Part shown: piece after piece, positions 1 through 64,000 of the stretch
Layout: every line of letters starts with the position of its first letter
Numbering within the stretch: position 1 is the first letter of the stretch
NCBI GenBank assembly: GCA_965277805.1
Contig: OZ255842.1
Coordinates: 5,024,001-5,088,000, forward strand
Source: Candidatus Lustribacter sp.
GTDB lineage: Bacteria > Vulcanimicrobiota > Vulcanimicrobiia > Vulcanimicrobiales > Vulcanimicrobiaceae
Reading direction: 5' to 3'
DNA: 64,000 nucleotides
Translations under genes and position numbers: made by a program
Notes under the pieces: model-generated
What the model saw: the letters and a program-made list of their open reading frames with translations, nothing else
Told to the model about the DNA's origin: nothing
Databases searched by the model: none

Positions 1-2
1 TG

Positions 3-173
3 TTCAATACGAACCAAGCCCTCCTCGGCCGCGGCATCGAGTATGCCGGTACGCAACCGATCAACGGAACCGCTGCTCCGGGTGGCTACACCTACTCGGT
101 CGGCACTTACAATACGGCTCTCGTTGCGCCCCCGCCGTTCACGGTGCGGGCAACGCTCACGAAGAAGTTCTAG
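3..173 (+). CDS. 3' end of a TonB-dependent receptor (partial, begins before the window)
   Basis: Translates as FNTNQALLGRGIEYAG...PPPFTVRATLTKKF*. It aligns with the C-terminus of the next receptor (LGRGVEFQG...PGPFTMRFTLTKQF) and ends in the terminal Phe typical of beta-barrels. Confidence 0.85.
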   Translation, partial: FNTNQALLGRGIEYAGTQPINGTAAPGGYTYSVGTYNTALVAPPPFTVRATLTKKF

Positions 174-198
174 AACTTCTAGAGTCCTAGTCCAGCGG

Positions 199-230
199 AA
201 AGCCCGCCGTCATTGCGACGGCGGGCTTTT
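199..230 (+). terminator. Intrinsic terminator
   Basis: AAAGCCCGCCGTC-ATTGC-GACGGCGGGCTTTT hairpin after the receptor stop codon. Confidence 0.85.
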
Positions 231-384
231 CGAGTTAAGAAAGCCATAATGGCCTTCAGGCAATTCGTACGTCTGCTCTATATGGTACCGACAGAGTTCA
301 GAAATTGCACAGTAGCGGCGCCTTCTTTGGGCCTCGCTGTGTTTCCGTACTCCTTCACTCACTTCGTACCATCAAGGAGCATTC

Positions 385-3300
385 GTGCGCACCTTCATTC
401 GTGCGGCACTCGCTTCGCTCGTATCTTTGGTCATGCTCGCCGGACCCGTTAGCGCGGCGACGAGCCAGACCGTCACCGTAGCGCAAGCGATCCAAACGGG
501 AACCCTTACCGGCAATGTTGCCGGCGACACCGGCGCGGCCATTGCGAACGCGCAAGTCGTCATCGACGGCGCGGGACAGCATCAGACCGTCACCACCGAC
601 GACAGCGGCAATTTCACGGCGAACCTGCCGGCCGGTCTGTATACGGTCACCGTCGCCAAGGGCGGCTATCAGACCGGTTCGAGTGACGTCACCGTTGCAC
701 CGGGCACGTCCGTCAGCGTTAACGTCGCGCTGACCCCGGCCACACTCAGCAACCTCGGCGTCATCGGCCGGACGAGTTCGACTGCGGGCGCCGCAGCGAA
801 GTTCGACATCTCATCGACGCCGACGCAAACGATCACTCAAGATCAGATCCTCGAGCGCGATACGCCCGACCTGACGGCGGTGCTGCAAGAGCTGCCGGGC
901 GTCACGATCCCGCGCGCGACCTCGAATCCCAACCAAAGCTTCGTCGTGCGCGGCATGCGGTTCGAAACGAAGACGACGCTCGACGGTCACCCGGTTTCGT
1001 CGGGTACCCTCGGCGCGTTCTTGACGAACTATACGGCGTCGGGCATTTTCAGCAGCGTCGACGTCGTGAAGGGTGCCGGTTTGACCGGTGCCCTCGGCGG
1101 CGAATCGGGCATCGGTACCGTCAACTTGCACACGCCGGACTTCGGTAAGAACAGTGCGTACTTGCAAGGCGGCTTCGATAATTACGGCGGTACGACGTAC
1201 AACGCGATCGTCAAGCTGAACTTTTTACAGAACGACAAGCTCTCGTTCGTGTTCGGCCGCACCTTCGACGGTTATCGCGGACCGACGTACGGCGTCAACG
1301 AGCCCAACTTCACCGGCGGCACGCCGGCACTGGGAACGTTCAGTCCGCCGTCGGGTTTGACCAACGACATCATCTCGTACTACACCGACTTCAGCGACAC
1401 GTACAGCCTCAACGCCGAACTCGCAAAAATGCGCTACAAGTTCTCCGATGCGACGTCGCTGGCGTTCGAGTACTTGGGACTGCAAGGGCGTTTCGATCCG
1501 CAAGGCGGCGCCTACGGCCAATTCCTCGGCTACGCCAACGTGCCGCTCTGTCTCAACGGCGCGAGCGCGACTGCCACGACGTTCACGGTTCCCGGCACCA
1601 CCGCCGCGGCATGCGGTGCGGCGTCGGAATACAACACACCGGCCGCCGGAGCGCTCGGCCTGATCGGTGCGGGAAACACGCCGCTCTACGCGTTCTTCCC
1701 CGGTTCCGACGTGCGGCAGAACGCGCCGAACTTCAATGCGGAGTTCAAGACGACGCTCGGCAACGACACGATCCTGTTCCGTCCCTACACGGCGGCGATC
1801 AACCGTCTGATCGACGGCACGCAAGAAAACCAAGTCCCCGGCGACGCCGGCGCGTGGTTCGAAGTCACGAACTCGGCCAACTGTACGGCGGCATCGCATC
1901 TCCCCGGCGCCAACGGCACCATTCCCGCCGGCGGAACGACCGGGCCGTGTTTTGCTTCGAACGTTCTTCCTGGCGCGGCATACATCGTCGATCCGAATAC
2001 GCCGCACGTGTTCGCGACGACGGCTACACCGCTGGTCTGCACCGTTGCGACGCCGTGTTTCACGACGTCGACCGCGCAGAACAACGTCGGCCAGTATGGG
2101 TATGGCGCACCCTTCACGACGCTCGAGGTCGACAAGCTGTTCGGCTATACGTTCAGCTACATCCACCCCGTCGGCGCGAACGTCTTCAGCGCGACCTTCG
2201 ACCATTATCTCGATGACGCGACCGACCTCATCAACGACACCTCGCCGCTTGCGCCCGGTTGTTCGTTCGTGATCGGTTCGGGCGTCGCAAATACGCCCGG
2301 CGCGCCGGGTTCACAGGCGACCTGTCCGCTGACGGCGCTGCGTCCTTCACCGATCAGCGTACCGGAAACGCTCTCGTCGGTCAGCTCGCTCTCGCTGAGC
2401 GCGCAGATCCAGGTCACCTCGAAACTCGAGGCCGATTTCGCGGGCTACTTCACCTACTACAATATCGGCGCACAGCAAGAGAACCCCGCGGTGGCAGCGA
2501 TGTTCAACGCGCTCTTGGCGCCGTCGGGCCGCACCGGTGCGACACCGATCGTGCTATCGCCCGTCGTCAACTCGGCGTCGCACTTCGATCCGCACTTCGG
2601 CCTCGAGTACCGCCCGAACCGCGACCTCGCGTTCCGTTTTACGGCGGGTTCGTCGATGTCGATTCCCTATGCCTCGCTCGTATCGGGTTTCACCACGTAC
2701 GCGCAAGGTTCAACCAGCACGACGGTGACGACGCCGAATGCGGCGCTGCTGCCGGAGAAATCGTCAGCCTCGACCTCGGTGCCGATTGGCGCACGCCCGA
2801 CGGCACCGTGCTCTCGGGCGACATCTATAACGACGTGATCCACAACCCGTGGGTTCAGCCGAAAGTGCTGATCTGCCCGGGCGGCCCGGGCTGCAACGGT
2901 GGCGCGCTGGCCGGTCTCGAGCCGTCGCTCGCGACCTATACTCAGCAGACCGTCAACGGCGCACAACAGTACGCGCAAGGCATCGAGTTCTCGATCACGC
3001 ACGAACCCGCGGTCGGTTTCGGCTATCGCATCAACACCGCGTTCGAACGCAACTACTACTTGGACATGTCGCCGTCGTTCTTCCCGGCCGGCACGCCGGC
3101 GGTGGGCGCGACTCCGGCCGTTCCGGGTGCACCCCAGACGTTCTTCGACGGCAACCAATTCCAAAGCACGGGTTCGGGCAGCACGTCGGTCCCCTATGCC
3201 AAGGGATACGCCGAAATTCAGTACGCCACCAGCAACAAGGGACTGATCCGCTTCGGTGCCGACTACGAAGGCAACAACAACGAGTACAACGCGCCGGCGT

Positions 3301-3551
3301 TCTTCATCTTCGATGCGGGCGCCCGAGTGAACACCGGGTTCCATGACGTGCTCGCGGGCGTTGCCATCGAGAACCTCACGAACATGAACTTCGGCGCACA
3401 ACTGGGCCGCGGCGTTGAATTCCAAGGCGTCACGCCGATCGTGGCAGTCGCAACCCCCACCGGCTACGCCTACAGCAAGGGAACGTTCAACACGGCAATC
3501 GTCTCGCCGGGACCGTTCACGATGCGCTTCACGCTTACCAAGCAGTTCTAG
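385..3551 (+). pseudogene. TonB-dependent receptor with carboxypeptidase-regulatory-like N-domain, frameshifted near 2755-2760 (pseudogene or sequencing error)
   Basis: ORF 385..2838 has a signal peptide, a carboxypeptidase-regulatory-like domain and a plug (LQELPGV, LDGHPV, VDVVKG). It runs to LLPE and continues in another frame as IVSLDLGADWR...TKQF*. The paralog at 5117 reads VVPETSFGYDLGADWR. Confidence 0.85.
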
Positions 3552-3575
3552 TTACCGGCGTTTCGCTCAGGAGAA

Positions 3576-3616
3576 GATGGGCTCGTCGCACCTCGGTGCG
3601 GCGGGCCTGTTCTTTT
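3576..3616 (+). terminator. Intrinsic terminator
   Basis: GATGGGCTCGTCGCACC-TC-GGTGCGGCGGGCCTGTT hairpin followed by a T-tract. Confidence 0.65.
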
Positions 3617-3809
3617 GTCCAATCGCCGCTTCTCCACAGATTCACTAAGATTGCCGACGTTAGCAGGCTCTAAGTAGCTGTGGAAAAAAGCCGGGCAAGG
3701 GCCGTTCCCTGGGACGTTCCTTAAACTGCTATTCACCTTACTCCAGCATCATTGCGAACGGTCCGGCAGCCGGCCGGACATTCGCCCTTATGCTTTCCGA
3801 GGATTCTCG

Positions 3810-5078
3810 ATGCGCTTTCCCTTCGCGCTATCTGCCGCAGCCGTTGTTGCCATTGCAATCGCTGCATGTTCTGGTGGACAGCAGGTCCCCTACACTGCCC
3901 CGCCGTCCGGTAGCGCCGTTGCCTCGCCCGGACCGCTTGCGCTGACGGGCTATGGGCAAGCGCAGTCGGTCGGAACGGCGAGCGGCATTACCGGCACGCT
4001 GACGTATGTCGGCGGCACGGGCACCGTGACCGCGTCATCAAGCGCGACGGCGCCCGCGGGAACGACGACTGTTTCTCCGGTCGACAGAATTCGCGTCGAA
4101 GCGACGACGAGTCCCACGAGCCCGAACGTCTACTACGTGACGATTTCGAGCACGGCGGGTGCTACGCTGAACGGGCTGCCCCAAGTCAATTTGATGCTGG
4201 CATCGCCGGCGGTCGGGACGTTCCAAGAGGCCCAATTCAGCGGCGGCACCTGGGCGAATATCGCAGGTGCGACGCCCACGACGAACTCTGCCGGAACGGC
4301 CGTAACATTTCCGGCAACCACGAAGCCGGTTACGATTCCAGCGGGCGGATCGATTTATCTCGCTTTCTATCAAGGAACGTATCCGCAAGCGACGCCGGCC
4401 GGACAGCTCGCTAACAACGTTCTCGCTGATCCCGGCTTCGAGAATACGGCCGGCGCGTATGGCTCTGCGGTGACGTCGACGGGGTGGACCGTTTGCTCGA
4501 TCACCGCGGCGGCAGGCACCGCAGCGCCTCCGGCAAGCCGGCCGTTCTCGACCTTTACGCCAATTCCGGGCTCCGCGCCGGGCGCCGCCATCGAAGCAAA
4601 CGGCACGTCGGTTCCGCAAGGGACGGGGACCCCGCATCCGACGCAGACGACCGTACCGGTTCATAGCGGTAACAGTGCCGCTGTATTCGGCGGCGTGTTC
4701 TCGACGTATGCGATGGCAGACTACGCCTACAACGGGCTTTGCCAACAAGTGAAGATTCCGAGTAATCCGGCTGCATCGCTCTATGTATGGGCCAACGGAA
4801 CGGAAAACTCGCTGGCCTACCTTGGCTTCGATGTAGACGTGCTCGACACGACCGGCAAATTCATGGCCAATCTCGTGGATGAAAATCAGATCGCCCTGAC
4901 GCCGCCCGGCGATTCCGCGTGGCGCCAGCTCACGATTCCCACCAGTTCGTTGTCGGCCTATAGCGGACAAACCGTCGAGATATTCGTCGGCATCTGGACC
5001 AAGGCGGGCAGCACATCGAACTCGACGACGTTTAGCGGTCTCTACTTCGTCGATGACTTCAATATCACGGGATCCTAA
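3810..5078 (+). CDS. Lipoprotein with a possible C-terminal carbohydrate-binding jelly-roll domain
   Basis: Lipobox IAAC, GAGGA RBS, Thr/Pro/Gly-rich sequence. NVLADPGFE...VDDFNI resembles CBM/galactose-binding-like domains. Confidence 0.7.
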   Translation: MRFPFALSAAAVVAIAIAACSGGQQVPYTAPPSGSAVASPGPLALTGYGQAQSVGTASGITGTLTYVGGTGTVTASSSATAPAGTTTVSPVDRIRVEATTSPTSPNVYYVTISSTAGATLNGLPQVNLMLASPAVGTFQEAQFSGGTWANIAGATPTTNSAGTAVTFPATTKPVTIPAGGSIYLAFYQGTYPQATPAGQLANNVLADPGFENTAGAYGSAVTSTGWTVCSITAAAGTAAPPASRPFSTFTPIPGSAPGAAIEANGTSVPQGTGTPHPTQTTVPVHSGNSAAVFGGVFSTYAMADYAYNGLCQQVKIPSNPAASLYVWANGTENSLAYLGFDVDVLDTTGKFMANLVDENQIALTPPGDSAWRQLTIPTSSLSAYSGQTVEIFVGIWTKAGSTSNSTTFSGLYFVDDFNITGS

Positions 5079-5116
5079 TCGTGGCCATTAACGCACCTCG
5101 CCCTCAAGGAACGCTC

Positions 5117-7939
5117 GTGCAAAAACTCTCTCGCATCATCGGTATCGTGATGCTCGCGGTGATGATCGGTCAGCCGATCGCCGTCATCCCGGCCTTCGCT
5201 CAGGAAACCGCCACCCTGTCGGGCGTCGTTCTCGACGCGGCGAGTAACCCGATCGCGGGCGCGACGATCATTATCAGCGGCCCGGCGACGGTTACGACGA
5301 AATCCGATACCGACGGACACTACACGGCGACCGTGCCCGAAGGCATCTACCGGATTCTCGTCCGCTCGGCCGGCTATTCCGACTCGACCGATGACGGCGT
5401 CACGGTGACGGCGGACGGGTTGAAGCTCGACGTGCGCCTGGCCCGGCCGACGCTCTCGAGCTTGCAGACGATCGGCACCGTGCGCAGCGCCGGCGGTCAG
5501 GGCGGCGGCCCGGCGTTCAACCCGACGGCGGTCGCGCAGAGCAACATCGGCGCGCCGACCTTTGAGAACCAGGGCGACGTCGGCGTGCGCGATATCCTCG
5601 ATGAAACGCCCGGTATCGTTGATTCAGCTTCCAACGGCTCGGCCAACGGCGGCGTGCGCGGTGCGATCACGTACCCCACGATTCGCGGCGGCCTCTCGTA
5701 CGAAACGGCATCGCTGATCGACGGCCACCCGGTCTCGGTCGGTAAATTCGGCGACTACGTCACGACGTTCCTCAACCGCTACATGTTCGAGTCGATCGAG
5801 GTCGCAAAGGGCCCCGGCTCAATGCCCAACCAGATCACGCGTTCGGTCAACGGTACCGTGAACTTCAAAACGTGGGATCCGACGCGCGACCTGAGCGGCA
5901 ACGCAGAATTCGGTGTCGACGGCTTCGGGGGCAAGTACGGCACCTTCCGCGTTTCCGACACCGTGCTCAACGGCAAGCTCGGCTTCGTGGTCGCGTACGC
6001 CGGTGAAGGTACGCCCGGCGCGGCCGGCGTCGCCAATCCCAGCGACTTCATCGCAGCGCTGAGCAACGTGAGCTACACCAATTCAGCCGGAGTGCCGGTG
6101 ACGGTCGGCGGCACGACGGCAACCCATCCGCCGAATGCATTCAACACGACGGCGACCAGCCAGACCACCAGCACGATCGGCTGCTGTATCTCAATGCCGA
6201 CGTTCTACCATAACAACAGCGAACTCGCCAAACTGCGGTTCAATTTCTCCGACGTCACGTCGTTTACGGCCACGATGCTCGCGAGCCAAACGACCGCCTC
6301 GCAAAACGGCAACGTCCAGAACCTCAACAACGTCAACTTTACCCCGGCGATTCCGAATGCGTCGATCGCGAGCGGCCATCAGCTTGCGTTCTTCCCGTTC
6401 AACGACAACTTCGCCCAAGATTACGAAGTCAACAACGAGCCGTTCTTCTCCGGCGAGTTGCGTACGCAGTGGAAGAACGACAACATCCTGGGGCGCTTTT
6501 ACAGCGCGTCGATCAACCGGCTGCAGACAAATGGCGATCCGACCAACACACCTTTCTCGCTGCCGGTATACCTCTACGGTACCGATGCGGCGGGCGCGCC
6601 CCTCAACGGCGTCGACTCCTTCGGTAATCCCTACATCGCGACGATCTCGAGCCCGCTCTTCACGACCGACGAGCAGGACAACCTGATCGGCTATACGTTC
6701 GAATACGATCACTCGCTCGGCACTTCCGGAAACGTTATCTCGTTCGCGGTCGACGAGAACTATTCGTGGACGCACGTGTACACGCCGGGTATGCCCGACT
6801 CGTCGAGCACGAGCAACATTCCGGCCGGTTCCGCGCAGAACACCGGCACCTATTCGCTGAAGGGAAATTTTCAGATCGGCTCGCGCCTCACGGCGACCGC
6901 AGCGTACTATATGACGCGGTTCGACACGCATTATCCGATCTTTACCGGTGGGGCCAACACGATCTCGTTCAACGACAACATCTTCTGGCATGACGACGAA
7001 CGGCTCGGCCTCGCATATCGGATCAACCACGATGCAAGCCTGCGCTTCTCGGCCGGCTCCGCGCTCGTGCCGCCCTTCCTCGGCATCCTCGCGGGCGCGG
7101 CCGGAAACCCGGCGCTATGCACGGCATCGACGTGTCCGGCGGGTATTCAGCCCGGGGCCGCGGCCGTCAACTCCGTGGGCGGCGTCAACGTCGTGCCTGA
7201 GACATCGTTTGGTTACGACCTCGGTGCGGATTGGCGCCTGGGATCCTACATGCCCGACACCGTCGTCAGCGGCGATGTCTACCTCACGAACCTGCATAAC
7301 CAGTTCTTGAAGTCGATCTTCCCGAACGGCACCGTCCCGCTAGGACCGGGCGGGGCGGCGATTCCGCTCTACACGACGGCGTTCGGTAACCTCGCCGACG
7401 CGCGGTATGAAGGCATCGAGCTCAAGATCGAACACGCGCCGCGGACGGGTGTCGGTTACGCCGTCCAAGGCGCGCTGCTGCGCGGTTACCCGTATAACGT
7501 TCCGCCGAGCATCTATCAGTTCAACGCCGCCGGCCAGGCGACGTCGAACGCCAGCGTTGTTTCGGGCGTGAACTTCGGCCCGACGACGTTGCTCTCATCG
7601 GGCGGTTCGGCGATTCCGTACTCGCAGGGTTACGTGGAACTCAACTACCACGCGAACGGCGGCTGGTATGCCAACGCCGGCATGATCTACTACGGCCCGA
7701 ACAACACGTTCAACGAGCCGGCCTTCGAGATCACGCGCGGCACGATTCGGGTTCCGCTCCACAACAAGAACTCGTACGTTCAGCTCGCGGTCGACAACAT
7801 CTTCAACATCAACGCGGAGATCTTCGACGTCGCGGGTTCGGGCGTCGTGAGCCCGGCCATCAACGGCCAGTTCGTCACGACCAACCTCAAGGGCTACGGT
7901 CCGCGCAACATCCATTTGGTGCTCGCCCACAACTTCTAG
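5117..7939 (+). CDS. TonB-dependent receptor
   Basis: Signal peptide, carboxypeptidase-regulatory-like domain, plug (LDETPGI, IDGHPV, IEVAKGPG), terminal Phe. AAGGA RBS before GTG at 5117. Confidence 0.9.
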   Translation: MQKLSRIIGIVMLAVMIGQPIAVIPAFAQETATLSGVVLDAASNPIAGATIIISGPATVTTKSDTDGHYTATVPEGIYRILVRSAGYSDSTDDGVTVTADGLKLDVRLARPTLSSLQTIGTVRSAGGQGGGPAFNPTAVAQSNIGAPTFENQGDVGVRDILDETPGIVDSASNGSANGGVRGAITYPTIRGGLSYETASLIDGHPVSVGKFGDYVTTFLNRYMFESIEVAKGPGSMPNQITRSVNGTVNFKTWDPTRDLSGNAEFGVDGFGGKYGTFRVSDTVLNGKLGFVVAYAGEGTPGAAGVANPSDFIAALSNVSYTNSAGVPVTVGGTTATHPPNAFNTTATSQTTSTIGCCISMPTFYHNNSELAKLRFNFSDVTSFTATMLASQTTASQNGNVQNLNNVNFTPAIPNASIASGHQLAFFPFNDNFAQDYEVNNEPFFSGELRTQWKNDNILGRFYSASINRLQTNGDPTNTPFSLPVYLYGTDAAGAPLNGVDSFGNPYIATISSPLFTTDEQDNLIGYTFEYDHSLGTSGNVISFAVDENYSWTHVYTPGMPDSSSTSNIPAGSAQNTGTYSLKGNFQIGSRLTATAAYYMTRFDTHYPIFTGGANTISFNDNIFWHDDERLGLAYRINHDASLRFSAGSALVPPFLGILAGAAGNPALCTASTCPAGIQPGAAAVNSVGGVNVVPETSFGYDLGADWRLGSYMPDTVVSGDVYLTNLHNQFLKSIFPNGTVPLGPGGAAIPLYTTAFGNLADARYEGIELKIEHAPRTGVGYAVQGALLRGYPYNVPPSIYQFNAAGQATSNASVVSGVNFGPTTLLSSGGSAIPYSQGYVELNYHANGGWYANAGMIYYGPNNTFNEPAFEITRGTIRVPLHNKNSYVQLAVDNIFNINAEIFDVAGSGVVSPAINGQFVTTNLKGYGPRNIHLVLAHNF

Positions 7940-7952
7940 ACGGGCGTCGCCG

Positions 7953-7990
7953 AAAAGAAGAAGAGACGGTCTCGCGACCGTCTCTTTTTT
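7953..7990. terminator. Bidirectional intrinsic terminator
   Basis: AAAAGAAGAAGAGACGGTC-TCGC-GACCGTCTCTTTTTT between convergent genes. Confidence 0.85.
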
Positions 7991-8009
7991 CGCGCTTTGC
8001 TCTCAGCGT

Positions 8010-8363
8010 TTAATGCAGCTGGATCGTCGGCTTGACGCTCGTACCGCTGAACGCTTCTTCGAGCACGGTTTGCAGCTCGCCGTTTTGCGCCATCGGCGCG
8101 AGGATGTCCGTGTCGCCGAAGAACTGGCCTTTGATGAACACCTTGGGCAGCGTCGGCCAGTCGGTCATTTCGGCCAGGGCCGCGCGCTTGGGCATGTTCT
8201 CGAGCACGTTCACCACTTCGAACGGGTAGCCGAAGTGATTGAAGAACTGGATCGTCTCGAGCGTGAAGCCGCACAACGGCGCGTCTTTGGTGCCTTTGCC
8301 GTAGACGAGAATGGTGTTGTCGGCGATTTCACGTTCGATCTCGCTGCGGATCGGGTCGGACAT
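8010..8363 (-). CDS. grxD: Monothiol glutaredoxin (Grx4 family)
   Basis: KGTKDAPLCGFT and WPTLPKVFI motifs; adjacent to bolA. Confidence 0.9.
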   Translation of the reverse strand: MSDPIRSEIEREIADNTILVYGKGTKDAPLCGFTLETIQFFNHFGYPFEVVNVLENMPKRAALAEMTDWPTLPKVFIKGQFFGDTDILAPMAQNGELQTVLEEAFSGTSVKPTIQLH

Positions 8364-8600
8364 TTAAGTCTCCAGTAGGTCGGTGCGAATGGCCAAGGCG
8401 TGGATGCGCCCATCGTCGCGTGCCGGTTTGAGCGTCTTCTCGACCAGCCGGTGCCGGTCGAGGAGCGACTTCCCCGCAAACGCGTTCGACCGTATCAACA
8501 CATCGAAATGGTCCATGGTGCCGGTCCGGTCCCAGATCTGGACCTCGGCGTCGGGCAGGGCTGCGCGGATCATGGCGACCATCGTCGCTTCCTCGATCAT
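8364..8600 (-). CDS. bolA: BolA/IbaG family protein
   Basis: HFDVLIRSNAFAGKSLLDRHRLV...IHALAIRT is the BolA signature; 78 aa. Confidence 0.9.
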   Translation of the reverse strand: MIEEATMVAMIRAALPDAEVQIWDRTGTMDHFDVLIRSNAFAGKSLLDRHRLVEKTLKPARDDGRIHALAIRTDLLET

Positions 8601-8605
8601 ATGCC

Positions 8606-8827
8606 CTAGGGTTTGAGGGTGCGGGCATCGCGACCCGCATCGACCAGGTTCTTGAGCTCGCGGATCGTCTCCGGAAGCATGGGGGCGATCGTCCGGAACG
8701 AGCGCGCCACGCCCGTCGCCAGCACGATGCTCGCTACGCCGAAGAGGATCGCCGGGACGCCCATGGCGCGGACGCGCCCGATTCGCAGCCGTGAGGCCCG
8801 CAAAACGCGCGCCGCATCGAATTCCAT
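8606..8827 (-). CDS. Small membrane protein, hypothetical (73 aa)
   Basis: MEFDAARVLR... with one hydrophobic helix; co-directional with and 5 bp from bolA. Confidence 0.6.
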   Translation of the reverse strand: MEFDAARVLRASRLRIGRVRAMGVPAILFGVASIVLATGVARSFRTIAPMLPETIRELKNLVDAGRDARTLKP

Positions 8828-8866
8828 AGCGGCGGGTGCGTCGGGGCGGCCTGCGAATCCTCGCGC

Positions 8867-10480
8867 ATGACGAAAACGGATGCTTTCCGATGGGACGTGC
8901 CGGCGGCATTCAATTTCACGCGCGACGTGATCGACACGCTCGCGGCGAGCGACCGGCGCGGCTTGCTCTTCGTCGATGCCGCCGGGGTGCGGCACGAGTA
9001 TACGTTCGCTGAGATTGCCGATCTGTCGGGGCGCTGGGCGGCGGCGCTGCGCGACCAAGGCATCGGTCACGGCGATCACGTGATCGTGGTTTTGCCGAAG
9101 ACGCCGCAGTGGCTGTTCGCTATGCTCGCGCTGCTGCGTTTGGGCGCGGTGGCGATTCCGGGCGCGGAACAGCTGCGGGCCAAGGACTTGCTCTATCGCG
9201 CCGTGCACGGCGACGCGACGGCGGTGATCGCGCAACTCGCCAATGCCGATGAAGTCGACGCAATCCGCGCGCAGGCGCCCAACGTGATGCGCTATCTCCT
9301 CGTCGGCGGCGAGTGCGAGGGCTGGACGGCGATGCACCCGCTCGTTGCGAGCGCGCAGTTCTTCGCCGGCCATCCGACGGCCGCGACCGACGATGCGTAC
9401 ATCGTCTACACCAGCGGCACGACGAAGGATCCCAAAGGCGTGGTGCACCGCGTTGCGTACACGTTCGCGAAGCGCTCGCAAGCGGCGATCTGGTTCGATT
9501 GCACGCCGGACGATCTCGTATGGAGCACGGCCGGTACGGGCTGGGCGAAGTCGCTGTGGAACGTGCTGCTCGGACCGTGGTCGTGCGGGTCGTGCATCGT
9601 GCTGCACGAAGGCGCATTCGTACCCGAAGAGCGCATGAACCTCATTCGCGACCTCGAGGTCACGGTGCTGTGCCAAGCGCCGACCGAGTACCGGCTCGAA
9701 GCGAAGCTGCCCGACCTCGGCACGCGCTGGAAGCTGCCGAAGCTGCGCCACTGCGTCTCGGCCGGCGAGCCGCTCAATCCCGAGGTGCTCGCGCGCTGGC
9801 GCGATGCGTTCGGGCTGACGATTCTCGACGGCTACGGTCAAACCGAGAACTCGCTGCTCGTTGCGAACGTGCGCGGCATGGACGTGCGGCCGGGCTCGAT
9901 GGGCAAGCCCACGCCGGGGCACGACGTCGCGGTGATCGACGCCGAGGGCAATCCCTGCGAAATCGGCGTGGTCGGCGACATCGCGCTGCGCGGCGCGCCG
10001 CCGACGCAATTCACCGGCTACTACAAGAACGACGAGGAGACGCGCGCGGCGCACCGCGGCGAGTGGTACCTCACCGGCGATCGCGCGCAGCTCGACGACG
10101 ACGGCTACTTCTGGTTCGTCGGCCGTTCGGACGACGTGATCTCATCGGGCGCGTATCGCATCGGGCCATTCGAAGTGGAGAGCGCGCTGCTCGAGCATCC
10201 GGCCGTGCTCGAATCCGCCGTCGTCGGATCGCCCGACGCGGATCGCGGCAACGTCGTCAAAGCGTTCGTCGTGCTGCGTCCGGGTTATAGCGGCGACGCG
10301 GCGCTGGTGCGCGAACTGCAGGATCATTGCAAGCGCGTGACCGCGCCGTACAAGTACCCGCGCGAAATCGAGTTCATCGACGAACTTCCGAAGACGCGCT
10401 CGGGTAAGATCCGGCGGATCGAATTGCGCCAAGCGGAATTGTTCAAAAAAGGCGCCACCGCCGCCAGCGGTTTCGTGTAA
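8867..10480 (+). CDS. Acyl-CoA synthetase (medium-chain ACSM-like)
   Basis: YTSGTTKDPKG, YGQTE, TGD, GRSDD and PKTRSGK adenylation motifs. Confidence 0.92.
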   Translation: MTKTDAFRWDVPAAFNFTRDVIDTLAASDRRGLLFVDAAGVRHEYTFAEIADLSGRWAAALRDQGIGHGDHVIVVLPKTPQWLFAMLALLRLGAVAIPGAEQLRAKDLLYRAVHGDATAVIAQLANADEVDAIRAQAPNVMRYLLVGGECEGWTAMHPLVASAQFFAGHPTAATDDAYIVYTSGTTKDPKGVVHRVAYTFAKRSQAAIWFDCTPDDLVWSTAGTGWAKSLWNVLLGPWSCGSCIVLHEGAFVPEERMNLIRDLEVTVLCQAPTEYRLEAKLPDLGTRWKLPKLRHCVSAGEPLNPEVLARWRDAFGLTILDGYGQTENSLLVANVRGMDVRPGSMGKPTPGHDVAVIDAEGNPCEIGVVGDIALRGAPPTQFTGYYKNDEETRAAHRGEWYLTGDRAQLDDDGYFWFVGRSDDVISSGAYRIGPFEVESALLEHPAVLESAVVGSPDADRGNVVKAFVVLRPGYSGDAALVRELQDHCKRVTAPYKYPREIEFIDELPKTRSGKIRRIELRQAELFKKGATAASGFV

Positions 10481-10489
10481 GGAGCCCGT

Positions 10490-11497
10490 ATGAAGGCGAT
10501 CGTTTTACGCGAACTGGGCGGCCCCTCGAAGTTGCACGTCGAGGAGTTCGAAACGCCGGTGGCCGGGCCGGGGGAGATGTTGATCGCGGTAAACTTCGCG
10601 GCGTTCAACCGCCGCGACGTGTTCATCACGCACGGTCAGTATCCGGGGATCGTGCTGCCCGTGATTCCGGGCTCCGACGGCTGCGGCGTTGTGGCCGCGC
10701 ATGGACCGGACGCCGCCGGTCCGCCCGTCGGTGCGAGCGTGGTGATCAACCCGATGTTCGGCTGGGGCAACAATCCGCGCGTCTGGAATGCCGATAGCAA
10801 CCTGCTCGGCATGCCGCGGCACGGCACGTTTGCCGAATACGTGACGGCGCCGGCGGAAAACGTGCACCTGCGACCCGCGCGCTTGAGCGAACAGCAAGCC
10901 GCAGCGATTCCGCTCGGCGGCCTGACTGCGTATCGCGCAGTCTTCACGCGCGGTCAGTGCACGCAGGACGACGTCGTGCTGTTGCCCGGAATCGGCGGCG
11001 GCGTGCAGACGCTCGCGCTGCTTTTTGCGAAATCGGTGGGCGCACGCGTGATCGTGACGTCGTCGAGCGATGCGAAACTCGAGCGTGCCAAGGCGCTCGG
11101 CGCCGATGTTGCTATCAACTACAAAACGAGCGAGAACTGGTCGAAGGACGTGCGCGCGGCGAGCAACGGCGGCCCGACGCTGATCGTCGATTCGGTCGGC
11201 GGCGAAACGTTCGCCAAAGCGCTCGACATCGCACGCCCCGGCGCCCGCGTCGTGATGTACGGCGGCACGACCGGCGACGCGAAAATCCGCCCGTTCTCCG
11301 TTTTCTGGAAACAACTCGACATCCTCGGCACCTCAATGGGCAGCCCCGCCGACTTTGCCGCCATGCTCAAGCTCTTCACCGACACAACGATCGAGCCGGC
11401 CATCGACGAAGTCGTCCCCCTCACCGAAGTCCCCGCCGCCGCCCAACGCATCCTAGACGCCGAGCAATTCGGCAAAGTCGTGGTCTCAATCCACTAA
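10490..11497 (+). CDS. MDR-family zinc-independent oxidoreductase (quinone oxidoreductase-like)
   Basis: PGSDGCGVV, GTFAEY and GIGGGV motifs. Confidence 0.88.
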   Translation: MKAIVLRELGGPSKLHVEEFETPVAGPGEMLIAVNFAAFNRRDVFITHGQYPGIVLPVIPGSDGCGVVAAHGPDAAGPPVGASVVINPMFGWGNNPRVWNADSNLLGMPRHGTFAEYVTAPAENVHLRPARLSEQQAAAIPLGGLTAYRAVFTRGQCTQDDVVLLPGIGGGVQTLALLFAKSVGARVIVTSSSDAKLERAKALGADVAINYKTSENWSKDVRAASNGGPTLIVDSVGGETFAKALDIARPGARVVMYGGTTGDAKIRPFSVFWKQLDILGTSMGSPADFAAMLKLFTDTTIEPAIDEVVPLTEVPAAAQRILDAEQFGKVVVSIH

Positions 11498-11545
11498 GCG
11501 CGCCCGCGAATTGTCATTAGCGGCAACGTCATTGGACGTGCGCTG

Positions 11546-12478
11546 CTATGGGGAGAGGGCGTACTTGACGAGGCGTGGGGGTTCGGTAGTGAAGCCGAGT
11601 TCGGCGGTGACGACGGCGAGGTCGCGTTCGTGGACGATGCGGCGCAGGTCGGGGGCGAGCAGGGCGTGTTGTTCGGGGGTGAGTTCGGCGTCGAGCGGCG
11701 TGGCGGTGATGCGGCCCTCGCGTTCGAGCGCGATCAGGTAGGCGAGGACCTGGCGAGCCGCGGCGGGCCACAGGCGGCGGTCGACGTCGCGGTAGATCGC
11801 GGCGACCATGTCGGGAATGTTTGCCGGTCCGGCGGCGAGGATCGCGAGGATCTCCGCTTCGCGGCGTTCGCGGTGCGCGATGTACTCGTCGATCTTCGCG
11901 CGTGCGTCGTGCATTTCGGGCCCGTGGCCGCCGTAGATCACCGATGCATCGGCGTACTCGTCGCGCAGCCGGTGCAGCGTGCGCTGGTAGACGCGCATGT
12001 CGCCGTTGGGCGGTGCGATCGCGACCGTGCCGGTACCGATGATCACGTCGCCGGTGAAGAGCGCGCGCTCGCCTTCGAGGACGTAGACGAGATGATCGCG
12101 CGCGTGTCCGGGCGTGTGCAGCGCGAGCAGCGATGCGTTGCCGGCGCGCACGCGTTCGCCCTCGGCGAGCTTACGATCGTGCGGGAAGAGCGCGCTCGTA
12201 TGCGCGTATACGGGCGCACCGGTCGCGCGCGACAGCGGCGCGGCGGCGGGATAGTGGTCGGGATGACCGTGCGTGATCAGGATGGCGTCGTAGTGCGCGC
12301 GGGCCGCATTCGCCGCGTCGACGAACGCGGCGATGTGTTCGGGCGCGTCGGGTCCGGGATCGATCGCGATCCACGCGCCGTCGCCGCCGTCGACGACGTA
12401 GCCGTTGGTGCCGTCGAGCGTCATCGCCGACGGATTAGGCGCGCGCAGCCGTGAGACGCGCGGGCCGACCGCTACCAC
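11546..12478 (-). CDS. MBL-fold metallo-hydrolase (LACTB2-like)
   Basis: THGHPDH, HTPGH, FTGD and GGHGP motifs; NPSAMTLDGTN N-terminus. Confidence 0.9.
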   Translation of the reverse strand: MVAVGPRVSRLRAPNPSAMTLDGTNGYVVDGGDGAWIAIDPGPDAPEHIAAFVDAANAARAHYDAILITHGHPDHYPAAAPLSRATGAPVYAHTSALFPHDRKLAEGERVRAGNASLLALHTPGHARDHLVYVLEGERALFTGDVIIGTGTVAIAPPNGDMRVYQRTLHRLRDEYADASVIYGGHGPEMHDARAKIDEYIAHRERREAEILAILAAGPANIPDMVAAIYRDVDRRLWPAAARQVLAYLIALEREGRITATPLDAELTPEQHALLAPDLRRIVHERDLAVVTAELGFTTEPPRLVKYALSP

Positions 12479-13191
12479 GTATTCTCGAATTGCGGCGGCA
12501 GCGCATAGGTCGGTCCGGGCCGCACTTCCGGCGTTACGGGGATCGTCTTCTTCGTTTCGGTGTAGGCCAGCAGATCGTACACGTTCGCAAAACCGCCGAC
12601 GCGCTCGAGGTGCTTGATCGTCGGAAAGATCATCTGCACTTCGTTGCGCTCGACCTCGCCCAAAATGTCGGCCGGGCGCACCCAGCGCCCGTGGTAGGTC
12701 TCCAACTCGTCGGCTTCGGCGATCTGATCCTTCGGAGCGCGCGCGATGAAGAAGCGCGCATCGAAGCGGTGCGGGTTGACCGTCGGCGTGATCCAGCGCG
12801 AGAAGTAACGCACCGCGCGCGCATCGAGCCGCACGCCGAGGTCGATCAGCGTGTCGCTGAACGAGCGATCGCCCTTCAGCATTTTCGTGCGCGCTGCGCG
12901 CAACGCGCTCTGCTCAACCGGCTCGACCGAGAACAGCAACCCGCACTCTTCGAACGTCTCGCGAATCGCCGCGTACGTGAATGCCGGCTCGGCCGGCCGC
13001 CACTGACCCACCATTCGCATTCTCGCTTGCGGTGAGTAGTCGGCTTTGTCGACGGTGCCGCCCGGGAAGACGTAGGCGTCGGGAAATCCGGGCGCGGTGG
13101 AACCGCGCCGCAAAAGGTAGACCTCGATTCCCGCGTCCGTGTCGCGGCAGACGACGACGGTTGATGCATCGCGCGGGGAAGGCACACTCAC
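12472..13191 (-). CDS. NUDIX hydrolase
   Basis: FPGG...AAIRETFEECG and WITP...RFDARFF motifs. Start uncertain (GTG at 13191 or 13200). Confidence 0.88.
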   Translation of the reverse strand: MSVPSPRDASTVVVCRDTDAGIEVYLLRRGSTAPGFPDAYVFPGGTVDKADYSPQARMRMVGQWRPAEPAFTYAAIRETFEECGLLFSVEPVEQSALRAARTKMLKGDRSFSDTLIDLGVRLDARAVRYFSRWITPTVNPHRFDARFFIARAPKDQIAEADELETYHGRWVRPADILGEVERNEVQMIFPTIKHLERVGGFANVYDLLAYTETKKTIPVTPEVRPGPTYALPPQFENTW

Positions 13192-13207
13192 CCGACCCAC
13201 ATTCTGC

Positions 13208-13240
13208 AAAAAAAGAATGGACCCCGGTGGGAGCCCATTC
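13208..13240 (-). terminator. Intrinsic terminator (minus strand)
   Basis: GAATGGGCTCCC-ACC-GGGGTCCATTC followed by TTTTTTT. Confidence 0.85.
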
Positions 13241-13480
13241 TCAAATCTTCTGGATTTGGTCGGTGCGCACTCGTAGCGTAGGCTACGAGTTCACGACCTT
13301 CGGTGGATCTTGCGGTTCCAAACTGGTACCGCCCTCCTTCCGCTGTCGATGAGTGTAGAGGCGTCGGACCTCACCAAAACGGCGAGCAAATCAGCCGTTT
13401 CGGTGCTCAGTACCCAGGTGGATCTTGCGACGTAGGCCGCCCTCCTTGGGTCGAATGTGCGGTGTGTGTACCTCGAGGTG
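13208..13480 (-). ncRNA. Putative structured ncRNA or leader RNA with two copies of an AAGGAGG-hairpin-AAGAUCCA motif
   Basis: Bounded by a sigma70-like promoter and a terminator. Contains several hairpins and a duplicated motif with different loops. No credible ORF. Confidence 0.65.
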
Positions 13481-13485
13481 CACGC

Positions 13486-13514
13486 ATCGTACACCCCCCG
13501 GGCGGGGGCCGCAA
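13486..13514 (-). promoter_or_regulatory. Sigma70-type promoter
   Basis: TTGCGG-N17-TACGAT on the minus strand. Confidence 0.65.
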
Positions 13515-13585
13515 TAGGGCAAAATCGCACCTACTTTTCCACCACATTATCCACCGGGCGGAAGCTTGATCGCGGAGGCCTCGGG

Positions 13586-14269
13586 GTGGCACCCGCAAAG
13601 AAGCCGTGGGTGAAGCCCGGTTTTGCGGTGCTGCTGCAGCGGCTTGAGGCGGCGCTCATTTTCGCCGTATCCTTCGCCATCGCGGCCTTCGTCGTCGCTA
13701 AAAAGCCCGAAGTCGAGCACCTCCTCGGCGTGCTGGGGTTCAGCCGTTTTCCGTTGGCGGTGCTGATCTTCGCGGTCGTGGCGTCGGCGCCGTTTTCCGT
13801 GACCGACGCGCTTGCCGTCATGAACGGCGTGATCTTCGGCCCGTGGCTCGGCTCGCTCGTCAACGCGGCCGGAATCGTCGTTGCGGCCATCATCGGCTAC
13901 GCCGTGGCGCTGCGCACCTCGAAGCTGCTCGACATCGAGGGCACCGTGCAGCGGCTGCCGGCCTGGGTGCGGCACTTCAAGATCGGCTCGCCGATGTTTC
14001 TGATCGTCGTGCGCATCATTCCGGGGCTCGGCGGAACGATCGCGACCCAAACGGCCGCGGCCCTGCGGGTGCCGCTCTGGCGTCAGATCTATACGATGTC
14101 CGCGATCGCGATCCCGATCTGCACGGCGCTGGCCCTCGGCGGCGACGCTCTCTCGAACTATATCGACGCCCGGTGGGAACAGGCGAGCGCCTACGCAGAA
14201 CGCCACCACGTGCACTTTCCGCATCGGCACCACGCCGTTCCGAGCCCGTCGCCGGCCGTCTCACCTTGA
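13586..14269 (+). CDS. VTT-domain (TVP38/DedA) membrane protein
   Basis: Hydrophobic helices, NGVIFGPWLG and RIIPG motifs; GGAGG RBS before GTG at 13586. Confidence 0.85.
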   Translation: MAPAKKPWVKPGFAVLLQRLEAALIFAVSFAIAAFVVAKKPEVEHLLGVLGFSRFPLAVLIFAVVASAPFSVTDALAVMNGVIFGPWLGSLVNAAGIVVAAIIGYAVALRTSKLLDIEGTVQRLPAWVRHFKIGSPMFLIVVRIIPGLGGTIATQTAAALRVPLWRQIYTMSAIAIPICTALALGGDALSNYIDARWEQASAYAERHHVHFPHRHHAVPSPSPAVSP

Positions 14270-15465
14270 ACGTCGAGGTCATCACCGAACCGGCCGCCCT
14301 CACCGCCCTATGCGAGCGCATTGCCGCCGCCCCGCGGATCGGGCTCGACACCGAATTCCATACCGAGAAACACTTCACGCCCAAATTGATGGTCGTGCAA
14401 GTCGCCTTCAATGATGCGGTCGCGATCGTCGATCCGCTGGCGCTGCCCGATCTGCGCCCGCTGGCCGATGCATTGACCGGCGCAACCGTCGTCGGCCACG
14501 CGCTCTCGAGCGACTTGCGCATTCTCGAAGACGCGTTTCAAACGTTGCCGCGCGACGCATACGACACGCAGGTCGCGGCGGCATTTTGCGGCTACGGCAT
14601 GTCGATTTCGCTGCTGGATCTCGTGCGCGACGTCGCCGGCGTAACGCTGTTGAAGTCGCAAACGGTCAGCGATTGGAGTACGCGTCCGTTCACGCCGCGC
14701 CAAGTCGACTACCTCGTCGACGACGTGCGCTACCTCTTCGCCGTTGCGGATAAGCTCAACGAAAAACTGGCGGCGCGCGGCCGCCAAACGTGGGCGCTCG
14801 AAGAGATGCGCACGCTGGTCGATCCGCGCACGTACCGTTCCGACAAGCGGCGGCTGTACTTGCGCGTCGCCGGAAACGCGCGCATGAACCGCCGCGAACT
14901 CGGCGTGCTCAACGAGCTGGCGCTGTTGCGCGAAGCGATCGCGCGCGAGCGCAACATCCCGCTGAAGTACGTGCTGCCCGACGACGTATTGGTGGGCCTC
15001 GTCGGTCTGCGGCCCACCACGATCGAGGAGTTGAGCCAGTTGCGACGGCTCGATGCCGGCATGCGCAAGCATATCGGGACGCGCATCCTCGCCGCCGTCG
15101 CGGCGGGTGAGGCCATTCCCGAAGACGAGCTGCCGCCGCGCGCGCCCCGGCCGCTCGGGGCTCAGCGCGATGCCCTGGTGGCCGCCATCGCCCTCCTGAT
15201 CAACGCCGTCGCGGCGGCCAACGACCTGCCGGCGGCGATGCTCGTCTCCCGGGCCGAGATCGAGCGGATCGCGCGCGACCTCCCGCAGTCGCCGGACGAG
15301 CTCACGGCCCTCTTGAACCTCACCCCCTGGCGGCGCGATCTGGTCGTCGGGCCCCTGTGGGAGTTCCTGGGCGGGGAGCGCCAGCTGCGGGTCAGCGGCT
15401 ACCGTGACGGGCTGCCGAAGACCACGTGGGAAACCCGGCTCGAGGAGAGCCTGGCGTCGGAGTAG
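14266..15465 (+). CDS. rnd: Ribonuclease D with HRDC domain
   Basis: DTEF, YDTQVAA, SDWSTRP and YLVDDV exonuclease motifs plus HRDC; TTG start overlaps the upstream stop. Confidence 0.88.
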
Positions 15466-15496
15466 CCCCCACAACATGCGGCGAAGGCAGGTCAAT

Positions 15497-18274
15497 GTGA
15501 ACACGCCTGCCCACCCCAACTCATTCGGCGCCCGCGACACCCTGCGCGTCGGCGATCGCAGCTACACCTATTTCCGCCTCGATGCGCTCGCCGCTAAAGG
15601 CTACGATCTCGCGACCTTGCCGTTTTCGTTCAAGGTTCTGCTCGAGAACTTACTGCGCTTCGAAGACGCCCGATCCGTCACCGCCGCCGACGTCGCGGCC
15701 CTGGCCGGCTGGAAGCCCGGCTCGACCGAAGACAAAGAGATTGCCTATCGCCCGGCCCGCGTGCTGCTGCAAGACTTCACCGGGGTTCCTTGTGTTGTCG
15801 ACCTGGCAGCCATGCGCGACGCGATCGCCGAGATGGGCGGCAAGCCGTCGAAGATCAACCCGCTGCAGCCGGTCGAGATCGTCATCGATCACTCGGTGCA
15901 AGTCGACTCGTTCGGCACCGCGGGTTCCTTCGAAGCCAACGCCAAGCTCGAGTTCGAACGCAACGGCGAGCGCTACGGCTTCCTCAAGTGGGGCCAGAAC
16001 GCGCTGGACGATTTCCGCGCGGTGCCGCCCGATACCGGGATCGTGCATCAGGTCAACATCGAGTATCTCTCGCGCATCATCTTCGGAGCCGGCGGCGCGG
16101 GTGAACCGCATCCGACCGAGGCATCGCCGATGGCCTATCCGGACTCGGTTGTCGGGACCGACTCACACACCCCGATGGCCAACGGTGTCGGCGTACTCGC
16201 CTGGGGCGTCGGCGGTATCGAGGCCGAAGCTGCGATGCTCGGGCAGCCGGTAACGATGCTGATTCCCGAAGTGATCGGTTTCCGGCTGAACGGAAAATTG
16301 CGCGAAGGCATCACCGCGACCGACCTCGTGCTGCAGATCACGCAAATGCTGCGCAAGAAGGGCGTCGTCGGAAAATTCGTCGAGTTTTACGGACAGGGAC
16401 TGTCGAATTTGCCGGTGGCCGTCCGCACGACGATCGGCAACATGTCGCCGGAATACGGCTCGACGATCTCGATCTTCCCGATCGACGAACAAACGCTCAC
16501 GTATCTGCGCCTCACCGGCCGCAGTGCCGAACAGATCGCGCTGGTCGAGGCCTACGCCAAAGCGCAGGGCATGTTCCGCACCGACGCCTCGCCCGAACCG
16601 CGTTTCACCGACACCCTCGAACTCGATCTCTCGATCGTCGAACCGAATCTCTCCGGCCCGCGCTTGCCGCAGCAGCGCGTTCCGTTACGTGACGGCGGCA
16701 AATCGTTCGAGGCCGCGCTCAAGGAATGGCGTTCGGCAGCGACCGTTGCGCCGGCCGCGGTCGCACGGCTCGAAAATGAAGGCGGCGGCGGAACGGCCGT
16801 CGCGGCGGAAGTTGCGGTCGAAGAACACTCGCCGTCCTCCAAGCATGCGGACGAACTGCGCGATGGTTCGGTCGTGATCGCGGCGATCACGTCGTGCACG
16901 AACACCTCGAACCCGGCGGTCCTGATCGGCGCCGGTCTCTTAGCGAAAAAAGCCGTAGAAAAAGGCCTCAAACGCAAGCCGTGGGTGAAAACCTCGCTCG
17001 CACCCGGTTCAAAAGTCGTCACCGATTATCTGCTCAAGGCCGGTTTGACGCAGTATCTCGATGCGCTCGGCTTCAATCTCGTTGGTTACGGCTGCACGAC
17101 CTGCATCGGCAACAGCGGACCGCTGCCCGATGACGTCGCCGAAAAGGTGCAAGCGGAAGAATTGATCGTCGCTGCGGTGCTCTCCGGTAATCGCAACTTC
17201 GATGGCCGCATCCATCCGCAAGTGCAGGCAAACTACATCGCCTCGCCGCCGCTCGTCGTCGCATATGCACTGGCCGGCTGCATGGACATCGATATCACGA
17301 CCTACTCGCTCGGCAAAGATCAAGCGGGCAACGATGTGTTCCTCAAAGACATCTGGCCCACCGATGCCGAGATCGAGGCCGTGACCGCGGCGTCGCTCAC
17401 CGAAAAACTCTTCCGCGACCGCTATGCCGACGTGTTCGCCGGCGACGAGCGCTGGAGCAATTTGCCGGCGCCGTCGGGCGAACGTTTCGCCTGGGATCCG
17501 AAGAGCGAGTACATCAAACGCCCGCCGTATTTCGACGGCATGCCCAAACAGCCGGCGCCGCTCCAAGACATCAAGGGCGCGCGTGTGCTGGCGGTACTCG
17601 GCGATTCGGTGACCACCGATCACATCTCGCCGGCCGGCGACATCGCGAAGACCTCACCCGCCGCGAAATATCTGCTCGAGCACGGCGTACAGACCAGCGA
17701 CTTCAATTCCTACGGCGCGCGGCGCGGCAATCACGAAGTCATGGTCCGCGGCACGTTTGCCAACACCCGGCTGCGCAACATGCTGGTACCCGGGGTGTCG
17801 GGCGGCATGACGCGGTTCTTGCCGACGGGCGAGCAGATGTCGATCTTCGATGCCTCGGAGTTGTATCGCAAAGCGGGTACGCCGCTGATCATTCTCGCCG
17901 GCCAAGAGTACGGCTCGGGTTCGTCGCGCGACTGGGCGGCGAAGGGCCCGATGCTGCTCGGCGTGCGCGCGGTGATCGCGGAATCGTTCGAACGCATTCA
18001 CCGGTCCAACCTGATCGGCATGGGCATTCTGCCGATCGAGTTCCAGCCTGGTGAGAAGATCGCCACCCACGGTCTCACGGGTGAGGAGACGTTTGCGATC
18101 ACCGGTATCGCGGCCGAACTGCGTCCGCGCATGACGGTCGTCGTCACGGCAACCGGCGCCGACGGCAAAGCGATCTCGTTCAATGGCGTCGTGCGTATCG
18201 ACACGCCGGATGAAGCCGACTACTACCGGCATGGTGGGATCCTCCAGTACGTACTGCGTCAACTTGCAACGTGA
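15497..18274 (+). CDS. acnA: Aconitate hydratase A
   Basis: [33 protein letters not shown] and [12 protein letters not shown] motifs. Confidence 0.97.
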
Positions 18275-19584
18275 AGAAAAAGAAAGCGGCGGCACTAGCT
18301 GCCGCTGCAGAAGGTAGAGTGTCACCCGTGGAGCTACCCCATCGCGTCGCCATCCTGGCCTTTGAGGGCCCCGACCGCTACGCGTCGATCGGCGGGTTGG
18401 GGACGCGCGTGTCGCAGATGGCCACCGCGCTCGGCGCGATCGGCTGCATCGTCGATCTGATCTTCGTCGGCGATCCGGCCGCGCAGGCCGTCGAGACCAA
18501 GGGTAACGTGACGTTGCGCCGCTGGTCGCAGTGGATCTCCGCCCACTTCCCGCGCAACGCCTACGACGGCGAGAGCGAAAAGATCGCCGACTGGGAATCG
18601 AGCCTGCCGGGCTTCATCGTCGATCAGATCGTCGTGCCGACGGCACAGTCGAACGAACGCACGCTGGTGATCTGCGAAGAGTGGCAAACGGCCGGCGTGG
18701 CCGTGGCGATCGATCAGCTGGCGCGGCTGCGCGGGGTGCGCAACGCGTTCACGCTGATTTGGAACGCCAACAACACCTACGGGTGGGAGCACGTCAACTT
18801 TCCGGCGCTGCAAGCGGCCGCGGCGATCACCGCCGTCAGCAAGTACATGAAGTTCGAGCTGGCGCGCGTCGGCGTGCCGTCGCTCGTGATTCCGAACGGC
18901 ATCGAGACGCGGCTGCTCAGCGGCGCGGATCCGAAGCTGTTGGCGGAGATGAAGCAGGCGCTGGCCGGGCGACCGACGCTGGTGAAAGTGGGCCGCTTCG
19001 ATCCCGACAAGAACTGGCTGCAGGCCATCGATGCGCTCGCCGAACTGCACGCCTCCGGAATCAACGCGCGCCTGATCGTGCGCGGCGGACGCGATGCGTA
19101 CGCCGACGTCGTGTTCGCGCGCGCGCACGAACGCGGGCTCAACGTCGAGCGCATCGGCTACGAAGGTTCCGACGGCCACAAGGTTATCGACGGCATCGCG
19201 CTCGCCGACGGGCCGATCGTACACTTGCGCGCGTTCCTCGACGATGCGACGCTCTACGCGCTCTATGCCGCGGCCGACGCCGTGCTGGCGAACAGCGGCA
19301 AGGAGCCGTTCGGTCTGGTCGGGCTCGAAGTGATGGCGGCCGGCGGCATCGCGGTATGCGGCGCAACCGGTGAAGAGTACGCGGAGCCGTTCGTCAACGC
19401 GATCGTCTGCGATACCTCGGACGGCCGTGAGCTTGCGACCTACCTGCGCGCGCTGTTCGCCAATCCCGGCATCGGTGACGAGATGCGCCGTGCGGGCGCC
19501 GAAACCGTCGGACGGTACACCTGGGGGCACGCGCTGGCGGCCCTCGAGCGAAAGATCGCTTACATTGACGACGTCATGAGCTGA
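18271..19584 (+). CDS. Glycosyltransferase family 4
   Basis: [13 protein letters not shown] and EPFGLVGLE motifs. Confidence 0.88.
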
Positions 19585-19598
19585 CGCCGGAGGATCGC

Positions 19599-20312
19599 TT
19601 GGCTAAACTCAAACCCCTGGCCGACGAACTGGTCGAAGACCTGCTGATCGGCAACAAGATCCTCTTCAAGTACGGCGTCGTCGACGCGTTCGGTCACCTC
19701 AGCGTGCGTCACGACAAAGATCCGGAAAAGTACGTGATGTCGCGGCACCTTGCGCCGGCGCTGGTCACCGAAAAGGATCTGCTGACCTACAACCTCGACA
19801 GCGAGCCGGTGCCGGCGACGAAGCATCGCCTCTACAGCGAGCGTTTCATTCACGGCGAGATCTACAAAGTGCGGCCCGACGTGCAGTCGATCGTGCACTG
19901 CCACGCGGCCGCGCTGATCCCGTTCGGGATCACGAAAGCCGAATTGCAGCCGGTCTATCACGTGAGCGCGTTCCTCGGCCGCGGCGTGCCGAAATTCGAC
20001 ATCCGCGATAAGGCCGGCATGACGAACATGCTGGTGCGCACGCCGCAACTCGGCCAGGATCTCGCGGCGTCGCTCGGCGACAAAGAGGTCGTGCTGATGC
20101 GCGGTCACGGCGCAACGATGGTCGCCGCGACGATCAAAGGCGCCGTTTATCGCGCGATGTACTCGATGTCGAACGCGCAGATTCAGCTCGAAGCGATGCG
20201 CCTGGGCGAAGTGACGTATCTCGCGCCCGAAGAAGCCGAACTCCACGCCGCCTACAGCGACGAGGTGGTGTTCCGGCCGTGGAACCTCTGGAAGCGCGAG
20301 GTCGAGGAATAG
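19599..20312 (+). CDS. Class II aldolase/adducin family protein
   Basis: GHLSVR, SERFIH, VHCH and LMRGHG motifs. Confidence 0.88.
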   Translation: MAKLKPLADELVEDLLIGNKILFKYGVVDAFGHLSVRHDKDPEKYVMSRHLAPALVTEKDLLTYNLDSEPVPATKHRLYSERFIHGEIYKVRPDVQSIVHCHAAALIPFGITKAELQPVYHVSAFLGRGVPKFDIRDKAGMTNMLVRTPQLGQDLAASLGDKEVVLMRGHGATMVAATIKGAVYRAMYSMSNAQIQLEAMRLGEVTYLAPEEAELHAAYSDEVVFRPWNLWKREVEE

Positions 20313-20315
20313 CGG

Positions 20316-21476
20316 ATGGAGCCGAACGCGCTCGAACCGCCCGCGCTGACCCCGCCCACGCCGGTCGCGGCGATCGCGCCGCAAGAGGCCGCCAATCGCG
20401 TGCCGCTGCCGGTCGAAGAAACGACGCGGCTCGACGGGCAAGTCGGTGAATTCATCGGCGACCTGACGACGCTCGATCCGCAGAGTCCCGCCTTCAAGAC
20501 GCGCGTCGATGCGATCCTCGGCCTCGGCGAAGGCGACATTCGCGCGTCGGCGAGCGTCGCAAATCGCATGCTCGAACGCCCGATGAACGCGATGAAGAAG
20601 GGCGTCTACGACGGCTCGTCGCCCGTTTCAAAAGCGCTCGGCGATCTGCGCAACACGGTCGAGTCGCTCGATCCGTCGAAGACGGGCGACCTGCTCTCGC
20701 CCCGCAAGCTGCTCGGCATCGTGCCGTTCGGCAACAAGCTCAAGGCCTATTTCGACGGCTACCGTTCGGCGCAGAACCACCTCAACGCGATCATCGAGAC
20801 GCTCTACCGCTCGAAAGACGAGCTGCAGCGCGACAACGCATCGATCGAACAAGAGAAGGCCGCGATGTGGGCGCTGATGCAGAAGCTCGAGGGCTTCGCC
20901 TATCTGGCGAAAAAGCTCGACGCCGAAATCGATTCGCGCCTGGCGGTGCTCGATACGAGCGATCCGGCGCGGGCCAAGATCTTGCGCGAAGACGTACAGT
21001 TCTACGCGCGCCAAAAAGTGCAAGACCTGCTCACCCAGATGGCGGTCAACGTGCAGGGCTACCTGGCACTCGATCTGATCAAGAAGAACAACATCGAGTT
21101 GATCAAGGGCGTCGAACGCGCGACCACGACGACGGTCTCCGCCTTGCGAACGGCGGTAGTCGTGGCGCAAGCGCTGGCCAACGAGAAGCTCGTGCTCAAC
21201 CAGATCGGCGCGCTGAACACGACGACCGGCAACATGATCGAATCGACGTCAGCGATGCTCAAGCAGCAGAGCGCGGGCGTGTACGAGCAGGCCGCATCGG
21301 CGACCATCGACGTCGACAAGCTCAAGGCCGCATTCAAGAACGTCTACGACGCGATGGATTCGGTCAGCACGTACAAGGCTGCGGCGCTGACGAGCATGCA
21401 GCAGACCGTCACCGCGCTCGAGGGCGAGGTGCAGACCGCTTCTGCCTACTTGGAGCGAACGAAGACCGACCGCTAA
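20316..21476 (+). CDS. Toxic anion resistance protein (TelA/KlaA family)
   Basis: Coiled-coil protein with KNNIELIKGVERATTTTVSALRTAV and IGALNTTT motifs. Confidence 0.88.
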   Translation: MEPNALEPPALTPPTPVAAIAPQEAANRVPLPVEETTRLDGQVGEFIGDLTTLDPQSPAFKTRVDAILGLGEGDIRASASVANRMLERPMNAMKKGVYDGSSPVSKALGDLRNTVESLDPSKTGDLLSPRKLLGIVPFGNKLKAYFDGYRSAQNHLNAIIETLYRSKDELQRDNASIEQEKAAMWALMQKLEGFAYLAKKLDAEIDSRLAVLDTSDPARAKILREDVQFYARQKVQDLLTQMAVNVQGYLALDLIKKNNIELIKGVERATTTTVSALRTAVVVAQALANEKLVLNQIGALNTTTGNMIESTSAMLKQQSAGVYEQAASATIDVDKLKAAFKNVYDAMDSVSTYKAAALTSMQQTVTALEGEVQTASAYLERTKTDR

Positions 21477-22786
21477 TGGACGCCGACGTTATCGTGATCG
21501 GTGCCGGCGCCGCGGGCCTTGCTGCCGCGCGCAGCTTGGCGCGCGCCTCGCTGCGTACGATCGTGCTCGAGGCCCGCGACCGCGTCGGCGGACGCGTACT
21601 CTCCGAGCCGACGGCGCGTGCGGTGTTGCCGGCCGAACTCGGCGCGGAGTTCATCCACGGTCCGGCGCCCGAGACGATGGCCCTTCTGCGCGAGATCGGG
21701 TTGGCCGCGATCGCCACCGGCGGCGAATCGTGGGTCGCCAACGACGCGGGCCTTCTCGAGCACGACGACCGTGACTTCGGTTCTTCTGCGGGGATTTTCG
21801 GCGGCGCCCGCGAGCTGGCGGAAGACGAAACGGTCGAGCGCTATCTGCGCCGGTTCGCGGAAGATCCGGTGCAGCGGCACGCGGCGAGCGAAGCCCTGAT
21901 GTTTGCCGAGGGCTTCGATGCGGTCGATCCCACGATCGCGAGCGTGCGCGGGATCGCCGATGAATGGGGCTCCGGCGTCGACGCGACGAGCGCGCGGCCG
22001 ATCGGCGGCTATCCGCCGATATTCGAGCATCTGCTCGAGCTCTGCGTCGATGCCGGCGTGGATATCAGGTTGGAGTGCATCGTGGAACGCGTATCGTGGC
22101 GTCGCGGCGCAGTCACCGTCGAGGCGGGTGACGCATCCGGCGATGCCGTCACGCTGCAGGCACGTGCGGTGATCGTAACGCTGCCGGCGGGCGTGCTGAA
22201 CGATCCGGCCGGCGTTGCATTCGAGCCCGCTCTTCCGGGCCCCAAGCGCGACGCGCTGGCGAAGCTGCCGATGGGCGAGGTCGTGAAGGTCGTGCTCGAA
22301 TTCCGCACGGCGTTCTGGGAACGGCTGCGCGACGGACAGTTTGCCGAGACGTCGTTCTTTCGTCCGTACGGTTCGGCGTTCGCGGCGTACTGGGTGCAGT
22401 ATCCGGTCCACGGCGAGATCGTGTGCGCGTGGGCGGGCGGACCGAGGGCGATCGCGATGCGCGATCTTTCGGCAGCGGATCGCATCGAGCGCGCGCTGCA
22501 CGGGTTCGGGACGCTCTTCGATGAGCCCGCGACGCTGCGGTCGGAGTTCGTGCGCGGGTACGTGCACGATTGGCTGCACGACCCCTTCGCCCGCGGCGCC
22601 TACACGTATCTCGCCGTGGGCGGCGGCGACGCGCGCGTCGTGCTTTCCGCGCCGGTCGACGATACGCTGTTCTTCGCCGGTGAAGCGTGCGCGAACGACG
22701 GCCAAGGCGGGACGGTCAACGGCGCGCTCGAAACGGGGGAACGTGCCGCCCGCGAAGCGGCAGCAGCGCTGAACGGAGCGCGATGA
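21476..22786 (+). CDS. Flavin monoamine oxidase family FAD-dependent oxidoreductase
   Basis: GAGAAGL, EARDRVGGR, ELGAEFIHG and FAGEA...GTVNGA motifs. Confidence 0.88.
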   Translation: MDADVIVIGAGAAGLAAARSLARASLRTIVLEARDRVGGRVLSEPTARAVLPAELGAEFIHGPAPETMALLREIGLAAIATGGESWVANDAGLLEHDDRDFGSSAGIFGGARELAEDETVERYLRRFAEDPVQRHAASEALMFAEGFDAVDPTIASVRGIADEWGSGVDATSARPIGGYPPIFEHLLELCVDAGVDIRLECIVERVSWRRGAVTVEAGDASGDAVTLQARAVIVTLPAGVLNDPAGVAFEPALPGPKRDALAKLPMGEVVKVVLEFRTAFWERLRDGQFAETSFFRPYGSAFAAYWVQYPVHGEIVCAWAGGPRAIAMRDLSAADRIERALHGFGTLFDEPATLRSEFVRGYVHDWLHDPFARGAYTYLAVGGGDARVVLSAPVDDTLFFAGEACANDGQGGTVNGALETGERAAREAAAALNGAR

Positions 22787-23346
22787 TGCACGAGAGCGCA
22801 GCGTCGATGCTGAGCACGTGGGCGAACTTCTACGTGATGATCGGTGGTGCCGCGGCCGCGCTGACCGGCTTGATGTTCGTCGTGATCACGCTGGTCTCGG
22901 GCGTCGAACGCACGCTCCCGAGCCACGACGGCATCGGCACGTTCAGCACGCCGACCGTGCTGTATTTTTGCACCGCCCTCGTCATCGCGGCGACGTTCTG
23001 CGCACCGTGGCACGAACTGCTCGTTCCGGGCATCCTCACGGCCCTCGCCGGCTTCGTCGGGAGCTGCTACGTGGTGCGCACGATGCAACGCGCGACCCGC
23101 CTTCAGAGCTACAAACCGGATCTCGAAGACTGGACCTGGTTCTGGTGCTTGCCGTTCGTCGCGTTCGCAACGCTGCTGGCTGCAGGCATCGAGCTGCCGC
23201 ACAAAGCGCACCCCTCGCTCTTCGCCATCGGCGCCGCCGTCGTGCTGCTGATCTTCATCGGCATCCGCAACTCCTGGGACGTCGTAACCTACCTCGCCAT
23301 CAGCTCCATCGAAGAAGAAAACAAAACCGGCTCCGCCGACAGCTAG
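22783..23346 (+). CDS. Hypothetical multi-pass membrane protein
   Basis: WANFYVMIGGAAAALTGLMFV; about 5 hydrophobic helices. Confidence 0.75.
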   Translation: MMHESAASMLSTWANFYVMIGGAAAALTGLMFVVITLVSGVERTLPSHDGIGTFSTPTVLYFCTALVIAATFCAPWHELLVPGILTALAGFVGSCYVVRTMQRATRLQSYKPDLEDWTWFWCLPFVAFATLLAAGIELPHKAHPSLFAIGAAVVLLIFIGIRNSWDVVTYLAISSIEEENKTGSADS

Positions 23347-23421
23347 AATTCGGCCGTAGGGCCGAGGCGTCTTCTTCCCTAGATTAATACGAATTCAGAG
23401 AACACTGCGTCGCGCGGTTCG

Positions 23422-25929
23422 TTAGCCGGTTGCGATTAGGTGCATGATGTGGTTGGCCATGTTTACGGCGGTGCCCTCAGCGCTTTCGTCGCTCGTGCTT
23501 TCGGCGATGACGTTGACGGCGGCTTCCGAGGCGTCGGGGAGGACGAGGACCCAGCCGCCGTTTTCCGAGATGCGGATGCCGTCGATCATTTGGACGTTGT
23601 TGCCGTTGCGCGACTCGTCGTGGAGCGCGCGCATGACGAGGCCCTTGCGATCCCACGGGCAGGGCACCGCGCGGCTTGCCATGTGCCAGCGCGGTAATTG
23701 GTCGACGAGTTCGCTCGCGCGCTGGTGCTCGGAGGCGAGCAGTTCCATCACTTTCGCCGCGCCGTAGAGGCCGTCGAAGGCGGGCTGGAATTCCGGGAAG
23801 ATCAGCTCGTAGTCGGCGCCGCCGGCGAACGCGAGCGTTTTTCCGTCTTGTTCGGCCAGTGCCATCAGCGAACGGCGGTCGCTGCGCGTGCGCACGATCG
23901 TGGCGCCGTTCTGTTCGGCGATGCGTTCGACGGCATCCGGCACGGTCACCGGCATCGCGATGCGCGCGCCCGGCGTCGCGCGTGCGATCAGCAGCGTGAG
24001 CAACGCGAAGAGCCGGTTGCGGCCGACGATGCGGCCGCGGTCGTCGACCAGCGTGAACGTCTCGCCGTCGGCGTCGATCAGCAGGCCGAGATCTGCCTCG
24101 AGCGAGGTGACGACGGTGGCGAGTTGTTCGAGGTGGCGTTCGCGGTCGTCGCGGAAATTGCGCGCGCGCTGCGCGTCGAAGTACGCGTTGAGCGAGATCT
24201 GGTCGACCCCGAGGCCGCCGAGCAGCTGCGGCAGCACGATCGACGCGTTGCCCCACGCGTAGTCGATCACGACCTTGAAGCCGGCTTCCTTGACCGCGTG
24301 CGCGGAAAGCGCTTCGAGAAACGCGCCCGTGTAGCGTTCGAGCATGCGCGAGGGAAAATCGAGCAGCCCGACGTCGTCCATTCCGGTGCGCCGGAAGTCT
24401 TCGCGAAAGAATAGGTTTTCGATCTTGCGCTCGGTGCCCTTATCGGTCGTGATTCCTTGCGAGTCGAAGAACTCCATGATCAACGCGTTGGGATCGTTGG
24501 GCGCGACGCGGATGTGCACGCCGCCGTCGCCGCCGATGCGTACGGCGTAGCGGGCCAGCGGCAGCGGGTAGGAGCGCAGGTCGAGCACGTGGATGCCGAC
24601 GCTGAGCAGACCCGAGATCACGCAGCGGTTCATCACGCGCGTGGCCGGATGGGTATCGCGGCTCGTCATCACCGATTGGCCCGGCTTCAGATACGAGCCG
24701 AACGCCTGGCCGAGCTTGAGCGCGAACTCGGGCGTGAACTCGAGGTTCGCGAGACCGCTGATGCCGACCGAACCGAACAGCGAACCCGGCCACTTCTGGC
24801 CGTAGATCAGCGACATCGATACGATCGAACCCGAGGTGACCCACTTGTCGGGCCACAGCTTCAGGTTGGCGTTGACGATCGCGTTGGAACCGATCGTGCA
24901 GCCGCGGCCGATGACCGTCGATTCGCTGATCGTGGCGTTGCGTTCGATCGTGTTGCGGTCCGCGACGGTGCAGTCGCGGATCGCCGCGTCCTCGCCGACG
25001 TAACAGTCTTCCCACAGCACGCCGTGTTCGATGCGCGCGCCGCGCTCGATGATCGAGCCGTTGCCGATCGTCGTCGGGCCGACGATCTCGACGCCGCCTG
25101 CAATGCGCACGTGATCGCCGAGCACGATCGGCCCATGCAGCTTGGCCGACGGATCGATGCGGCAGCCCTCACCGGCGAGGACGCCGGGCGCAATCTCGGT
25201 GCCGAGCGAGTCGAGGTGCACCTTGCCCTCGAGCGCGTCGTAGTTGGCCTGCTGATACTGCTCGAGGTTGCCGATATCGGTCCAGTACGCGTCGATGATG
25301 TACCCGCCGAGCTTCGCGCCGTCGCGCAGCATCTCGGGGAAGAGATCCTTGGAGAAGTCGTAGTTGCGCCCACGGATCATGCGCTCGAGAATGCCCGGCT
25401 CGAGCACGTAGATGCCGGTGTTGATCGTGTCGGAGAACACCTCGCCCCACGACGGCTTCTCGAGGAAACGCGTGATGCGGCCGCTTTCGTCGGTGACGAC
25501 GACGCCGAATTCCAGCGGGTTCGTCACGCGCTGCAGGGCGATGGTGACGTCGTTCTGTTCGCGTTTGTGGTGTTCGATCAGCGCGGTCAAATCGATGTCG
25601 GTGAGGGCGTCGCCCGAGATAACGATGAACGTTTCGCCGGCCAGCAGCTTGTCGGCCATCTTCACCGCACCGGCGGTGCCGAGCGGGGTGTCCTCGACGA
25701 CGTATTCCATCGTCACGCCGAAGTCGGCGCCGCTGTCGAAGTACGATTCGACTTCGTCGGCGAGATAATGCAACGTGGCGACGATCTCGGTGATCCCGTG
25801 CCGTCGCAGTAAGGCGATGATATGCTCCATCACCGGTTTACCGGCGACCGGTGCGAGCGGCTTCGGCCGGCGTGAGGTGAGGGGGCGTAAACGCGATCCC
25901 TCTCCCCCGGCCATCAGAACGCCTTTCAT
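23422..25929 (-). CDS. Sugar-phosphate nucleotidyltransferase / left-handed beta-helix / phosphomannomutase-like fusion (mannose-1-phosphate guanylyltransferase type)
   Basis: MAGGEGSRLRPLT...PKPL, EDTPLGTAG, FLEKP, hexapeptide repeats, then a PGM/PMM-like C-terminal half. Confidence 0.9.
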   Translation of the reverse strand: MKGVLMAGGEGSRLRPLTSRRPKPLAPVAGKPVMEHIIALLRRHGITEIVATLHYLADEVESYFDSGADFGVTMEYVVEDTPLGTAGAVKMADKLLAGETFIVISGDALTDIDLTALIEHHKREQNDVTIALQRVTNPLEFGVVVTDESGRITRFLEKPSWGEVFSDTINTGIYVLEPGILERMIRGRNYDFSKDLFPEMLRDGAKLGGYIIDAYWTDIGNLEQYQQANYDALEGKVHLDSLGTEIAPGVLAGEGCRIDPSAKLHGPIVLGDHVRIAGGVEIVGPTTIGNGSIIERGARIEHGVLWEDCYVGEDAAIRDCTVADRNTIERNATISESTVIGRGCTIGSNAIVNANLKLWPDKWVTSGSIVSMSLIYGQKWPGSLFGSVGISGLANLEFTPEFALKLGQAFGSYLKPGQSVMTSRDTHPATRVMNRCVISGLLSVGIHVLDLRSYPLPLARYAVRIGGDGGVHIRVAPNDPNALIMEFFDSQGITTDKGTERKIENLFFREDFRRTGMDDVGLLDFPSRMLERYTGAFLEALSAHAVKEAGFKVVIDYAWGNASIVLPQLLGGLGVDQISLNAYFDAQRARNFRDDRERHLEQLATVVTSLEADLGLLIDADGETFTLVDDRGRIVGRNRLFALLTLLIARATPGARIAMPVTVPDAVERIAEQNGATIVRTRSDRRSLMALAEQDGKTLAFAGGADYELIFPEFQPAFDGLYGAAKVMELLASEHQRASELVDQLPRWHMASRAVPCPWDRKGLVMRALHDESRNGNNVQMIDGIRISENGGWVLVLPDASEAAVNVIAESTSDESAEGTAVNMANHIMHLIATG

Positions 25930-25963
25930 GCTGCCTCCACCTCCGGATTTGCCCCCACCAACT

Positions 25964-27991
25964 TCATGCGCGCGGGCGTAACTCCCGCAACGCACGTGCA
26001 AATCGTTCGAACCTTCCATCGGTCGCGATCGTGTCGAGATCGTCGCGAAGTTTGCGCCGCCAGTTAGGATACTGCAGGTTCGTACCCGGAATGTTGACGG
26101 GCGAATGCTCGCCGAGCGCATCCTCGATCTGCAGCATGACGATTCGCGCCGGGGAGCGGGCGAGATAGCGGTACGCGCCGATAACGACCGCCTCGGTGTC
26201 CGGCTCAAGCTCGCGGAGGTCACCGCGCGATACCAGTGCGGCGCGCAATTGCGCCACGCCGCCTTCGCGTGCGATCCGTGTCTGCCGCGCTTCTTCGGCG
26301 CTGATCAAGCCCAACCGCTCCTGGAGCCCGATGTCGTCGCCTTCGAGCCAGCCGGCGAGCGGCGGCAAATCGTGGGTACCGGCGGTGGCAAGTGCCAGCT
26401 CGGGATACTCTTCCGGCGGCACAAACGCGCCGGTTCCATCGCGCTCGAAGAGCAGGATGCGGTAGGAGAGGATGTGGTTCGCGGCCATCTTATCGCGAAA
26501 GCCCGGCGGCACCGTCCCGAGGTCTTCGCCGATGACGATGCAGTGCGCGCGGGTACTTTCCCGCGCCACGATCGCAAGCAGGTCGTCGAACGGATAGCTG
26601 ACGTACGCCCCGTCGACGGGCCGGTCGCCGCGCGGAATCCAAAACAGGCGCATCAACGACATCGCGTGATCGATGCGCAACGCGCCGGCGTCGTACATGT
26701 TGTCGGCGAGCAGCCCCGCAAACGTTGCGTAGGCGTCGCGTTCCAGCGTTGCCGGCGAGAGCGGCGGCAAGCCCCAGTCTTGACCCTGCGTGTTGAGCAG
26801 ATCGGGGGGACAGCCGACGCTCGCCGCCGGCAGATAATCATCGCTGCCCCAGGCCTCGGCGCCGCCCGATTCGACCCCGACCGCCAGATCGCGATAGAGC
26901 GCGACGCCGTACTCGCGGGCGGCGGCGGCGACCGCGTCGAGCTGCTGGCGCGCGCACCACTGCAGATACATCGAGAAATCGATCGCGCGGGTCTCTTCGC
27001 GCGCGAAGGCGTCGAGCGCGGCGGCCTGGCCGGCGCGCAGCTCAGCGGGCCAATTGGCGTTGTTGCGCCCGTAGCGCACGACCAGGGCCTCGTGGATGGC
27101 AAAGCGCCGCAACGCCTCGCCGCCGTCGGTCACGTACGACCCGAAGGCTTCGGTGCGCGCGCCGCTGAGGGCCGCGAAACACAACTTGAGCGCCGGCGCT
27201 TTGACCATTGCGACGCCGGTGTAGTCGACGAACGCCTTACGCCGCAGCGCGACGAGGTCGTCGCTGATCGAGGCGATGTAGTGCTGTACGTCGGGATCAC
27301 CGGCCTCGGGAATCGCTTCGATGTCGATTGCAAGCCAATTCAGGAACCGGCGTGACGTCGGCGCGTAGGGACTCGCGGCTTCGGGGTCGCTGCGATGCGA
27401 GGCGTGCAGCGGGTTGATGCCGACCAGCGACGCGCCGCCGGCACCGGCCAGCCGGCAGACCCGTTTCAGATCGGTGAAGTCGCCGATGCCCCAGTTGGTC
27501 TGCGAGCGCAGCGTGTACAGCTGAACCGCGAGACCCCAGACGCGCGCATCGCCGGGCGGAAGATAGGCGTGCGGCGGCGCGACGAGGATGTCGACTCCGG
27601 CGTGACCGTAGGTGGCCACGTCGAGCGTGAGGCGATACGCGCTGGCGGCCACGCTGAACGGCAACGTGACGCGGCGCGTTTCGACCGTCGTCCCGCCGCG
27701 TTGAATGAAGCGGCCGGGAGGCGCATCGCGCAACGCGAGCGTTCCCGCTTTGACGGTTCCGTGATCGTCGCTGATCGTGTAGAGCAGCGTCGCTTCCCAG
27801 TGATCCGCGGAGAGGGTGATGTCGATCGTTAGCGGATCGCCTTCGCGTAGCACGCGCGTCGGCGGGGCGATGCTCCGGCTGGGCGGCACGGTCAGCGCGG
27901 CGATGAACGCTTCGCGCGTCGCAGCCGGCACGATACGTTCGAGGCCGAGCGCGTCGGTGTAGCGGTCGGCAACCAGCTCGCGCGGCGTCAC
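25964..27991 (-). CDS. malQ: 4-alpha-glucanotransferase (GH77)
   Basis: WGIGDFTDL, ASPY, YRDLAVG, RIDH, GEDLG and THD motifs. Confidence 0.93.
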   Translation of the reverse strand: MTPRELVADRYTDALGLERIVPAATREAFIAALTVPPSRSIAPPTRVLREGDPLTIDITLSADHWEATLLYTISDDHGTVKAGTLALRDAPPGRFIQRGGTTVETRRVTLPFSVAASAYRLTLDVATYGHAGVDILVAPPHAYLPPGDARVWGLAVQLYTLRSQTNWGIGDFTDLKRVCRLAGAGGASLVGINPLHASHRSDPEAASPYAPTSRRFLNWLAIDIEAIPEAGDPDVQHYIASISDDLVALRRKAFVDYTGVAMVKAPALKLCFAALSGARTEAFGSYVTDGGEALRRFAIHEALVVRYGRNNANWPAELRAGQAAALDAFAREETRAIDFSMYLQWCARQQLDAVAAAAREYGVALYRDLAVGVESGGAEAWGSDDYLPAASVGCPPDLLNTQGQDWGLPPLSPATLERDAYATFAGLLADNMYDAGALRIDHAMSLMRLFWIPRGDRPVDGAYVSYPFDDLLAIVARESTRAHCIVIGEDLGTVPPGFRDKMAANHILSYRILLFERDGTGAFVPPEEYPELALATAGTHDLPPLAGWLEGDDIGLQERLGLISAEEARQTRIAREGGVAQLRAALVSRGDLRELEPDTEAVVIGAYRYLARSPARIVMLQIEDALGEHSPVNIPGTNLQYPNWRRKLRDDLDTIATDGRFERFARALRELRPRA

Positions 27992-30059
27992 GCCGGAATC
28001 CCGTTGAACACGGCGATCGAGCGTGCGTGCACCGTGAACGTCGTCGCGGGACCGTCGGGCGGCGCGTCGTGGCCCGGCTGGTCGAACGCGGTGTCGAGCA
28101 AGAGGTGCCATTGCACGGCGGCTGCGTCCGGCAGTACGAACTCCACGTCGTTATCGGCCGCGTTGAAGAGCACGGCGAACACCGGCCGATCGCCGAAATA
28201 CACGCCGATCGAGCGGCCGTCGCCGCGCCAATCGTCGTCGTTCATCTCGGTGCCCGCGGGCGTATACCAGGCGATGTCCTTGCGATCGCTGCCCGGTTGA
28301 GGCCTACCGGTGAGGAAAGCGTCGCGTTGAAACGCCGGGTGCTCGCGGCGCAAGCGCAGCACGGTTTTCACGAAGTGCTGAAAGGCCACGTCGCGCTCGC
28401 TGCGATTCCAATCGACCCACGAGATCTCGTTGTCCTGACAGTAGGCGTTGTTGTTGCCGCGCTGTGAATGCCCGAACTCGTCACCGGCCAGCAGCATCGG
28501 TACCCCGAGCGAGAGGAAGAGCGTGGAAATGAGATTGCGCTTTTGCCGTTCGCGCAGCACGAGGACCGCGGGATCGTCCGTCGGTCCTTCGATGCCGCAG
28601 TTCCAGCTTGCGTTGTCGTCGGTGCCGTCGCGATTGTCTTCGAGATTGGCTTCGTTGTGCTTCTCGTTATACGAAACGAGGTCGGTCAGCGTGAAGCCGT
28701 CGTGAACCGTGACGAAGTTGATGCTCGCGCGCGGCCGGCGGCCGTGCCGGTTGAAGAGATCGCTCGAGCCCGCGAGGCGCGAGGCGAACTCGGGCAGCAG
28801 CCCGCCGTTGCCCTGCCAGAAACGCCGCACGGTATCGCGATACTTGCCGTTCCACTCCGACCATCCGGGCGGGAAACCGCCGACCTGGTAACCGCCCATC
28901 CCGACGTCCCACGGCTCCGCGATCAGCTTGGCGCGGGCCAGAACCGGATCTTGTTTGAGCACTTTGAAGAATGCGGCGTTGTAGGTATAGCCGTCGTCCT
29001 CGCGCGCGAGCGTCGTTGCGAGATCGAAGCGGAACCCGTCGACGTGCATCTCTTCGACCCAGTAGCGCAGCGAGTCGGTGACCATCTGCAGCACGCGCGG
29101 ATGCCTCAGGTTGAGCGTGTTGCCGCAGCCCGTCGTGTCTTCGTAGTAGCGGCGGTCACCGGCGAGGCGATAGTACGAAGCGTTGTCGATGCCGCGGAAC
29201 GACAGCGTCGGACCGAGCTGATTGCCCTCGGCCGTGTGGTTGTAGACGACGTCGAGGACGACTTCGAGCCCGGCCTCGTGGAGGTTCTTCACCATCGTCT
29301 TGAACTCGTCGTGATGGGTCGCGAGATAGCGCGGCTCGGGCGCGAAAAAACCGATCGAGTTGTAGCCCCAATAGTTGCGCAGCCGGTTCTCGACGAGGCG
29401 CCGGTCGTCGACGAACGCGTGAACGGGCAACAGCTCGACGGTCGTGACGCCCAGATCGACTAAGTGCTCGATCACACGCGGCGACGAGAGCCCCAAGAAC
29501 GTGCCGCGCATCTGCGGCGGCACATCGGGATGCAGCATCGTGTAGCCGCGCACGTGCGTTTCGTAAAACACGCGGCGCATCCACGGCACGTCCGGCGGCC
29601 GGTCGTGGCCCCACATGAACGACGGATCGACGACGACCGACTTCGGCATCGCCGCGGCGTTGTCGCGGCGGTCGAAGGTGAGGTCGGTGCGCGGGGCGCC
29701 AATGCGGTAGCCGTAGTGCGCGTCGCTCCAGCGGAGCGGCCCGTGCAGCGCCTTGGCATACGGATCGATCAACAGTTTGTGGTGGTTGAAGCGGTGGCCG
29801 TTGGCCGGATCGTACGGACCGTAAACGCGAAAACCATAGAGCGCGCCGGGGCGCAAATCGGGCAAATAGCCGTGCCAGACTTCGTCGGTGAATTCCGGCA
29901 GCGTGTAGCGCGCGATCTCGCGCCGGCCGCGCGAATCGAAGATGCACACGTCGACGCGTTCGGCATGAGCCGAGAAGAGCGCAAAGTTCACGCCCGTTCC
30001 GTCCCACGTCGCGCCCATCGGATAGGCACTCCCGGGTTCGATGTGCTTGGGGTTCGGCA

Positions 30060-30060
<1 letters not shown>
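27988..30060 (-). CDS. glgX: Glycogen debranching enzyme / isoamylase (GH13)
   Basis: NYWGY, DVVYNH, DGFRFDLA, AEPWD, HDGFTL and GNNNAYCQD motifs. Confidence 0.95.
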
Positions 30061-31964
<1,904 letters not shown>

Positions 31965-31984
31965 GTCAGCATACTTTCAACCCG

Positions 31985-34708
31985 TCACATACCCGCTGAA
32001 AGCGAGGCTCTCACCGCGAAGTCGCGGCCGACGGCCGGATGCGCGGGCGATTCGTACTCCGCCACTTGTTGGACGAGCTTGGCGACCAGTGCCGTCCAAC
32101 CGGTTTGGTGCGAGGCGCCGAGACCTTGACCCGTGTCGCCGTTGAAGTATTCGTGGAAGAGCAGATGGTCGCGCCAATGGACGCTGTGTTCGATCTCCGT
32201 GTCGCTGCGCTGGAACGGACGCGACCCGTCGGGACCGGTCCGGAACAGACCGATCAGGCGGTGCGAGAGCTGTTGCGAAATCTCCCACAGATTGAGCATG
32301 GTACCCGAGCCGGTCGGAAACTCCACCTTGTAATCGTCGCCGAGGTAGTAGTGGAACTTCTGCAGCGACTCGATCAGCAGGTAGTTGAGCGGAAACCAGA
32401 TCGGGCCGCGCCAGTTCGAGTTGCCGCCGAAGAGCCCGCTGGTTGACTCGGCCGGTTCGTAGTCGACGCGAAAGCTCGCGCCGCCGACGTTGAGCACGTA
32501 GGGATTGGCGTCGTGAAATTTCGAGAGCGCGCGTAAGCCGTGCGGGCTCAGGAATTCTTCTTCGGCGAAGAGCCGGCGCAGGATGCGGCGCAAACGGTCG
32601 GGGTTGACGATCGCCAGCAGACGGCGCTGGCGCAAGCCGCTGACCTCGATGCGCGCGACGTTCTCCGCCAGTTCGGGGCGATTGGCGATGAACCACTCGA
32701 CGCGCGTCTTGAGCAGCGGCAGTTTTTCGAGCGTGTCCGGATCGAGTGTTTCCACCGCGAAGATCGGGATGATGCCGACCGCCGAGCGCACCTTGAGCGG
32801 GATGCGCTCGCCGGTGGGCAGATAGAGCTGATCGTAGTAGAACTCGTCCTGCGAATCCCACAAGCCGATGGCGCTGTCGTCATCGTTCGTCTGCGAGTTC
32901 ATCGCGTCGGCGATATAAAGGAAGTGCTCGAAGAACTTGTTGGCGAGATGCTCGTACACCGGATCGTGGCGCGCGAGCTCGATCGCGATCGCCAGCATGT
33001 TGAGCGAGTAGACGGCCATCCAGGCCGTGCCGTCCGCCTGCGCGAGGTAGCCGCCGGTCGGCAGCTTGGTGCTGCGATCGAAGACCCCGATATTGTCGAG
33101 GCCGAGAAAACCGCCTTGGAACACGTTGCGCCCGGCGACGTCTTTGCGGTTGACCCACCAGGTGAAGTTGAGCAGCAGTTTTTGGAACACGCGCTCGAGG
33201 AACGGCAGATCGCCGACGCCGCCGCGGCGTTTGGCCTCGATCTTGTATATGCGATATGCGGCCCAGGCGTGCACCGGCGGGTTGACGTCGTCGAAGGCCC
33301 ACTCGTATGCCGGCAGCTGGCCGTTGGGATGCATGAAGCGTTCGCGCGTGAGCGCGACGAGCTGACGCTTCGCGAAATCGGGATCGATCAGCGAAAACGC
33401 GATGACGTGAAAGGCGAGATCCCAACAGGCGTACCAGGGGTACTCCCACTCGTCCGGCATCGAGAGCACTTCGTCGTTGTAGAGGTGCGTCCAAGCGGAG
33501 TTTCGGCCGTGCAAACGGCTCGCGGGCGGAACCGGCATCAGCGGATCGCCCTTGAGCCAATCGCGGATGATGTAATTATAGAACTGCTTCGTCCACAGCA
33601 AGCCGGCGAGCGCGCGGCGCTGGATCAACCGGTCTTCCTGCTTGGCCGTTGGAGGCAGCAAGTCCGCATAGAACGCGTCCGCGTCGGCGATGCGCTGGTC
33701 GACGATCGCATCGAACGCAACCGGATCGATGACGAGCTTCCCCGGCGAATCAGTCAGCCGCAAACGGATCGTCTCCGTCGCGCCCGGCTCCATGATCGTC
33801 ACGTACTGGAACGCGGCCTTGGTGCCGGTGCGTTTGGGGTTGATCGCGGTCGGATCGTTGTTGATCAGATAGCGGCCGAAGGCGTCCTTGACATACGGCC
33901 GCGCGTTCTTCACGCCGAACGCGCGCTCGAAGTTGGTCTCGTTTTCCGTGTAGAGGATGCTGACGGCCTTACCGTCGCCGATCAGCCAGCGCCGGCCGAG
34001 CGTCGGATGCTGCGACACCATCGCGACGTTGGTGTCGCCCGCGTCGCCGATCGTCGGCTTCGTAACGCCCGCGCGCCACGACCACTCATTGCGGTACCAC
34101 AGCGTCGGTAAGACGTGCAGCGGCGCGCGGCTCGCGGCGCGATTGGTCACGGTGATGCGGATGAGGATATCTTCGGGCGACGCCTTCGCGTACTCGACCA
34201 CGATATCGAAGTACGCGTCGCCGGCGAAGACGCCGGTGTCGACCAGCTCGTACTCCGGCGACTCGCGCCCGCGCCTCGCATTTTCTTTGCGCAGATCGTC
34301 GTACGGAAACGGACGCTGCGGATATTTGTAGAGCGCCTTCATGTAGGCGTGCGAGGGCAGGTTATCGAGGTGAAACCAGACTTCCTTAACGTCCTCGCCG
34401 TGGTTGCCTTCGTGGCCGTTCAGCCCGTAGAGACGTTCCTTGAGAATGCGGTCTTTGCCATTCCAGAACGCGGGCGCGAAACACAAGCGCTGGTGGTTGT
34501 CGCTGATGCCCATGATCCCGTCCTCGCCCCAGCGGTACGTTCGCAAGTGCGACATCTCGAACGGGAATGAGTCCCAGGCGTTGCCGTCGGCTGAGTAGTC
34601 CTCTCGGACCGTCCCCCACTGGCGACCGCTGAGGTAGGGACCCCAGCGCCTCCAATGCGCTTCTCGCCGCTCGAGGGCGATTATGCGCTCGGTTTCCGGA
34701 TTCGCCAC
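31985..34708 (-). CDS. GH63/MGH1-like glucosidase
   Basis: WGPYLS..QWGTVREDYS, WEYPW, GGFLGLDNI and GASHQTGWT motifs. Confidence 0.9.
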   Translation of the reverse strand: MANPETERIIALERREAHWRRWGPYLSGRQWGTVREDYSADGNAWDSFPFEMSHLRTYRWGEDGIMGISDNHQRLCFAPAFWNGKDRILKERLYGLNGHEGNHGEDVKEVWFHLDNLPSHAYMKALYKYPQRPFPYDDLRKENARRGRESPEYELVDTGVFAGDAYFDIVVEYAKASPEDILIRITVTNRAASRAPLHVLPTLWYRNEWSWRAGVTKPTIGDAGDTNVAMVSQHPTLGRRWLIGDGKAVSILYTENETNFERAFGVKNARPYVKDAFGRYLINNDPTAINPKRTGTKAAFQYVTIMEPGATETIRLRLTDSPGKLVIDPVAFDAIVDQRIADADAFYADLLPPTAKQEDRLIQRRALAGLLWTKQFYNYIIRDWLKGDPLMPVPPASRLHGRNSAWTHLYNDEVLSMPDEWEYPWYACWDLAFHVIAFSLIDPDFAKRQLVALTRERFMHPNGQLPAYEWAFDDVNPPVHAWAAYRIYKIEAKRRGGVGDLPFLERVFQKLLLNFTWWVNRKDVAGRNVFQGGFLGLDNIGVFDRSTKLPTGGYLAQADGTAWMAVYSLNMLAIAIELARHDPVYEHLANKFFEHFLYIADAMNSQTNDDDSAIGLWDSQDEFYYDQLYLPTGERIPLKVRSAVGIIPIFAVETLDPDTLEKLPLLKTRVEWFIANRPELAENVARIEVSGLRQRRLLAIVNPDRLRRILRRLFAEEEFLSPHGLRALSKFHDANPYVLNVGGASFRVDYEPAESTSGLFGGNSNWRGPIWFPLNYLLIESLQKFHYYLGDDYKVEFPTGSGTMLNLWEISQQLSHRLIGLFRTGPDGSRPFQRSDTEIEHSVHWRDHLLFHEYFNGDTGQGLGASHQTGWTALVAKLVQQVAEYESPAHPAVGRDFAVRASLSAGM

Positions 34709-34746
34709 GCAGGGTCGGTTCGACGCACGTGGCAAGTTCCGCTTCG

Positions 34747-36693
34747 ATGACCATGCGACGGCTTGCCCGGCCGGAAAGCTGCGATCTGCGGGTCTCCGAA
34801 CGCCGCGAATGGCTCCTCACCAACGGCCGAGGCAGCTACGCGATGGGCACCGTCGCCGGCACCCTCACCCGCAGCTACCACGGGCTGCTGATCGCCGCGC
34901 TGGAGCCCCCCTGCGCCCGGCGGTTGCTGGTTCCGAGCGTCCAGCTCGACGTTCAGTACCGCGGCGAAAGCTATCAGCTCGCGACCAACCGCTGGGCCAG
35001 CGGAGGGCGCGTTCCGGAAGGGTGGCGCTTGGTTGAGTCGTTCACCGTAGCGGACGGTGTTCCGGTCTGGACTTATACGCTCGGCGACGCCGAACTCGAA
35101 GTCGCCCTCGCGATGCCCTATGGGCACGACCGGACGGCGATCGCCCTACGCGCCGTCCGGGCGATCGAGCCGGTGCGGGTGAGCGCCAAAGTGCTGGTGG
35201 CCGACCGCGACCACCACGGCGGCAGCCTGCCCGACCCGAACCGCTTCACGGTCGCCGTCGACGGCGATCGGGCCACCGTGAGCCTGCCCGACTGCGAGCG
35301 CACGCTGCACGTTTCCGCGCCCGGCGCGACGATGAGCCCGCACCGCGATCGCTGGTCGGCGTTCTTTCTCGCGCGCGAGAGCGAGCGCGGCCTCAACGCG
35401 ATCGACGACTACCTCTATGCGGTGGATGCGCGCTTCTCGATCGCACCCGGCGAGCGGGGCGGGCTCGTGGTGGGTCTCGATGCGGACGGCGACGACGCGC
35501 CCCACATCGTCGATGCGGCGCGAGTTCGCGGCGCGGAGCTCGCGGCCGGCGAGACCGATCCGCTGCGCGCGGAGTTGGCCATCGCGGCCGATGCGTTCGT
35601 CGTGCAAGCCGCACCGGGCGGCTCGGCGCGCACGACGATCGTAGCCGGGTATCCGTGGTTCACCGACTGGGGCCGCGACACGATGATCGCGCTGCCCGGC
35701 CTGTTGATCGCCAACCGGCGCGGCGACATCGCAGAGGCGATCGTGCGCGGCTTCGCGCCGTTCGTCGACGGCGGCATGCTGCCGAACGTGTTTCCCGATG
35801 CGGGCAGTGCGCCCGAATACAACACGGTCGACGCGGCGCTCTGGTATGTGGAAGCGATTCGCGCGTGCGCATCTGCAACGCGCGATCCGAATTTCGCGCG
35901 CGATATGTTTCCGGTGCTGCACGCGATCGTTGCGGGCTATACGGCGGGCACGCGCTACGGCATCGGCGTTGATCCGGCAGATGGGCTGGTGCGCGCCGGT
36001 GTTCAGGGCGTGCAACTGACGTGGATGGATGCGAAGGTCGGCGAACACGTGGTGACGCCGCGCATCGGGAAACCGGTTGAGGTCAACGCGTTGTGGTTTG
36101 CTGCGCTCACGACGACCGCGCATTTCGCCGAGCACTGTGCGGCCGATCCGCAACCGTACGAAGAAGCTGCGGCGCGCGTGCGCGCGAGCTTTGGGCGTTT
36201 CTGGAATCCCGAGCGCGGCTGCTGCTTCGACGTGATCGACGGACCGGGCGGTAACGATCCGGCGATCCGTCCGAATCAGCTCTTCGCCGTTGCGCTCGCA
36301 CCGGAATTGCTGGCGCCGGCAGCTGCGCGAGCGGTCGTCGACGTGTGTGTGCGCGATCTCTGGACGCCGGTGGGTTTGCGCACGCTCGCGCCGGGCGATC
36401 CGGCGTACGTGGGGCACTACGGTGGCGATCAGGCGGCGCGCGACGGCGCCTATCATCAGGGAACGGTGTGGCCCTGGCTCATCGGCGCGTTCGTGCAGGC
36501 GCACCTCAACGTGTACGACGATCCCGCGCTCGCGCGCTCGTACGTTGCGCCGCTGGCGGACGCGCTCGGCGGCTACGGTATCGGGACGCTTGGGGAGATC
36601 TTCGACGGCGACGCGCCGCACGCGCCCGGCGGGACGATCGCGCAGGCGTGGAGCGTCGCGGAACTTACTGCGGCGTTACGGCTCGTCGGTTGA
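34747..36693 (+). CDS. Amylo-alpha-1,6-glucosidase (GDE-type debranching enzyme)
   Basis: EWLLTNGRG, AGYPWFTDWGRD, TWMDAK, RPNQ, YHQGTVWPW and QAWS motifs. Confidence 0.92.
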   Translation: MTMRRLARPESCDLRVSERREWLLTNGRGSYAMGTVAGTLTRSYHGLLIAALEPPCARRLLVPSVQLDVQYRGESYQLATNRWASGGRVPEGWRLVESFTVADGVPVWTYTLGDAELEVALAMPYGHDRTAIALRAVRAIEPVRVSAKVLVADRDHHGGSLPDPNRFTVAVDGDRATVSLPDCERTLHVSAPGATMSPHRDRWSAFFLARESERGLNAIDDYLYAVDARFSIAPGERGGLVVGLDADGDDAPHIVDAARVRGAELAAGETDPLRAELAIAADAFVVQAAPGGSARTTIVAGYPWFTDWGRDTMIALPGLLIANRRGDIAEAIVRGFAPFVDGGMLPNVFPDAGSAPEYNTVDAALWYVEAIRACASATRDPNFARDMFPVLHAIVAGYTAGTRYGIGVDPADGLVRAGVQGVQLTWMDAKVGEHVVTPRIGKPVEVNALWFAALTTTAHFAEHCAADPQPYEEAAARVRASFGRFWNPERGCCFDVIDGPGGNDPAIRPNQLFAVALAPELLAPAAARAVVDVCVRDLWTPVGLRTLAPGDPAYVGHYGGDQAARDGAYHQGTVWPWLIGAFVQAHLNVYDDPALARSYVAPLADALGGYGIGTLGEIFDGDAPHAPGGTIAQAWSVAELTAALRLVG

Positions 36694-36942
36694 TTCGGAC
36701 GCCGCGGCGGCTTCCGCGGCCTTGCGCTTCGCTTCGCGCTCCATGTCTTTAGCGATCAACTCGATGTCGTGTTCGTTCTGGCGTTTTTGGTCGACGTTGG
36801 CCTGCGCGCGTTTGGTCGTGTCGTCGATGTCGTCGCGCAGCGCCTTCACGAGACCGGGTTTGTCGGCCTTGAAGCCCGGGTCGAGGTACAGGCCCCGGTT
36901 CATCTGTTCCCCGAGGGTCGGCGAGTCGTCGGGTGTGCTCAT
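36676..36942 (-). CDS. Small acidic/coiled-coil hypothetical protein
   Basis: 88-aa ORF with natural composition and genome-like codon use. Confidence 0.6.
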   Translation of the reverse strand: MSTPDDSPTLGEQMNRGLYLDPGFKADKPGLVKALRDDIDDTTKRAQANVDQKRQNEHDIELIAKDMEREAKRKAAEAAAASESTDEP

Positions 36943-37040
36943 ACCCCAAGCGTTCCGCGAGGTAAGTCCTTTTCCTCGGATGGGGATTCTAGCAAGCGCT
37001 TAATGACGGGCGCCCGCCGCTCTGGTTTGCTGTAGGGGAA

Positions 37041-37646
37041 ATGCGACGCTTTCTTGCAGCCGTTCTATCTTCGTCTCTACCGCTATTGGCGGCAGTGCCG
37101 TCCGAGGCGGGACCGTCCCGGCAACTGCAGAACGCGGTGGTCGCCACCAGCGGCGGGATCGCCCGCAAGGCGACCGTCGTCATCGATTTCGTGAGTGGTT
37201 CGGCCGAGCGTGTGATGAACGTGAACGTCGATGAGATCGCCGACGGCGCCGTGCAACAAGATGCCTACGTGGGGATCGAGCCCTCGAGTTCGCTCCTGGC
37301 CGATGCGCTGAATTCGCTCACCACCGAAGAGGACGCGATCTGCTCGCTCATGGCGCTTGAATCCGAAGACCTCGCCGGCATCGCGACCGGCGCTCATTGG
37401 GAGCGCCAAGGGCCGGTGCCGGGCGGACATCACCACACGCGCTTCTCTGTTCTCGGCGTGAACGGCGACGGTTTGGTGCAATTTGCGGTGTCGCGCGATC
37501 TCGAACGCAACGACGGTTCGGTGGCGCGCTGGCGCGGCACGATGCTCTACAACGCCAACGACTTCGTGCCCTCAACGATCATCCTCAACGGCGAAAACAT
37601 CGCCCTCTCAATCCACCTCATCCACGACACGTTCAAACACTACTAA
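37041..37646 (+). CDS. Secreted hypothetical protein
   Basis: AGGGG RBS, signal peptide, 201 aa. Confidence 0.7.
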   Translation: MRRFLAAVLSSSLPLLAAVPSEAGPSRQLQNAVVATSGGIARKATVVIDFVSGSAERVMNVNVDEIADGAVQQDAYVGIEPSSSLLADALNSLTTEEDAICSLMALESEDLAGIATGAHWERQGPVPGGHHHTRFSVLGVNGDGLVQFAVSRDLERNDGSVARWRGTMLYNANDFVPSTIILNGENIALSIHLIHDTFKHY

Positions 37647-37650
37647 CTCT

Positions 37651-37676
37651 CCGTCATCCCGAGCTTGTCGAGGGAC
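37651..37676. repeat. REP-like short palindromic element
   Basis: CCGTCATCCCGAGCTTGTCGAGGGAC between convergent genes; a related sequence lies at 43472-43510. Confidence 0.45.
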
Positions 37677-37703
37677 CGCCACAACCGTTACCATTCGCGC
37701 GCT

Positions 37704-40470
<2,767 letters not shown>

Positions 40471-40480
40471 CGCGCCCTCA

Positions 40481-41494
40481 ATGAAGAGCGCGCGGTATCT
40501 CCTCGCGGTACTGATCCTGCTCGGAGCCGCACTGGCCGCGTGCTCAGGCAACTTCGGTTCCGGGACGACGCCGCCCAACGGTCTCTTGCCGTCCGGCAAT
40601 TTGGCCGGCATCAACCCGACGCCGACGCCGACGCCGAACTCCGCGAGCAACATCGTGACGTACGGTTCGTCGACGTCGTTTCAGCCGTTGCCGACGGTCG
40701 GCGGATATGGCGGCGCGATCGCGTTCCCGGTGCCCTCGCCGAAGCCGTCGGGCTTCGCCGACATCGCGGTCGGCGTGACGCTCTCGGTCGTGCGCCCGCC
40801 CGATATTCCCGACCTCAACCTCGTGACCAAGGGCAAGAAGACGAAACGCGAACGGCCGGCGCGTGCGCTCGCGTACATCACACTGCTCCCGACGCACGAC
40901 ATGACGCTCGAATCGTATCCGCGCATCGCGGTCGACGTACCGCGCGACGTCGTGACGACCTATCGTGAGAACGAACTCGGGCTCGCGCTCTACAACGCCT
41001 CGAGCAAAGACGGAACGTTCCGCCTCGCCGCGGCCGAGCTCGACATGTCGTCGCCGCCGCCGACGGCGTCGCCCAACCCGAGCGCGCCGCCGCCGCCCAC
41101 CGCGATTCCGGTCAGCGCGTCGCCGACGCCCAGCGGCAGCCCGCGTCCGAGCGCTTCGCCGACCGTGCTGCCCTCGGGCGTGACGCCGTCGCCCGGTGCA
41201 ACGGGATCCGGAGCCGCTGTGCCGTCGGCCTCGCCCACGCTACCGCCCGAACGCATCGTCTTTGCCGGCACGGCCGCGACGCTCAAGCTCACGGCGAATC
41301 GGCCGGTGGTCTTCGCGCTCTACGCGCTTCCGGTTGCGACACCCGCACCCACGCCGCGCGCGTCGGGCGCGGTCATCGAAGCCGCACCCGCGGCTCCCGA
41401 ATCGTCGGCCTCCGGGTCAGCGCCGCCCGCGTCAGCCGCGCCCGCATCAGGGGCGCCCGCATCAGCGGCGCCGCCGTCGCAGGCGAAAACTTAA
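40481..41494 (+). CDS. Proline-rich lipoprotein
   Basis: Lipobox LAAC and PTPTP/SP linkers. Confidence 0.75.
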   Translation: MKSARYLLAVLILLGAALAACSGNFGSGTTPPNGLLPSGNLAGINPTPTPTPNSASNIVTYGSSTSFQPLPTVGGYGGAIAFPVPSPKPSGFADIAVGVTLSVVRPPDIPDLNLVTKGKKTKRERPARALAYITLLPTHDMTLESYPRIAVDVPRDVVTTYRENELGLALYNASSKDGTFRLAAAELDMSSPPPTASPNPSAPPPPTAIPVSASPTPSGSPRPSASPTVLPSGVTPSPGATGSGAAVPSASPTLPPERIVFAGTAATLKLTANRPVVFALYALPVATPAPTPRASGAVIEAAPAAPESSASGSAPPASAAPASGAPASAAPPSQAKT

Positions 41495-42165
41495 GGCTGG
41501 TTGAGGATCGCTGCCGGCAGCGTGACCGGCAGTGCTGAGGCGTCGGTGTTCGCCAGCCATTGCTGCTCGTCGGCGAGCGGTTCGGCGTTGGCCACGAACG
41601 TTTTGGCAACGCGCGCGCTGAGCTTGTGCCACTGCGCGATGACCTTCGTGACGTAGCGCTGCGTTTCGTGATACGGCGGGATGCCGCGATATTGTTCGAC
41701 CGCGTGCGGTCCGGCGTTGTAACCGGCGATCGCATCGCGCAGTCCGTTGACGCCGCGGCTCGAGAAACGGTTGATCAGCGAACGCAAGTACGACGACGCG
41801 CCGCGCAAGTTCTGCGCGGGGTCGCGCGGGTTCACGCCGAGCTTCGCGGCCGTCACCGGCATCAGTTGTCCGAGCCCGCGCGCGCCGTGCGATGAGACGG
41901 CGGTTTGGCGCCACGACGATTCGACGGTGACCAGCGCCATGATGAGGTTCGGATCGAGTTTGGTTCGCTCGGAGTCGGCCAACAGCGAGCGCGCGTAGGA
42001 GAGGCTCTGGTGAACCTGCAGTTGCGGATTGATCGTCCGGAGGACGCTCGCGTAGTTCGTTTCAGCGGCCGGCGTCGATTCGGCGGCACCGGCCGGGTGG
42101 ACGAGGGCAACGAACGCGATCAGTAGCGAAACGGCAAAGCGCGTCGCTGCAAAGGGCGAGGGCAT
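41491..42165 (-). CDS. Lytic transglycosylase (SLT domain)
   Basis: VESS, AVSSHGARGLGQLMP, AGYNAG and ETQRYV motifs. Confidence 0.92.
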   Translation of the reverse strand: MPSPFAATRFAVSLLIAFVALVHPAGAAESTPAAETNYASVLRTINPQLQVHQSLSYARSLLADSERTKLDPNLIMALVTVESSWRQTAVSSHGARGLGQLMPVTAAKLGVNPRDPAQNLRGASSYLRSLINRFSSRGVNGLRDAIAGYNAGPHAVEQYRGIPPYHETQRYVTKVIAQWHKLSARVAKTFVANAEPLADEQQWLANTDASALPVTLPAAILNQP

Positions 42166-42175
42166 AGGGGGCGGG

Positions 42176-42679
42176 TTACCCCGCCGGGGGTGAACACCCT
42201 TCCGAGGAAGCGTCCGGGGAAGCAGAGGGGTGGATCGGGTCCACCCACGAGACGGCGGTCGGCTGCTCGGCCGCCGCTATATCGAGGTTGACGACAACCG
42301 GCTGCTGGCCGCTGCGGACCAGGACGCACTCGAGCGGCTGGTCGGTTGAGGCGTTGATCTCCTGGTGCGGCACGTACGGCGGGACGAAGATGAAGTCGCC
42401 GGGACCAGCTTCGGCCACGAACTCGAGCCGGTCGCCCCAGCGCATGCGGGCCTGACCACGCACGACGTAGATCACGCTCTCGAGGTCGCCGTGATGGTGC
42501 GCGCCCGTTTTCGCATCGGCGTGAATGACCACCGTGCCGGCCCAGAGCTTCTGCGCCCCGGCCGTTGCGGCGGTGATCGCGGCGGCGCGATTCATCCCCG
42601 CGGTCTGCGGTGTATTGGTGTCGAGCTCGTTGGCGCGAACGATGCGAATCCCGTTGTGTTTCCAGCGATCTTCGCTCAT
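42176..42679 (-). CDS. Cupin domain protein
   Basis: HHHGDLES and GDFIFVPPYVPHQE motifs. Confidence 0.88.
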   Translation of the reverse strand: MSEDRWKHNGIRIVRANELDTNTPQTAGMNRAAAITAATAGAQKLWAGTVVIHADAKTGAHHHGDLESVIYVVRGQARMRWGDRLEFVAEAGPGDFIFVPPYVPHQEINASTDQPLECVLVRSGQQPVVVNLDIAAAEQPTAVSWVDPIHPSASPDASSEGCSPPAG

Positions 42680-42732
42680 GGGCGATGCTTACGACCGGAA
42701 CGCCGGTGCTTCATTCCGAAGCGCCCACGGAT

Positions 42733-43512
42733 ATGAAGGTCGCGTATGTCGACATGATCGGCGGCGCCGCGGGCGATATGCTGATGGGCGCGTGGGTCGA
42801 TGCGGGTCTCGATGTGCGCGAACTCGAGCGCGCGCTGCGTACGGTCGTTGCGGACGGCTGGGAATTGGTGACCGAGCGCGTCGAGCGTGGCGGGATCAGC
42901 GCGACGTATCTCGACCTCGTGATTCCCGGCGAAGACGATCACGCGCACTCACCCGAAGGCGTTCATCAGCATCATTACTCGCCCGGGCGTCGCTTGCGTG
43001 ACATCCTCGCGGTCGTCGAGCGCAGCGGTCTGTCGCTGCTCGCGATCGAACGCGCGAGCACGATCTACCGGCGGCTCGCGCACGCCGAAGCGCGCGTGCA
43101 CGGGGCCGACGTCGAAGAGATGCTCTTCCACGAAGTCGGACAAGTCGATGCGATCCTCGACGTAGCGGGAACGTGCGTTGCGCTTGAACTGCTCGGAATC
43201 GATGAGCTGCGCGTTTCGGCGTTTCCGCTCGGTACGGGCATCTCGCGCGGCGGGCTTCCAAATCCCGGGCCGGTCGCGCTCGAGCTGATGCGCGGTTATC
43301 CGGTGCGCGCGACCGGTATCGAGGCGCAGCTCGTCACGGAGACGGGGGCTGCGATTCTCACCGCGTTAGCGCCGCCGGGACCGGCTATCGATATGACGCT
43401 CGAACGCATCGGTTACGGTGCGGGGCGCAAGTCGTTTGCGATTCCAAACGTCGTGTGCGTAACGATCGGGAGTCCCTCCTCTACGCGCCCTACCGCGCTC
43501 CGCTCGGGATAA
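42733..43512 (+). CDS. larC: LarC-family nickel insertion protein, N-terminal half only
   Basis: GAAGDMLMGA, His-rich segment, AEARVHG, FHEVGQVDAILD, VTETGAA and GYGAG...PNV motifs; 259 aa. Confidence 0.85.
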   Translation: MKVAYVDMIGGAAGDMLMGAWVDAGLDVRELERALRTVVADGWELVTERVERGGISATYLDLVIPGEDDHAHSPEGVHQHHYSPGRRLRDILAVVERSGLSLLAIERASTIYRRLAHAEARVHGADVEEMLFHEVGQVDAILDVAGTCVALELLGIDELRVSAFPLGTGISRGGLPNPGPVALELMRGYPVRATGIEAQLVTETGAAILTALAPPGPAIDMTLERIGYGAGRKSFAIPNVVCVTIGSPSSTRPTALRSG

Positions 43513-43517
43513 ACTCG

Positions 43518-43874
43518 TTAAAGGAGGTCGTCGAATTTGCGCAGGCGGTCGGTCATGATCTTCATGACCTCGAGCGCGAAGAACGGATGATTGCGAACGA
43601 GATAGAGAAAGCGCTTCTGGTCGATCGACGAAACTTGGACGTCGGTTTTCGCGGCGACGTCGGCGCTGCGCTCCTTGTGATCGATCAGCGCCATCTCGCC
43701 GAAAATTCCGCCGGCGTACACCGTCTCGAGCACCTTGCCGCGCAACGTGATCTCGACCTCGCCCTCGGTGACGACGTACATGATCTCGCCATGATCGCCG
43801 GTCGTGAAGAAACGGTGCCCCGCCGGATAGTGCTGCGCGTCGAGGTCGCTGGCAAACATGGAAAGATCGGCCAC
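43518..43874 (-). CDS. Stand-alone cyclic-nucleotide-binding domain protein
   Basis: GEIMYVVTEGEV and FGEMALID...RSA motifs. Confidence 0.88.
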   Translation of the reverse strand: MADLSMFASDLDAQHYPAGHRFFTTGDHGEIMYVVTEGEVEITLRGKVLETVYAGGIFGEMALIDHKERSADVAAKTDVQVSSIDQKRFLYLVRNHPFFALEVMKIMTDRLRKFDDLL

Positions 43875-43935
43875 AGTAAGGCAACCTTTCGCTTTTTCGC
43901 AGGGAATATCCGTCCCCGGAGAAGATGACGGGCTC

Positions 43936-44877
43936 ATGAATCGCCGCACCACGCTCTCGACTTTGGCTGCCGCAGGCGCGGCTTCGCTCGTGTCCCCGCG
44001 TACCGTCTTCGCAGCCGATCCGACGGCATTTTCGATGGGCACGATGCCGACCGACGGATCGGCGCAGCCGTTTTATGGGCTCGACCACAATTTCTTCAAA
44101 GACGCCGGGTTTGACGTATCGCTGACGGTCCTCAATAATACGGCATCGCTCGCCTCAGCCGTCGCATCGGGAGCGCTGGAAGTCGGTTTCGGCAGCGTGA
44201 TTCCGCTCGCCCAAGCCCACGTGCGCGGGCTGAATTTTCGCGTCATCGCGCCGGCGACGATCTATAACGGCACGACGCCGGTGAACGTGATCATGGTCGC
44301 CAAGAACTCAACGATAAAAACAGCTTCAGATCTGAACGGGCAAACCGTCGCGGTCAACGGCTTGCGCGATCTCACGCAATACGAGATGCAGGCATGGATC
44401 GATCAAAACGGCGGCGACGTGAAGTCGGTCAAGCTGATCGAGACGCCGTTCTCCGAGATGGCGGCCGCACTTCAAGCCGGGCGCGTCGCCGCCGGGATTC
44501 TGGCGGAACCGTTTTGGACCGCGGCCTTGGACACGTGCCGCGTGATCGGCAATGGCTCCGCACCCATCGGCAAGCACTTCATGGTGACGGGCTGGTTCGC
44601 GTCGACGGACTGGCTGACGAAGAACGCCGACACTGCGAAGCGCATGCAGGCCGTCATGCTGCAGATCGCGCGCTGGGCCAACGCCAATCACGCCGCCACG
44701 CAAGCGATCGTCCCCAAGTACACCAAGATCACGCCCGAGGTCGCCGCGCACATGGTGCGCGCGGTGCTCGGTGAGACGCGCCCCGACCCGTCACTGATTC
44801 AACCGGTGATCGATGTCGCCGTCAAATACGGTGACCTTCCGCCGATGCGCGCCTCCGAACTGATCTGGCAGGACTAA
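43936..44877 (+). CDS. ABC transporter substrate-binding protein (NitT/TauT type)
   Basis: Tat-like MNRRT signal; DLNGQTVAV and AEPF motifs. Confidence 0.85.
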   Translation: MNRRTTLSTLAAAGAASLVSPRTVFAADPTAFSMGTMPTDGSAQPFYGLDHNFFKDAGFDVSLTVLNNTASLASAVASGALEVGFGSVIPLAQAHVRGLNFRVIAPATIYNGTTPVNVIMVAKNSTIKTASDLNGQTVAVNGLRDLTQYEMQAWIDQNGGDVKSVKLIETPFSEMAAALQAGRVAAGILAEPFWTAALDTCRVIGNGSAPIGKHFMVTGWFASTDWLTKNADTAKRMQAVMLQIARWANANHAATQAIVPKYTKITPEVAAHMVRAVLGETRPDPSLIQPVIDVAVKYGDLPPMRASELIWQD

Positions 44878-44880
44878 CGC

Positions 44881-45201
44881 CTAGAAGTAAATCCAGACGC
44901 CGTTGCTCCAGCGGCGATGCTCGAACCACCGGCCGCGCGAGTAGTAGCCCCGATAGCCGCCGGGCGCCCAACCATAGTAGCCCTCGTAATACGCCGGTGC
45001 CGGGCCGTACGCGTAGCGGTGCCAGCGATAACGCGGCGGCGGGGGCGCCGGGCGATAGCCCCCGTGGACGACGTAACCGGGACCGCCGATGTTGACACCG
45101 ATACCGACTTGGGCGGCGCTTGCCGTTAACGGTGCCGCGGCGAGCGCGATACCGAATGCGGCGACGGAGAGTTTGCTGACGAATGCGTTCATGTAATGCA
45201 C
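44881..45201 (-). CDS. Small secreted Pro/Tyr/Trp/Gly-rich protein
   Basis: Signal peptide, VGIGVNIG, PPPPR and aromatic/Gly repeats. Confidence 0.7.
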   Translation of the reverse strand: MHYMNAFVSKLSVAAFGIALAAAPLTASAAQVGIGVNIGGPGYVVHGGYRPAPPPPRYRWHRYAYGPAPAYYEGYYGWAPGGYRGYYSRGRWFEHRRWSNGVWIYF

Positions 45202-45289
45202 CTGCTGCGGCAGAGCCGCGACGTAGCTATGCCGTCTTTACGCAAGTGCGCGCCGTTTTATGCGATCCGGCGCAAACGCTAAGCCGTCT

Positions 45290-45850
45290 TTAACGCTGGA
45301 AGCGGAACACCGTCGTCGTCGCGCCGGCGATGTGATCTTTGATCGCAGCGACGACGCCGTCGTGGTCGAGTCCGGCGGTCATTGACGGCGGCGTACTGAG
45401 CGCGTAGAGCGTGACGATGTAGTGATGCGGGGCGTCGCCAACCGGCGGACACGGTCCGCGATAACCAACGAGGTCGCCTGACCCACGGCCGGGCGTGAAC
45501 TTACCGCCGGCGATGTCGGCGGTACTGATACCGGTTGCCGTCCCGGGAATGTTGTAGATCACCCAGTGATTGACGCCGTGCCCGCCGGCGCCGTCGGGAT
45601 CCACTTCGAGGATCGCATAGCTCTGCGTATTTGCCGGCGGGTTCACCCAGCTGAAGCCCGGCGCGTGGTTGGTACCGCCGCACGGGCGCCCGTCCGACGA
45701 GTTCTTGTCGTAGCCGTCGGATGCCGGGAGCAGGGCATCGTCGGCATAGCCGGTGGTCGCGATCGCGAAACCGGCCGCGTTGGCGACGGCGGGAGCGCCC
45801 GCGAAGCACGCGGTCAGGGCGAGGACGAGGACGCGATAGGCAATCTTCAT
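45290..45850 (-). CDS. YbhB/YbcL family (PEBP) protein
   Basis: DPDG...HWVIYNIP and YRGPCPP...HHY motifs; signal peptide. Confidence 0.9.
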   Translation of the reverse strand: MKIAYRVLVLALTACFAGAPAVANAAGFAIATTGYADDALLPASDGYDKNSSDGRPCGGTNHAPGFSWVNPPANTQSYAILEVDPDGAGGHGVNHWVIYNIPGTATGISTADIAGGKFTPGRGSGDLVGYRGPCPPVGDAPHHYIVTLYALSTPPSMTAGLDHDGVVAAIKDHIAGATTTVFRFQR

Positions 45851-45881
45851 GCCGACCGCTTTGCGACAAAAGTCGCGCTAC

Positions 45882-47000
45882 CTACCAGACGCTGGTTTCG
45901 AGGATGTCCACGCCACCGCCGCGGTCGACGAGATAGATCAAGCCGCGGTCGTCGATCGTGACGTCGTTTGACTGCCGGCGCTCGCGTCCGGCCGGCGGAT
46001 CGGGCAGATACGAGCCGACTTCCTTCGGTGCAAACGGATCGGAGACGTCGACCAAGCGCAGCCCTTGCGCAAACCACGCGCACGGCAAGATCGGACCGCT
46101 GAAACGTTCCGACGGTTGATGGCACCCGGTATTCGGCCGTTGCGGCGCACCGTCGGGATCGAGTCCGGCCACTTGGAACGTGCCGATCGGCACCGGTGCC
46201 GTTTCGTTCGTGATATCGTAGATCCACATGAACGCCGGCGCCGCGGGCCAGCGTTTGTCGACGTCTTCATCGGCGACCAGCATGATGCGCCGGCCCTTGA
46301 GCGGCTCCGGCATTGCGAGCAGCGTGTGCGTCGGGTGCGGAAACGTTTTGGTGTAGTCGAGGCGACCGACGAGTTGCGGATGCGCCAAGTCGCTCACATC
46401 GAGAATCGCGCCGCCGTGTTGCCAATAACTGACGTAGAGCCGGTCGCCCAAACGCAGCGGATGGTGACAGCGCGGGCCGCGCCCGTCGGTGAACGTCGGT
46501 TCCTCGCCTCCTGCCGTCCATTGTCCCGGCAGCCACCAGCGGCCGGCCTCCACCGGATTCGCCGGATCGGCGAGATCGAGGATCATCACGATGCGGCCGT
46601 TGTAGCCCTCGACGGTCGGTGAGATGTACGCGTAGCGCCCGTCGAACGAAAAGCGGTGCACGCCCGAGCCCGCGGTTTTCCATTTCTTGCGCAACACGGG
46701 CTTCGAGGGATTCGTGACGTCGTAGATGCCGAGTCCGCCGCCGAATTCCGGGTCGCCGTCCTTGCCCAAGCGCTCGTGGTTCACGACCATTATGCCGTTG
46801 GCCACGCGCACTTTGTGCGAGTGCCAGCCTTGCGGCATGTCGTCGATCGTCGCGAGCGTACGCGGCTTCTTCGGGTCGGAAACGTCGAAGATCGACGTGC
46901 CGTTGGGCGCGCTCATGTGGCCGACGTACATCGTGGTGCCGTCGATCCACACTTGACCGCCGCCGGGCGTATCGACGTGCGCCACGAGTGTCGTATTCAC
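45882..47000 (-). CDS. LVIVD-repeat beta-propeller protein
   Basis: Repeated IFDVSDP/ILDLADP/LVDVSDP motifs with conserved His residues. Confidence 0.85.
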   Translation of the reverse strand: MNTTLVAHVDTPGGGQVWIDGTTMYVGHMSAPNGTSIFDVSDPKKPRTLATIDDMPQGWHSHKVRVANGIMVVNHERLGKDGDPEFGGGLGIYDVTNPSKPVLRKKWKTAGSGVHRFSFDGRYAYISPTVEGYNGRIVMILDLADPANPVEAGRWWLPGQWTAGGEEPTFTDGRGPRCHHPLRLGDRLYVSYWQHGGAILDVSDLAHPQLVGRLDYTKTFPHPTHTLLAMPEPLKGRRIMLVADEDVDKRWPAAPAFMWIYDITNETAPVPIGTFQVAGLDPDGAPQRPNTGCHQPSERFSGPILPCAWFAQGLRLVDVSDPFAPKEVGSYLPDPPAGRERRQSNDVTIDDRGLIYLVDRGGGVDILETSVW

Positions 47001-48130
47001 GTGGCGGATTTTCTCGGCAGCTCGAAACGCGGCGTGATCCCGTTCTTGCGCATCTCCTCGAGCCAGATCTCGTGGATGCGCGGATCCTGATCCTCGTACT
47101 CGATCTGATCGCCGCCGAGTTTCACGCTCACCTTGCCCATGGCGTTCGCGGTCCCGCCGCCGCCCGTGCGGCGCTGTTGCGAGGTGAAGATGTAGCTCAC
47201 GCCGCCGAGACCGGTGGCGAGATAGCGCGAGGCATTTTCGGTCGTGACGAAGTGCTGGTGGAACTGCTGGTCGCACGGCGGAAAGACCGTGCCGTACTCC
47301 CAATCCACGCGCTCGAAGTCTTTGTCGCCCGGCCGCCACAAGAGCGAGTAGCCGCCGCCCGAAAGCGTAAGGACGTGCGTGCCGCTGCCGTGACGGTGAC
47401 CCTTCTTGTACGATGCCGGCGCGATTTCCGAAACGTGCACGTGCATCGGGCTGTCGGCCAGCGCGAACTTGATGTTGAGCGAACCGGGGCCGCGCTCGTC
47501 GTACGCGGTGAGCTTGATATCGGCCAAGTCGGCGACGAAATTCGTCTGCCAGGTATTGTGGCCGGCGCGGATCATGTGCAGGTCGCCGTCGCCGTTGTAG
47601 TAGCCCTCGCGTCCGATGCGGCTGGCGAATTCGTACGGCACGTTGAAGACGAAGTTGTCATCGTGGAAGAGCTTCATCACCATCGGCGCGGTCGTCGTAG
47701 CGACGATCAGCGCGCGTTGCGTGCCGCTCGCGTTGAAGTGGCGATACTTCGCGTTGAGCGGAATCGCAAACAAGCTGCGCGGTCCCCACTCGAACTGGCG
47801 CTTCGAGCCGTCGGCGAACTCGAGCTCGGTGCTGCCGCGCCCTTCGACGACGAAACAGATCGCTTCGAAGAGATGGTGCACCGGATTCGTGGACGCAGCC
47901 GGCGGGATGTCGAAGAGAAACTGCGAGCAGAAATCGCCGCCGCCGGTGAAGTGCAACGCGGCGCCTTTGACGCCGAAACGCGGCCAATCGCTGGTTTCCG
48001 CGCGCAAGAGGTTGAGCGAGAGGCCTTCGTGGACGCGCAGGCCCTCGCGGGCTACCCATTCTTTGTAGACGTCGACCCCGAAGGGCAGGGTGGCACCGGT
48101 TCCGGGAGTCGTTGTTGTCGTGCTCGCCAT
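46997..48130 (-). CDS. Bicupin protein (ring-cleavage dioxygenase-like fold)
   Basis: HHLFEAI, FAIPLNA..RHFN, GHRH and FHQHF motifs. Confidence 0.8.
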   Translation of the reverse strand: MASTTTTTPGTGATLPFGVDVYKEWVAREGLRVHEGLSLNLLRAETSDWPRFGVKGAALHFTGGGDFCSQFLFDIPPAASTNPVHHLFEAICFVVEGRGSTELEFADGSKRQFEWGPRSLFAIPLNAKYRHFNASGTQRALIVATTTAPMVMKLFHDDNFVFNVPYEFASRIGREGYYNGDGDLHMIRAGHNTWQTNFVADLADIKLTAYDERGPGSLNIKFALADSPMHVHVSEIAPASYKKGHRHGSGTHVLTLSGGGYSLLWRPGDKDFERVDWEYGTVFPPCDQQFHQHFVTTENASRYLATGLGGVSYIFTSQQRRTGGGGTANAMGKVSVKLGGDQIEYEDQDPRIHEIWLEEMRKNGITPRFELPRKSAT

Positions 48131-48185
48131 GGCTCCCCCTTCGACGCCATTGGACGAAACCTGCACGCTCCGCTAGACTCTAGCT

Positions 48186-49508
48186 ATGATCACGCCCGCG
48201 ATGAACGAACGCTTGACGCAGGTGGGCCCGGGGACGCCCTGCGGCGAGCTGATGCGCCGTTACTGGATCCCGATCGCGCCGTTTGCGCAACTGCTCGAGA
48301 ACCCGGTGCGCAAGGTGCGCATTCTGGGAGAAGACCTCGTGCTCTACCGCGATCGCTCTGAGGGTCTGGGACTAATCGGCGATCGCTGCCTGCACCGGCG
48401 CGTCGATCTGCAGTACGGCATTCCCGACACGAACGGCCTGCGTTGCCCCTATCACGGCTGGCTGTTCGGCGCTACGGGCAAGTGTCTCGAGCGCCCGCTG
48501 GAAGCGCATCCGGAGCGCGAGATCACGCAGCAGCTCAAGGGCTATCCGGTGCAAGAACTGGGCGGCATGGTGTTCGCGTACATGGGCCCGCTCCCGGCGC
48601 CGGCGTTGCCGCGCTGGGATCTCTACGTGCATCCGAATTCGATCCGCCAGATCGCCGTCAACGTGCTCGATTGCAACTGGCTGCAGTGCCAAGAGAACAC
48701 GGGCGATCCGCTGCACAGCGTGTGGGTGCACGGCCGTCAGTTCGAATACATTCTCGAACGCGAAAATCAGCTCGAGCGCGCGCAGAGCGAAAGCCATACG
48801 ATTCATTCGCGCTTGAAGATGGGCGTCGGTATCAAAGAAGTGTATGCCGAGCGCACGATCTACGGCATGCGCAAGGGCGTCGTCTATTCGAAGGAACTCG
48901 GCGCGGAAGAAGACCGCGTGAGCGAACACTCGACCGTGATTTTCCCGTTCTACACGCAGACCGGTAAGGCGGGTGCGCCCCGCAGTGAATATCAGATTCG
49001 CGTGCCGATCGACGACACGCACACGCTGCACATTTGCTATCAGGCCTACGCCGGACCGCCCGGCGTCGATGTGCCGCATCAGGAAGTCGTGCCGTGGTAC
49101 GAGCCGCCTACGGTCGACGAGAGCGGCCGGCCGATTCTCGACTACGTGCTCGCGCAAGACGCGATCGTGTGGACCGCGCAGGGTGAGATCGTCGACCGTT
49201 CGCTCGAAGTGCTGGGCCGCACCGACATCCCGATCAACCTGTTGCGCAAACAGCTCGAAGAACAGATCAAGATCGTCGAAGATGGAGGGGCGCCGATGAA
49301 CGTGTTTACCGAATCGCCGGAGATCATCGACGGCAGCGGCAAACCGGTCGACCGCGCCAATCCCGACTACGCGCTGGCCGGCGAATACCGCAAGATGTAT
49401 CACAAGGGCTTCGGCAACGACGATGTCGATCGCTACGGTCCGCTGCTCGAACAAATCAAGGATCTGCATCGACGCATCGAAGCGGCATCGCTGGCGGGCG
49501 TGCGCTGA
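48186..49508 (+). CDS. Rieske aromatic ring-hydroxylating oxygenase alpha subunit (phthalate 4,5-dioxygenase-like)
   Basis: CLH...CPYH Rieske motif, ENTGDPLHSVWVH, QD, and the GPGTPCGELMRRYW N-terminus. Confidence 0.9.
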   Translation: MITPAMNERLTQVGPGTPCGELMRRYWIPIAPFAQLLENPVRKVRILGEDLVLYRDRSEGLGLIGDRCLHRRVDLQYGIPDTNGLRCPYHGWLFGATGKCLERPLEAHPEREITQQLKGYPVQELGGMVFAYMGPLPAPALPRWDLYVHPNSIRQIAVNVLDCNWLQCQENTGDPLHSVWVHGRQFEYILERENQLERAQSESHTIHSRLKMGVGIKEVYAERTIYGMRKGVVYSKELGAEEDRVSEHSTVIFPFYTQTGKAGAPRSEYQIRVPIDDTHTLHICYQAYAGPPGVDVPHQEVVPWYEPPTVDESGRPILDYVLAQDAIVWTAQGEIVDRSLEVLGRTDIPINLLRKQLEEQIKIVEDGGAPMNVFTESPEIIDGSGKPVDRANPDYALAGEYRKMYHKGFGNDDVDRYGPLLEQIKDLHRRIEAASLAGVR

Positions 49509-50470
49509 TGCGCCGCACGACGCTGCTGGGCGGGATCGCCGGCGTCGCGGCCGCGTCGCCGTTCGCCGGCATAGGCTTCACGCAAACGCTGCAAACCGTG
49601 CGCGTGGGTCTGGCCGAAGGCGACGACGCGACGCCGACGCTCTACGCGGTGAAGGCGGGGCTGTTCAAAAAGTACGGCATCGACGTGCAAGTGACGGCAG
49701 TGGCGAGCGGCGCAGCCGGTCTGGCGGCGCTCGCGGGCGGTGCGATCGACGTCACCAGCACGAGCCTGTTGCCGTTCCTCTCGGCGCGGTCGAAGGGCAT
49801 TCCGCTCACGATCGTTGCGCCGCTGGCGGCGTATTCGCCCGACTCCGTCTATGCGGTGATCTTGGTGAAAAAAGACGCGCCGTACAAAACCGGTCGCGAT
49901 CTCAACGGCAAGACGATCGCCTCCCCCGCGTTGCGCGACCTCAACTGGGTTGCGAGCATGGCCTGGATCGATCAGAACGGCGGCGATTCGACGACCTGCA
50001 AGTCGCTCGAAGTGCCGGCCTCGGTGATCCCGGCGGCGCTCGACGACGGCCGGATCGACGCGGCCACGGTCACGACGCCGCGTTACGTGCAAGCGGTGAA
50101 CGGCGGGCTCGTGCGCGCCTTGGGCAAGTCGTACGAATCGATCGCCAAACGTTTCACCTTCGCCGCGATGGTCTCGAACGTCGACTTCGCCAACAAGAAT
50201 CCGGATGCGATCGCGCGCTTCGGGCGCGCGCTGCGCGATTCGACGCGCTACACGAACACGCATCACGACGAGACCCTGCCGATCTACGCCGCCTTTGCAA
50301 AGATCGACCCGAAAGACATCGCCGGCGCACCGCGCGCGGAGAGCGCGCCGTACGTCGACGCGAAGGACATCCAGCCGATGATCAACGTGGCCGTGAAGTA
50401 CGGCGTGATCGCGCAGGCGATCAACCCGCAAGACCTCATCAGCCCGGCAGCACTCAAACCCGGGACGTAG
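49508..50470 (+). CDS. ABC transporter substrate-binding protein (NitT/TauT type)
   Basis: MRRTT signal, DLNGKTIA and WIDQNGGD; paralog of the gene at 43936. Confidence 0.85.
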   Translation: MRRTTLLGGIAGVAAASPFAGIGFTQTLQTVRVGLAEGDDATPTLYAVKAGLFKKYGIDVQVTAVASGAAGLAALAGGAIDVTSTSLLPFLSARSKGIPLTIVAPLAAYSPDSVYAVILVKKDAPYKTGRDLNGKTIASPALRDLNWVASMAWIDQNGGDSTTCKSLEVPASVIPAALDDGRIDAATVTTPRYVQAVNGGLVRALGKSYESIAKRFTFAAMVSNVDFANKNPDAIARFGRALRDSTRYTNTHHDETLPIYAAFAKIDPKDIAGAPRAESAPYVDAKDIQPMINVAVKYGVIAQAINPQDLISPAALKPGT

Positions 50471-50477
50471 CCCGGCG

Positions 50478-50858
50478 GTGCAGACGATCGTTCCGATCCT
50501 CCGCTACACGAATGCGCGGGCAGCAATCGCATTTCTTTGCAGGGCGTTCGGTTTCGTCGAGCTGTTCTCGGACCCGCCGTCGGGCGAACCCGTACGTCAC
50601 GCGCGGTTGAAACTCGGAACGAACGAGATCATGCTTGGTTCGGTGCGTGATGCCGACGGGATCGAGAGCCCGCTAGAGCTGGGTGCGGCGACCCAAGGCC
50701 TCTGCGTGTACGTCGAGGATGTCGAGGCGCATTTTGCCGCCGCGAAAGCGGCGGGCGCGAAGGATATGAGCCCGCTCGAAGGCACGGATTTCGGCGCGCG
50801 CCTGTATCATGTGCGCGACCCCGAGGGACATCCCTGGACCTTTAGCTCGCCGCCATAA
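50478..50858 (+). CDS. VOC/glyoxalase family protein
   Basis: AIAFLCRAFGF, HARL and RDPEGHPW motifs. Confidence 0.85.
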   Translation: MQTIVPILRYTNARAAIAFLCRAFGFVELFSDPPSGEPVRHARLKLGTNEIMLGSVRDADGIESPLELGAATQGLCVYVEDVEAHFAAAKAAGAKDMSPLEGTDFGARLYHVRDPEGHPWTFSSPP

Positions 50859-51849
50859 AGCCCGACGCGCGCAGCTGTTCGATGCGTGCGAGTTGATCCG
50901 GGCTGAGCTGCCCGCGCGCTTCGGCTTCGGCTGCGGCATCGACGTGCGCGGCATCGGAGATGCCGACGAGCACGGTTGAGATCGCCGGATTCGAGAGCCC
51001 AAAGCGGATCGCGGCGGGGACGAGCGTCGGATCGCCCTCATCGCCCAGAAAGCGCAGCGTCTTCGCCTGCTCGATGAACTTTGCGTAATCGCCGCCGCCC
51101 ATTGGCGCGGCGTTGGGATGGCGGTCGAAGCCGGTTGCGAGTGCGCCGCCCTCGAGAATGCGCAGCGCCACGATGCCCATGCCGCGCTGCGCCGCGCGCG
51201 CGCCGACGCGGCCGTAGGTGAACAACGGGTTGACCGTCGGCCCGTCGAGCCACGCGGACTGGTTGAGCATGCTGTAGTTGATGATGATCGAGTCGAACTT
51301 GCCGCTGTCGATCAGCGCCTCGATCAATGCGTTGTCGCCACCGAAGGCCTGGCAGCCGATGAAGCGCACGAGGCCGCGGTTCTTCGCGCGCTCGAAGCCT
51401 TCCACGACGCCGTTTTTGCCGAGCACGTCGTCGAGCGTGAGCAGCGCGCCGCTGCCGTACGGCGATCTCGCCATGCGCGCGGGGCCGACGCGATTGTGCA
51501 TGTGCACGATCGGCAAGACGTCGACCTCGAGCCGCTCGAGGCTTCCCTCGAGCGAGCGCACCACTCCGCCGGCCAAATCGTCGTAGTCTTCAACTTCCAG
51601 CGCGACCTTGGTTGAAATGATCGGCTTCGCACCCAGTTCGCGCAGCGCTTGAGCGAGATGAAGCTCGGAGAGCGTGTCGCCGTACACCGGCGCCGTGTCG
51701 AAGAGCGTGATGCCGCGTTCGAGCGCGCGTTCGACCGCGGCGCGCCGCGCTTCGGCCGGCCCGCTGACCATCAAGCCGGCCGAGGTTCCGCAGCCGAAGC
51801 CGATCTCAGAAATCTCGAGGCCCGTGCGGCCGAGTTTGCGGTACTTCAT
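50842..51849 (-). CDS. Aldo/keto reductase
   Basis: MKYRKLGRTG, FDTAPVYG, SLERL and HMHN motifs. Confidence 0.88.
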   Translation of the reverse strand: MKYRKLGRTGLEISEIGFGCGTSAGLMVSGPAEARRAAVERALERGITLFDTAPVYGDTLSELHLAQALRELGAKPIISTKVALEVEDYDDLAGGVVRSLEGSLERLEVDVLPIVHMHNRVGPARMARSPYGSGALLTLDDVLGKNGVVEGFERAKNRGLVRFIGCQAFGGDNALIEALIDSGKFDSIIINYSMLNQSAWLDGPTVNPLFTYGRVGARAAQRGMGIVALRILEGGALATGFDRHPNAAPMGGGDYAKFIEQAKTLRFLGDEGDPTLVPAAIRFGLSNPAISTVLVGISDAAHVDAAAEAEARGQLSPDQLARIEQLRASGFMAAS

Positions 51850-52820
51850 GCTGCGCCGGTTATGCCGTCTAGTTCGCGCAGTTCCTCCGGGGTGAGGGTC
51901 CAATCGACCGCCGCCGCGTTTTGCCGAACCTGTTCGGGTCGCGTCGCACCCGCGAGAATGCTGGTGACGCACGGTTGCGCCAGGAGCCACGAAAACGCCA
52001 GTTCGAGCAGCGTATGACCCCGCTGTTGTGCGAACGTGTTGAGCTGCTCGACGAGCGCCGTGTTGCGATCCGTGTCGAAGCGCTTCGTCATCATGTCCGC
52101 AATGCGCGCGTTTTCCGGCGTTTGCAAACGGAGGCGTCCGGCTTCGCTGCCCGCTTCGCCCGCACGGTACTTTCCGGTGAGGAGGCCGCTCGCCAGCGGA
52201 AAATACGTCAAGAGACCGAGCCCGTGGGCCGTCATCATCGGCGCCAGCTGCGGCTCGACGATTGAGCGCTGCAATAAGCTGTATTCGTCCTGACACGAAA
52301 CCGGTTCGTTGAGCCCGAGGAGCTTGGCCGTCATGTACGCGCGGCTGACTTGCCACGCCGGCATCTTGGAGACGCCGTAGTAACGGATCGTTCCGGCCCG
52401 CACGAGGTCGTCGAGCGTGCGGAGCGTTTCGTCGATCGGTGTGATCGGATCCGGTTCGTGGAATTGATAGAGATCGATGTAATCGGTCTGCAGATTGCGC
52501 AGGCTGCGGTGCACGGCTTTGGTGATGTAGTCGCGCGAGCCGGTTCGTAAGACGGTCCGCGACTGGCCGTGCGGTGCCGACGGCGTCCACTTCGTCGCGA
52601 TGTAGACCTCCGCGCGATGCTTTCCCAGCGCTGCGCCGAGTTTTTGTTCGGAGACGCCGCTGCCGTAGCTCTCGGCCGTATCGAACAGCGTGATACCGCT
52701 TTCGAGCGCCGCATCGACGACGCTCTGCGCATCCATCTGCGGCCGGAAGCCGAAGTTATTGCAGCCCAGTGCCAGGACCGAGACCTGGAGACCCGATCGG
52801 CCCAGCGTCCGCGTCTTCAT
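51846..52820 (-). CDS. Aldo/keto reductase
   Basis: LGCNNFG, FDTAESYG, DYIDLYQFH and YFPLASGLLTGKY motifs. Confidence 0.9.
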   Translation of the reverse strand: MKTRTLGRSGLQVSVLALGCNNFGFRPQMDAQSVVDAALESGITLFDTAESYGSGVSEQKLGAALGKHRAEVYIATKWTPSAPHGQSRTVLRTGSRDYITKAVHRSLRNLQTDYIDLYQFHEPDPITPIDETLRTLDDLVRAGTIRYYGVSKMPAWQVSRAYMTAKLLGLNEPVSCQDEYSLLQRSIVEPQLAPMMTAHGLGLLTYFPLASGLLTGKYRAGEAGSEAGRLRLQTPENARIADMMTKRFDTDRNTALVEQLNTFAQQRGHTLLELAFSWLLAQPCVTSILAGATRPEQVRQNAAAVDWTLTPEELRELDGITGAA

Positions 52821-54526
52821 TTTGGATCGTCTCCCTCGGTGATGACGTCGATGAGCCACGGCCGGCGCGAGTTTCCCGCTTCGTCCAGCGCGGCGGTGAG
52901 CTCCTCAATCGAAGCAGCGCGGCGAGACTGCAATCCGAGGCTTTGCGCGAGCGCGACGTAATCGATCGGCGCTTCGTCAAAGAGCCATCCCATCGATGCG
53001 AGGGCTTCGTCGGAATACGGGTGCGGACTGCCCGATTGAATGCCGCCGCGACCGGGGCCCGTGCCGCGGCTGTGGGCCCAGCCGCGATTGTCGGCAAGGA
53101 CGAAGATCATCGGCAATTGCAAGCGCGCTGCGAGGTAGACCGCGGATGAGGTGAACATGAAGTTGCCGTCGCCGAGCAGCGCGATAACGCGCGCGCCGGG
53201 TTTGGCGAGCTGAACGCCGATCGCGCTCGGCGCACCCCAGCCCTGCGCGCTGCCTTTCCCCGAAAGACCATAATAGGCGTCCGGGTCGTCGAGGTCGACT
53301 AAGGCGTCGAAGTGGGCGACGGCCGAACTGAGCGCTTCGACCACGGTCCACTTGCCGTCGCAGTACTGGTTGACCACGTCGAGGAGGGTCGAGCGCAACA
53401 GTGATGGACCACTCCACGGGGTCTCGCGCAGACCTTGCGCGCGTGTGAGCCGCCGCTCACGGAGAGCCGCGGTTCCGCCGGCGTTGCGCGTCACCGCGGT
53501 GGCCGGGGTGCGTTGGGCGACGAGTGTCGCAAGCTGCGCGAGGCTCGCTTGCGGATGACCGCTGAGCGCAAGGTCGGGCCAGAGTTGTTTCACCGGAAGC
53601 TGTGGATCGCATGAAAGCGCGATCAACTTCAATCCGGCCGGAAGCAGCGGCGGCTCCGAAACGCCGAGTTGGGTGAATTCCACGCCGACTGAGAGCGCGA
53701 CGTCCGCAGCCTCGATCACATCGCGGTTGGCTCGCATCTTCCCGATATAGTTCGGATGCGATGTCGGAAACGGAAGAAACGCCGCGAGGTTGTCCGCCAT
53801 CACCGGCGCTCCAAGGGCCTCGGCTAGTCGCACCGCTTCAGCCATCGCTCCCGCGTACTGCCCGATCTCGCTGCCGAACAGCAGCACGGGACGTTCGGCC
53901 TGCGCTAGCAGCTCCGCTGCGGCGGCGAGACCCTCCGCGTCGGCGGAAGCGCGAGCATATGCATGCATGCGCTCGAAGTCGCCACACGGCGGTGTCTCGC
54001 TGACGACAGCATCCCAAAGATCGAGCGGAACGGCGAGGTGCACAGGGCCCATCGGCGGTTGCGCTGCGATCGCAAACGCGCGCGCCAGCGCCTCCGGGAG
54101 CCGGTCGGCGGTCGGGACTTCGAAACTCCACTTTGCATACTGCGAGGTCATGTCGAGGATCGATCCCGGCACCGCCGCATATTGATCGCGGCCGCTCGTG
54201 ATGCGGCTGCTCGTCGTGGAAACGACGACGAGCGGAACGTGGTCGGCCCACGCGACGGTCATGCCGACCATTCCGAGCGCCGTCCCCGACGAGTAATACA
54301 GAATCGCGCACACCGGTTTGCGCGATGCGCGTGCGTAGCCTTGCGCGACCAGCGTGAGATTCGACTCGTTGAGATGGCTGATGTACCGGATGTCGTCGCG
54401 GCGCCGGTAGAACGCGTCTCCGAGCGGATACATGCCCGTACCGACGATGTTGAAGGCGTCCTTCGCGCCGAGGCGCACGAGCGTATCGACGAACAGATCC
54501 GCGCCGCGTTGTGGCTGGGGCGGCAC
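52817..54526 (-). CDS. Thiamine diphosphate-dependent enzyme (benzoylformate decarboxylase-like)
   Basis: Catalytic Glu in LNES, GPVHLAVP, and GDG...DNRGW ThDP-binding motif. Confidence 0.85.
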   Translation of the reverse strand: MPPQPQRGADLFVDTLVRLGAKDAFNIVGTGMYPLGDAFYRRRDDIRYISHLNESNLTLVAQGYARASRKPVCAILYYSSGTALGMVGMTVAWADHVPLVVVSTTSSRITSGRDQYAAVPGSILDMTSQYAKWSFEVPTADRLPEALARAFAIAAQPPMGPVHLAVPLDLWDAVVSETPPCGDFERMHAYARASADAEGLAAAAELLAQAERPVLLFGSEIGQYAGAMAEAVRLAEALGAPVMADNLAAFLPFPTSHPNYIGKMRANRDVIEAADVALSVGVEFTQLGVSEPPLLPAGLKLIALSCDPQLPVKQLWPDLALSGHPQASLAQLATLVAQRTPATAVTRNAGGTAALRERRLTRAQGLRETPWSGPSLLRSTLLDVVNQYCDGKWTVVEALSSAVAHFDALVDLDDPDAYYGLSGKGSAQGWGAPSAIGVQLAKPGARVIALLGDGNFMFTSSAVYLAARLQLPMIFVLADNRGWAHSRGTGPGRGGIQSGSPHPYSDEALASMGWLFDEAPIDYVALAQSLGLQSRRAASIEELTAALDEAGNSRRPWLIDVITEGDDPK

Positions 54527-55705
54527 TTACTTCTCGAGCGGATCTTTGACGGTCGGGTAGACGGCGATTTCTGTGTTCTGGTAGACGCCGTTGATTTTGT
54601 CCACGCGGCGGATGTAGATGTTCTGCACGACGTCGCGCGTCTGCCGGTCGATTTGGACCGGCCCGCGCGCGCTATCCAGTTTGATGCCTTTGAGCAGTGC
54701 CATGGTCTTGTCGGGGTCGAGCGTGCCGTTTTGCTGGGCGGTGACCTTATAGATGGCTTGCAACGCGTCGTAGGTCGCGACTGAATAGAAGTCGGGGGAA
54801 GCGATCGATGTGTCGGCGGCTCGCATGTCGCGGGTCAGGACCGCATTGAGCGGCGACACGTGAGCCGCCGAGTAATTCATCGCGGTATAGACTCCAAGTA
54901 CGTCATCGCCGAGCGCCGGCAGCGCTTGTTCGTTCGTTTCCCCGGTCGCCAGAACTTTGATCCCGCTCTGCTGTCCGCCGGCAGCCCGCCAGGCCTTCAT
55001 GAACGGACCGAACGAGCCGGTCAAAAACGTGAAAACTGCTTGCGGTTTCGCGTCGCGAACGCGTTGGACGTAGGCCGAGAAGTCGATCGCATTCGTTGGA
55101 ACGCGTACCTCGCCCGAGATCGTACCGCCGCCGGCGGTGAATGCGGTGCTGAACGCTGATGACGCATCGAGGCCGGCCGAGAAGTCAAGATAGACGAGGT
55201 AGACGTTCTTGATGTTGTTCTTCAACGCCCACGCAGCGAGCGGATGCGTGAGCTGGCCCTCCGTGTAGCTGAGGCGGGCCATGTACGGGTTGGGCTCGAG
55301 CAGTCCGTAGCCGGCGGCGTTCACGATGATGGTCGGCGTTTTCGAAGCCGTCGATACGTCGCCGACCGCCTTCGCATTCGGCGAAGACATCAAACCCATC
55401 AGGAAGTCGACGTGATCGTTGACGACGAGTTCTTGCGCCAAACGCTTCGCATTTTCGGGTGCAAGCCCGCTGTCGTCGCGCTTGATGATCTCGAGCTTGC
55501 GGCCCGCGACCTGTTCACCGTGTTCTTTGATGAAGGCCGCCACCGCGGCATCGCTGTCTTTGCCGTATTGCGTGAAGAAGCCGGAAAACGTCGATATGAG
55601 ACCCACGCGCAATGGCGGCTGATCCGCACCCGCGCTCTGCGACGAGACGAGGGTCGCGCACAAAAAACTTGCGAGCGCGAGCGAAGCAAAGACGCGTGCA
55701 TTCAT
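54527..55705 (-). CDS. ABC transporter substrate-binding protein (branched-chain/aromatic type)
   Basis: Signal peptide; VAGRKLEIIKRDD, DFSAY and RDVVQNIYIR motifs. Confidence 0.88.
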   Translation of the reverse strand: MNARVFASLALASFLCATLVSSQSAGADQPPLRVGLISTFSGFFTQYGKDSDAAVAAFIKEHGEQVAGRKLEIIKRDDSGLAPENAKRLAQELVVNDHVDFLMGLMSSPNAKAVGDVSTASKTPTIIVNAAGYGLLEPNPYMARLSYTEGQLTHPLAAWALKNNIKNVYLVYLDFSAGLDASSAFSTAFTAGGGTISGEVRVPTNAIDFSAYVQRVRDAKPQAVFTFLTGSFGPFMKAWRAAGGQQSGIKVLATGETNEQALPALGDDVLGVYTAMNYSAAHVSPLNAVLTRDMRAADTSIASPDFYSVATYDALQAIYKVTAQQNGTLDPDKTMALLKGIKLDSARGPVQIDRQTRDVVQNIYIRRVDKINGVYQNTEIAVYPTVKDPLEK

Positions 55706-55766
55706 ACGCTCGCGAACTTCGGAGAGGCCGGCAGGGAAACCCGCTGCGGGCTTGGGTCAGCGATAC

Positions 55767-56345
55767 GTGGAAGCTCCGCGCGTGAGCGTCGTGGAAGTCG
55801 CGCCGGGAATCTACGTAACGCGCGCGTTCGAGGCCGGCGAAGCTGCCGATCTCGTTGCCGGCGCTGCACGTGCAACCGCATGGCAAGACGCGGGCATCAA
55901 TGCAAATCTCGACGTCGATCGCTCAGTGCGGGATGCCGAGGTCCTCTTCGAGCCGGCCGCCGGTGCCGGCTCGGCGGAGCGTTCGCTGATCGCTCGATGC
56001 CGTGACCGGCTCTTCTTGGCAACGCGCACGGTCGCTGCCGCCGTCGCCCCCAAAACGGTCCTCGCGGAAATACAGATCGTGCGCTACCACGCGGGCGGCC
56101 GCTACGTCGAACACCGCGACACGCCCGAACTCGGCGCAACGCCGCGCGCGCTCTCGCTCGTGTGTTACCTCAACGACGACTTCACCGGCGGCGAAACCGT
56201 CTTCATCAACCCGGAAATCACGATCCCAATCGTAACTGGAAACGTCGTCGCATTTTCCCCGATCCTACTCCATCGCGCCGAACCCATCATCACCGGCACC
56301 AAGTACGTCATCACCGCCTGGTACCACACCCCACCCCCGCGCTAA
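55767..56345 (+). CDS. 2OG-Fe(II) oxygenase (prolyl-4-hydroxylase-like)
   Basis: HRD, YLNDDFTGGET, LH and KY motifs. Confidence 0.85.
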   Translation: MEAPRVSVVEVAPGIYVTRAFEAGEAADLVAGAARATAWQDAGINANLDVDRSVRDAEVLFEPAAGAGSAERSLIARCRDRLFLATRTVAAAVAPKTVLAEIQIVRYHAGGRYVEHRDTPELGATPRALSLVCYLNDDFTGGETVFINPEITIPIVTGNVVAFSPILLHRAEPIITGTKYVITAWYHTPPPR

Positions 56346-56353
56346 GTCGTTCG

Positions 56354-56755
56354 CTACGCGGGCTGAACGCTCGTGCAGTACATGCAGCGGTGCGCACCGA
56401 GCGGAATCGTGCTCAGGCACTCGGGGCAGGTCGTTGTGGAGGGCGCAACCTCAGCCGGTTTGCGCCACGCCGCGACCTTTTGAGTGGGCAGCACGATCAC
56501 GTAATAGACGGCCGCTGCGATACAGAGAAACGAGAAGATCGAGTTGAGAAAATCGCCGTACAAAAAGTGACTGTGATTGATGGTCAACACGAGCGATTCA
56601 AAACTCGGCTTCCCGAAAACTGCGGCAATCAACGGCGTGATCAAGTCCTTGACCAGCGCAGTGACCACCGCTCCGAACGCCCCGCCGATGACCACCGCTA
56701 CTGCCAGATCGATCACGTTCCCGCGATTGAGAAACGCCAAAAACCCCTTAATCAT
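56354..56755 (-). CDS. mscL: Large-conductance mechanosensitive channel with C-terminal zinc ribbon
   Basis: FLNRGNVIDLAVAVVIGGAF and YGDFL motifs; ends in CPEC-x10-CMYC. Confidence 0.92.
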   Translation of the reverse strand: MIKGFLAFLNRGNVIDLAVAVVIGGAFGAVVTALVKDLITPLIAAVFGKPSFESLVLTINHSHFLYGDFLNSIFSFLCIAAAVYYVIVLPTQKVAAWRKPAEVAPSTTTCPECLSTIPLGAHRCMYCTSVQPA

Positions 56756-56786
56756 GCCCGCACCATACCATATCTTGCGTTTCCGG

Positions 56787-57113
56787 TCAGTACGTCTGTT
56801 TCTGCTTTGTCTCGATCTCCGCGATCTTGTCATCAAGTTCGCGCCGGTCGATCAGCCCTTGAAGATGGTCGACCTCGGCCCAAGTCCCGGCGCCGAGAAA
56901 CGCCGCGGCCAAAAGCATGCAACCAAGGGCGACCGGCAGCTCGAACGGCGCAACGTTCCAATGCGCAACGCCGCCGAAGGACGAATCGCGGCTAAATCGC
57001 GACAGCCAGACCGCACCCAGGTAGAGATACCAAAGGACGAAGTAGAGCGCGCCGCCCGCCAGCGCGCTCAAGACCAGTACTTGCAGCATGCGAAAAACGG
57101 TCCCGCCCTTCAT
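56787..57113 (-). CDS. Small 2-TM hypothetical protein
   Basis: Start overlaps the upstream stop (ATGA); two hydrophobic helices. Confidence 0.55.
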   Translation of the reverse strand: MKGGTVFRMLQVLVLSALAGGALYFVLWYLYLGAVWLSRFSRDSSFGGVAHWNVAPFELPVALGCMLLAAAFLGAGTWAEVDHLQGLIDRRELDDKIAEIETKQKQTY

Positions 57114-58726
57114 GGGCGAAGCGTCCAATCTGCGATATTCCAAAATGTGGAGTTGACGATCGGCGGACGCACGCCATCGAGCTTTGCCGAGCGCATGTCG
57201 GTGATCTCGGCCCAGCGGAGCGTATAATACGGCAGTTCGCGCACGACGAAGTCTTGGATGCGGTCGTACAGTGCCTTACGTTTGGCGAATACCGGGGTGG
57301 AGGCCGCTTGCATTTCCATGTCCGTGAGCTCGGTGCTTCGAAAAAATGCAAGATTGTTGCCATGCGGCGGAATGGCGTCGATGGTATTGATGTTGAAGCC
57401 GGTCGGATCGGGTACGGCGTTGACGAACGCCGCAAGCGCGACGTCGATCTTGCCGCCGTAATAGGGCCCGCCCGCCGCTGCCGGTGCAAAGAACGTCGAC
57501 GGCGGGAACGTTTTGATAACGGTCTCGACGCCGATCGCCTTCCAGCGTTGCTGCAAGATCACGCCCGTCTGCTCCCGTGTGATGTTACCGCTAGGAAAGC
57601 CCAAGACGATGCTTAGCCGCTTTCCGCCTTTCACGCGAATGCCGTCAGCTCCGGGCACCCAGCCCGCCGCGTCGAGCAGCGCAGCGGCGTGCTTCGGGTC
57701 GAACGGGTAGTAGCTGACCTTCCGGTTATACCAAACCGTGCTGGGATTCTGATCCGCGGGCGCGAGCGCGCCGATGCCGTGCGCAACCTTCGCGAACAAC
57801 TCGTGAACGTCGAAGCCGTAGCACAACGCGAGACGCACGTTGTGGTCATTCGCCGGTGTGCGCTGGGTGTTGAAGGTGAGATGCTCCCAATACGATTGCG
57901 CGTTGATCGCGGGGAGCATTCCCGGGATCGGTCCAAGATTCACGTAGGTTGAAATATTCAACCGATCTGCCATATCGAGCTCGTGCGTGCGAAGCGCGAT
58001 CATCATCGTGTTGTCGTCGGCCAGAAATCTCACCACCACCCGTCCGATTTTCGGGGCACCGCGAAAATAATCGCGATTCGCCTCGAACACCATGTCGCTG
58101 CCGCGATGCCAGGCAACGAGCTTATACGGCCCACTCCCGACGGCGGCGGTCGCGACGTCGACTTGATTGAGGTTGGGGAGCGAACGCAACAGATGGGAGG
58201 GCACGATGGCGCCGCCGACCCGATCGCTGAACCCATCGATCGCCGGTGCCCACGGCCGTTTGAGAACGATTCGCACGGTATAGGGATCGGGCGTCTCGAT
58301 GCGGTCTATGACATTGTACGGATCGCTGACGTTGACGTTGTTGTTCGGATTCCGAAGCGCCGCAAACGTGAAGGCGACATCTTCGGATGTCACCGGCGCG
58401 CCGTCGTGCCAGCGCGCGTTGTGAACGAGATGGTAGGTGATCGACCGGCCGTCCGGCGCGATGCCGCCGTTCGCGAGGGTCGGCACGCGCTCGGCAAGAT
58501 CGGGTACCTGATTGCCGTGCTCGTCGTAGCGCGTGAGGCCGTCAAAAAGAAATTGTGCGATATCGGTTTCAACGGCAAGGGTACCGATAATCGGGCTCAA
58601 CGTTCCCGGTTCCTGGGTTAGCGCAACGTGGAGTTCCGCCGGCGACTGCGCATCGAGTTGCGGAAGCCCGGGAGCGAGCACGCCGATGATGAACGCGCTC
58701 GCCAGCGCAACCCGAAGCAGACGCAC
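57110..58726 (-). CDS. Peptide/nickel ABC transporter substrate-binding protein (family 5)
   Basis: PDLAE, WHDGAPVTSEDV, VGSGPYK and LLDAAGW motifs. Confidence 0.9.
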   Translation of the reverse strand: MRLLRVALASAFIIGVLAPGLPQLDAQSPAELHVALTQEPGTLSPIIGTLAVETDIAQFLFDGLTRYDEHGNQVPDLAERVPTLANGGIAPDGRSITYHLVHNARWHDGAPVTSEDVAFTFAALRNPNNNVNVSDPYNVIDRIETPDPYTVRIVLKRPWAPAIDGFSDRVGGAIVPSHLLRSLPNLNQVDVATAAVGSGPYKLVAWHRGSDMVFEANRDYFRGAPKIGRVVVRFLADDNTMMIALRTHELDMADRLNISTYVNLGPIPGMLPAINAQSYWEHLTFNTQRTPANDHNVRLALCYGFDVHELFAKVAHGIGALAPADQNPSTVWYNRKVSYYPFDPKHAAALLDAAGWVPGADGIRVKGGKRLSIVLGFPSGNITREQTGVILQQRWKAIGVETVIKTFPPSTFFAPAAAGGPYYGGKIDVALAAFVNAVPDPTGFNINTIDAIPPHGNNLAFFRSTELTDMEMQAASTPVFAKRKALYDRIQDFVVRELPYYTLRWAEITDMRSAKLDGVRPPIVNSTFWNIADWTLRP

Positions 58727-58808
58727 CAAGTAATATTTCTCCGGCTCGTGAGGGAAGCCCGCCGCGCAGGCGGCAAATGCATGGCCCGCGGCGAACGGCG
58801 GCGACGAG

Positions 58809-59348
58809 ATGAACAACAGCACGTCGCGCATTCAGGATATCCCGCCGGAGCAACTCTCGCCGCAGCAAAAGGCGGTGCTGGAAGACGTCCAGGCCGGACG
58901 CGGATTTCTCCCGGCCCCCTATCGGGTATGGCTACATCACTCCGCCATTGCGGAGCGCATGGAACGCTTGGGAACGTATTTGAACAAACGCGGCTTGCTT
59001 AGCGAGCGCGAGTTCGAAATCGCCATCACCGTGGTTGGGCAGCAGCTCGATAGCCCCTACGTGATCAACGCGCACATCAACGCGCTGGTGCGCACGGGTC
59101 ATCCGCCGGAGGTGGTCGAGGCGATCCGCGAACGCCGCCGGCCGACCTTTGCCACCGAGCGCGAAGGCGTGATTTACGACATCGCGATCAACGCCTATGA
59201 CCCTCAGCCGGCATCAGATGAGCTGTTCGAACACGCAACGCGCGTTCTCGGACGCGACGGGCTCGCCGAACTCATCGTGTTGATCGGCTATTACACCTCA
59301 GTAGCGTTAGCGATGAAGATGCACCGCGTGCCGGTGCCGCAGAAATAG
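58809..59348 (+). CDS. Carboxymuconolactone decarboxylase/AhpD-like protein
   Basis: PYRVWLH, REFEIAI, Y...H and LIGYY motifs. Confidence 0.8.
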   Translation: MNNSTSRIQDIPPEQLSPQQKAVLEDVQAGRGFLPAPYRVWLHHSAIAERMERLGTYLNKRGLLSEREFEIAITVVGQQLDSPYVINAHINALVRTGHPPEVVEAIRERRRPTFATEREGVIYDIAINAYDPQPASDELFEHATRVLGRDGLAELIVLIGYYTSVALAMKMHRVPVPQK

Positions 59349-59366
59349 CGCGACCGCAATCAGAAC

Positions 59367-59804
59367 CTACGGCGCCTCGCCGTAGCGGGTGATTGCCCGC
59401 CGGATCGTCTTCTTGTACGTGTTGAAGAAGCGCTCCGAGTTGTCGTCGCCGGCCTTGATGTAGTCCTCGCGCTTGGTCTGGAACGCGTTGAGGAAGTGCA
59501 CGATGCCGTAGAACGAGACAACCTCCGACGCGAAAACCGCATCGCATGTGCCGAGGTTTCCAGCCTGAGCATCGTAGAGTGCGGTCTCGAACGGCAGCAG
59601 CGGAAGTTCACGCGACCCGGGCTCATCGAGCCAGGCGAGCCGATCAGCCAGTAGGCGCGCAATTCGCGCCATCTCCGCGCTGAGAGCAGTGGTAATGTTT
59701 GCCCGAACCCGGCGCCGCTCCATGATGAAGTAATACAGCCCGAGACAGGCCGGCAGTGTGATTCCAAGCAGTGGAATGAGGATCGATGTGGCGAGGTTCA
59801 GCAC
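59367..59804 (-). CDS. Hypothetical protein with N-terminal TM helix
   Basis: 145-aa ORF: TM helix, basic patch, then a helical domain. Confidence 0.6.
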   Translation of the reverse strand: MLNLATSILIPLLGITLPACLGLYYFIMERRRVRANITTALSAEMARIARLLADRLAWLDEPGSRELPLLPFETALYDAQAGNLGTCDAVFASEVVSFYGIVHFLNAFQTKREDYIKAGDDNSERFFNTYKKTIRRAITRYGEAP

Positions 59805-60004
59805 GAGACGAGGCCCTCAATGATTGGACCAAAGCACGACCAAGCTTCCATAAACGAGCCACTTGGCCGCTAAGGCAGCCGGGCGATTAGTCAAGCGCCA
59901 CGCGCATTGCCCTAAAGTACGAGTTTGGGTTTTTACCTCGTCAGGTACATGGGTTTGGAATTTCCGCCATTCAAGTGCCTCATTTAGGTGCCTAAGGAGA
60001 AAGC

Positions 60005-61285
60005 GTGATCCGACGCGGGTTAACTTTGGTTTGTCTAAGCGTTCTGATCATGGTGATCGCGTTCGGCTCATGGAAGGTCTACACGGAACGTGCGCTTCGT
60101 CATTTACAAGCGCGCGAGGACGATCCGAATCCCGTCAAAGCTCGTCGCGTTGGCGGAATCCGCATTTCTTTGTCGACGCCCGTTAACTTCACGCACGTGG
60201 TCGTCGACAATAAAACTCTCCCAAACGGTCGCAAGCCGAAGGTGATCATCGATCCTGACGGTCAAGGGGGCGTCGTCGGGGCGCAGTACGGGAACAAGGG
60301 GTTTGCGCTGTATCGGCCCGGGCACGCGCCGTCTATCATCAATACGTACAGCCTCGGTATCGGTGACGAGGATGCACAGGCGGCCGATCTTGACGGTAAC
60401 GGATCGCCGGATATTGTCGTAGGCGGATTGGATAAGGTGATGTTTGTACTCTACAATCCGAATCGCCGTCGATGTCCGAATGTCTATCATTGTACCTGGA
60501 AGAGAGCGGTCATCGATAGCATTCACCCATCACACGATGTGCTGGTGGGAGATGTAAATCGAGATGGAAAGAACGATGTCGTCACTGAAGCCGGCGTCTA
60601 TTTCAACCGGGGGAGAGGACACGCGTGGCAATTTGCGGGGCGAGGTTTGATCCCGCGCGATGGGGAGGGAACGAGTCTCGGCGCTGTCTCGGCAGATGGC
60701 ATCTTAGATATTTTTGCTCCCTACCAATCAGGGACGCGTTTGGCGCGCTTCGTAAACCCGTTGCATCATGGTGCTGACCCGACTCACCACAATTGGCGAA
60801 CGCAGGTCATCGATCCCCATCCTCTCTTCGCCGGCAACATGACGATCGCCATCGCGGACATCAACCAGGACGGACGCAACGACATCGTCCTTGCTCCCAT
60901 GTATGGGGGCGGTGGTCTCGTGTGGTATGAAAATCCGAAGCCCGGAGCTACCGTCTGGTTACGCCATATGATCGACCCGACGGTCAACTTCGTCCACCAA
61001 GGATCGCTCCAGATTGGTAACTTCGATGAGAAGGGCGGCGCGGATATTGCCTTCGCGGAACAAGACCAATCGCCAACTCGTCGCATCGGCGTCTTTTACA
61101 ACGAAACGCGCAACGGCACTCGCTGGCGTCTCCAGGTGCTCTCGACGGACGGCGGGCACAACATTAAAGTCGGGGCGTTGGGGCGCGCTCGCCGGTTGAG
61201 TATCGTTTCGGCGCGGCACGGATACCTTGGAGGTAAGAATCCGCTCATTGCCTGGGAAGCCCAGCACGCGCAGCCTAGCAAGTAG
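60005..61285 (+). CDS. FG-GAP/VCBS repeat beta-propeller protein
   Basis: ADLDGNGSPDIV, GDVNRDGKNDVV and ADINQDGRNDIV repeats; AAGGAG RBS; lower GC than the core genes. Confidence 0.85.
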   Translation: MIRRGLTLVCLSVLIMVIAFGSWKVYTERALRHLQAREDDPNPVKARRVGGIRISLSTPVNFTHVVVDNKTLPNGRKPKVIIDPDGQGGVVGAQYGNKGFALYRPGHAPSIINTYSLGIGDEDAQAADLDGNGSPDIVVGGLDKVMFVLYNPNRRRCPNVYHCTWKRAVIDSIHPSHDVLVGDVNRDGKNDVVTEAGVYFNRGRGHAWQFAGRGLIPRDGEGTSLGAVSADGILDIFAPYQSGTRLARFVNPLHHGADPTHHNWRTQVIDPHPLFAGNMTIAIADINQDGRNDIVLAPMYGGGGLVWYENPKPGATVWLRHMIDPTVNFVHQGSLQIGNFDEKGGADIAFAEQDQSPTRRIGVFYNETRNGTRWRLQVLSTDGGHNIKVGALGRARRLSIVSARHGYLGGKNPLIAWEAQHAQPSK

Positions 61286-61337
61286 GCGGGCTGTGTTTAT
61301 GGCGAATCCGAATCCGGAAAGCGCCAGCGGCTTTGCG

Positions 61338-61445
61338 TTAGGCGTGATTGCAACCGCGAAGTAAGGCCACGACGACGAGCGTCAGTAGTGCGGACGTCAG
61401 CAGAGAGCCGAGGCATCCCATGCGGCTGCTGAAGAATAGGAACAC
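61338..61445 (-). CDS. Small membrane peptide (35 aa)
   Basis: GTG start, MFLFFSSRMGCLGSLLTSALLTLVVVALLRGCNHA*; too short for the supplied ORF track. Confidence 0.6.
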   Translation of the reverse strand: MFLFFSSRMGCLGSLLTSALLTLVVVALLRGCNHA

Positions 61446-61624
61446 GTTCGGAGCTGTACCCCAAAGCCGTCATTGTGCTCGGTCGCTGATTTACGTGATC
61501 CCCGTCACGCAAATGCGGACGAAACGCCACTAATTGTAATGGAATCGCAAGCTCGGAAAAAGACGCCTGGTATGATTGTGTAAACGGCCTGGCGCGCGTA
61601 CCACGCAGCGACTAAGCTCGTCTC

Positions 61625-61828
61625 ATGTTGATGTCACTAAAGGAACAGGCTGCGCTGCTCATCCCCTGTCCTCATCCGACAAAAGACGGACGGGCGTGTA
61701 AGGCCTACGTTTCGTGGTTTTGCGCCTCATGCAAACGGTTTACGTGCCGAATCCACGTGACTCGTCGCGATCGTGCTCCGGTCTGCCCCCACTGTTCTCA
61801 CGGTCTGAGCCGTCTTGGGGACCAGTGA
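61625..61828 (+). CDS. Small Cys-rich zinc-finger-like protein
   Basis: C-x9-C...WxCxxCxRxTCxxH...CxxC; 67 aa. Confidence 0.6.
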   Translation: MLMSLKEQAALLIPCPHPTKDGRACKAYVSWFCASCKRFTCRIHVTRRDRAPVCPHCSHGLSRLGDQ

Positions 61829-62067
61829 TGAGCGAGGCGCGCAACGCCGGCATTTCCGATGCCGAGCGGCGCACCGCTAAATCAGTTTGCGCGGCTACCA
61901 CGGTAGGCGGTGAGGCTTGCAGAGCGATCCCGCGTTGGCGGTGCGATGCGTGCGATCGTAATACGTGCGCCAACCACGTTGTGAGACTCCCCGCGGGGCC
62001 GCTCTGCGTGATCTGTAAGCGGCCCGCGACGCCGCTGATGCGGCGGAGCAATGCTCATCGGAACTGA
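61828..62067 (+). CDS. Small Cys-rich zinc-finger-like protein (paralog of the previous gene)
   Basis: Same Cys/His spacing; TGATG translational coupling with the upstream gene. Confidence 0.6.
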   Translation: MSEARNAGISDAERRTAKSVCAATTVGGEACRAIPRWRCDACDRNTCANHVVRLPAGPLCVICKRPATPLMRRSNAHRN

Positions 62068-62073
62068 GAAGAG

Positions 62074-62289
62074 ATGTTAGAAAAACAAGTCGAGCTGAGC
62101 CTAGTAAGAACGCTACATGCGCTCAAGCTCGCTATCCCTGGTCCCGTTTCTTCTAAGACTGACATTGGCGCAGGCAGCCACCGCATGAGTTATATTTGGC
62201 CCTGTGGATGCGCAGGTTTCGGCAGCGATGATGAAGCCCTAACTGTCAACTGCTGCTCAAAGCATTTCGGATTAATCTCCGGTCTGTAG
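62074..62289 (+). CDS. Small Cys-containing hypothetical protein
   Basis: 71 aa with WPCGC...CCSKH; purine-rich RBS; 6 bp after the previous stop. Confidence 0.5.
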   Translation: MLEKQVELSLVRTLHALKLAIPGPVSSKTDIGAGSHRMSYIWPCGCAGFGSDDEALTVNCCSKHFGLISGL

Positions 62290-62324
62290 TATAAACCCAA
62301 TTATTGCAGAGCCTCACTCCCGCG

Positions 62325-62362
62325 AAAAAAGAACCCGCTAATCCCTTACGGGACGCGGGCTC
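62325..62362 (-). terminator. Intrinsic terminator downstream of the tRNA fragment
   Basis: GAGCCCGCGTCCC-GTAA-GGGATTAGCGGGTTC followed by TTTTTT. Confidence 0.75.
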
Positions 62363-62367
62363 TGACG

Positions 62368-62417
62368 TGGTGGAGGTGAGCAGACTCGAACTCCTGACCC
62401 CTTACATGCGAAGCAAA
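62368..62417 (-). pseudogene. 3' half of tRNA-Ala(CGC), probable att site
   Basis: Minus strand reads TTTGC-TTCGCAT-GTAAG GGGTC AGGAG TTCGAGT CTGCT CACCTCC A CCA. U70 and discriminator A fit Ala. No D-arm or 5' acceptor strand upstream. Confidence 0.85.
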
Positions 62418-62500
62418 ACGAGCACAAAAAGCGAGAAGACGAAGAAGCCCCGCAACTCCGGGAAAAACCAATAGCTGCAAGGCTTTTTGTGCCGTTCCGG

Positions 62501-62564
62501 TTTCCAGGGGCTTCCGCCGACTTCCGCACCTTTCCGCCGAAATGGTCGTCAAATGGTCGTCAAA
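62501..62564. repeat. Tandem repeats: four imperfect 10-bp YTTCC units and two exact AAATGGTCGTC units
   Basis: TTTCCAGGGG/CTTCCGCCGA/CTTCCGCACC/TTTCCGCCGA, then AAATGGTCGTC twice. Confidence 0.75.
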
Positions 62565-62598
62565 AAAGCGACCGACTAGGCGGGAGACGTCTGCGATT

Positions 62599-63054
62599 TT
62601 AGTCGTACGCCCCGAGCTCCGCACCTAGCCCGGTCAATTCGGAGAGCGCCTTCTGCCGTTCGATCGCGCGCCGGCTCTTATACGCGAGGACGTCACCTAA
62701 GCGGAGTCGACGGTGCCGCCCCACCAGCTCGTGCGCCAAGTCCCCGCGGTCGATGAGGCGTATCAGGTATTGGCGCGAGACACCAAGGAGGTCGGCCGCT
62801 TTAGTGGTCTTCAGCTGGTGGTGAACGGCGCCAATCGCGATTGCATCGCCACGGCTGAGGATCTCGACCGCGCCCACGATAGTGCGGCAGATGGCCTCGG
62901 GCAGCTCTAGCGGCTGTTGGTCGCAGCCGACAAGCAAAGTAAGCGCGCTCGTCTGAGTCCGCGACAAAACCGCCCCGATCCGTGCAGCCTCGGCGCGATC
63001 GCACTCTTGGCCCTCAATGATGTCGACGCCGGGTCGCTCCAGAATTGCTTTCAT
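62599..63054 (-). CDS. Excisionase-family HTH DNA-binding protein
   Basis: LKTTKAADLLGVSRQYLIRLIDRGDL...VGRHRRLRLGDVLAYK motif. Confidence 0.85.
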   Translation of the reverse strand: MKAILERPGVDIIEGQECDRAEAARIGAVLSRTQTSALTLLVGCDQQPLELPEAICRTIVGAVEILSRGDAIAIGAVHHQLKTTKAADLLGVSRQYLIRLIDRGDLAHELVGRHRRLRLGDVLAYKSRRAIERQKALSELTGLGAELGAYD

Positions 63055-63061
63055 GAGGCCC

Positions 63062-63090
63062 AGGGTAGGCGCTAAACGCTATAAACGCAA
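63062..63090 (-). promoter_or_regulatory. Sigma70-like promoter of the HTH gene (probably leaderless)
   Basis: TTGCGT-N17-TACCCT, 7 nt before ATG; GCGTTTA direct repeats overlap it. Confidence 0.5.
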
Positions 63091-63310
63091 CCTGGCGCTT
63101 TGAACGCTCGGCAACGACTTTGAGTTACGCGATCCTCGGGCTGTCATCTAAGACCATTTGAGGGGCATTCTCTCCTGACGGCCAGGGTCTGATTGACAGT
63201 TATCCGAGCGTGGCACAGTAGAGCTCGCCAAGTGCGACTAGCTGACTTAGTGAGGGGCCATGAACTCCCAGGGACGGAATCCGTGAGCCGGACGTTGCGT
63301 AATTTCACGA

Positions 63311-63345
63311 GTTGCGGAATTCTGCAACATCTGATATATTGCAAC
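63311..63345 (+). promoter_or_regulatory. Promoter with an overlapping inverted-repeat operator
   Basis: TTGCGG-N17-(TGn)TATATT; near-palindrome GTTGCGGAATTCTGCAAC over the -35; ATG 6 nt after the -10. Confidence 0.6.
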
Positions 63346-63346
63346 T

Positions 63347-64000
63347 ATGTCGCCTGGCCTTCCGCTAGTCAAGGAGCTGATTGAGGACGCAATGCGGGAG
63401 CCCGCGGCGATTGAGGAGGTCGGCGGGCCGGCCGACGCAGTGATCCGCGCCGGGGGGCGTCGCTTTCTGGTTGAGATGAAGAGCGACGCACGCAGCGCCT
63501 CGGTCGCCTCGGCGATTTCACAGCTCGAAGCGTATCGTAATTCCTACCCAAACGGCGAGAAAGAACTGCTTCCGATCCTGATTGTGCGGCACATGGGCGA
63601 CGCTGGGGCAGACCTTTGCCGCCAGAGCGGTGTCAACTGGCTCGACTTTGACGGGAACGCTGACATCCAAGCACCAGACCTCCGCATCAGGATCGTGGGC
63701 CGACGCAACAGGCAGCGGCCGAAGCCGCAGCAAGGCGTGAATCCCTTTGCAGCCAAGGCTTCCCGAGTCGCTCATGTTCTTTTGTTGGAACCACGCAGAC
63801 TTTGGACACGCGCCGAGCTACAATCTGCGACTGGTCTAGACAAGGGCTCCATTAGCCGCACGATCCGAGCGCTCCAAACTGGCGGTTATCTCAAGCCAGA
63901 TTCGATGGCTCGATCGATCGTGACGGTCGCCGATCCACGAACCCTTTTAGCTGCGTGGGCCGAACACTATCGACCCCGGCCGGCAGCAGCGTATGGCTTA
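63347..64000 (+). CDS. AbiEi-like (type IV toxin-antitoxin) transcriptional regulator, partial
   Basis: Open frame to the window end: ADAVI...FLVEMK, LCRQSGVNWLDFDGNA, NPFAAKASRV, winged-helix WTRAELQSATGLDKGSISR, DPRTLLAAWAEHY. Confidence 0.75.
   Translation, partial: MSPGLPLVKELIEDAMREPAAIEEVGGPADAVIRAGGRRFLVEMKSDARSASVASAISQLEAYRNSYPNGEKELLPILIVRHMGDAGADLCRQSGVNWLDFDGNADIQAPDLRIRIVGRRNRQRPKPQQGVNPFAAKASRVAHVLLLEPRRLWTRAELQSATGLDKGSISRTIRALQTGGYLKPDSMARSIVTVADPRTLLAAWAEHYRPRPAAAYGL

Follow-up and report, generated by a model that had tools for sequence, protein, structure and literature searches.

The locus lies on the minus strand of a 64,000-nt stretch of the genome of Candidatus Lustribacter sp. 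(hereafter, the window), where a NUDIX gene (12472-13200, with in-frame GTG starts at 13200 or 13191) is followed by a gene of the metallo-beta-lactamase fold (MBL, 11546-12478), both with Pfam matches. Just upstream of them, the region from 13208 to ~13480 of the same strand encodes a predicted stand-alone transcript of ~270 nt, with a promoter of the sigma-70 type at one end and an intrinsic, constitutive terminator at the other. An earlier note on this DNA had described an unannotated, structured unit of this size with its own promoter and terminator, and this description stands: the whole RNA reaches a minimum free energy (MFE) of -117.3 kcal/mol (z = -4.75), and none of 200 shuffled sequences folds as well. 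Nor does it match a known RNA family, in line with the note, which had recognised no riboswitch, 6S, SRP or tmRNA in it, with a cmscan against the 4227 families of Rfam 15 giving no match at gathering score over the whole window and none at E<=10 over 13100-13650.

The proposed promoter, TTGCGG-N17-TACGAT, is present at 13514-13486 and conserved in the genus, where both its -35 element TTGCGG (13509-13514, CCTATTGC) and its -10 element TACGAT (13486-13491, GGTGTACGAT), separated by a 17-nt spacer, are invariant in the eight members analysed. Other genera carry TTGACC at the -35 position (TTGACC-N17-TACGAT) and keep the -10 position as GTACGAT, GTAGGAT or GTACCAT. A general promoter scan misses the window's site because TTGCGG shares just three of its six bases with TTGACA. 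At the predicted 5' end (+1) lies a 10-nt palindrome, ACCUCGAGGU (ACCTCGAGGT), at 13470-13479, which is nearly invariant among 33 type-2 RNAs. As RNA it makes only a weak 3-bp hairpin (local fold energy of -0.4 kcal/mol), and it could be an operator or a dimerisation site instead.

At the opposite end, the intrinsic terminator (13208-13242) comprises a 13-bp stem (13242-13213) and a U7 tract (13214-13208) placed just before the NUDIX gene, as previously noted, with 8-17 nt between the end of the tract and the GTG starts. Compensatory changes were found at all 12 tested pairs among 33 related RNAs, and in constrained folding of the window's RNA the terminator kept a pairing probability of 0.91-0.93 under every ribosome-occupancy constraint. 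No antiterminator appeared in those folds of the window's RNA, with ribosomes at either stall site or at the stop of the second mini-ORF (ORF-B, described below), and RNAalifold of the related RNAs showed no alternative pairing. A conserved promoter, a covarying terminator and a discrete small transcript, whose ends and strand are predicted, are features expected of a dual-function sRNA.

Between these borders, the two copies of a structured module occur exactly as had been claimed. Module A (13412-13451) combines a closing stem ACCCA/UGGGU, specific to the genus, with a Shine-Dalgarno (SD) sequence AAGGAGG (13447-13441) and the stems GGA:UCC and GCGGC:GUCGC, and is recognised by the covariance model R1 with 43.9 bits (E 1.1e-8). 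Module B (13294-13348) shows the same SD sequence (13339-13333) and GGA:UCC stem, an extended stem GCGGU.CCA/UGG.ACCGC and genus-specific outer stems, and reaches 57.9 bits with R1 (E 1.1e-12). The additional hairpins of the note were all located as well. Hairpin H2 (CACCGAAACGGC.../...GCCGUUUUGGUG, 13372-13405) has 12+2 bp and a conserved loop GGCUGAxUGC, the UGA of which ends the first mini-ORF (ORF-A) in other genera; in the 33 related RNAs 70.7% of its cells are paired, with compensatory changes at 4 pairs. Hairpin H4 (ACUCGUAGC-CUAC-GCUACGAGU, 13269-13290) contains the stop codon of ORF-B in its 5' arm and has 87% of cells paired and compensatory changes at 4 of 9 pairs in the same set. 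This stop changes from UAG to UAA in relatives, matched by a compensating change in the partner arm, and its position is kept. A small hairpin CAAAUC/GAUUUG (13242-13258) is conserved among close relatives only. Altogether, 76.9% of the cells pair in the 33 related RNAs, whereas shuffles reach 71.5% and slid controls 29-45%, a comparison somewhat favoured by the fact that the tested structure came from the window's own RNA. The outer closing stems ACCCA/UGGGU and CGAC/GUCG, part of the note's argument for a conserved structure, hold in the genus only and pair in 44% and 43% of cells family-wide.

Three other identities were considered and rejected. 6S RNA came into question because RF00013 finds none genome-wide (in a control, this model detected 6S in only 5 of 14 known genomes), but the consensus fold consists of consecutive local hairpins instead of a rod and the region has no Rfam match. 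A tmRNA was considered after ARAGORN found none, but Rfam finds a normal one elsewhere (120 bits), and SmpB is present too. Against a long protein gene speaks that the 79-aa ORF spanning 13291-13530 lacks a Pfam match and suffers 1-nt indels in the genus alignment.

The central observation concerns the most conserved part of the modules. The identical purine-rich sequences formerly read as internal loops of an RNA motif correspond to an SD sequence followed by the codons CAA-GAU-CCA-CC, and the supposed apical loop holds an in-frame start. Each module is, to judge from its sequence, a perfect SD site (AAGGAGG) followed by a predicted mini-ORF M-x-x-(Q/E)-D-P-P-(G/K)-...-stop embedded in a hairpin, because of an in-frame bias of NUG codons, synonymous variation at Pro and Gly positions, a 3-nt insertion and early stops. 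The SD contributes its GGA to a stem with UCC from the Asp-Pro codons, and an inner stem either presents the start codon or holds it. The case for coding is a comparison with relatives: of 160 distinct modules, 151 have an ATG, GTG or TTG that is placed between GGAGG and GAU and shares the frame of GAU-CCN-CCN, versus 6 and 1 in the other frames, in a set of sequences that are related to one another and hence non-independent. Such a protein-coding pattern is the outcome that the note itself had set beforehand as speaking against a riboswitch. Among the nine modules lacking NUG, eight have an in-frame near-cognate codon (ACG in 4, CUG in 3, AUA in 1) and the ninth is an apparent chance match. 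Start codons are mostly TTG (115, with 28 ATG and 5 GTG), they follow GGAGG at a distance of 3-14 nt, and the ORFs span 8-23 aa.

Third-position variation in the codons of the core is synonymous. The first Pro is CCA in 148 of 157 modules (CCC 4, CCG 4, CCT 1), a codon that accounts for only ~9% of Pro codons in the window's genome, and the second one is CCG in 112 (CCT 22, CCC 21, CCA 2). D-P-P is followed by Gly in 117 of the 157 modules, using all four codons (63/42/11/1), or by Lys in 33, and preceded by CAA or CAG, or by GAG or GAA. (D/N)-P-P occurs in 157/157 modules, a feature demanded by the search pattern itself. One locus (L085) has a 3-nt insertion that keeps the frame, and others (L014, L092 and L130 among them) have swapped the inner stem for unrelated sequences of other lengths, with SD, frame and D-P-P preserved. 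In this regard, the modules resemble leader peptides, which likewise have an SD, a start codon and a short ORF that bears a coding signature and conserved regulatory codons. Some synonymous sites are nevertheless frozen (GAU is never GAC, there are 132 CAA against 2 CAG, and the stem GCGG/CCGC hardly ever changes), choices that pure coding leaves unexplained. One module of this kind per locus was forced by the search pattern, so that only second modules and matches of the R1 model are unbiased.

In the window's genome, ORF-B appears intact and ORF-A has no canonical start. ORF-B (13283-13321, UUG GAA CCG CAA GAU CCA CCG AAG GUC GUG AAC UCG UAG) would encode MEPQDPPKVVNS, and its orthologues read M(E/S/T)PQDPPK..S-stop or MTEDPPKE..S-stop, starting with AUG, GUG or UUG. 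What is left of ORF-A (13407-13433) is (ACG)-UCG-CAA-GAU-CCA-CCU-GGG-UAC-UGA, or x-S-Q-D-P-P-G-Y-stop: relatives have UUG ACG UCG CAA..., predicting MTSQDPPG(Y), and a 1-nt deletion has removed the UUG in the window's genome, leaving the in-frame ACG (G000 and G004 have this ACG only; G003 has CUG). Module A is perfectly conserved despite that loss, so a role at the RNA level that needs no efficient translation is possible. Initiation would be limited, since the hairpin sequesters both the SD and the start codon. A search of the whole G000 genome for an SD, a start and a DPP-containing ORF of <=30 aa gave one match, ORF-B, and the reversed genome also gave one, so the single-genome pattern by itself is not significant.

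The element is close to universal among the searched genomes of one Eremiobacterota family. The full-length RNA occurs in 7/7 other genomes of the genus, and R1 matches were obtained in 111 of the 115 other family genomes, in none of 3 of the sister family and, marginally (E 0.006-0.009), in 2 of 32 from the rest of the class. The family genomes matching R1 include records labelled Baltobacteraceae. By genome, R1 matched once in 96 and on two contigs in 2, and another 14 have only a tandem pair at a single locus. Two forms exist that are mostly mutually exclusive: the one-ORF form immediately precedes the rimP promoter, and the two-ORF form, that of the window, adjoins a divergent DedA/VTT gene. 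The position upstream of rimP was seen in 25 of 28 fetched loci (the window's own genome and tandem type-2 loci left out), and there the RNA is followed by a separate conserved promoter, TTGCGG-N17/18-TAnnnT. A second copy of the RNA was not found upstream of rimP in the window's genome, and a genome-wide regular expression gave none, although this search, with one match in the reversed control as well, is powerless on a single genome.

The surroundings of the two-ORF form do not single out a partner gene. The note had asked for a NUDIX gene consistently placed downstream in homologues, and the placement is inconsistent: across related loci this gene lies from 178 to ~3100 nt downstream of the RNA, and in 23 of them a conserved convergent gene comes directly after the terminator, 68-253 nt past the last module. 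Among ten candidate ORFs between RNA and NUDIX in other genera, nine have no Pfam family and the tenth only contains the NUDIX domain itself. Neighbours at the locus of a single-module variant, L128 (DUF6282, a His-rich ORF and a TonB-dependent receptor), gave no functional lead. The NUDIX gene is therefore a neighbour of the RNA and no conserved partner of it.

Contigs from RNA libraries of four studies cover 13257-13465, some with 0 differences over 59-131 nt and with a summed word depth over the RNA of up to 5834, contigs that give neither strand nor ends and to which DNA in the RNA libraries could contribute. They show zero cover on the flanking genes and little on the terminator hairpin, where missing cover does not equal absence of a transcript. 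Small shares of matching words occur in 24 listed runs. In the accessible parts of the literature on Eremiobacter, no riboswitch work was found, and the small-RNA work there shows no connection to the present RNA.

The first interpretation offered in the note, a tandem-aptamer riboswitch or attenuator for the NUDIX gene, is not supported in view of the coding pattern, the varying distance to NUDIX, the convergent gene in 23 loci, the sister form at rimP and the lack of an antiterminator. The RNA shows neither a described aptamer family nor a consistent downstream gene nor mutually exclusive structures, as a riboswitch should, and constrained folds of the window's RNA revealed no terminator/antiterminator pair under ribosome control. 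The second one, a stand-alone sRNA, fits the data, with its own promoter, a constitutive terminator and the convergent gene at those loci, and such an RNA might conceivably titrate a GGA/SD-binding protein as the note proposed.

Within the genus, a more restricted version of the attenuator is an alternative, in which the RNA would be a cis-acting, ribosome-dependent leader of the NUDIX-MBL operon and translation of the mini-ORFs would set passage through the terminator. RNA and NUDIX are co-oriented, no promoter-like site is seen in the 8-17 nt between U-tract and NUDIX start, and the arrangement recurs in 6 of the 7 other genomes of the genus besides the window's locus, with 178-282 nt from module A to NUDIX. 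Moreover, in the single-module variant L128 the stop of the mini-ORF falls inside the terminator loop, the classical geometry of an attenuator. A same-strand gene immediately downstream, true in the genus, is nonetheless untrue at the 23 convergent loci, elsewhere the gap to NUDIX is 700-3100 nt, and in the genus member left out above (L008) NUDIX flanks the RNA on its other side, encoded on the opposite strand. Since the terminator stays paired with a ribosome at the stall site of ORF-A, at that of ORF-B or at the stop codon of the latter, and the sister form precedes rimP with its own conserved promoter, we consider a cis-acting leader unlikely.

The same coding signature would suit a small bicistronic mRNA whose functional products are micropeptides of 8-14 aa with a QDPPG/K core, and the depth of the RNA-library contigs and the family-wide conservation of the element agree with this. 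Only 4-5 residues are conserved, though, and the tails vary freely in length and sequence in ORFs of 8-23 aa that have no hydrophobic or structured features and are surrounded by extensive conserved RNA structure; with the ORF-A start lost in the window's genome and its closest relatives and the RNA sequence unchanged, functional micropeptides look quite improbable.

Conversely, the RNA might be purely non-coding, a tandem aptamer or a protein-binding sRNA, as in titration of CsrA (which the genome encodes), with the NUG and codon pattern as structural by-products. The strong structure, the very high nucleotide conservation of the modules, some synonymous sites included, and the persistence of module A without a canonical start would all be in keeping with it. 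But a frame bias of 151 versus 6 and 1 is hard to get from structure alone, as is the alternation of A, G and U exactly at the first base of NUG, and at loci with a replaced inner stem it is SD, frame and D-P-P that stay. The downstream gene class is inconsistent as well. RNAs of the CsrB/RsmZ type expose many GGA motifs in loops, whereas here there are two AAGGAGG only, one or two GGA sites per RNA, none in a hairpin loop and each paired at the base of a stem, where they belong to a working-looking ribosome-binding site. A non-coding role of this kind is in our opinion very unlikely.

Weakest of all is a decoy for the 30S subunit, in which AAGGAGG and GAUCCA would clamp the contiguous 16S tail UGGAUC-A-CCUCCUU across a three-way junction to hold subunits, a highly improbable scenario because, for all that the genome's 16S end ...GGCUGGAUCACCUCCUUUCU offers 7 + 6 complementary bases to both modules, GAU is never GAC and the sister form adjoins the gene of the 30S maturation factor RimP, the complementarity was spotted after the fact, the intramolecular A-U pair already accounts for the fixed GAU, the changes of GAU to AAU (7/157) and of CCA to CCC, CCG or CCU (9/157) break the 16S pairing and keep codon meaning or the GGA:UCC stem, and in-frame starts, synonymous Pro/Gly variation, the in-frame indel and conserved stops are left unexplained.

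With its mini-genes on a stand-alone transcript, present in almost all searched genomes of a family, the element has the look of a regulatory RNA linked to translation and not of a riboswitch serving the adjoining NUDIX gene. Our preferred reading, to which we give about an even chance, is a stand-alone translated small RNA that would use polyproline stall sites, dependent on EF-P or Pro-tRNA, as a sensing device. An XPPX with D before and G after is a strong EF-P-dependent stall site, and D-P-P-G has, from its sequence, both a strong preceding residue (D/A/P/G) and a strong following one (G/W/D/N/P). The contexts of XPPX were reportedly ranked for EF-P-dependent stalling by Peil in 2013 and Starosta in 2014. 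The gene efp for EF-P is encoded in the window's genome. In E. coli, the accessible part of one study indicates that pausing is stronger when the Pro-Pro motif uses CCA (PMC8129111).

Under this polyproline-sensing model, ribosomes would initiate on the mini-ORFs and then slow or stall at D-P-P, where the almost constant use of the rare CCA as the first Pro codon may contribute. The stalled or terminating ribosome would keep open the hairpin of the module and the next stop-bearing hairpin (H2 or H4), and the conformation, stability or ribosome occupancy of the RNA might then report the capacity for polyproline translation, be it EF-P activity or Pro-tRNA supply. Base-pairing in trans, protein binding or RNA decay are candidate outputs. 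The NUDIX-MBL operon shows no promoter of its own, and in this genus alone it may in addition be fed by weak transcription past the terminator. More tentatively, the RNA could be a highly expressed, trans-acting gauge of polyproline capacity (EF-P or Pro-tRNA) whose input would be a translation stall on Q-D-P-P-G/K mini-ORFs and not a ligand or a base-pairing partner, occurring in two interchangeable genomic forms, with one ORF at the rimP-nusA-infB promoter or two beside DedA/NUDIX.

Leader ORFs with proline codons that sense EF-P or proline are known from mgtP and mgtL in the Salmonella mgtCBR and mgtA leaders, and engineered polyproline his-leader reporters are a related system. Those and the present mini-ORFs have in common a short ORF with its own SD, consecutive Pro codons as the rate-limiting step (predicted for the present RNA) and an embedding in RNA structure. 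The former are 5' leaders of the genes they control, acting through a terminator/antiterminator or Rho sites, whereas the RNA described here has a constitutive terminator, often a convergent gene next to it and two tandem ORFs. Arrest peptides with Pro at the stall site, such as SecM (RAGP), ApdA (RAPG) and ApdP (RAPP), likewise carry, near the point where elongation would stop, a short conserved motif with Pro-Pro or Pro-Gly at its end, but their length suffices to fill the exit tunnel, and they regulate a downstream gene. With the motif starting at codons 4-10 of an ORF of 8-23 codons, the mini-ORFs are too short for tunnel-mediated arrest, so a plain XPPX pause of the EF-P type or peptidyl-tRNA drop-off is more likely. 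Resemblance to ykkC subtype 2c and tandem riboswitches is limited to two similar structured modules upstream of a hydrolase gene in the window's genome, since the RNA has no Rfam match, a core of SD and codons, an unconserved downstream gene and no expression platform. A further parallel is rnTrpL of Sinorhizobium with its peptide peTrpL, an attenuator-derived dual-function RNA according to the accessible parts of its description (PMC6614838, PMC7968998). As far as those parts go, it is also a small terminated transcript with a leader ORF that is translated (a prediction for the present RNA) and with possible action in trans. It derives, however, from a true trp attenuator that precedes trpE(G), and the codons it senses are those for Trp; here there is no conserved downstream operon, and D-P-P takes the place of the Trp codons.

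A wider lesson is that the perfectly conserved internal loops of a candidate riboswitch can be SD sequences and codons, which a simple frame test tells apart. If our reading is true, stall-prone leader ORFs would not be limited to the 5' leaders of their own targets and could also sit, alone or in pairs, on an abundant free-standing RNA. The Eremiobacterota (WPS-2) are a widespread phylum of soil and peat, almost without cultured members, and this would be the first conserved RNA element described for them. As genomes mostly have one form or the other, and one of them lies beside rimP-nusA-infB, a link would be suggested between polyproline translation and the supply of ribosomes or initiation factors.

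The promoter that the earlier note had proposed on the minus strand, with TTGCGG at −35 (13514-13509, by sequence reading) and TACGAT at −10 (13491-13486) separated by a 17-nt spacer, is present and, together with its surrounding bases, shows no variation in the alignment of the genus; in other genera its counterpart at the same position is TTGACC-N17-TACGAT. It was absent from the list of the promoter scan because the −35 matches just 3 of 6 positions. The remaining parts were all located on the same strand: a 10-nt palindrome, ACCUCGAGGU (13479-13470), module A (13451-13412), hairpin H2 (13405-13372), module B (13348-13294), hairpin H4 (13290-13269), a small hairpin (13258-13242) and a terminator whose stem has 13 bp (13242-13213) and whose U7 run spans 13214-13208, ahead of a NUDIX gene with in-frame GTG codons at 13200 and 13191. 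Pfam places a metallo-beta-lactamase-fold gene downstream of the NUDIX gene and a divergent VTT/DedA gene upstream of the RNA. The palindrome, perfect over its 10 nt (ACCTCGAGGT, 13470-13479, minus), sits at the predicted transcription start and is near-invariant across 33 RNAs with two modules (type 2, the form of the window), yet its RNA hairpin has 3 bp only; on the DNA it might act as an operator for a protein, or in the RNA as a site of dimerisation. RNAs with a single module (type 1) carry in its place an ordinary 5′ hairpin with covariation.

Rfam 15 gave no match, whether across the full window at the gathering score or in 13100-13650 at E ≤ 10. No 6S RNA (RF00013) was found across the window's genome (95%-complete, single contig); ARAGORN found no tmRNA there, and Rfam placed one at 181324-181680 of contig C1 (G000:C1:181324-181680, 120 bits). 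In the literature searched, nothing was found joining 'Eremiobacter' with 'riboswitch', the motif lists in supplements of large RNA-discovery papers being places that in principle could contain the element, and the papers joining 'Eremiobacter' with 'small RNA' were unrelated to it in their titles and the starts of their abstracts.

The motif is duplicated as described before, but not as aptamer modules: judged from sequence, we reinterpret it as two putative polyproline mini-ORFs (ORF-A and ORF-B), each with a Shine-Dalgarno sequence (SD, AAGGAGG), a start codon and GAU-CCN-CCN folded into a hairpin. In 151 of 160 distinct modules the stretch from GGAGG to GAU contains an ATG, GTG or TTG in the reading frame of GAU-CCN-CCN, against 6 and 1 in the remaining two frames, in a set where the scan pattern imposed one canonical module per locus. 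Eight of the nine modules lacking NUG have a near-cognate ACG, CUG or AUA in frame, and the ninth looks like a chance match. In the window, the UUG of ORF-A is gone through a 1-nt deletion common to a relative (G004), leaving an in-frame ACG (13433), and another relative (G003) has CUG. In the module alignment the UG of the start codon falls in a single column pair, preceded by A, G, U or C, within loop and stem surroundings that vary widely between lineages (UUGGAA, UUGACG, AUGACA, GUGAGC, AUGAGC). The frame is kept throughout, including a 9-codon version (loci L014 and L092) and a quite different stem (L130), and an insertion in the L085 module is of 3 nt. Third-position changes are synonymous at both the first proline codon (CCA 148, CCC 4, CCG 4, CCT 1) and the second (CCG 112, CCT 22, CCC 21, CCA 2); the second is followed by Gly, encoded by GGC/GGG/GGT/GGA (63/42/11/1), or by Lys (33), and Asp is preceded by Gln (CAA, CAG) or Glu (GAG, GAA). 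Further variants among the model matches (GAU to AAU, CCA to CCG, CAA to CAG) were not forced by the pattern. The ORFs run 8-23 codons to the stop, which for ORF-B is located in the 5′ arm of H4, where a change of UAG to UAA is compensated in the partner arm. The predicted peptides are MEPQDPPGxxAR... in type 1, MT(S/P)QDPPG(Y)* or ...SKAPTG* for ORF-A, and M(E/S/T)PQDPPK...S* or MTEDPPKE..S* for ORF-B, which in the window (13321-13283, minus) reads MEPQDPPKVVNS*. A genome-wide regular expression for such an ORF gave 1 match in the window's genome and likewise 1 in the reversed genome, and the case is therefore comparative rather than single-genome.

Alongside this coding signature the RNA structure is real, as had been suggested. 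The minimum free energy of −117.3 kcal/mol (z = −4.75) was equalled by 0 of 200 shuffles, and RNAalifold on the 33 type-2 RNAs gave 35 pairs with compensatory change in 17. A structure taken from the window's own RNA was retained in 76.9% of cells, versus 71.5% for shuffled and 29-45% for slid controls, its covarying pairs reaching 12/12 in the terminator and 4/9 in H4. The GGA:UCC stems are paired in 95% (module A) and 94-100% per pair (module B) with scarcely any variation, and the outermost module stems are confined to the genus. The GGA of the SD pairs with the UCC within GAU-CCA, which explains why the Asp codon is always GAU; the start codon occupies either the loop or the inner stem's 3′ arm. 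When module A was masked as ribosome-covered, the freed SD-A region was predicted to pair with a CCUC-containing linker (13357-13369, minus strand RNA, GGUCCGACGCCUCU) conserved inside the genus only. The AAGGAGG and GAUCCA flanking each module hairpin (13441-13447 and 13419-13424; 13333-13339 and 13304-13309) are jointly complementary to 13 contiguous-but-one bases of the organism's own 16S 3′ tail (UGGAUC-A-CCUCCUU), probably a by-product of the SD and the Asp-Pro codons, through which the tail would be able to bridge the module hairpin.

In a BLAST search of 41 related genomes, 7/7 other members of the genus had the full-length RNA, and 7 other genera of the family matched over the module alone. 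A module-pattern scan of 185,579 species genomes gave at least 119 stretches; the matches listed were nearly all in records titled Eremiobacterota, WPS-2 or Vulcanimicrobiota (including Baltobacteraceae, Velthaea, Lustribacter, Elarobacter and Tumulicola), and the few listed under other taxa look like chance or Eremiobacterota-type loci under other titles. The module covariance model matched 111 of the family's 115 other genomes, 0/3 in the sister family, and 2/32 in the rest of the class (E 0.006-0.009), the latter probably by chance; these counts take in two unpublished genomes (G146 and G061) and come from related, non-independent samples. Type 1 shares the strand of rimP and sits 230-540 nt upstream of it (Pfam; tblastn); of 28 fetched covariance-model loci, excluding the window's own genome and the tandem locus L161, 25 are upstream of rimP. 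Type 2 has two modules ~110-125 nt apart beside the divergent VTT/DedA gene, in some cases separated from it by a VKOR gene. Since the only matches of 14 genomes are a tandem pair at one locus, 96 genomes have one match each and 2 have matches on two contigs, the forms are mostly alternatives; in the window's genome no module was found upstream of rimP.

Of the two readings offered earlier, that of a stand-alone small RNA is retained. A classical attenuator is not supported: no antiterminator was found in constrained folds of the window's RNA, and with ribosomes masking the ORF-A stall, the ORF-B stall, both, or the ORF-B stop, terminator pairing probability was 0.91-0.93 throughout. The neighbour is not constant either, module A lying 178-282 nt from the NUDIX gene in the genus and 300 to ~3100 nt elsewhere; in 23 loci a conserved convergent gene ends 68-253 nt past the last module, and downstream of type 1 lies a separate conserved promoter, with the −35 inside the descending arm of the terminator. 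The same evidence speaks against a tandem-aptamer riboswitch for the NUDIX gene, and that reading is rejected. The convergent protein (e.g., L033:5155-5826, minus strand) has ~220 aa, a signal-peptide-like N-terminus and no Pfam family; its gene ends just past the type-2 terminator, which may serve both transcripts. At L010-L013, L016 and ~40 other type-1 loci the promoter 5′ of rimP reads TTGCGG-N17/18-TAnnnT, and the rimP 5′ UTR past it (e.g., L011:1700-1775) holds a near-invariant hairpin with an interrupted U-tract, GCGUGGGCAGGUCCCGCGCUUCGUUGUUG, which resembles a weak attenuator, perhaps dependent on NusA, for the rimP-nusA-infB operon. Unlike the window RNA, a single-module variant at L128:4300-4420 has classical attenuator geometry, its mini-ORF (MTPQDPPGYIFEGRA*) having the stop codon inside the loop of an intrinsic terminator directly 5′ of a His-rich ORF.

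With regard to a transcript, 17 runs recorded as RNA contain part of the window, and contigs from four metatranscriptomes of four studies (rhizosphere, soil, peat, permafrost) cover 13257-13465, some with full identity over 59-131 nt and with summed word depths up to 5834. Such contigs reveal no strand, ends or level, and DNA is possible in RNA libraries, so they are consistent with a well-expressed small RNA, short of proof. Adaptor sequence terminates some of them at 13461-13465, which falls ~15 nt short of the predicted 5′ end, and also just upstream of the terminator hairpin (13257), where one has a run of 13 A; a processed core of ~210 nt, polyadenylation or an assembly artefact may lie behind these ends.

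Asp before and Gly after Pro-Pro are reportedly strong EF-P-dependent contexts, and EF-P is encoded in the window's genome. CCA makes up ~9% of its proline codons; in E. coli, CCA inside Pro-Pro motifs increases pausing (PMC8129111). Ribosomes would initiate at the SD and start codon, both sequestered in the hairpin, and then pause on D-P-P. A ribosome paused or terminating there would hold the module and the next hairpin open, which may alter the exposure of RNA segments or the lifetime of the RNA. Precedents are the proline leader ORFs of mgt leaders and the link of EF-P to transcription-translation coupling. Another is the attenuator-derived rnTrpL/peTrpL pair (PMC6614838, PMC7968998). The kinship of the window RNA would be with stall-prone leader ORFs and dual-function small RNAs.
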